Source: a virus (taxonomy: Duplodnaviria > Caudoviricetes). From it: a stretch of DNA of 28,647 nt. Below, in pieces: positions 1 to 28,647 of this stretch. The notes below the pieces were generated by a model that worked only from the letters and a program-made list of their open reading frames with translations, ran no database searches and had not been told where the DNA came from. Both the position numbers and the translations under genes were made by a program. The stretch's first letter is position 1, and each line of letters opens with the position of its first letter. The stretch spans positions 1-28,647 of the IMG/VR virus record IMGVR_UViG_3300036833_000104; one strand, given 5' to 3'.

Positions 1-58
1 CGAGCGGCCAAGACACAAGTCGCGCGCCGTGTCAAGCGATATTCTTGGCGTCAAGGTA

Positions 59-86
59 TTGACTTGTCGAGATGGGAGAGTATCTT
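59..86 (+). promoter_or_regulatory. Candidate sigma70-type early promoter
   Basis: TTGACT (59-64), 16-bp spacer, TATCTT (81-86), upstream of the structured leader and the DUF932 gene. Confidence 0.4.
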
Positions 87-188
87 AGTGCCGCCCCGTT
101 GTGGGGTGATGGGAGGTTGAGCCGACTCACTTGTCTCGCCCTAGTCCGGCCACATCGCGCGCCGCCGTCGCAAACTCGCATAGACCGC

Positions 189-317
189 GCCGCGCCGCTC
201 AAGTGCCCTGCACCGCTGAGTGACGAATGCCCTGCGCTAGAAGCGCTCGAGCGATGAAACGGGCCGCGTGAAACACGGCCATTGCAAGGGGTACGATTGC
301 GGCGCGGCAACGCGCCG
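189..317 (+). ncRNA. Candidate structured leader RNA (multibranch)
   Basis: Perfect 10-bp closing stem GCCGCGCCGC (189-198)/GCGGCGCGGC (299-308). Second stem GTGCCCTGCA/TGCAAGGGGTAC. Internal hairpins GCGCT-AGA-AGCGC and GGCCGCGTG-AAA-CACGGCC. Confidence 0.4.
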
Positions 318-329
318 ATTTCCTCTAGA

Positions 330-385
330 GCACTAGCAGTCTAAGCCGCGTCCAGTCGGCGCGGTTTAAGCGGCATAGTGCCGAA
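330..385 (+). promoter_or_regulatory. Intergenic stem-loop element, copy 1
   Basis: GCACTA-GC-AGTC-TAAGCCGCGTC-loop-GGCGCGGTTTA-AGCG-GC-A-TAGTGC, then GAAGGAG and GAACATG. Confidence 0.6.
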
Positions 386-404
386 ATTGAGAAGGAGTCA
401 GAAC

Positions 405-1430
405 ATGTCAGCTAACGTGCAATCTATGGCTTTCATCGGCGACCGCAACGACATCTGGCACCGCTTCGGCGAACAGATGCTTCCCGGCGAGCCGCTAGAG
501 GAATGGGCGCACCGCGCCGGTCTCGACTGGACGGCGGTAATGGTGCCCGCGCTTGCGGTGTTGCAAGGCGAGGCATTCGAGCATGTCCCGGCAGAGTCGC
601 GGATTGTGGAGGTTCCCGGTCAGCGCTTTCTTGCCCGGTCCGACAATGGCCACATCTTGGGCTACGTATCGGATGGATATCAGATAGTACAGCCAATCAC
701 TGTGTTGGAATGGTTTCGCGATTACATCGCGGACGATTCGCGGTTCCAGCTGGATGTTGCAGGAGTCCTTGGCCAAGGCGAACGGATATGGGCAACGGCC
801 AAGTTCACGCCGAACGGCGGCGACGGAATCACAGTCGCTGGCGAGCGGCACTTGGCGCGACTGCTTATGGCCACATCTTTCGACGGCTCACTGGCAACGC
901 GCAACAAAATCCTGTTAACCCGCGTCGTATGCCAGAACACGATGGCAGTCGGTCTCGGCGAAAAAACGCCGAACATAACGACGCGCCACAACACGCGATT
1001 TGACGCCGCCCGCGTCAAGCGCGAGCTAAGCAAGTTGGCAGCTGCTACCGAGCGCTTCAAGCTAATCGGCGATGCAATGGCGACGGTCCACCTGGACTCA
1101 AATGCCATGCTGTCGTTCTTCCGACAGTGCCTCGAAATCGCCGAGAGTGAAAAGCTCGAGGATATTTCGACTCGCAAACAGAATCAGCTAGCAGCGCTTG
1201 CGAGCGCGCATGACCGCTCGGTCGCGGAAGGCGCGGAAAAGTTCACGGCGTGGAGCGGACTCCAGGCTGTGACTCGTTACGCCGACCACGAACGATCGAC
1301 TCGCGGCGGCGAGAACGAGGACGCGGCGCGATTCGACTCTGCCAACTTTGGCAGTGGCGATCAGCTGAAACAGCGTGCAATGGGCATCCTGATGCCGCTG
1401 ATTAAAGACCGCGTTCCAGTCGCGGCGTAA
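405..1430 (+). CDS. DUF932 / TIGR03299 phage-plasmid-like protein
   Basis: Motifs WH..G, AGLDW, RSD..ILGYVS..Y..VQP, AG.L..G.RIWA, SFDGS, RVVCQNT, AW.GLQAVT.YADH. SD GAAGGAG precedes ATG 405. Confidence 0.9.
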   Translation: MSANVQSMAFIGDRNDIWHRFGEQMLPGEPLEEWAHRAGLDWTAVMVPALAVLQGEAFEHVPAESRIVEVPGQRFLARSDNGHILGYVSDGYQIVQPITVLEWFRDYIADDSRFQLDVAGVLGQGERIWATAKFTPNGGDGITVAGERHLARLLMATSFDGSLATRNKILLTRVVCQNTMAVGLGEKTPNITTRHNTRFDAARVKRELSKLAAATERFKLIGDAMATVHLDSNAMLSFFRQCLEIAESEKLEDISTRKQNQLAALASAHDRSVAEGAEKFTAWSGLQAVTRYADHERSTRGGENEDAARFDSANFGSGDQLKQRAMGILMPLIKDRVPVAA

Positions 1431-1485
1431 TTGCAGCTAAGGCGGCGCGGTAAGTCCCGCGCCTCCTTGTCGGCAATTCTGCCGA
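1429..1485 (+). promoter_or_regulatory. Intergenic stem-loop element, copy 2
   Basis: AATTGC-AGCT-AAGGCGGCGCGG-TAAGTC-CCGCGCCTCCTT-GTCG-GCAATT, then AAGGAG and GAACATG. Confidence 0.65.
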
Positions 1486-1510
1486 ATCTCAGCAAAACAA
1501 GGAGTCGAAC

Positions 1511-1777
1511 ATGCCCGCAAACCTAGCGGACTTGATTGCTTTGCAGCGCGGTAAAACTTGGCATGGCGTCAAACCGCCAACATGGCCCGCGCAACCGCCA
1601 GCGGAACCGCCAGCGGAACCGCCTACGCCTCCAGTTCCACATAGTTTCCAGAGCGCGGAATCGCCGCCGGACTTGGCAGCTGCATTCGCTAAGATCGACG
1701 AATTAACCGCACGCTGTGATGCCCTGATCGAGCGCAACGGCCGGTGGACGCGGTATGTGACGGGAGGCGAGTCATGA
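1511..1777 (+). CDS. Hypothetical Pro-rich protein
   Basis: SD AAGGAG. 12-bp tandem repeat AACCGCCAGCGG (1593-1623) encoding PPAE. Stop overlaps the next ATG. Confidence 0.7.
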   Translation: MPANLADLIALQRGKTWHGVKPPTWPAQPPAEPPAEPPTPPVPHSFQSAESPPDLAAAFAKIDELTARCDALIERNGRWTRYVTGGES

Positions 1778-1971
1778 TCGACAATCCGCACGTGAGAGCG
1801 GACACAACGTGTCCGCTCTGTTTACACGCCAAGGCTACTGGACTCGTTCTTTGCTGGCCTTGCCACAATGAGCAAAAGCGCTTTCACGATGGTGGGTACA
1901 GCGCACGAACAGAAGCACGAATCGCAACGCGTGAGCGGTATTTAGCTGTTCGGGCTCGACTCGGCAGCTAA
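1774..1971 (+). CDS. Small Zn-finger protein (CxxC...CxxC)
   Basis: MIDNPHVRADTTCPLC...LCWPCH. SD GGAGG and ATGA overlap. Confidence 0.75.
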   Translation: MIDNPHVRADTTCPLCLHAKATGLVLCWPCHNEQKRFHDGGYSARTEARIATRERYLAVRARLGS

Positions 1972-2044
1972 GACCGCGAGACCCCGTCCGACCTCGCCGA
2001 GCGCGAGGCCGAGCCGAGCCGAGGACTCCCCAGAAAATGGGCCG

Positions 2045-2095
2045 AAAAAAAAATCAAGAAAAAAAATTGACAAAAAAATTCAAAAAATTTCGAAT
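2045..2095 (+). promoter_or_regulatory. A-tract array with embedded TTGACA (possible UP-element promoter or bent DNA)
   Basis: Four A-runs at 2045, 2059, 2072 and 2082. TTGACA at 2067-2072, with a weak -10 (TCGAAT) 17 bp downstream. Confidence 0.4.
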
Positions 2096-2124
2096 CTACA
2101 ACCCCAAGCAGAAAGGACTGTGAC

Positions 2125-2523
2125 ATGTCACTAGAAGAAGCACTGAAAGTCGTGAAGCTAGCGGGCTTCCGAGTCTCCAAGCCTCGCGCGTCTCGCAAAA
2201 AGGATCGCGTTGGTCCGACGTTCGTTGCGCGCTTCGCGGACGGACAGGTCACGCGCATGTCGTGCTACTGCGATAGCGACGAGAAGCTAGACTGGCAAAG
2301 GGGCGAGCGGCTTTCAATCGCAGCGCATGTGTCGCGCCGCCGATACCTGATCCCCGCGCCGTTGCGCGATGCCGTGTTTCGAATGAAGCACGACTCGCTG
2401 ATGGACCCTACTCGACTCGCGGCTTACTGCGCACGGCGCTTTGAAACAACGCCAGCTATTCTAGAATGCTGGTTCGAGCGCGACGGTGTGCAGTTGGGCA
2501 CGCCTCTAGCGAAAGCTGCTTGA
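2125..2523 (+). CDS. Hypothetical protein
   Basis: 132-aa ORF with SD GAAAGGA; ends at the start of stem-loop copy 3. Confidence 0.75.
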   Translation: MSLEEALKVVKLAGFRVSKPRASRKKDRVGPTFVARFADGQVTRMSCYCDSDEKLDWQRGERLSIAAHVSRRRYLIPAPLRDAVFRMKHDSLMDPTRLAAYCARRFETTPAILECWFERDGVQLGTPLAKAA

Positions 2524-2572
2524 TTGCAGCTAGTGCCGCTCAAACCGGGCGGCACTGTCGGCAATCACGCCG
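2521..2572 (+). promoter_or_regulatory. Intergenic stem-loop element, copy 3
   Basis: TGATTGC-AGCT-AGTGCCGCTC-AAACC-GGGCGGCACT-GTCG-GCAATCA, then GAAGGA and GAACATG. Confidence 0.65.
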
Positions 2573-2588
2573 TAGAAGGAAATTGAAC

Positions 2589-2861
2589 ATGATTAGGACC
2601 ACAAGAAAACAACGTGAGGCGCTTTTCCGTGTGTTTCAACGGGATTTCCCCGGATGGATCACCCCGACCACGCGCCACAGCGGCACCTATTGCCCGCACT
2701 GCCACAACTGGAGCCGCGACGAGATAGTCAAAGTGCCTTCCATCCAATGGCGGCGGTTTCGCAAACAGGTCCAGGGATATTTCGACAGGTCCGGTTGCAT
2801 CATGCTGCCGTGGAAAGGGATGTGGCTGGGAATCGAGACAGATGGTTACACGCACAGCTGA
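2589..2861 (+). CDS. Conserved phage hypothetical protein (C-terminal WxGMWLGIExDGYTHS)
   Basis: ATG after SD GAAGGA. The C-terminus resembles a phage protein family I recall. Internal CPHC. Confidence 0.8.
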   Translation: MIRTTRKQREALFRVFQRDFPGWITPTTRHSGTYCPHCHNWSRDEIVKVPSIQWRRFRKQVQGYFDRSGCIMLPWKGMWLGIETDGYTHS

Positions 2862-2905
2862 CGTTCCAGTCGAGCGGCGCAGGACTTGCGCCGCTTCCTA
2901 GAACG
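2862..2905 (+). promoter_or_regulatory. Intergenic stem-loop element, copy 4 (divergent)
   Basis: CGTTC-CAGTC-GAGCGGCGCAG-GAC-TTGCGCCGCTT-CCTA-GAACG, then AAGGAG and AAACATG. Confidence 0.55.
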
Positions 2906-2931
2906 CCAACCCAAGCAAAAGGAGCTGAAAC

Positions 2932-3177
2932 ATGCGCGCTATCGAAGCACACGACCTCGAACTGTTCACAATCAACACAGGCGAGCTGTACCAGTATCAC
3001 AAGTTCCTCGCACCGTTTCCCGTCCGCGAGTGGCGCTTGCATCTGACCGACCGGGTGATCCCGCTCTACTCGCGGCAGGTGGAACCTGTCACCTATGACT
3101 GGGAGACCATCGCGAACGTGGCGCAGTCCTTGAAGGACTACTACCAGCGGCACGTCGCGGAAAGCGAGGGCCGATGA
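2932..3177 (+). CDS. Hypothetical phage protein
   Basis: SD AAGGAG, 81 aa, ATGA coupling to the next gene. Confidence 0.75.
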   Translation: MRAIEAHDLELFTINTGELYQYHKFLAPFPVREWRLHLTDRVIPLYSRQVEPVTYDWETIANVAQSLKDYYQRHVAESEGR

Positions 3178-3407
3178 AAAAGCTGAAAGCACCTCGCCCG
3201 CCTCTCAGCGCAGACGAGATATTCGAGCGCGGCCTCAAAATGGCGGACGCGCTCGACTCGCGGCTCGCGCGGGGTGAAATCACCGAGCGCGTCTACAGCG
3301 AGGCCATGCTGGACTTGGCCAAGTGGGCGCACTTGCAACACCGCAAAATAAAAGCGAAAAAAAATAAAAGAAAAAATCTTACCACTGGCGGCAATTCGCC
3401 GAGGTGA
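3174..3407 (+). CDS. Hypothetical protein with Lys-rich C-terminus
   Basis: SD GAGGG and ATGA overlap. The 3' end runs through an A-rich tract. Confidence 0.65.
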   Translation: MKKLKAPRPPLSADEIFERGLKMADALDSRLARGEITERVYSEAMLDLAKWAHLQHRKIKAKKNKRKNLTTGGNSPR

Positions 3408-3523
3408 GCATGGGCATCGCGGAGTCATGCCAAAGGGACGATGAAGCCGTGGCCCGCCAGTGGCGGTGGACATGTTCCACGCAATCGTCCCGACCCATGC
3501 ACCTATTCCAAGGAGATTGAGCT

Positions 3524-3697
3524 ATGGCCTACCGCTTCTACATGGTCTGCCCCAGCTGCAATCGGACAGCTGAGCGGATCGAGCTGCGATCCAAGCCAGC
3601 CCCGACTGTTTCCTGCGGGGACTGCCTGATGGATCGCACCGAGGTCGTCCACCTGAAGGTGGTCTCTTTCGAGGAGATCGGCGCTGAAAAAAAGTAA
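3524..3697 (+). CDS. Small Zn-ribbon protein (57 aa; not in ORF track)
   Basis: Manual translation MAYRFYMVCPSCNRTAERIELRSKPAPTVSCGDCLMDRTEVVHLKVVSFEEIGAEKK. SD AAGGAG. Confidence 0.75.
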   Translation: MAYRFYMVCPSCNRTAERIELRSKPAPTVSCGDCLMDRTEVVHLKVVSFEEIGAEKK

Positions 3698-3724
3698 AAA
3701 AATTCTGCCCACCGGAGTCCCAAA

Positions 3725-3928
3725 ATGAAACAGGTGATCCTCTTAGGTCGCTACCGGGTCTATAAGCACAACCGGCGCTGGATCGTGACTGCACAGCGCT
3801 CCCACGGCGATGCCTGCATCAGCTCGCACGCCTCGCAGGCCACCGCCTTGTCAGCTGCGCGCCGCTACCACGAATCCGATCTCGACAAGGATCGGCGCTG
3901 GGAGCAGCTGGTCAGGAGGTTCGTGTGA
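3725..3928 (+). CDS. Hypothetical protein
   Basis: SD GGAG and GTGA coupling to the next gene. Confidence 0.65.
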   Translation: MKQVILLGRYRVYKHNRRWIVTAQRSHGDACISSHASQATALSAARRYHESDLDKDRRWEQLVRRFV

Positions 3929-4356
3929 TCAAACAGACGACGTTCGCGCGATACAGGACGGCGCTCGAGCAAATAGCATCCGGCGCGCCGGAATCGGTAT
4001 CCATCGCTCAAGAAGCGCTGCGGTCGCGCAAACCACCGCCCAGCGATAAACCCAAGTTTCGCCCCAACGAGCGTAGGGAGTTGCGTCGAGAGAAAGTAAG
4101 AGCTCGCGATGAGCAGATTTATCTTTGCAGCGTGTGGGGAGAACCTGCGAAAGTTCTCGCCGACAGACACAAGATTTCCGTAAGCCGCATCCAAGGCGTT
4201 GTTGCCGAGCAAAAGTTCCGCGGGCAAATGGCATATCCCCGCTGCATCACCTGCGGACACTCTGGCTCAATGCACCATGACGACTGCCTATACAATCGTG
4301 GTCCTTGTGCGGAGTATCTTTGCGAGTGCTCCGCGATGGACGGGGGGTGCGATTAA
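3925..4356 (+). CDS. Putative HTH DNA-binding protein with Cys/His-rich C-terminus
   Basis: RDEQIY...GEPAKVLADRHKISVSRIQGVV resembles a Mor/sigma region-4 HTH. C-terminal CxxCGH...H..C...C...CxC. SD AGGAGG. Confidence 0.6.
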   Translation: MIKQTTFARYRTALEQIASGAPESVSIAQEALRSRKPPPSDKPKFRPNERRELRREKVRARDEQIYLCSVWGEPAKVLADRHKISVSRIQGVVAEQKFRGQMAYPRCITCGHSGSMHHDDCLYNRGPCAEYLCECSAMDGGCD

Positions 4357-4391
4357 AAATTGCGCCGCCTTCTGGGGAGGAGGCGGCGCAA
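4354..4391 (-). terminator. Intrinsic terminator-like hairpin (T-run on the minus strand)
   Basis: TTGCGCCGCCT (4360-4370)/AGGCGGCGCAA (4381-4391), perfect 11 bp, preceded by TAAAAA on +. Confidence 0.5.
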
Positions 4392-4464
4392 GATACCCAA
4401 ACCAACAGTAGGGACGCTGGCCAGAGGGCCTAGCCAGCGGGCAAACTATACACAGGAGGCCGGA

Positions 4465-4752
4465 ATGAGCAAATCGACCGAGGATGTAATCGAGGAGGTG
4501 CGGTTGCAGTTGCAGGGGATCACTGAGCTGCTGCACGAGCTTGATGAGTATCTCCGTCAATTCCAAGCGGCTACAGCAATGAGTCCAACTCCTGCCGCCA
4601 CGACAGCCGACTCCCGCCAACCCTACCTAGCCGGCCGACAGCCTCGCCGGGACGGAGACAGCTATGCTACGGTCGCGGCGTCAACGGTAGGAGGCGCGCA
4701 TGGCCACGATCAGGCAGGGTCTCTACGACCTTCTGAGCGCGGTCGAGGTTGA
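4465..4752 (+). CDS. Hypothetical protein upstream of terL (N-terminal coiled coil)
   Basis: SD CAGGAGG, ATG 4465 (MSKSTEDVIEEV...). Overlaps the terL start. Confidence 0.55.
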   Translation: MSKSTEDVIEEVRLQLQGITELLHELDEYLRQFQAATAMSPTPAATTADSRQPYLAGRQPRRDGDSYATVAASTVGGAHGHDQAGSLRPSERGRG

Positions 4753-6493
4753 CACAAAGGAACGCGGACGCTGCCACGTCGATCCTTGGCCTTCGCAGCG
4801 CCTTGTCATCGACGCCGTCGCGAAGGGCCTCAACGAAGGCGTCCACGAGTTCGTTGTCCTAAAATGCAGGCAAGTTGCGATCACCACGGTATGCAGCGTG
4901 ATCGAGCTGTTCTGGGCTCTCGCAAATCCTGGCGTACAGGGCGCGATCATTGCCGACCGCACGGACAACCTGGAGCGGCTGCGTCGAATCTTCGCGGCGC
5001 TGCTTGAGACTTTGCCGGACGAATGGCGGGGGTCGGAGCATAAGCTAGTTCAGAACAATCGGACGGGGATGGCTTTTGCGAATCGTTCGATCATCGACCT
5101 CCTAGCCGCTGCGAACAATCCCGACCTGGGCGCGTCTCGTGCTTTGAACATGATGCACGCGACCGAGTGTTCGCTGTGGCGCTCGCTCGCTGGCGTGGAA
5201 TCGCTCAAGGCATCGCTCGCGCGGCAGAACCCGCACCGCCTCTACATCTGGGAATCGGTCGCGAACGGCTTCAACTGGTTCTACAACTTTGTCCAACAGG
5301 CCAAACAGGACCGCCACATGCGGTTCATCTTTGTTGGCTTCTGGTCAAACCCTACCTACGCAATCCCGAAATCTGACCCCGACTACAAGATTTACTGGGA
5401 CGGCAGCTTGACCGAGGACGAGATCGCGCGGGCGCGCTTCTGCAAGCGTGAGTACAACGTCACAGTCAAACCAGAGCAGATCGCATGGTGGCGGCGCGAG
5501 GCTGAGTTTCGCGCCGAGGAGTACATGCTGCGACACTATCCCTGGCACGAGAGGGAATGTTTTATCGCTTCTGGTTCCGGCTTTTTCCCGGCCAAGCGCA
5601 CTCTCGAGATCAGTGAATCGCTCGCAGTCAGCCCGCCCTATCAGGGCTACAAGTACATTTTCGATGAGGGGTTCCTGTCGAGCCGCATCGAGCAGACTAC
5701 CGATCGCGACGAGGCAATGCTGAAAGTCTGGGAGCCGCCAGAACCGACCGGCGTCTATGTCATCGGTATCGACCCATCAGGCGGCGGCGGCGGGGAATCG
5801 GACGACCACGCTATCGAGGTCCTGCGCTGCTATGCCGACCGGGTCGTGCAAGTTGCCGAGTTCAGGTCAAACCGTCCACTTACATACCAACTCGCCTGGG
5901 TGTTAGCGCACCTTGCGGGAGCATACCGCGATCACCTTGCGAATCTTGAGGTGACGGGGGTAGGCGCAGCTGTGATCCCCGAGGTGCGCAATCTGCGTCA
6001 GCTTGCCGAGCGCGGAATTTTGCAAGGTGACACCCAAGCAGCCGGCATCCTAGACATGATCGGCGCGGTTCGCTGGTTTCTCTACAAGCGGCCCGACACA
6101 ATGGGCGGCGCCGGCAACGTGATCGCCTGGAAGCAGAATCAGGACAACAAGCGGCAAATCTACAGCGAGCTGCGCGACAGCATGATGCTGCGCCGCTTGG
6201 AGATCAGGTCGATTCGGCTTATCAACCAGATTCAAGCGATTGTAGAAGACGAGGGCTGGCTGGGAGCTGGGCCGGATACCGGCGAAAGCGATGATCTAGT
6301 CTCAGCTCTCGTTCTCGGACATCATGCCTGGATTGAGTGGAGGCGAGCTGGGTTGGTGGCACGCGGATTGACTTGGGACTCAGTCAAGGGCGAGCGGCCC
6401 CCACAGAATGTCGGGACGATGCTATCGTTTGCGTTCAGTCAGCATATGCAGTTCATCAATCGCAAGGCACGCGAGCGCAGGGAGACGTTTTAA
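4700..6493 (+). CDS. terL: Terminase large subunit
   Basis: Walker A-like VLKCRQVAITT, Walker B-like MMHATE, coupling motif WESVANG, RNase H-like nuclease motifs VIGIDPSGG and DDLVSAL. SD AGGAGG. Confidence 0.95.
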   Translation: MATIRQGLYDLLSAVEVDTKERGRCHVDPWPSQRLVIDAVAKGLNEGVHEFVVLKCRQVAITTVCSVIELFWALANPGVQGAIIADRTDNLERLRRIFAALLETLPDEWRGSEHKLVQNNRTGMAFANRSIIDLLAAANNPDLGASRALNMMHATECSLWRSLAGVESLKASLARQNPHRLYIWESVANGFNWFYNFVQQAKQDRHMRFIFVGFWSNPTYAIPKSDPDYKIYWDGSLTEDEIARARFCKREYNVTVKPEQIAWWRREAEFRAEEYMLRHYPWHERECFIASGSGFFPAKRTLEISESLAVSPPYQGYKYIFDEGFLSSRIEQTTDRDEAMLKVWEPPEPTGVYVIGIDPSGGGGGESDDHAIEVLRCYADRVVQVAEFRSNRPLTYQLAWVLAHLAGAYRDHLANLEVTGVGAAVIPEVRNLRQLAERGILQGDTQAAGILDMIGAVRWFLYKRPDTMGGAGNVIAWKQNQDNKRQIYSELRDSMMLRRLEIRSIRLINQIQAIVEDEGWLGAGPDTGESDDLVSALVLGHHAWIEWRRAGLVARGLTWDSVKGERPPQNVGTMLSFAFSQHMQFINRKARERRETF

Positions 6494-6495
6494 GA

Positions 6496-6951
6496 ATGCC
6501 AATTGTCAGAACCTACGCCTGTGCCGAGTGCAACCACATGATGGAAGTGGTGCTGTCGGCGGACGACTGGGACGCGCCGCCGCCAGAGTGCCCAATGTGT
6601 CAAGAGCGCGAAATGCGCCAAGAGTTCAAGCCGGTCGCCATCGGGGGATCGGTACGCTCGCGAGCTGCAGCACTTGCCGAAGACATCGCGGCAAACGACT
6701 ACCACGTTGCTGACATGCAGCGTGACAAGTACAAAACAGCGCCCACGGTCCGCTACAAGGATCAGACTGCCGGGGTTGTTCCAAGCACATGGGCTGGGGC
6801 GCAAGGGATGCTGGAGCAGGCGATCACCATTGGCCGCGATACCCGGCTCAGACACGGCAACGGTCTTGACGTTCTACAGAACGCTCTGAAAACTGGCGCG
6901 CAGCCAGACCTGATCGCAGCCTCGAAACGAAGGGCGATTAAGGTGTGGTGA
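6496..6951 (+). CDS. FmdB-like zinc-ribbon protein
   Basis: MPIVRTYACAECNH...PPPECPMC, located between terL and portal. Confidence 0.8.
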   Translation: MPIVRTYACAECNHMMEVVLSADDWDAPPPECPMCQEREMRQEFKPVAIGGSVRSRAAALAEDIAANDYHVADMQRDKYKTAPTVRYKDQTAGVVPSTWAGAQGMLEQAITIGRDTRLRHGNGLDVLQNALKTGAQPDLIAASKRRAIKVW

Positions 6952-6952
6952 C

Positions 6953-8665
6953 ATGCTGCGCATCCCTCACAACCCGGTCGATTTTGTAACCTGGGTGAAA
7001 GAGCTGGCAGACGAGTGCATGGCCAGCGCAGAGGAGCGCGGGATGGTCTACACTCGCGCTGGCGCGTACTACTACAGCGGAACCTACGACAATCGCGCCG
7101 CTATCTACAACAAGATCAAGCCGTTCATCGACAAGCTGGCTGGATTCCTGATGCAGCCAACTGACGTGCGGTACCAGATCGTTTTTGATTCGACCGAAGA
7201 AGAAAACATGCTCGACCGTGCGCAGGTCGTGTCGGAGAAATTGACAGCGGACTATCGCCAGACTGACTCAGACATCACCTTTGCCGAGTCTGTGGTGTGG
7301 GCTCTGGTGAACGGCGCGTATTTGCTCAAGCATGTACCGGACCACGAGGGTTTCAAGATCGCGCCGGTTCATCCGCAGAATTTCGGTGTGCTGAATGAAA
7401 CGATTCTCAGCTTGGACGAGCAGGAGGCGTTTTGCCACGTCTCCTATCCGAGCTTATCCCGACTGCGTTCGATGCTGCGAGAAGCGAAACACCCGGACGC
7501 GAATAAAATTATCGCGCGCTTGGAGCAAGAAGCGAGGCGCACCACCAAACAGGACGAGGAACCAACTTATTTCCATCAAATGGTTGTCGGTGGGCTGCAG
7601 CCGCTGGGCAATGTCAACGATGCGCCCTCGTCAGCTGCCGGTATCGTCAACGTGTTTCCCACGCCTGTGCCCTGGCGGCCTAACCGTAGGCTGGCCCCGA
7701 CCGTCAAACACTGCGAGCTGTGGGTCAAGGACCAGGACCACGAGGGCGACTACACCACCATCCAATTTGTCTACCCTGACATCGTTCTGGAAGGCCAAGA
7801 CACTCGGCGCAATCTGTCGCGCATCCCAGGACGACATCCGTTTGTGAAGGTTCAGGGTCAGACAACTCCCGGCTATTTCTGGGGACGCTCGCTGGTTGCC
7901 GACGTGCAAATGCTGCAGGACTTGCTGAACAAGCGGCTGCGCGACCTCAAGATATTGTGGGATCGCAACGTCGCAGCTCCGCAAGTGTTGTCCGGTTTCA
8001 CGAGCATAACCGAGGAGCAGTATTTCAAGATCATCAACGAGGGTGGCTTTCTCAACGATCCGAATCCAAATGCCAAATCTCAGAAGCTGCTTGACCCACC
8101 GCCTGAGAACTACCTTGAGGAGCTGGAGTTCATCTGGAAAATGTTTGATGAGGCTTCCGGGTTCAGCCCCATCATGTCTGGACAGGGCGAGCCCGGTGTC
8201 CGGGCTGGCGTTCATGCGCAAACCTTGGTGCGAACATCGTCACCCCGACTGATCGACCAAGCGGCGCGTATCGAGCGCCAGCTCGCCGAGAGCGGCTACC
8301 TTTCGCTGCGACTCATGCAGGCGCAGGATGCTTTCATCTACAAGACTGACAAGGGAACGGAGTTTCTGCTCAGTGATCTCGCCGACAATTTCCAGGTTCA
8401 GGTGGACAGCCATAGTGCGTCGCCCGCTTTCGCCGAGGATAACCGTCAGGTGGCCATTGCTCTTGCACGCGCAAACGCGATTGACTCCGAGGACCTTATC
8501 CACATGCTGCATCCGCCTGGAGCCGAATTGCTGCTTGCAAGATTGCGGCAGCGCCAGAAGGATCAGGCAAAGGCCGCACAGCAGGAAAAACAGGAGGGCT
8601 TGATTCGGGACGTGCTGCATCTGCCAGAACGTGGTCGTTCCCAGGCTGGACGCAAGCGCAAGTAA
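6953..8665 (+). CDS. Portal protein
   Basis: 570 aa following terL. HPFVK...GYFWGRSLVADVQMLQDLLNKRL resembles the portal stem/clip region. Coiled-coil C-terminus. Confidence 0.85.
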   Translation: MLRIPHNPVDFVTWVKELADECMASAEERGMVYTRAGAYYYSGTYDNRAAIYNKIKPFIDKLAGFLMQPTDVRYQIVFDSTEEENMLDRAQVVSEKLTADYRQTDSDITFAESVVWALVNGAYLLKHVPDHEGFKIAPVHPQNFGVLNETILSLDEQEAFCHVSYPSLSRLRSMLREAKHPDANKIIARLEQEARRTTKQDEEPTYFHQMVVGGLQPLGNVNDAPSSAAGIVNVFPTPVPWRPNRRLAPTVKHCELWVKDQDHEGDYTTIQFVYPDIVLEGQDTRRNLSRIPGRHPFVKVQGQTTPGYFWGRSLVADVQMLQDLLNKRLRDLKILWDRNVAAPQVLSGFTSITEEQYFKIINEGGFLNDPNPNAKSQKLLDPPPENYLEELEFIWKMFDEASGFSPIMSGQGEPGVRAGVHAQTLVRTSSPRLIDQAARIERQLAESGYLSLRLMQAQDAFIYKTDKGTEFLLSDLADNFQVQVDSHSASPAFAEDNRQVAIALARANAIDSEDLIHMLHPPGAELLLARLRQRQKDQAKAAQQEKQEGLIRDVLHLPERGRSQAGRKRK

Positions 8666-8705
8666 GGGTGTAGCTTTCCCAGCCGCGACACTCCGGGGTA
8701 GCAGA

Positions 8706-9233
<528 letters not shown>

Positions 9234-9336
9234 TAAATGACCTACGCTCCGATGCGCCGCCGCCGCGAACGTCAGCTGAACCGGCGTCAGTGGGAACGTC
9301 TGGAGAAGGTCCAACGACTGCAAGAGGAGTATCACC

Positions 9337-9522
9337 ATGGCACAGAATCGATCATACGACCCGCCGATCACCTCGCCACCCGAGACACCACCGCGAACAG
9401 TCCTGCAGGTGGACACCCAAAGCGAGGTCAGTGAGTGGGGCGCGATCTCCAAGGTCGTGCCGAAGCCTGAGGGCGGCGTGCCGCTCCAGCCGAGCATCAT
9501 CGGCAAGAACAACTCCAACTAA
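9337..9522 (+). CDS. Hypothetical small protein
   Basis: SD GAGGAG, 61 aa. Confidence 0.7.
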   Translation: MAQNRSYDPPITSPPETPPRTVLQVDTQSEVSEWGAISKVVPKPEGGVPLQPSIIGKNNSN

Positions 9523-9533
9523 CGGAGGGTTAG

Positions 9534-10082
9534 GTGGCCAAGCGCGAAATCGAAGATGAGGAATACAATTTTTTGCAGAGTCGCAAACAGGTAGCCGATT
9601 TCGTCGAAAGCATCTATAACGATCCGGCTTTGAGCCGTGAGGCAAAAGCGCTGATCAAGCGCAAATATCCCACGCTGCAAATCCCCGACTACGACATCGA
9701 GGAGAAGGTTGACGCACGCTTCGCCAAAGAGAAGGCAGAGCGCGATGACGCCGAGTCCAAGAAGAAGCAGAAGGAGGAGGATGACCGTATCGCCAATGCG
9801 CGCAAACGCACGCAAGACGACTACGGCTTCACCGACGATGCGATGAAGCGGCTGGAAGGTCTGATGGTTGAGCGCAACATCGGCGACTACGAGGTTGCCG
9901 CGAGCTACATGGCGGCCAAGGAACCAAAAACGAGCGAACCCACATTCGATAACCAGCGATGGAATCACCAGAAGGCACCGGGATTCGCCGACATAGCCAA
10001 AGACCCAGAGGAGTGGGGACGGAACGAGATTCTGAAAACGCTCAACGAGCAACAAGCTCAGGAGCGTAACCGGAGGTTCTAA
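9534..10082 (+). CDS. Putative capsid scaffolding protein
   Basis: Highly charged helical 182-aa protein directly upstream of and coupled (TAATG) to the capsid gene. SD GGAGG. Confidence 0.65.
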   Translation: MAKREIEDEEYNFLQSRKQVADFVESIYNDPALSREAKALIKRKYPTLQIPDYDIEEKVDARFAKEKAERDDAESKKKQKEEDDRIANARKRTQDDYGFTDDAMKRLEGLMVERNIGDYEVAASYMAAKEPKTSEPTFDNQRWNHQKAPGFADIAKDPEEWGRNEILKTLNEQQAQERNRRF

Positions 10083-11110
10083 TGCCCATCCTCGGCAGTG
10101 GCCTGATTCCGTCCGGCCCCATCGGGCTGGAACTGGAAGCGACTGTTCGGCGCGTGTTCGCCCAGATGGTCGTGATTTTGCTCTACCGGCAAAATCCCCT
10201 CCTGGCGTTACTCCTCAGAAATGCCATCCGCGCATCGGGCGGCGTCTCGCCCTACACGCAGCCGGTGCAGACCGGCCAATACGTCACGTCAAGTTGGATC
10301 GGGCCGGCCGGTCAATTCAATTTGCCCACTGACGTTGCCGCTACCATCAACGCCGAGTTCAACATGTGCGCGCTCGCCACTCCGGTCAGTTCGCTCGGGT
10401 TGGAACAGCTCGTGACGCAGGACGCTATCGCCGTTGCTTCGCGTCTGATGCTCAAACTCAATGACTTGAAAAACTCGGCACTCGCTGCCTTGGCAGGAGC
10501 CCTGTTCGGACCTCCCACCGCCAACGTACTGCAGATGTTCTCGCTCAATGATGCTTACGGCGCGACTGGCGTCTACGGTGGACTCGACCGAGGCACATAC
10601 CCGACCTGGGCCGGTCTCAGCGTCGCGGCCGCTGGCCCTGTCCTCACCCGCGCAGCTTTCATTCCTGAACTGCTCAAGGCTGTGAAACACAGCGGCGGCG
10701 AGGCGCTGGATTTCGTCGTGATGTCAATCGAGGACTGGACAACACTACTGACCGATTTCATGGGCGTGGAACGCTACAACAATGACCCAAGCTCTCGGTG
10801 GGGCAAGGATGACCCGGTTAATTCCGGCTTTAGAGGACTACTGCTTGGCGACACGCCGATCTTCTTCGACCTCAACTGCCCTGTTGGGACTGCTATTGGA
10901 TTCAACAGTCGCTACATCACCCTGGTTATCCACGAGGACGCTAATTTTGCTTGGACTGGATGGTACTCGACCATCCCGCAAGGACAGATCGCCAGTGTCG
11001 GACTGAGCCTCACTGCGCTCAATCTCGTGTGCAGCAAACCAGGCACCGGCATCATCATCAGCGGCATTACCGGGGGTGCAGCGGGCTTCCCGCTTCCACC
11101 TCCTCCATAA
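10082..11110 (+). CDS. Major capsid protein
   Basis: 342 aa, positioned after the scaffold. YGGLDR..YPTW and SGF.GL.LGDTPIFFD.NCP.G resemble HK97-fold podoviral capsids. Confidence 0.85.
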   Translation: MPILGSGLIPSGPIGLELEATVRRVFAQMVVILLYRQNPLLALLLRNAIRASGGVSPYTQPVQTGQYVTSSWIGPAGQFNLPTDVAATINAEFNMCALATPVSSLGLEQLVTQDAIAVASRLMLKLNDLKNSALAALAGALFGPPTANVLQMFSLNDAYGATGVYGGLDRGTYPTWAGLSVAAAGPVLTRAAFIPELLKAVKHSGGEALDFVVMSIEDWTTLLTDFMGVERYNNDPSSRWGKDDPVNSGFRGLLLGDTPIFFDLNCPVGTAIGFNSRYITLVIHEDANFAWTGWYSTIPQGQIASVGLSLTALNLVCSKPGTGIIISGITGGAAGFPLPPPP

Positions 11111-11126
11111 TAAGACGAGGTAGTAG

Positions 11127-11450
11127 ATGAGCGGATGGGGGACTTTTCCGTGTGCCTGCCCGCCATTCTCCCGTCCGGTGGGAGGACTTATTGCGTGCCC
11201 TGCGCGATGGCCACACTACGTCATCCCGTGCTCGCATCTTCTCGACCCGTTCTACGCTCAGCAGCTTAACCCTTGCTTCCCGTTCGCCAGACCGCCGCGC
11301 GCCTTCGAGAGCGAGTCGCGCGCCGCCGGAACCGGAATGATACGGGGGACCGCGCCATGCCCGCCTGGACCGCCGCCGCCATCGCCCTGGTTAGCACCGG
11401 GTTCAGTGGCACGGACGGCCAGACAGGTGCTGCCAACTGCGCGGAGGTGA
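11127..11450 (+). CDS. Hypothetical Pro/Cys-rich protein
   Basis: SD GAGGT; fills the gap between the capsid and IPT genes. Confidence 0.55.
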   Translation: MSGWGTFPCACPPFSRPVGGLIACPARWPHYVIPCSHLLDPFYAQQLNPCFPFARPPRAFESESRAAGTGMIRGTAPCPPGPPPPSPWLAPGSVARTARQVLPTARR

Positions 11451-11453
11451 GCA

Positions 11454-12236
11454 GTGCCCGTTGTCATTACCAGCGTTAGTCCAAGCTCGGGTCCGCCAGC
11501 TGGCGGCACCCCGGTAACCATCACCGGAACTGGCTTTACCGGCGCGACTGTCGTTGACTTCGGCGCTACCCCGGCAACCAATGTGGTTGTGGTCAGCGAT
11601 ACCTCGATCACAGCAGATACGCCGGTGGCGACTCAAGATGGTCATGTGAGCGTGTCCGTCACTTCGCCAAGCGGCACCGGCACGCTACCGAATGGCTTTC
11701 TCTACGGCGGGGCGACCGGGCCGGTCGATGTGTTCCCTGCCTTCACGCCGATTGTTCCCCCTCCGGTGTTTGGTCTAGGAGGTGGCCCGCCGCCAACTTT
11801 CCCGCCGCCAACGCCGCCGCCGATTGGTGCGATCCCACCGGGCGTGCTGGTCGGACCAGCCATAGCGGCGGCTGCGGTTCCACCTTCGGTGGCTGGCCGA
11901 CCGCTGATTAGCTACAAGAGCGGCAGCGCAACCGTGCCTGCGGCAGCAAATATGGTTCCAGCCTTCACCACGGTATTCCCCAAGCCACCTATCGTCTTTT
12001 CCAACATCTTTACCGATGGGGCCTCTCCGGTCGTGCCCCCTTCCACGGCGACAACGCAAAATGTGCCGGTCGGCGGTTGGGGTCCGCCGCAAGGACCAGC
12101 TTTCCCACCCCCGAGCTTCACGCTTCCAGCTGCAGCCGCCGCAATGGGCGAGCTGCGCGGGGGCTCGGTCCTGGGGGACGGTATCTCACCGGTGATGGAG
12201 GAGCCGCCGCACAGGCGCAAGACGCGTCGCCGATAG
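11454..12236 (+). CDS. IPT/TIG (Ig-like) domain protein with Pro-rich tail, probable virion decoration
   Basis: PVVITSVSPSSGPPAGGTPVTITGTGFTGATVVDFG...VVSDTSITADTP...VSVTSPSGT is a canonical IPT/TIG pattern. SD GGAGG. Confidence 0.9.
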   Translation: MPVVITSVSPSSGPPAGGTPVTITGTGFTGATVVDFGATPATNVVVVSDTSITADTPVATQDGHVSVSVTSPSGTGTLPNGFLYGGATGPVDVFPAFTPIVPPPVFGLGGGPPPTFPPPTPPPIGAIPPGVLVGPAIAAAAVPPSVAGRPLISYKSGSATVPAAANMVPAFTTVFPKPPIVFSNIFTDGASPVVPPSTATTQNVPVGGWGPPQGPAFPPPSFTLPAAAAAMGELRGGSVLGDGISPVMEEPPHRRKTRRR

Positions 12237-12253
12237 CGGGATATGATCCGGCC

Positions 12254-12946
12254 ATGCTGGCCCAGTACATCAGCGAGGTTCAGGATTTCCTGAACGATCA
12301 GCAGGGGCAATTTTTCACGATCCCCCGACTGACGAGCTACATCAACAAGGCCCGCCGTCGCGTTGCAGGCGCATCTAGTTGCTTGCGCGTGCTGCCTCCC
12401 GGTACGCAGACTAAGAAGAACCAAGAGGTCTATCCCTTCTCGGACTGGAACTCGCTCGTTCAAACACAGCTGCCTGGAGTGCAGAGCGTTCTGCACTGCC
12501 GCTCACTCGCCGTCGCAATAGGCGTGGGCGGATGGAAACCAACTTGGCGGCGTCTGATCTGGACAGACTTTCAAGCGCGCTTTCGCATCTACAACGGTAC
12601 ATTCTACGGGGTACTGAGCGAGCCGGGATGGTGGTCGCAGTTCGGCGCTGGACCGCTGGGACAGATTTATCTCGCGCCGATCCCGTCACAGTCGATGCCG
12701 ATGGACGTGGACCTCACTTGCATCCCGTCGCCGCTGCTCACCGATAACGACCCGGAGCCAATTCCTTATCCGTGGACCGACGCCGTGAGCTACTGGGCCA
12801 CAGTGTTGTGTCTGCTCGGGCAACAGCGGAAGGAAGATGCGACGGCGATGGCACAGCTATTCAACAGCGATCTGCCAATGTGCGCGTCGATTGTCTGCCC
12901 GCAGATGATCCAGAACCCCTACGGAGCAACGATCAGGTCGGCTTGA
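12254..12946 (+). CDS. Head-tail adaptor / tail tubular protein A-like
   Basis: MLAQYISEVQDFLND...LTSYINKARRRVA...IYLAPIPS...LLTDNDPEPIPYPW; synteny after the capsid gene. Confidence 0.7.
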   Translation: MLAQYISEVQDFLNDQQGQFFTIPRLTSYINKARRRVAGASSCLRVLPPGTQTKKNQEVYPFSDWNSLVQTQLPGVQSVLHCRSLAVAIGVGGWKPTWRRLIWTDFQARFRIYNGTFYGVLSEPGWWSQFGAGPLGQIYLAPIPSQSMPMDVDLTCIPSPLLTDNDPEPIPYPWTDAVSYWATVLCLLGQQRKEDATAMAQLFNSDLPMCASIVCPQMIQNPYGATIRSA

Positions 12947-12971
12947 CGAGTCAGGGCATTATCTTTACACT
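12943..12971 (+). promoter_or_regulatory. Sigma70-type internal promoter
   Basis: TTGACG (12943-12948), 17-bp spacer, TACACT (12966-12971), upstream of the wHTH gene. Confidence 0.6.
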
Positions 12972-12995
12972 CCGGTTTTTTCTTGGAGAAAAACC

Positions 12996-13421
12996 GTGGT
13001 TCAGCCAATATGCCCTCTCTCTGGCCGTCCCTGCCCGCACAAGCTGCTTGTGAACGGCCCGGTGCGCCAGCGCATTGTCGATGTGCTTGCGAGCAGGCCG
13101 CATGGCATCACGCGGGACCAGCTGATCTGGTTAGTCTATGGTGACGATCCCAATGGCGGGCCGGATAGTCCAAACACGATCTGCGTTCTAATCTGGCACA
13201 CCAACAAGCAGCTGCGTCCGCAGGGCTACGAGATTGCAGCCACTCGCGGGCGCGGATCGCTCTACCGTTTGTGGAGATACGATGTCAACACAGAGCGCAA
13301 ACCCGCCCGAGATCATAACTCTGCAGCTGTGGAGGGGGCTAAACCAGCAAGTCCCGCGCGGCTCGATAGACGATCAAGAACTCTTTTGGCAAGAAAACTT
13401 GTACTCAATCGGACCGGGTAG
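12996..13421 (+). CDS. OmpR/PhoB-type winged-helix DNA-binding protein (no receiver domain)
   Basis: IVDVLASRPHGITRDQLIWLVYGDD...NTICVLIWHTNKQLR...IAATRGRGSLYRL matches the Trans_reg_C pattern. SD GGAG. Confidence 0.7.
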   Translation: MVQPICPLSGRPCPHKLLVNGPVRQRIVDVLASRPHGITRDQLIWLVYGDDPNGGPDSPNTICVLIWHTNKQLRPQGYEIAATRGRGSLYRLWRYDVNTERKPARDHNSAAVEGAKPASPARLDRRSRTLLARKLVLNRTG

Positions 13422-15183
13422 CCTGCGCTCCTGCTGGGGTCCTTCCGCGCCGATTTACACTGCGCCAGCTGGCACGAGCATTCTGCGCATCTTCTTCGGA
13501 TACTACGGCAAGAACACGTCGCAGTTCGCCGCGCCGCCGCCTGGGCGCATGGGTTGGATGATGCTGTCCGATGGCAACGTCGATGAGGTTGATCTCGACA
13601 CAGCTGCAGTGACTCGCATCGGGGTAGTCTGGAATCCCGTTGCACCAAACTACTGGGCCTCGATCAAGGTTTGGCGACCCCAATGGCTTGGTGCTGCAAC
13701 CCTCAGCGTCACAGCGGCAGCCGCCGCAGCTGGCGGCTCCGGTTATGTTGCCAACGACACGATCACTCTCGGCAATGGAGTTGTCGTCACGGTCGCCACT
13801 CTCACGGCTGGTGCTGTTGCCACTGTCACGATCACAAACGGAGGCAGTATCTCGGCGACGACGACACCTCCTGCAAATCCGGTAGCACAAGTCTCAACCA
13901 GCGGTGCCGGCACTGGGGCGACATTCAATCTAACCTGGACCGCAGTGGGCGGAAGCGGGATAGGCCAGCAGGGCGGCATAGTCATCGGGTCGCCAAGGGG
14001 CCTTTACGCCTGGGACGGTACGACACTCTCATCGCCCGGTGATCCTTCGCCCGAATGGTTGAGCAATGAAGTCCCCGGCGTCGATCCGATCTCGCCGATG
14101 CCGCAGGGCTTGCCCGGTATCTATTGCATGGAGGTCTACAACGAGCGGCTATGGGTTGCCGGCAAGAACGTCATCAGCTTCTCGGCTCCAAGCAACGGCG
14201 CGAATTTCTCGACCACGCTCGGCGGTGGCAGCTTCGGCTACTACGGAGACAAGCTGACCTACGCCTACATGGACCTCGCCGCGAACGCTGGCTACATGTA
14301 CGTTTTCGGCGACAGCTCCACAGACATCATCAGCAACCTGCAATTCTCCGGGGCGGGCAGTCCTACTTCGCCGTTCACTACGAATTTCACCTACTCGAAT
14401 CTCGATCCTATGGTGGGACACGGATTCCCACGCCCGGTCGGTCGCTGGGGCCGCTATTTCGTGATGTGCAATGGCGATCCGCGCAACGGCGCGGAAACCG
14501 ACCCGCAGGCCGGTCGTGGTGGCATCTATGAAATGACAGGCGCTGATGCGCAGCTGATCAGCCAGAAGGTGACGAGCATCTACACGACGCTCGACGCCAG
14601 CACGTTTATGCCGACGTTCTGCGAAATGACGATGTTCGGATTTCGCATCTTGCTGCTCAACGGGATGTTCACCGATCCGTGGAAACGTAAGCGGCCGATG
14701 CTGTTGGCTTGGAACGGCGAGCAGTGGTGCGTTATGAGTCAGACCTACAATCTCACGCAGATCGGCTGCTACGAGGACAACAGCGTCATCATCCCTTACG
14801 GTACGGATGGCACAAGTCTCTACCGATTGTTCAATCAACCGGACGCCGCGCTGGTCAAACGATTCTCGACCAAAAGGTTGCGCGGCACTGGACCGGCAAT
14901 GCTCACGATCAAAAACTGGAAACGGCTGTTCCTTGAGTTCACCGACATCTTCGGCGGCGGTGTTTCGCTTACCGGCAGCATCACGGCAGGCGGCGGCGGT
15001 GTTCCGGGTGGCACGCAGGATATTGGTTTCCAGCTTACTCGAGGAGTCGCCGACTCAATCGAGCCACAGCCGATTGAGGCTTCGGGCATCTGGGCGGGTA
15101 TTGACCTTGAGAGCGTTTCGCCTGATTTTATCATCGAGCGGCTACACGTAGCCGCTGACGAGCGCACCCTGTTTGGGGCGTAA
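13282..15183 (+). CDS. Tail nozzle / tail tubular protein B-like (P22 gp10/T7 gp12 position)
   Basis: ATG 13282 after GGAG. About 633 aa, beta-rich. N-terminal WRGLN...ENL and internal YNERLWVAG...FS. Confidence 0.7.
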   Translation: MSTQSANPPEIITLQLWRGLNQQVPRGSIDDQELFWQENLYSIGPGSLRSCWGPSAPIYTAPAGTSILRIFFGYYGKNTSQFAAPPPGRMGWMMLSDGNVDEVDLDTAAVTRIGVVWNPVAPNYWASIKVWRPQWLGAATLSVTAAAAAAGGSGYVANDTITLGNGVVVTVATLTAGAVATVTITNGGSISATTTPPANPVAQVSTSGAGTGATFNLTWTAVGGSGIGQQGGIVIGSPRGLYAWDGTTLSSPGDPSPEWLSNEVPGVDPISPMPQGLPGIYCMEVYNERLWVAGKNVISFSAPSNGANFSTTLGGGSFGYYGDKLTYAYMDLAANAGYMYVFGDSSTDIISNLQFSGAGSPTSPFTTNFTYSNLDPMVGHGFPRPVGRWGRYFVMCNGDPRNGAETDPQAGRGGIYEMTGADAQLISQKVTSIYTTLDASTFMPTFCEMTMFGFRILLLNGMFTDPWKRKRPMLLAWNGEQWCVMSQTYNLTQIGCYEDNSVIIPYGTDGTSLYRLFNQPDAALVKRFSTKRLRGTGPAMLTIKNWKRLFLEFTDIFGGGVSLTGSITAGGGGVPGGTQDIGFQLTRGVADSIEPQPIEASGIWAGIDLESVSPDFIIERLHVAADERTLFGA

Positions 15184-15213
15184 ACACCGCACTCGAAAGA
15201 GGAGAAGGGCAGA

Positions 15214-15288
15214 ATGGCAAGACGCCGTAGCCGCAGACTGAGAATGACACGACGCGCACGTCGTATCCGTGCGCGGCGTCGTCGTTAA
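15214..15288 (+). CDS. Protamine-like Arg-rich peptide 1 (24 aa)
   Basis: MARRRSRRLRMTRRARRIRARRRR (15 Arg). SD GAGGAG at 15199-15204. Confidence 0.75.
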   Translation: MARRRSRRLRMTRRARRIRARRRR

Positions 15289-15327
15289 ACCGGGGACAGG
15301 TTTTGTCCTCAAACAGGGAGCCATGTC

Positions 15328-15393
15328 ATGGCACGAAGAGGACGTAAGGCCCGCAGGCGCGGTGGTCGCAGGCGGCGCGGACGGAGACGGTAA
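15328..15393 (+). CDS. Protamine-like Arg/Gly-rich peptide 2 (21 aa)
   Basis: MARRGRKARRRGGRRRRGRRR (13 Arg). SD AGGGAG and TAATG coupling to the next ORF. Confidence 0.75.
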   Translation: MARRGRKARRRGGRRRRGRRR

Positions 15394-15572
15394 TGCCTGC
15401 TCCGCGTATTGGATCAGCGTTCAACAATGCGCGGAATCTGAGAAGGCAGGCTAATCCCCTCAGACCGGGGGATGCGCGGCCGTTCAAACCCGTCGTCCCC
15501 CGACCCAATTCATATCGCAAGGGACCGCACATGTCGTCCCGCGCGACGATGCGCAAAATGCGGAGGCTTTGA
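15393..15572 (+). CDS. Small basic protein 3 (59 aa)
   Basis: MPAPRIGSAFNNARNLRRQANPLRPGDARPFKPVVPRPNSYRKGPHMSSRATMRKMRRL. Coupled on both sides (TAATG, TGATG). Confidence 0.65.
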   Translation: MPAPRIGSAFNNARNLRRQANPLRPGDARPFKPVVPRPNSYRKGPHMSSRATMRKMRRL

Positions 15573-15748
15573 TGGCAAGAGACACCGATCTCGGGCCGCG
15601 CAGCCGCGTGGACCCGGCTGGGCGAATGGGAACCCGTCGCCCGAGAACCGAGGTGCCTGCCTCGCGAACTCGCGCCACCTACGCCAGAGACTGCAGCCCA
15701 CACGGCGGCGGTCAACGGTATCGGCGCTCGCGGCGAGGAGGCAGGTAG
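15572..15748 (+). CDS. Small basic protein 4 (58 aa)
   Basis: MARDTDLGPRSRVDPAGRMGTRRPRTEVPASRTRATYARDCSPHGGGQRYRRSRRGGR. SD GGAGG. Confidence 0.65.
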   Translation: MARDTDLGPRSRVDPAGRMGTRRPRTEVPASRTRATYARDCSPHGGGQRYRRSRRGGR

Positions 15749-15750
15749 TG

Positions 15751-15873
15751 ATGGCTCGTATCCGAGGAATCCGCCGACCAAGCAGACGCTTCGGTTTACG
15801 AGCGCCTTACCGGCGCGGGCGCTCGCCGCGCATCGGAGGGCGAACCGGCCCGGTAAGGGGTGCGAGGCGGTGA
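15751..15873 (+). CDS. Arg-rich peptide 5 (40 aa)
   Basis: MARIRGIRRPSRRFGLRAPYRRGRSPRIGGRTGPVRGARR (15 Arg, no acidic residues). SD GAGGAGG. Confidence 0.7.
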   Translation: MARIRGIRRPSRRFGLRAPYRRGRSPRIGGRTGPVRGARR

Positions 15874-16346
15874 CGACTCGCATCATTCGCGGACCCAAAG
15901 AGGACCAGCTGCATGTGGCAGTAGCGCAGCTGCTCGACTGGATTCTGCTACCGCCTGCTTTCTACACGACGTTCCCGGCTGGCTGGGGAGTGCTTAGCCC
16001 GATGATGGCTCAGCGACTCAAGAAAAGCGGCTTGAAGCCAGGGATGCCCGACATGCTGCTGTTCTACGAAGAACGGTGCTATGGCATCGAATTGAAGACA
16101 GGCAAGAACGCCGTCTCGCCCGATCAGAAAGAGACCATCCGCAGATTGGGATATGCTGGCGTCCCAGTCTGGGTCTGTCGAAGCGTCGAGGAGGTTATTG
16201 ACGTGCTCCGCGTCATCAAACTCCCGATGCGACCGCTAGCAGGAGTTGGTCAATGGCAACCAAACATCAACGAGCTGCCGCTCGGCGTAACCTCCGCAAA
16301 GCGCGCCGACATCGGCGCAAAGGGAGGCGCTAATGGCACAGCATGA
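15870..16346 (+). CDS. VRR-NUC (PD-(D/E)XK) nuclease
   Basis: E..L...V, GLKPGMPDMLL, IELKT, SPDQKE, G.PV.VCRSVEEV. Confidence 0.85.
   Translation: MTTRIIRGPKEDQLHVAVAQLLDWILLPPAFYTTFPAGWGVLSPMMAQRLKKSGLKPGMPDMLLFYEERCYGIELKTGKNAVSPDQKETIRRLGYAGVPVWVCRSVEEVIDVLRVIKLPMRPLAGVGQWQPNINELPLGVTSAKRADIGAKGGANGTA
16253..16333 (+). CDS. Arg/Lys-rich peptide 6 (26 aa), nested out of frame in the 3' end of VRR-NUC
   Basis: MATKHQRAAARRNLRKARRHRRKGRR. SD AGGAG at 16241 and TAATG coupling to 16333. Confidence 0.7.
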   Translation: MATKHQRAAARRNLRKARRHRRKGRR

Positions 16347-16629
16347 AGGGAAGCAAGGCGAATGGCCGAGGGTGAGAGGGAATCCAACGGGCTACTTTCA
16401 GCACCCGGACGGGATTCTGAAATCCACTCGCTCACTCGCAGGGCCTTTGCGTTTGGGAACAGAGGACCGCGTAGGGCCAAAAGGGTTTCTAAAGGACGGC
16501 AACGCATCCGACTACGGCATGGATCGCGTCACGCCGCGCGGGTTTGACCCGATCGGTTCGCACAACGACCGAGCGCCGAATCAGGAAGCCTCGTCGCTGC
16601 TGTCGCGTGAAAGCCGTCGATCCGAATAA
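16333..16629 (+). CDS. Hypothetical protein
   Basis: SD GGGAGG, 98 aa. Confidence 0.7.
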   Translation: MAQHEGKQGEWPRVRGNPTGYFQHPDGILKSTRSLAGPLRLGTEDRVGPKGFLKDGNASDYGMDRVTPRGFDPIGSHNDRAPNQEASSLLSRESRRSE

Positions 16630-16632
16630 CGG

Positions 16633-17037
16633 ATGTCCACTGCGTCGTTGCTGGCGATGCCCGCCGATCCTGCTCAGCGAACCATGTTCTGGTTCGAGGA
16701 AGCAATGACGCACAGGCGTCAGCTCGGGGCTATGTCTCCGCTCAACCGCTTTTCGGTGTTACCGTATTTCATCGACCCCTTCCGTCCGAATACGATGTGG
16801 CTGCTCACGCACCAGCAGGCGCAGAACGATGCAAACACGACAATGCCGACTTGGAACGAGGCACCCCCGCCTGCCTACCCTGGCACATTGGTGACCAGTG
16901 TTCCTGAGACACAGAATTTGATAGATATCAATTTGAATGACCGAAGGCAGCGTGCATGGTGGACCTTCGCGAACCATCGAGAGCAGCTGATAGCGATGGA
17001 TACGTTGCCGCCAGTGCTGACCTTCCCGTTCTGGTGA
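16633..17037 (+). CDS. Hypothetical virion-module protein
   Basis: 134 aa, Trp/His-rich, GTGA coupling to the next gene. Confidence 0.75.
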   Translation: MSTASLLAMPADPAQRTMFWFEEAMTHRRQLGAMSPLNRFSVLPYFIDPFRPNTMWLLTHQQAQNDANTTMPTWNEAPPPAYPGTLVTSVPETQNLIDINLNDRRQRAWWTFANHREQLIAMDTLPPVLTFPFW

Positions 17038-17447
17038 GGTTGCTGGTCGAGGACGATCTCCCCTGGCTGCACTATCTTTTCGGCAAGCGGTATCCGTCGC
17101 ACTATGATCAGGCGACTACTGAGCGGTGGTTCCGCATCGTCGTGGTTAAAGACGCGCTGAACACCTACGCGGCGCGCACTGACGATGCGTTCCTGGTGGC
17201 GCTCACAGCTGTGCTGCCGTGGATTCCTGGCGAGCCAGAGGTCAACGTCGTAGGTATCTGCGCCGAGGAAAATTGCAGCTGGCAGGTTGTCAAACTGCTT
17301 CGGTCGTCCATCGACTGGGCACGGAAACGCAACGCCGCGCGCTGGCGCATCAACACTGACACGGCTTATGATGTTGGAGCGTTGGCGTTGCGTGTAGGAG
17401 CGCGCGAGATCAGCCCGCGGTTTGAGATTGATCTCAGAGGAGGCTGA
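17034..17447 (+). CDS. GNAT-fold-like protein (position of T7 gp13-like genes)
   Basis: VRLLVEDDLPWL N-terminus and LLRSSIDWARKRNA...LALRVGA, a GNAT-like pattern. Lies just before the ejection proteins. Confidence 0.55.
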   Translation: MRLLVEDDLPWLHYLFGKRYPSHYDQATTERWFRIVVVKDALNTYAARTDDAFLVALTAVLPWIPGEPEVNVVGICAEENCSWQVVKLLRSSIDWARKRNAARWRINTDTAYDVGALALRVGAREISPRFEIDLRGG

Positions 17448-17449
17448 CA

Positions 17450-17962
17450 GTGAGCGGCATCGTTCAAAGCATTGCCGGGATTACCGGCCTCACCAGCTCG
17501 AACATCCCAAACATCACGAATCCTTTCACTCCGATATCGCTTCCGACTGCCGCGAGTTCGTTCGGTGATCTCAGCTCAATCGGTCTCACGCCGGACGAAC
17601 AGGCGCTCGTTGAATTTCTAGGCGGGCAGCAGGACACGCGCACGCGCGACATCTATTCGCGGCTCGGCCTTGGCGGCTCGACTATGGAAGCGCAGGACCT
17701 CGGCTCGAACGAGCTGCAGCGACTGGCTGAATCGGCGAATCTAGAACAAGCAAATCGGAGTCAGGCCATCCAAGAACAACAAGTTTCTGGCGGTCAACAA
17801 CTGCAACAGCAGCAAACCGGAACGCAAGCCGGTTTGAGTACTCAACAGTTAGCGCTCAATGCGGCGAACGCGGCGAACCGCAACCAGCAGCAAGCTTTTA
17901 GCAACCTGGGATCAGGCTTGAACACTCTTGCCAACAACTTTTTGAATCCGGCAAGCGCATGA
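17450..17962 (+). CDS. Putative internal virion / DNA ejection protein
   Basis: SD GAGGAGG; rich in Gln/Ala/Gly/Ser; synteny. Confidence 0.65.
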   Translation: MSGIVQSIAGITGLTSSNIPNITNPFTPISLPTAASSFGDLSSIGLTPDEQALVEFLGGQQDTRTRDIYSRLGLGGSTMEAQDLGSNELQRLAESANLEQANRSQAIQEQQVSGGQQLQQQQTGTQAGLSTQQLALNAANAANRNQQQAFSNLGSGLNTLANNFLNPASA

Positions 17963-19674
17963 ACCCGCAGAGCAGTCTTGGTGGATTGATTCAAAGCAGC
18001 TCCGGGACTCCTGCCGGACCAGCGACTACTCCGACCGATTTTAGCGGCGGCGCGACAACCGACCTTTCCAGTCTGGTCGGAGACCTCTCGAATACGCCGC
18101 TCTTGGGTGGAAGCACGAGCGAGACAAGCGGCGGGTTCGATCCCGCCCTATTTCAACCGGGCGGGATATTCAGCCCGACTGGAACACCTGATCTTGCCAG
18201 CACTCCCGCCGTTGCAGAGGCGCAAAGAGACCCAAGCGGACAGGACCAAGCGGTGGACCGCACCGGCAAAGGTGATCGAGCTACCACGCAAGGCGACCAG
18301 CAAACGGTCGATCGCAGTGCCAGGGGCGATCTTGCCCAGCCGCCCGGTGCCTCGCAGGGTCCGACCGGATTCGGCGGCGATCAAGCGCAGCAGCCGGTTA
18401 ATCGCTTGGGCGGGTTCAGTGGCGATAAGCCTGGACTGCCGCAGCTCATAGCTCAGTTAGCGGGAGCGCAGCCGGGAGCAAGAGCAGGACAACCCAGTGC
18501 AGCAGCTGCAGTCGATCAGCCTGCCGCTGCGGCTCCGCAGCCAGCTGGAGCGGCACCTCCAGCTGGCGGCGGTCAACCAGCTCCTCGAGCTCCATCTGGT
18601 GGCGGCGCAGCTCCTGCTGCTGCACAGCCACAGGTGCCCAGGGGAGCGCAGCTACCGGCAGCAGGCGGCGGCGGTGTGCCTCCACTGTTGCAGGCGATTA
18701 TGAACATGCTCGGCCTGGGCGGATTGACGGCGGGCGGTGGGGGTGCCCCGTTGCAAAGGGTCGTGCAGCAGGCTTACCCGCAGCGCCAATTTGCCCCGAT
18801 AGCTCCGACCGCTGGACTCGGTCCCTATGCACGCGCTCGTGCCGCGCATCGGGGCGGCCAGCCTGGACAATACGCGCAGCCAACTCAGGACGAGTGGGAT
18901 CGCAACGTAAGCAGCGGCGGCGCGATGGGGCCGGCCCCAGGTTCGACCGACGAGGTCTCCGCGCCGACAGAGCAACAGGTACGGCAAGGCAGACTCGCTG
19001 GCACCGACACAGCGCCGACCGCTGGATTCAGTCCGGTGTTGGAACGCGACCGCGCCAAGTTTCGCGAACAACTCGCCGACCCGCGAACCAAATGGGAAAC
19101 GCTGGCGATCCTGTCGCTCGAGCACGGTCACGATCCGGCAGCGGTCGCCGAGTCGCTGCTCAATCGCAGCGATTACGCCAAGACCTCGATCCGCAACATG
19201 ATTCATTCCGGGTTCTATGGCCCGGTCAATTTCGGATTGCTTGGTCGCGAGATCAGAAGGCTGCAGGCGAACCCAGAGCTTGCAGCCAAGCTGAACGCCG
19301 GTCTCGAAACGGCAATGCGAGGGAGCAATCTGATCGGCGGCGCGACCGACCAAGGCAGCGGCAGAGACCCGAATGTCGGCTGGCGAGGCGGTCGCGTTGT
19401 CCGTTTTGGTGAAACCTACAACGACTGGGGCGGCGGACCCGGTGGTCATGCCGGTGCGGAACAGTATCGCAAACAGCAACAGCAGCGCGTGCGAGCTGCG
19501 CAGCAGCAAGTTGCAATGGACATCACTCGGCGCATCCCCGGAGGGGGTGCGGAAATCGAGGGCGGCGGAATGATCCGCAGGGGCGCTCCCGCTACCGAGT
19601 TCGAGAACATCATCGAGCAGCGCCGGAAGAACGAAGGCGAGCGTGTGCGCGCGAGGGCCGGGATCATATCGTGA
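17959..19674 (+). CDS. Internal virion protein with C-terminal SleB/Hydrolase_2-like cell-wall hydrolase domain
   Basis: Low-complexity N-terminus, then LAILSLEH...AAVAESLLNR...MIHSGFY...GSNLIGGATD. Confidence 0.6.
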   Translation: MNPQSSLGGLIQSSSGTPAGPATTPTDFSGGATTDLSSLVGDLSNTPLLGGSTSETSGGFDPALFQPGGIFSPTGTPDLASTPAVAEAQRDPSGQDQAVDRTGKGDRATTQGDQQTVDRSARGDLAQPPGASQGPTGFGGDQAQQPVNRLGGFSGDKPGLPQLIAQLAGAQPGARAGQPSAAAAVDQPAAAAPQPAGAAPPAGGGQPAPRAPSGGGAAPAAAQPQVPRGAQLPAAGGGGVPPLLQAIMNMLGLGGLTAGGGGAPLQRVVQQAYPQRQFAPIAPTAGLGPYARARAAHRGGQPGQYAQPTQDEWDRNVSSGGAMGPAPGSTDEVSAPTEQQVRQGRLAGTDTAPTAGFSPVLERDRAKFREQLADPRTKWETLAILSLEHGHDPAAVAESLLNRSDYAKTSIRNMIHSGFYGPVNFGLLGREIRRLQANPELAAKLNAGLETAMRGSNLIGGATDQGSGRDPNVGWRGGRVVRFGETYNDWGGGPGGHAGAEQYRKQQQQRVRAAQQQVAMDITRRIPGGGAEIEGGGMIRRGAPATEFENIIEQRRKNEGERVRARAGIIS

Positions 19675-19675
19675 C

Positions 19676-22558
19676 ATGAGTCTCACCGATCTCGCCTACA
19701 ACTATCAGCCTGACGACGCGCCGGTGCGTCAACCGACGCCTGTTTCGCCTGGACCGACGCCAGAGGAATCTGCGCGAGAGCAATGGCCGCCGTTTACCGA
19801 GACGGGAACGATGACAACGGTGGGGCCTCGCGAACCGCTTCCACCACGGCAGGACCCGTATATCCCGATTGGGCCGCCGAATTTCCCGCAAGGGCGAGGA
19901 ACCCCAAGCAGCCCAGGAGCGGGATTCGGGTCGTGGCTACAGAATTTGCTGACTGTGCGGTCGCCACTGTGGGGGCTAGTCGCCCAACTTGGCGGGCAAC
20001 CGCAGCAAGGCGCGCAAAGCGTTGACGAAAGCGGCATGGTGTTCCCGCCCGGTCAGCAGCCGCCAGGGACGACCGGCGCTGGCGGTCAGCAGGCATCGCC
20101 TTTCACCCCGCCTCCCGATCTGACGGGGCGATTCCCGCCGTTGCAACCAGAGGAACCAAAGCCAGAGGAGCCGCTGCCGAAACCACCAGAAGCAGACAAG
20201 GCTCCACCGCGTCACGAACCTTTCATCCCGTCTGATCGCAAGGCTCCATTGCATGAATTGGGCAGAGCCGATCTCGTTTTAGAGGGGATGAAGAAATATC
20301 CAGGCCTCCTGCCGGGTCCGTATGGGCCGCAGCCGCACGAGTGGCGCGGGATCATGCAAAATTCGACCTCATTCCTTGGCCGCTTTGGTTCCGGTGCGAT
20401 CGCGCCTTTGGCAGACGGGCTGGCTCGACTCAGTTCCGACTATTGGAGAGTGAGGCAAGCGGGCGAGACCCACAAGGCGGCGATGGATCAAGCCCATTAC
20501 AATCTTCGTGCGAAAGAGATCGCTCAGAAACAGGCGGCAGAGAACCGCGCCTATGCTGATGCGATAGCCGCTTACGGTCCACACAAGGATGCCAGCGGCA
20601 AGGATGTCCCCGGCGATGCCGAAGCGCTGGACCGGGAAATTCGGGAGATCGCACACACAGCTCAAGACGATTTTATCTTGGGGGTGCTGGATCGCGGAGG
20701 GTTGCCAGCAGTCATGCGGGTGATCCAAGCGCGGCACGCAACCGCCCAGGACATCACTAAGGTCCTGACCCAGCAGATCAAGCAGAGGCAGCTTGAGGGC
20801 ATTGAGCTGAGAAACGACAAACTCAGGCGGGAGGCAGCAGCCCAGAGATCGCAGCTTGAGGGTTACGGCGCAGCTGGCACAGCCCCGGCACCTACCACTG
20901 TAGAACCGGGAACGGCACTCCCTCCCCAACCGGAAGCCGAGCCGGGTGAGAAGCAGCGCGAGTGGCCAGCCGAGCCGTCACCGCCCGCGACGAAGGAAGC
21001 CCCGGAGACGAGCGAGGACACGCCCGAGGCAACCGGCGATCAGGCGGCTGCCGAAACCCCGACCGAAACGACCGAAACCCCGACCGAAACGACCGAAACG
21101 ACCAAAACCCCGTCGCCGAGCGAACAACTATTGGCGTCCGCAGAGGACGCGGCAGCGCCGTCAGCTGGGGCAAAGCCGACCCAACTGGCACAAGCAGACA
21201 CCGGCACCGCTACCGACGCACGAGCGCCTGCGGCGGCAGCTGCAGCGCCCGAGCCTGCCCAGTTGCCTGAGTGGTTGCAGCGTGCGCGCGAGGGCGCGAA
21301 ACCTGCTCCAAAGGAGGCGCCGGCCGCTACGACAGGGGCAGCGGCTGCAGCACCCACAGCTCGAGCTGAGCCTGAAAGGTTGCCAGAGTCGGAATTTGTA
21401 CCGCGACGATCTCCAGCGTTGGACAAGGCGCGGAATTTCATCAACCCGTACACTAATCAGCCGCTCCCGCTGGATCAGGAAGGCGTCAATGCCAGGGCGC
21501 GAGGTCTGGTCAACGGCACGATTAAGACAATCCAAGGACAGAAAGAGGTCCCGCAGGAAATCCGGAACATTGATCGGATGCGCGCGAACGAAATGGAAGC
21601 GGCGCTCGATGGCATCATCGCCAATCCGAAATTCAAAGGTGAGGATGTCTACAAAGCGATCTCCAAGGTAGCGAACAATCCCGAGCTGGCTGCTGATCTA
21701 CGCGCCTATGTGGACGGCGATGTCGCCGTTCCGTCCGGCTCGTGGAATAACTTGAACTTTCTTAAGCGAGTCATCGCTCTGGGGCACAAGGTAGACCCGG
21801 ATTTCAACACGGCGACCTTTGCCGTTCGCGCCAGGACGAAGCAGAGTTTTGCAAACGGCGCGGACGCTCGAAACTTTACCTCGCTCGCCACGCTCTACAT
21901 GCACGCAGACGAGGGAATCACACTCCTTCGACAGCTGGTCAAACAGAACCCCGGCATCCTGCGAGAATATCTGGGCGCATCGAAGCTGGGGATGAAGCTG
22001 GGACCGTACAGCACAACTCCGGAACAGCGAGCGCTGTTTGCGAGACTCGACGTGGTTCTGGGAACGGTCGCCACCGAATTTGTCCGCGCGACCAGTGGAG
22101 CGGCCCCAACGGTCAGCCATCGCACGGAAGTTCACAAGGGTCTGGACTACAAATGGAACGATGAAAGCACTGTCATCGACCAGTTGGAACAAAAGCGCGC
22201 GCTCGCACAAGACCGGATGAAGGCTCTGGCTCAACGCTACAACGCTGTGCTCGGAGTTGGGGCTAAAAAGGACCCGATGGCTAACCTGATCAACGGCTAT
22301 GTCGCCGGGACTGGTGTTGCCAGGACAGAAAGCGACACCAAGGGCGGCAGCACCTATGGCGGCTACGTCAAGGCAGGCAGCGATGATCTCGGTCCTTACG
22401 CCGCTCGCAACGATCCTCGAGTGCAAGCTGTCATTCAGCAACAGCTGCGTGCCAGCGCACCGCTAGCCCCGCGCGATCAGGAAGCTGTGGACTGGGCGAG
22501 GCAGAATCCGGGAGACCCGCGCGCTCGGCAAATACTTGAGCATAACAATGCCCTTTGA
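19676..22558 (+). CDS. Large internal virion / ejection protein
   Basis: About 960 aa from ATG 19676. Pro-rich and helical segments; synteny. Confidence 0.7.
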   Translation: MSLTDLAYNYQPDDAPVRQPTPVSPGPTPEESAREQWPPFTETGTMTTVGPREPLPPRQDPYIPIGPPNFPQGRGTPSSPGAGFGSWLQNLLTVRSPLWGLVAQLGGQPQQGAQSVDESGMVFPPGQQPPGTTGAGGQQASPFTPPPDLTGRFPPLQPEEPKPEEPLPKPPEADKAPPRHEPFIPSDRKAPLHELGRADLVLEGMKKYPGLLPGPYGPQPHEWRGIMQNSTSFLGRFGSGAIAPLADGLARLSSDYWRVRQAGETHKAAMDQAHYNLRAKEIAQKQAAENRAYADAIAAYGPHKDASGKDVPGDAEALDREIREIAHTAQDDFILGVLDRGGLPAVMRVIQARHATAQDITKVLTQQIKQRQLEGIELRNDKLRREAAAQRSQLEGYGAAGTAPAPTTVEPGTALPPQPEAEPGEKQREWPAEPSPPATKEAPETSEDTPEATGDQAAAETPTETTETPTETTETTKTPSPSEQLLASAEDAAAPSAGAKPTQLAQADTGTATDARAPAAAAAAPEPAQLPEWLQRAREGAKPAPKEAPAATTGAAAAAPTARAEPERLPESEFVPRRSPALDKARNFINPYTNQPLPLDQEGVNARARGLVNGTIKTIQGQKEVPQEIRNIDRMRANEMEAALDGIIANPKFKGEDVYKAISKVANNPELAADLRAYVDGDVAVPSGSWNNLNFLKRVIALGHKVDPDFNTATFAVRARTKQSFANGADARNFTSLATLYMHADEGITLLRQLVKQNPGILREYLGASKLGMKLGPYSTTPEQRALFARLDVVLGTVATEFVRATSGAAPTVSHRTEVHKGLDYKWNDESTVIDQLEQKRALAQDRMKALAQRYNAVLGVGAKKDPMANLINGYVAGTGVARTESDTKGGSTYGGYVKAGSDDLGPYAARNDPRVQAVIQQQLRASAPLAPRDQEAVDWARQNPGDPRARQILEHNNAL
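21051..21112 (+). repeat. Coding tandem repeat (ETPTETT)
   Basis: Repeated CCGAAAC(GA/CCCGA) units encoding ETPTETTETPTETTETTKTP. Confidence 0.8.
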
Positions 22559-23462
22559 TCCTGATGCGTACCTGAAAGAGAAGGCGGGACCGCCTGCAGC
22601 CGAGCCGCCGGCGAAAGCCGCTTCCGGCGAGTCCTCAACGTACTCTTTCGGTCGCGGTGTGGTGCAAGGCGCGCTCTACGATCCTATCGAGGGCATCGGT
22701 CAATTGATAGAACATGCCGCCAACATCAAACTCCCCGTTCCGCAGGCGGTGCGCAAATGGTTGCACGACGTCCGCGACGAAACCGAGAAATCGACAGCCG
22801 GGACAGCGGGCAGAGTGACCGGAGCTGTCGGCTCGCTGGCGCTCGCGCCCGAGGCTGCTGCAGCGGGGCGGGTCGCGAGCATCGGTTATCGAGCGGCGAG
22901 GATGAGCGGCCAGGACGTGATCAAACTTGGTACGCAGCTGGGGAGGCCAGAAGCCATTAGGCGCGCCAACGCCTACGCGGCAGCAGTCGGCAAGACTCGG
23001 CAGGCGCTGACCAAGGACGAGGTCGCGGAGGCTTTTCTCGGCCATGTCCCCGGTCAGCCCTGGCGCACGCTCTCAGCCCCATCACGAGTAGGGCTCGGAG
23101 CGGTCGCCGCGGCCGCCCAGCCCGTCGAGGGCGAAAGCGCCAGTCCCGAGAACTTTTTGGAGGCGAAGCGCAATCAGGCGCTCCTGGGTGGCGCGCTCGG
23201 CGGCTTGGCCGGGAGCGCTGTAGCTCGAGGCGCGGGCAAGATGGTTCGCCCGTCGATGCACTACGCACACCTCCCCTTTAGCGGCTACGGGGCCTACCAT
23301 CTGCTCGGGCCTTACGGTCTCGCGGCTACAGGCGGCACGCTGGCAACCCTAGCGGCCCTGGCCAGGGGTGGCGGCGCGAGGAGTGTGGCCGGTCTCGGCG
23401 GGATGGCCGGGGAGGCTGTTAGGGGCTTGACCGAGGAGACGCCAAATGCCGAAGCCGAATAA
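22548..23462 (+). CDS. Putative internal virion protein (Gly/Ala-rich)
   Basis: MPFDPDAYLKEK start; Gly/Ala-rich hydrophobic helices typical of ejection proteins. Confidence 0.65.
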   Translation: MPFDPDAYLKEKAGPPAAEPPAKAASGESSTYSFGRGVVQGALYDPIEGIGQLIEHAANIKLPVPQAVRKWLHDVRDETEKSTAGTAGRVTGAVGSLALAPEAAAAGRVASIGYRAARMSGQDVIKLGTQLGRPEAIRRANAYAAAVGKTRQALTKDEVAEAFLGHVPGQPWRTLSAPSRVGLGAVAAAAQPVEGESASPENFLEAKRNQALLGGALGGLAGSAVARGAGKMVRPSMHYAHLPFSGYGAYHLLGPYGLAATGGTLATLAALARGGGARSVAGLGGMAGEAVRGLTEETPNAEAE

Positions 23463-23763
23463 CGTGGTGCCGCTCAACACCCGTCAGAACCGCATCGACA
23501 AGCAGATCGACAAGGTGCTGGACGACCTTGAGGAGCTGCCGATTCCGCCCAAGGAGCGGGTCGCGGCGCTCTACACCATCATGCGAATCCAAGTAGCTCA
23601 CGCTGCATTGCGAAAGGCACAGGGCGATGGCGCAGGAAGTACCGTCAGACGATACGCCAAGGCGTTCCAGACCGATGCAGCTCGTGGGCGAAAGGGAGTT
23701 GCCCGATCCGTCGCCACGACCCTCGAGCTCGAATCAGACGACGACGACGATCTCAGCGCCTGA
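23446..23763 (+). CDS. Hypothetical protein
   Basis: SD GAGGAG; acidic C-terminus. Confidence 0.7.
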   Translation: MPKPNNVVPLNTRQNRIDKQIDKVLDDLEELPIPPKERVAALYTIMRIQVAHAALRKAQGDGAGSTVRRYAKAFQTDAARGRKGVARSVATTLELESDDDDDLSA

Positions 23764-23995
23764 GTTCCAGCGCGAGGTTATCCACAGAACAGCTTGGAAG
23801 GCGGGGGTCCTCGGGGCTCTGAATGTCGCAACTGCGATACTCGCAGCTCGGCTGGTCGTGCTGGTCGCGGTCGGCGGGGGGATCGCTCTGACTTGGACGG
23901 CGCTGATCGAGCCCGACCCCATGCGGCTAGGTGCGCTGGCGATCTATGCCGTGGGGGTCTGCCTGCCCGTCGTCTGGCTCGCCGGGAGGCGGTGA
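23627..23995 (+). CDS. Small membrane protein, holin candidate (start uncertain)
   Basis: Two to three hydrophobic segments (VLGALNVATAILAARLVVLVAVGGGIALTW; LGALAIYAVGVCLPVVWLA) and a basic C-terminus. Confidence 0.55.
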   Translation: MAQEVPSDDTPRRSRPMQLVGERELPDPSPRPSSSNQTTTTISAPEFQREVIHRTAWKAGVLGALNVATAILAARLVVLVAVGGGIALTWTALIEPDPMRLGALAIYAVGVCLPVVWLAGRR

Positions 23996-24189
23996 TGCCG
24001 ACCGATTTTCGGACCCCGCCGTCGATACTCTGCAAGGACTGCCGCCATCTGCATCTGCTTGACTGCGCAATCCCGGTGTTCGACCCGGTTTCGGGCAAGG
24101 AAGGCGTGGTTGGCGCATCTGACGCCCGCCTCAACCCGATTTTGTGCGGACCCGATGCCAAATGGTTTGAGCCGAAGGAACGGGGCTAG
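23995..24189 (+). CDS. Small Cys-containing phage protein
   Basis: LCKDCRH...C...DPVSG...R...CGPDAKWFE. SD GGGAGG and TGATG coupling. Confidence 0.75.
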   Translation: MPTDFRTPPSILCKDCRHLHLLDCAIPVFDPVSGKEGVVGASDARLNPILCGPDAKWFEPKERG

Positions 24190-24200
24190 GGCGCGTTTTT

Positions 24201-24239
24201 GGGGCTGGGGGGCTATGGCCTTAGCTCCGATTCGTTTTT
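24201..24239 (+). terminator. Possible terminator between the convergent modules
   Basis: GGGGCTGGGG/CCTTAGCTCC stem (several G-U pairs) followed by ATTCGTTTTT. Confidence 0.3.
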
Positions 24240-24446
24240 AGGCGCTCCCCAACGCCCGCTCGGGCGCGCGCGCGCATGTCCCGGTCGAGCATCGCCTGTC
24301 ATTTCATCCTCATTTGAAAGGTGGGGGCCGTGCCTACCCTGCCAACACGGGTCATCGGCCGTGCCCCCTTGCCGGCATCTGGTGGCTCCCACTATCGCCG
24401 CTGTGCTCGGGCGCGGGGTGGGCAGCGCCCGCAACTCAGACCGCAC

Positions 24447-25034
24447 TCACCGCCGTGCTTGTTGCGGCGGTGGCGTTGATGGCGCCGGAGTCGGTGCATT
24501 TGGAACGCCGATGACGACCCATCCAGTACTCGGGCTCCAGCCAATCTTCCACTCGATCAGTTTCTGCCGCTCTCCTGGCGGGAGGGCAATCGGAGGCGTC
24601 GGAAAGCCAGGGTAGGGACCCCAGATGCCCAGCGGCGGCACCGGCGGCAGCACGATCGGATGCGCTGGCACCCCCGGCGAGATCGCATCCGGCGGCAGCA
24701 CGATCGGATGGGCCGGAACGCCTGGGGACGGCCAAATCTCTGGCGGCAGGACAATCGGATGGGTCGGGACGTCCGGTGCAATCGCGCCCGGTGGGATCAC
24801 TATCGGATGCGCGGGGTAGACCGGGATGTAGATCGGATGCGCTGGCACCCCCGGCGAGATCGCATCCGGCGGCAGCACGATTGGATGGGCTGGACCCCCG
24901 CCCGGTGCAATTGGGTGCCCTGGATAACCCGGTCCAGGCCAGATACCGGGAGGCGGTCCACCGGGGGCGATGGGGTGTGTCGGAGCCCCGCCAGTGTTCA
25001 GCGGGGTGATGAGTGCGAGAAAAGCTTCGGTCAT
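24447..25034 (-). CDS. Pro-rich PxHPI-repeat protein
   Basis: Eight PxHPI motifs plus PTPPI. SD AGGAGG. C-terminal WKIGWSPSTGWVVIGVP. Confidence 0.85.
   Translation of the reverse strand: MTEAFLALITPLNTGGAPTHPIAPGGPPPGIWPGPGYPGHPIAPGGGPAHPIVLPPDAISPGVPAHPIYIPVYPAHPIVIPPGAIAPDVPTHPIVLPPEIWPSPGVPAHPIVLPPDAISPGVPAHPIVLPPVPPLGIWGPYPGFPTPPIALPPGERQKLIEWKIGWSPSTGWVVIGVPNAPTPAPSTPPPQQARR
24654..24881. repeat. 51-bp perfect direct repeat inside the PxHPI gene
   Basis: GATCGGATGCGCTGGCACCCCCGGCGAGATCGCATCCGGCGGCAGCACGAT at 24654-24704 and 24831-24881. Confidence 0.9.
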
Positions 25035-25104
25035 AGGCCAGCCTCCTTTTAGCTCCTGGTTGCAATCCTAGCTCAAACGCACCACGGCCCGCGCTAGGAC
25101 TCCC

Positions 25105-25542
25105 TTATGCCGCCTTGGGTCGGGATCGGTCCCATGCCTCAAGCAAGTCGGCATGTGCGGCCTTGGCGCGAGATTCGGAGCGTAAACGCGCGACGTTGTA
25201 GGCAACGTCCGCGCCGCTCATGCGGTCGCGGAGGATGTATTCAGGCTCGCTTTCCCTCTTCGAATGCGCAGTCGGATAGCGCCACTGTAGACCCTCGAAC
25301 CCCGCAAACCGCGGCTCATCGTCCTCCTCGCTGTCCTCGAACAGCTTGCGGCATTGTTGGCGAGCAATTTGCCGCAATTGCAGGTGACATCCGAGCCGAA
25401 CCAGCGCCACCGAACGACTGCTTGGATCAATTTCTTTCAGCGCTTCAGTTGCGATCCAGTTTGGATTGATTACCACATAGTCTCGCCGAGCTTCGATGAT
25501 GCGAGCCACGATTTCGGCGAGTTGACTTTCCTCTCTGGTCAT
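25105..25542 (-). CDS. Hypothetical phage protein
   Basis: ATG 25542 overlaps the upstream stop (ATGA); 145 aa. Confidence 0.75.
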   Translation of the reverse strand: MTREESQLAEIVARIIEARRDYVVINPNWIATEALKEIDPSSRSVALVRLGCHLQLRQIARQQCRKLFEDSEEDDEPRFAGFEGLQWRYPTAHSKRESEPEYILRDRMSGADVAYNVARLRSESRAKAAHADLLEAWDRSRPKAA

Positions 25543-26165
25543 TTCGTGGCCCCTATCTGTTTGAGCCAAATAGCAACTCTCGGTGCTAATCGATGAACAT
25601 CATCAAGCATCGGCGCGGTCATCGTTTGCAATAGCTGTTTTGGTGTTTTGGCGAGCAGGCCGTCACGCTCGAAATCGAGCAGGCGGCCCCACAGCCACAG
25701 CGCCTCTGAACTTACAGGATCGCCAGATACACCGCGAAGCCTTTCCTTCGGCGGCTCGGCTTCTCGCAAAATCCCTTTCGCCGTAGGTGGTAGCACGCTT
25801 GCGCCGATGGCAAGGTCGAAGTCACGCTGCGGTATCGCACCAAGCCGCTGCCATTGCGAAGATTGGTCCTTACTGATGCCGAGATCGGACAACGGGGTCG
25901 TCTGAGACGACCCCGTTTTCTTGCCATCACGAGCACCATGCCGCTTGGGCATCTTCGCCAGCAATTGCCCAGCTTTGCGCTCAGCACGAAGTCTGATCTC
26001 ACGCGCCTGCCGCTCGGCATCGGTGTTCAGCGCCTGCCGCGCGTAATGTTCGAGCGCAATGGCCTTGTCACGGATGTCCTTCACCTCGTCCACCTTATGG
26101 GCGGCGTCGATTGCGCGACACATGGCATTGTAGCGGACAAGCTGATGCGCCCGCAAACGAACCAT
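25539..26165 (-). CDS. Phage protein resembling the helical N-terminal domain often fused to phage methyltransferases
   Basis: LVRYNAMCRAIDAAHKVDEVKDIRDKAIALEHYARQA...EIRLRAERKAGQLL...LSDLGISKDQSSQWQRL. No SAM-binding or DPPW motif. Confidence 0.65.
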   Translation of the reverse strand: MVRLRAHQLVRYNAMCRAIDAAHKVDEVKDIRDKAIALEHYARQALNTDAERQAREIRLRAERKAGQLLAKMPKRHGARDGKKTGSSQTTPLSDLGISKDQSSQWQRLGAIPQRDFDLAIGASVLPPTAKGILREAEPPKERLRGVSGDPVSSEALWLWGRLLDFERDGLLAKTPKQLLQTMTAPMLDDVHRLAPRVAIWLKQIGATK

Positions 26166-26842
26166 CAGATCGCCCACATTGGATCGAGAGGGTTCTTGGC
26201 AGTCGTCAGCTGCGCATAGACTGCGTACGACCCCATCTTTCGGGCGCGCTCGGTCTCGAAATCCAGCTCGTCCAAAAAGCTGTGGAGCATCGGTTCCATC
26301 AGCTGGATGTAGCGGTCATCACGTACCGTTCTGAGGTAGAACGGCGGCATCCTCGGATGCCAGCTGTAGAAATGCCCTCGCTCGAACTCACCGATGAACA
26401 GCTGGCCTTGCACTTGGGGGCGATAGTCGTTGCCCAAGCCGTCAAGCAAGTACGAAATCTGGGTCCAGGGCATCGGGCATTTGATCTCGACCGACTCGCG
26501 GCCACCTTTGGCCAGCATGTCCGGCGAGCACCCGAGGCGTCCCCGATCATCGGTGACAAAGCCGACGGGCTCGAGCTCAAGGTTGTGGGTGAACTGGAGC
26601 TGGGCGGCTGCGTTTGGCTGCTCGATCTTGCCGCGCTCGACCCACTCCATCCGGTCGGCCCCGTCCTCCATCTGCTCATTGAGCAGCCGCTCAGCGATTA
26701 ACCGGTACATGTACCCGCGCGCCTGTGCGGACGGCTTGCCGGTCGGTGTGATGATCTTGTGAAACATGCTGGAGGTCGGCACACCGATGCGCAGCGCGTG
26801 CCACTCAGCCGATCCCTGATCGACTCGGTGGATTTTGCTCAT
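26165..26842 (-). CDS. YqaJ / lambda-exonuclease family protein
   Basis: QGSAEWHALR.G..TSS, ERG..E, GCSPD, VEIKCP, Y.PQVQGQL. SD GGAGGGGG. Confidence 0.92.
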   Translation of the reverse strand: MSKIHRVDQGSAEWHALRIGVPTSSMFHKIITPTGKPSAQARGYMYRLIAERLLNEQMEDGADRMEWVERGKIEQPNAAAQLQFTHNLELEPVGFVTDDRGRLGCSPDMLAKGGRESVEIKCPMPWTQISYLLDGLGNDYRPQVQGQLFIGEFERGHFYSWHPRMPPFYLRTVRDDRYIQLMEPMLHSFLDELDFETERARKMGSYAVYAQLTTAKNPLDPMWAI

Positions 26843-27042
26843 TCCCCCTCCTTCACGATGAACCAGCGCTTGAAACATTTGTCACAGAAATTCGCGGCCC
26901 AACCGTCTTCGGTGAACATCATCACCGGCACCTCGGGCAGTGCCCCATGACAGATCGCACACAGCGGTCGCCGTGGACTGTCCGGTCTACCCCACGCCAG
27001 GGGCGGTGCATCGAGACGAAGGGTCAGCCGCGCGCCCATCAT
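26839..27042 (-). CDS. Small Zn-finger protein
   Basis: CAICH...FCDKC; coupled at both ends. Confidence 0.7.
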   Translation of the reverse strand: MMGARLTLRLDAPPLAWGRPDSPRRPLCAICHGALPEVPVMMFTEDGWAANFCDKCFKRWFIVKEGE

Positions 27043-27230
27043 TCGGGTTCCCTCTTGCGGAGCGATATGCCGCAGTCCTCCTCAACGAAGCGCAGCAGCT
27101 CTGCAAAGACTTGCGGCTCAAGCCCCACCCAATGCTCACCATGCTCGCGTGGAGCGCGGAGCGTGATCATAAACCCATCGAAAGATGCGTAGAGACCATC
27201 ACCCAAATAGCGTTCGACTGGTTCCGTCAT
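27039..27230 (-). CDS. Conserved phage hypothetical protein
   Basis: MTEPVERYLGDGLYASFDGFMITLRA...LEPQV. Confidence 0.75.
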   Translation of the reverse strand: MTEPVERYLGDGLYASFDGFMITLRAPREHGEHWVGLEPQVFAELLRFVEEDCGISLRKREPE

Positions 27231-27231
27231 G

Positions 27232-27411
27232 TCAGAGGAATCCCTTATCCTTGGCGAGCCATTCCGGCATCGTGAACGTGCCGTCGCCGTTGTTCTCGAC
27301 CTGAGATTTCGGCACCCACGCGCTGATCTTGCCGTCGAACAAGCGGTAGGCTTGGGGCGTCTCGCCGCGCACCTCGGCGGCGAGATCAAACAATCTTGTG
27401 TCGTCGTTCAT
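27232..27411 (-). CDS. Conserved phage hypothetical protein
   Basis: ETPQAY...WVPKSQV...MPEWLAKDKGF. Confidence 0.8.
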   Translation of the reverse strand: MNDDTRLFDLAAEVRGETPQAYRLFDGKISAWVPKSQVENNGDGTFTMPEWLAKDKGFL

Positions 27412-27632
27412 CTGAACCCCACGATGAAGCGGCGAGCCTCGTAGGCATCGTTGCTCATTGCAAAGAACAGCCCCACGGGCATCATCTTTTCGGCCACGCC
27501 TTTGAAATCCTCGTGCTTCGATAGGTCCGAGCCTATCGACGCGATTGCGTTCGCCACCTCGCCTCGGTCGAGATATTCCAGCGCTCGCTTCTTGCACTTG
27601 GCCAGATATACGTCTCTGTCCTCGGTGATCAT
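27408..27632 (-). CDS. Conserved phage hypothetical protein
   Basis: LAKCKKRALEYLDRGEVANAIASIGSDLSKH...RRFIVGF; ATGA coupling. Confidence 0.75.
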   Translation of the reverse strand: MITEDRDVYLAKCKKRALEYLDRGEVANAIASIGSDLSKHEDFKGVAEKMMPVGLFFAMSNDAYEARRFIVGFR

Positions 27633-27853
27633 TGCATCAACTCTTCGATTAGCACGCGCTTGATCGTGTAGGGGCCGCGACAACCGACACCGGGCGAGGT
27701 GTAGATGGCTTTGCCATTCGTCAGCTGCCGGAACGTGTCGATCATCGCCTCTTGGAAAGTGTCGGCGAACTCGCACAGCAGCGAGTTCGTGGCCTCGAAC
27801 GTCGCGCCCTCGGCACCGTGACCGCTGATCGTGAAGCGATAGGACTTTCTCAC
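27629..27853 (-). CDS. Hypothetical protein
   Basis: GTG 27853 overlaps the upstream stop. FRQLTNGKAIYTSPGVGCRGPYTI. Confidence 0.7.
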   Translation of the reverse strand: MRKSYRFTISGHGAEGATFEATNSLLCEFADTFQEAMIDTFRQLTNGKAIYTSPGVGCRGPYTIKRVLIEELMQ

Positions 27854-28143
27854 AGCGGCGTGCTTCCGAGGTCGCCCGGTGCGGAATGACCGGGCGGGTA
27901 GTCGGGAGGCTCGGGCCTGGACCCATCGCGCGGTGCTCCGTCCGGGTATCGGGTGATGGCGACGTTCGCCCACATGGCGGCGGTGCGCAGAGTTCGCAGG
28001 ATGTAGGTTTTGTCCGGGCCTTCCGGCAAGATTTCCCCAATAGCCGCGGCGAGCGTGCGGAACGCCGACCGCATGTCCTCCATCGCATCCATTTGCTCGT
28101 CGTTGGGTTTGAGGTAGCCGAATGTTTCGTGGTGCAGCGTCAT
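27850..28143 (-). CDS. Acb2/Tad1-like helical-hairpin protein (candidate signalling-nucleotide sponge)
   Basis: FGYLKPNDEQMDAM...LAAAI...LPEGPDKTYILRTLRTAAMWANVAITR. SD GAGGAGG. Confidence 0.6.
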   Translation of the reverse strand: MTLHHETFGYLKPNDEQMDAMEDMRSAFRTLAAAIGEILPEGPDKTYILRTLRTAAMWANVAITRYPDGAPRDGSRPEPPDYPPGHSAPGDLGSTPL

Positions 28144-28153
28144 TGCTTCCTCC

Positions 28154-28360
28154 TCAGTGAGTGCCCGGAAGGCACTCCATGTGGCAACTACAGGGATAGG
28201 TACGGCCTCTGTCGTCGGTACAGGTCCCACACACTTGAACCGCAACGCATCCGATTTGTTTCTTCGGGATCGGCGTGTAGTTGTGCGGCGTTATCGCTTC
28301 ACCCGTTCGCGGACAGGATGCAAGCGCGGACAGAAGCAACACTGTGAAGATGATTCTCAT
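28154..28360 (-). CDS. Small secreted Cys-rich protein / lipoprotein candidate
   Basis: Signal peptide MRIIFTVLLLSA followed by lipobox-like LASC; six more Cys. Confidence 0.65.
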   Translation of the reverse strand: MRIIFTVLLLSALASCPRTGEAITPHNYTPIPKKQIGCVAVQVCGTCTDDRGRTYPCSCHMECLPGTH

Positions 28361-28647
28361 TTCTTCTCCCCCGTCATGGAGCGCTGCTTCTCTTTCAGCG
28401 CGTTAATCAGGCGCGGATAATCCCGCTCCTGAATTTCCTCGATCTTCTCGCAGCCGGTGACGAATAGCCGCAGAAACGTGTCGGGCTGAGTTTTGATCGC
28501 CTTGAGCAGCGTGCGTAGCTCGGTTGCCTGCGCTGGCGTGATCGCCTTGGGCACCGCTCGTTTGCCGTCGTCGTCCTCGCCTTTGCGCACGATGTTGCAC
28601 AAGCCTTCCGCGAGGTAGCGTTTGGCGTAGCTTTTTGCGCTGCCGAT
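28357..28647 (-). CDS. ERF-family ssDNA-annealing protein (C-terminal part; runs off the window edge)
   Basis: Manual translation from the edge: IGSAKSYAKRYLAEGLCNIVRKGEDDDG, the ERF GS..SY.KRY...DDDG signature. Confidence 0.88.
   Translation of the reverse strand: MGSAKSYAKRYLAEGLCNIVRKGEDDDGKRAVPKAITPAQATELRTLLKAIKTQPDTFLRLFVTGCEKIEEIQERDYPRLINALKEKQRSMTGEKK

What the first reader, a model, noticed from the sequence alone, without database searches (positions are those of the whole stretch)
15214..16333. Hidden operon of six tiny Arg-rich, protamine-like genes in the virion module
Seen: the gap between the nozzle and ejection genes is tiled by ORFs of 24, 21, 59, 58, 40 and 26 aa, all below the ORF-track cutoff. 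Examples are MARRRSRRLRMTRRARRIRARRRR, MARRGRKARRRGGRRRRGRRR and MATKHQRAAARRNLRKARRHRRKGRR. Four start with MAR. Each has a strong SD and/or TAATG/TGATG coupling, and all six Arg codons are used, so this is not a DNA microsatellite. Known: Arg-rich genome-neutralising peptides exist in microviruses (J/VP8), baculoviruses (P6.9) and adenoviruses (VII, mu), whereas tailed phages are classically thought to rely on polyamines and cations. Inference: a multi-gene DNA condensation or charge-neutralisation system co-packaged in the capsid. Alternatively, the peptides could be co-ejected to shield DNA or act on membranes.
Basis: partly seen in the sequence, partly recalled or inferred. Interest (0 to 1): 0.85.

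Follow-up and report, generated by a model that had tools for sequence, protein, structure and literature searches.

The report
Phage arginine micropeptide–resolvase cassette
This uncultured soil phage and its relatives carry a conserved run of tiny, strongly basic genes wrapped around a DNA-junction-cutting nuclease gene inside the virion operon, and more distant relatives keep 10–21-residue versions beside the portal gene; the peptides likely bind phage DNA during packaging and may enter the head, a protamine-like job my searches found no report of in tailed phages, but none of that has been tested.

Summary
The six ORFs are real genes. All 89 of 89 non-redundant loci of this soil podophage clade (window included) carry 3–10 Arg-rich micro-ORFs behind the P22-gp10-like nozzle gene: 2.2 per kb against 0.06 elsewhere. 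They fall into ordered families with dN/dS 0.09–0.40, in frame only. The gap is not simply 'tiled': a VRR-NUC nuclease sits between ORF5 and ORF6, and 89 of 89 loci hold exactly one Holliday-junction-resolvase-class gene there, of three interchangeable types. Clades sharing about 40% capsid identity keep 1–3 basic 10–21-aa genes between portal and capsid genes instead (58 of 60; 47 of 50 loci). Best reading (about 0.5): late DNA-binding polycations that act with the resolvase at packaging and partly neutralise DNA in the head. Full protamine-style condensation is unlikely on charge arithmetic. A lysis role is unlikely. Expression, virion presence and DNA binding are untested, and no cultured member was found. 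No paper (six searches) and no earlier scan note on related DNA was found.

The parts
13282..15183 (+). Tail nozzle (P22 gp10-like); upstream anchor
   Evidence: AlphaFold model of the 91%-identical relative P0122 (pTM 0.77) matches podophage nozzles by Foldseek, best E 3e-13, P22 chain E 4e-10
15214..15288 (+). ORF1, 24 aa, net +15; family in 73 of 89 loci
   Evidence: dN/dS 0.15
15328..15393 (+). ORF2, 21 aa Arg/Gly peptide, net +14; likely counterpart of the portal-adjacent micropeptides of sister clades
   Evidence: Short peptides with >=45% Arg in 50 of 89 loci; 7 synonymous and 0 non-synonymous changes against L001; class scores above shuffles against outgroup peptides in 88% of 25
15393..15572 (+). 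ORF3, 59 aa, Arg/Pro-rich, net +14; family called in 56 of 89 loci
   Evidence: dN/dS 0.27
15572..15748 (+). ORF4, 58 aa, net +11, conserved N-terminal Gly/Pro/Asp motif plus basic tail; family in 87 of 89 loci
   Evidence: dN/dS 0.26; 67 further unnamed or hypothetical homologues
15751..15873 (+). ORF5, 40 aa, net +15, conserved C-terminal Gly/Pro motif; family in 84 of 89 loci; stop overlaps the nuclease start
   Evidence: dN/dS 0.22
15870..16346 (+). VRR-NUC nuclease, Holliday-junction-resolvase class; slot filled in 89 of 89 loci by VRR-NUC (46), RuvC-like (28) or Hjc-like (15)
16253..16333 (+). ORF6, 26 aa, net +13, overprinted on the nuclease's 3' tail; family in 48 of 89 loci
   Evidence: overlap also in 11 of 16 loci with both genes; dN/dS 0.17
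16333..16629 (+). Conserved 98-aa Gly/Pro/Arg/Asp-rich protein, predicted mostly unstructured; downstream anchor, coupled to ORF6
   Evidence: alignment; pLDDT 55, pTM 0.22
16633..17037 (+). 134-aa conserved gene, no family match
16956..17447 (+). GNAT-like gene; follows the nozzle directly or nearly so in four cultured distant podophages
   Evidence: phrog_1249, E 0.004
8665..8709 (+). Empty portal-to-Gly/Pro-gene junction, where sister clades carry their basic micro-ORFs
   Evidence: the window's Gly/Pro gene hits the gene behind the micro-ORFs in 13 of 45 outgroup loci

Best explanation
The cassette is a conserved, selected set of short polycationic peptide genes plus one resolvase-class nuclease gene in the late virion operon, and it likely serves genome maturation: the nuclease would cut branches out of replicated DNA, while the peptides would bind that DNA and likely end up inside the head as partial counter-ions. 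Shown: the genes, their conservation, order, selection, location and the resolvase slot. Inferred: an ancestral one-to-three-gene basic micropeptide unit lay between portal and scaffold genes, moved behind the nozzle in this clade, and expanded to 3-10 genes of about 11 families. The plain Arg/Gly peptides would bind DNA without sequence specificity. The motif-bearing ones (ORF3-5) would use their conserved non-basic segments to dock on a head or motor protein, as microvirus J/VP8 does. Neutralisation would be partial or local, not protamine-style collapse.
For: 89 of 89 loci have the cluster; density 2.2/kb against 0.06/kb on the same strand elsewhere and 0.12/kb on the opposite strand. dN/dS 0.09-0.40 in 11 families; pN/pS 0.16-0.41 in frame against 1.3-6.3 in shifted frames for six families. 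Peptides are 33% Arg and 37% Arg+Lys, with 3.5% acidic residues. Exactly one resolvase-class gene in 89 of 89 gaps, of three mutually exclusive types, directly behind the ORF5-type gene in 71 of 84; T4 Endo VII releases packaging stalled on branched DNA (PMC10893049, passages); the close relative G001 encodes Erf-like and RecE-like recombination genes. Head-module position in sister clades: 58 of 60, 47 of 50, plus one phage each at L303 and L308; L077 has both positions. Precedents: VP8/J lines the capsid interior and binds DNA (PMC11281519, passages); T4 loads about 360 copies each of internal proteins (PMC9958956, passages).
Against: No expression, virion or DNA-binding data; no cultured member. 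Gene position is only guilt by association, and the resolvase, the firmest neighbour, is not usually a virion protein (own knowledge). One set carries +82 charges, so 12 copies each would cover 1%, 100 copies 10% and 415 copies 40% of a 42-kb genome. Strong polycations can stall packaging motors (recalled; not found). No J-like C-terminal aromatic anchor, capsid-targeting sequence or prohead protease was identified. The resolvase link is clade-specific: the three resolvase queries found no hit in 45 outgroup loci. In the freshwater clade a conserved -35 hexamer lies behind, not in front of, the micro-ORFs, so they need not share the capsid gene's transcript. Homology between the soil and outgroup peptides is weakly supported, since low-complexity peptides converge easily.
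Confidence: 0.5

Rival explanations
1. The peptides bind DNA only inside the cell: they compact or shield the replicated concatemer, or silence the host nucleoid late in infection, and are stripped off by the motor.
For: Tight coupling to a non-virion resolvase; the charge budget makes bulk encapsidation demanding; in some outgroups the micro-ORF looks like its own small unit, with a -35 hexamer upstream or hairpins downstream (read by eye).
Against: The ancestral position is between portal and scaffold genes across four or more capsid clades, where head components usually lie.
Confidence: 0.22
2. They are low-copy internal or tail-channel peptides ejected with the DNA, to help it cross the envelope or to shield its leading end from host nucleases.
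For: In this clade they lie between the nozzle and the presumed ejection genes; T4 IPI is injected and inhibits GmrSD (PMC9958956, passages).
Against: Sister clades place them far from tail and ejection genes; large hydrophobic residues are only 0-15% in the window's six.
Confidence: 0.12
3. They are RNA- or ribosome-binding effectors or regulators (Arg-rich-motif antiterminators, Pro/Arg-rich translation inhibitors).
For: ORF1 recalls Arg-rich RNA-binding helices and ORF3 recalls Pro/Arg-rich antimicrobial peptides (both recalled resemblances); a covarying pseudoknot lies between the two freshwater micro-ORFs.
Against: No family match in Pfam or NCBIfam. The pseudoknot model found nothing in the window or in the soil loci among 54 sources searched. 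A translation inhibitor co-expressed with capsid genes would harm the phage (inference).
Confidence: 0.1
4. They are disruptin-like cationic peptides that break the outer membrane at lysis.
For: Small and cationic like phiKT gp28 (bioRxiv 10.1101/515445, passages); no spanin family was matched among 63 ORFs scanned in two relatives (63 of 164 listed ORFs).
Against: gp28 is amphipathic and lies between endolysin and holin. Here the hydrophobic moment equals shuffled values for families 0, 2 and 7, though it is higher for 1, 4, 5 and 8. The endolysin of G001 lies more than 13 kb away on the other strand.
Confidence: 0.05
5. Spurious ORFs from high G+C content or a DNA repeat.
For: The loci are 55-67% G+C, which favours Arg codons.
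Against: the same kind of gene appears in a 44-49% G+C clade with third-position variation.
Confidence: 0.01

Closest known systems
Microvirus DNA-binding protein J / VP8 (phiX174, SpV4; PMC11281519)
   Same: Tiny Arg/Lys-rich phage peptide, separate gene beside capsid genes, basic segment plus a short conserved non-basic segment.
   Different: J/VP8 is one gene in an ssDNA T=1 virus and ends in a buried aromatic residue. Here there are 3-10 genes in a dsDNA terminase-packaging podophage, most ending in Arg; no sequence match.
Baculovirus P6.9 and adenovirus VII/mu core proteins (PMC5899202 abstract start; adenovirus recalled)
   Same: Protamine-like composition; ORF1 and ORF2 are 62% Arg.
   Different: Eukaryotic viruses with regulated phosphorylation or proteolysis; no kinase or protease partner was identified here; multi-gene and variable in number.
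T4 internal proteins IPI-III (PMC9958956)
   Same: Small proteins loaded into the prohead of a tailed phage at hundreds of copies; one is ejected to protect DNA.
   Different: They carry a cleaved capsid-targeting sequence and are larger; no such shared leader or protease was found here and there is no sequence match.
Packaging-associated Holliday-junction resolvases (T4 Endo VII; PMC10893049)
   Same: A resolvase-class gene expressed with morphogenesis genes.
   Different: Three unrelated nuclease types swap in one slot, coupled to a basic micropeptide gene.
phiKT gp28 disruptin (10.1101/515445)
   Same: Small cationic late phage peptide.
   Different: Amphipathic and inside the lysis cassette; these are hydrophilic and far from the endolysin.

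Membership tests
Microvirus J/VP8 | Short Arg/Lys-rich peptide from its own gene | tested here: met
Microvirus J/VP8 | C-terminal aromatic residue that anchors in the capsid protein | tested here: not met
   The window's six end in Arg (five) or Leu (one); defining feature from PMC11281519
Microvirus J/VP8 | ssDNA microvirus context | tested here: not met
   Terminase, portal, head protein and nozzle of a tailed phage
Viral protamine-like core proteins (J/VP8, P6.9, mu) as a working class | Present inside the virion, bound to the genome | not testable with these tools
   No virion data; no cultured member
Viral protamine-like core proteins as a working class | Sequence match to a curated family | tested here: not met
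   No Pfam or NCBIfam hit for the six; one weak PHROG hit of unknown function for ORF6 (E 0.002)
T4 internal proteins | Shared N-terminal capsid-targeting sequence cleaved by a prohead protease | tested here: inconclusive
   Met-Ala-Arg starts 262 of 574 peptides but no longer shared leader was seen; no protease among 32 window proteins scanned
Disruptin (phiKT gp28) | Location in the lysis cassette | tested here: not met
   Endolysin more than 13 kb away, opposite strand, in G001
Disruptin (phiKT gp28) | Amphipathic helix | tested here: inconclusive
   Moment at shuffle level in three families, above it in others; large hydrophobics 5-18%
Holliday-junction resolvase (15870-16346) | Profile match to a resolvase-class nuclease | tested here: met
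   PF08774 above cut-off; phrog_5702, E 1e-11
Holliday-junction resolvase (15870-16346) | Cleavage of four-way junctions | not testable with these tools
   Needs an assay
P22-like podophage nozzle (13282-15183) | gp10-type fold | tested here: met

The most novel reading that the evidence does not exclude
A large, uncultured podophage lineage of soils and fresh waters packages gene-encoded polycations inside its heads: protamines for a motor-packaged dsDNA phage, from 10-14-residue 'genetically encoded polyamines' in the freshwater clade to a modular set of up to ten peptides linked to a resolvase in the soil clade. They would be non-diffusible counter-ions that stabilise virions in low-salt habitats, and standard gene calling and tryptic proteomics would both miss them.
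Probability: 0.4. Interest if true: 0.9.

Novelty: new variant of a known kind. Interest (0 to 1): 0.76.

Why it matters
Tailed phages are generally taken to neutralise their pressurised DNA with ions and polyamines (own knowledge). A lineage-wide set of dedicated basic micropeptides would change that picture, and could be tested now with cheap synthetic peptides in DNA-compaction and in vitro packaging assays. Whatever their job, these are selected genes as short as 10-14 codons in an abundant lineage (about 1800 IMG/VR stretches for the freshwater clade alone) that the two GenBank records examined do not annotate, and the three-way swapping of resolvases in one slot defines a functional module.

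Tried and rejected
Complex prediction of capsid protein with ORF4 residues 1-45: no answer, score 0.00; no evidence either way. Sequencing runs: no RNA holder listed; contigs of three soil runs laid show only that a relative keeps the region, and the best run may be the source. ESM Atlas: nothing for ORF4; a weak DUF900 lead for the 98-aa protein below the recognition mark, not pursued. PDB sequence search with the nozzle profile: nothing. Rfam: no match in six sources. A sigma-70-like site at 15107-15134 scored 10 of 12, but 3 sites were found against 4.3 expected and only 11 of 89 loci score 9 or more there: rejected as a cluster promoter. The pseudoknot model hit 4 of 9 further freshwater loci and nothing in the window. 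Viral scans with P0256 gave no locus, so the lineage's edge is poorly sampled. Cultured distant podophages (Mx8, Mx9, BUCT555, ppBjS10J-1, Mwe-JY13, HP1): no SD-led free-standing basic micro-ORF seen by eye; one SD-less 25-codon frame overlaps the Mx9 portal end and HP1's record shows no clear head module. Literature: searches returned no description of this system; the library lacks most subscription papers, and supplements were not examined. The recalled motor-stalling result was not found. Microsatellite or G+C artefact: rejected. Earlier scan notes: none on related DNA.

Full report
Observation. The six ORFs are present at the stated coordinates and lengths. Each has an SD match of 4-6 nt; ORF2/3 and ORF3/4 overlap stop-to-start. 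Net charges are +15, +14, +14, +11, +15 and +13, and the 81 Arg residues use all six codons. In 1000 dinucleotide shuffles of the gap the same rule finds 0.85 ORFs on average and never six. Only ORF1 and ORF2 reach protamine-level Arg (62%); ORF3 has 20%.

Context. The window is a podophage fragment: terminase, portal, head protein and adaptor-like gene by PHROG. A model of the 91%-identical relative of the 13282-15183 protein matches P22 gp10-type nozzles. In Mx8, Mx9, BUCT555 and ppBjS10J-1 the corresponding gene is followed at once, or within 100 nt, by a GNAT gene; here the cassette and two more genes lie between. Runs holding the DNA are soil metagenomes. No cultured relative was found.

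Conservation in the clade. A nozzle profile fetched 163 loci; with L001 and the window that made 165. 147 had a complete nozzle end; I kept the 89 that also reached the 98-aa anchor gene and were not identical in the first 300 nt. They form 71 clusters at 90% and 47 at 80% nozzle identity, median pairwise 60%. All 89 have 3-10 SD-led or coupled ORFs with at least 20% Arg. At 30% Arg the density is 2.2 per kb in the gap, 0.12 on its reverse strand and 0.06 elsewhere. File-based clustering of 574 peptides gave 11 families: ORF4-type in 87 loci, ORF5-type 84, ORF1-type 73, ORF3-type 56, ORF6-type 48, six families absent from the window, and short Arg/Gly peptides in 50. A few members are misassigned (for example one row). 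Family order is largely fixed. dN/dS over nearest-neighbour pairs is 0.09-0.40; shifted frames give ratios above 1.2. These are protein-coding genes under selection for sequence, not only for charge.

The resolvase slot. Every one of the 89 gaps holds exactly one nuclease of resolvase class: VRR-NUC in 46, RuvC-like in 28, Hjc-like in 15, never two types (labels, where Pfam hits for the Hjc type are mostly below cut-off and the RuvC type rests on phrog_1770). In 71 of 84 it starts within 60 nt of the ORF5-type stop. Non-orthologous swapping in one slot argues that the function is needed there. T4 Endo VII releases packaging stalled at branches (PMC10893049, passages), and G001 encodes Erf-like and RecE-like proteins. 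Against generalising: these queries hit none of 45 long outgroup loci.

The wider lineage. Two Manatee Spring phages with 37% capsid identity lack a cluster behind the nozzle but carry two unannotated 13-codon Lys/Arg genes just after the portal. In their clade (about 1800 stretches, best 80 fetched), 58 of 60 non-redundant loci spanning portal to capsid have 1-3 such genes: 115 in 107 kb, none in 540 kb elsewhere on that strand, 3 on the reverse strand; variation falls at third positions. Two clades nearer the window (P0245, P0247; tree) have them in 47 of 50 loci, not dereplicated, nearly all 1.3-1.5 kb before the capsid gene; two of the three misses have no upstream DNA. Single phages from two outer branches also have one. 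In the soil clade that interval is mostly empty: 7 of 70 loci gave a hit and only L077's looks like a gene. The soil families that come first in the cluster score above shuffles against outgroup peptides, weak support for relocation followed by expansion.

Mechanism. Hydrophilic polycations in a late operon, ancestrally between portal and scaffold, and in this clade tied to a debranching enzyme, point to DNA at the packaging step. I put about 0.5 on action at packaging with entry into the head, 0.22 on intracellular DNA binding only, 0.12 on ejected helpers, 0.10 on RNA or ribosome targets and 0.05 on lysis. Arithmetic limits the claim: one set is +82, so 100 copies each would cover about 10% of a 42-kb genome and 415 copies 40%, taking some 12,800 nm3 beside 44,900 nm3 of DNA in an assumed 27-nm-radius cavity of 82,000 nm3. 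Partial or local neutralisation is feasible; protamine-style collapse is not likely, and polycation-induced motor stalling is recalled from the literature, not retrieved. How the peptides would be loaded is open: no targeting leader or protease was identified. Lysis is disfavoured because gp28 is amphipathic and sits in its lysis cassette (10.1101/515445, passages), while these peptides have few large hydrophobic residues and the endolysin is remote.

Comparison. It would work like microvirus J/VP8 (PMC11281519, passages) or baculovirus P6.9 (PMC5899202, listing and abstract start), but it is a member of neither: no sequence match, no C-terminal aromatic anchor, different virus class. T4 internal proteins show that a tailed phage can load hundreds of small proteins (PMC9958956, passages). 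Passages of the phi24B cryo-EM preprint (10.64898/2026.04.10.717836), a distant terminase relative, mention no such peptides; its proteomics was tryptic. PMC10450192 passages added nothing. Six searches found no paper on such genes in tailed phages; subscription papers and all supplements were unseen and could hold small-gene catalogues that list these families. Earlier scan notes concern Arg tags in giant viruses and one Arg-rich membrane protein of another phage; none concerns this lineage.

Verdict. Real, lineage-wide and apparently undescribed; function inferred, not shown. New variant of a known kind (viral basic genome-binding peptides) in a virus class where I found no report of it. Interest 0.76.

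Noticed in passing
L165:4815-4873 and 32 other freshwater-clade loci: Conserved H-type pseudoknot with compensatory changes (93% of cells paired, 37 double changes, 0 of 500 shuffles as high) just upstream of the second micro-ORF's ribosome-binding site; no Rfam match. It could be an autoregulatory operator or an mRNA stabiliser.
   Followed up: partly
MW202753.1 4740-5038 (L165) and L166:8246-8506: GenBank annotates opposite-strand hypothetical CDSs over the real 13-codon plus-strand micro-genes.
   Followed up: yes
L077:3860-4057: A divergent soil-clade member has a 65-aa Arg/Gly-rich gene in the head module as well as the nozzle-side cluster: a possible intermediate.
   Followed up: partly
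window 16333-16629: Highly conserved yet predicted unstructured Gly/Pro/Arg/Asp protein, of the kind that folds on a partner; may be a seventh member of the module.
   Followed up: partly
L029:9267-10868 and similar RuvC-type loci: A 360-560-aa Gly/Ala/Ser/Asp-rich low-complexity gene is inserted behind the RuvC-like gene; no Pfam or PHROG match.
   Followed up: no
7 of 89 gaps, e.g. L007:10305-10868, L056:9994-10428: HNH endonuclease genes insert into the peptide cluster.
   Followed up: no
window 8650-8665 and 12195-12236: The portal and the Ig-domain protein end in short basic tails.
   Followed up: no
window 13700-14000: The window's nozzle carries an insertion of about 85 aa, absent from the 91%-identical L001 protein, with weak matches to decoration or structural families.
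   Followed up: no
window 24447-25034 (-) and L016:10657-11232: Pro-rich repeat protein; a similar Pro-rich gene lies inside the cluster gap in L016.
   Followed up: no
L162, L163: Clade members are binned into Xanthobacteraceae and Caulobacteraceae MAGs: a weak hint of alphaproteobacterial hosts; bins may be contaminated.
   Followed up: no
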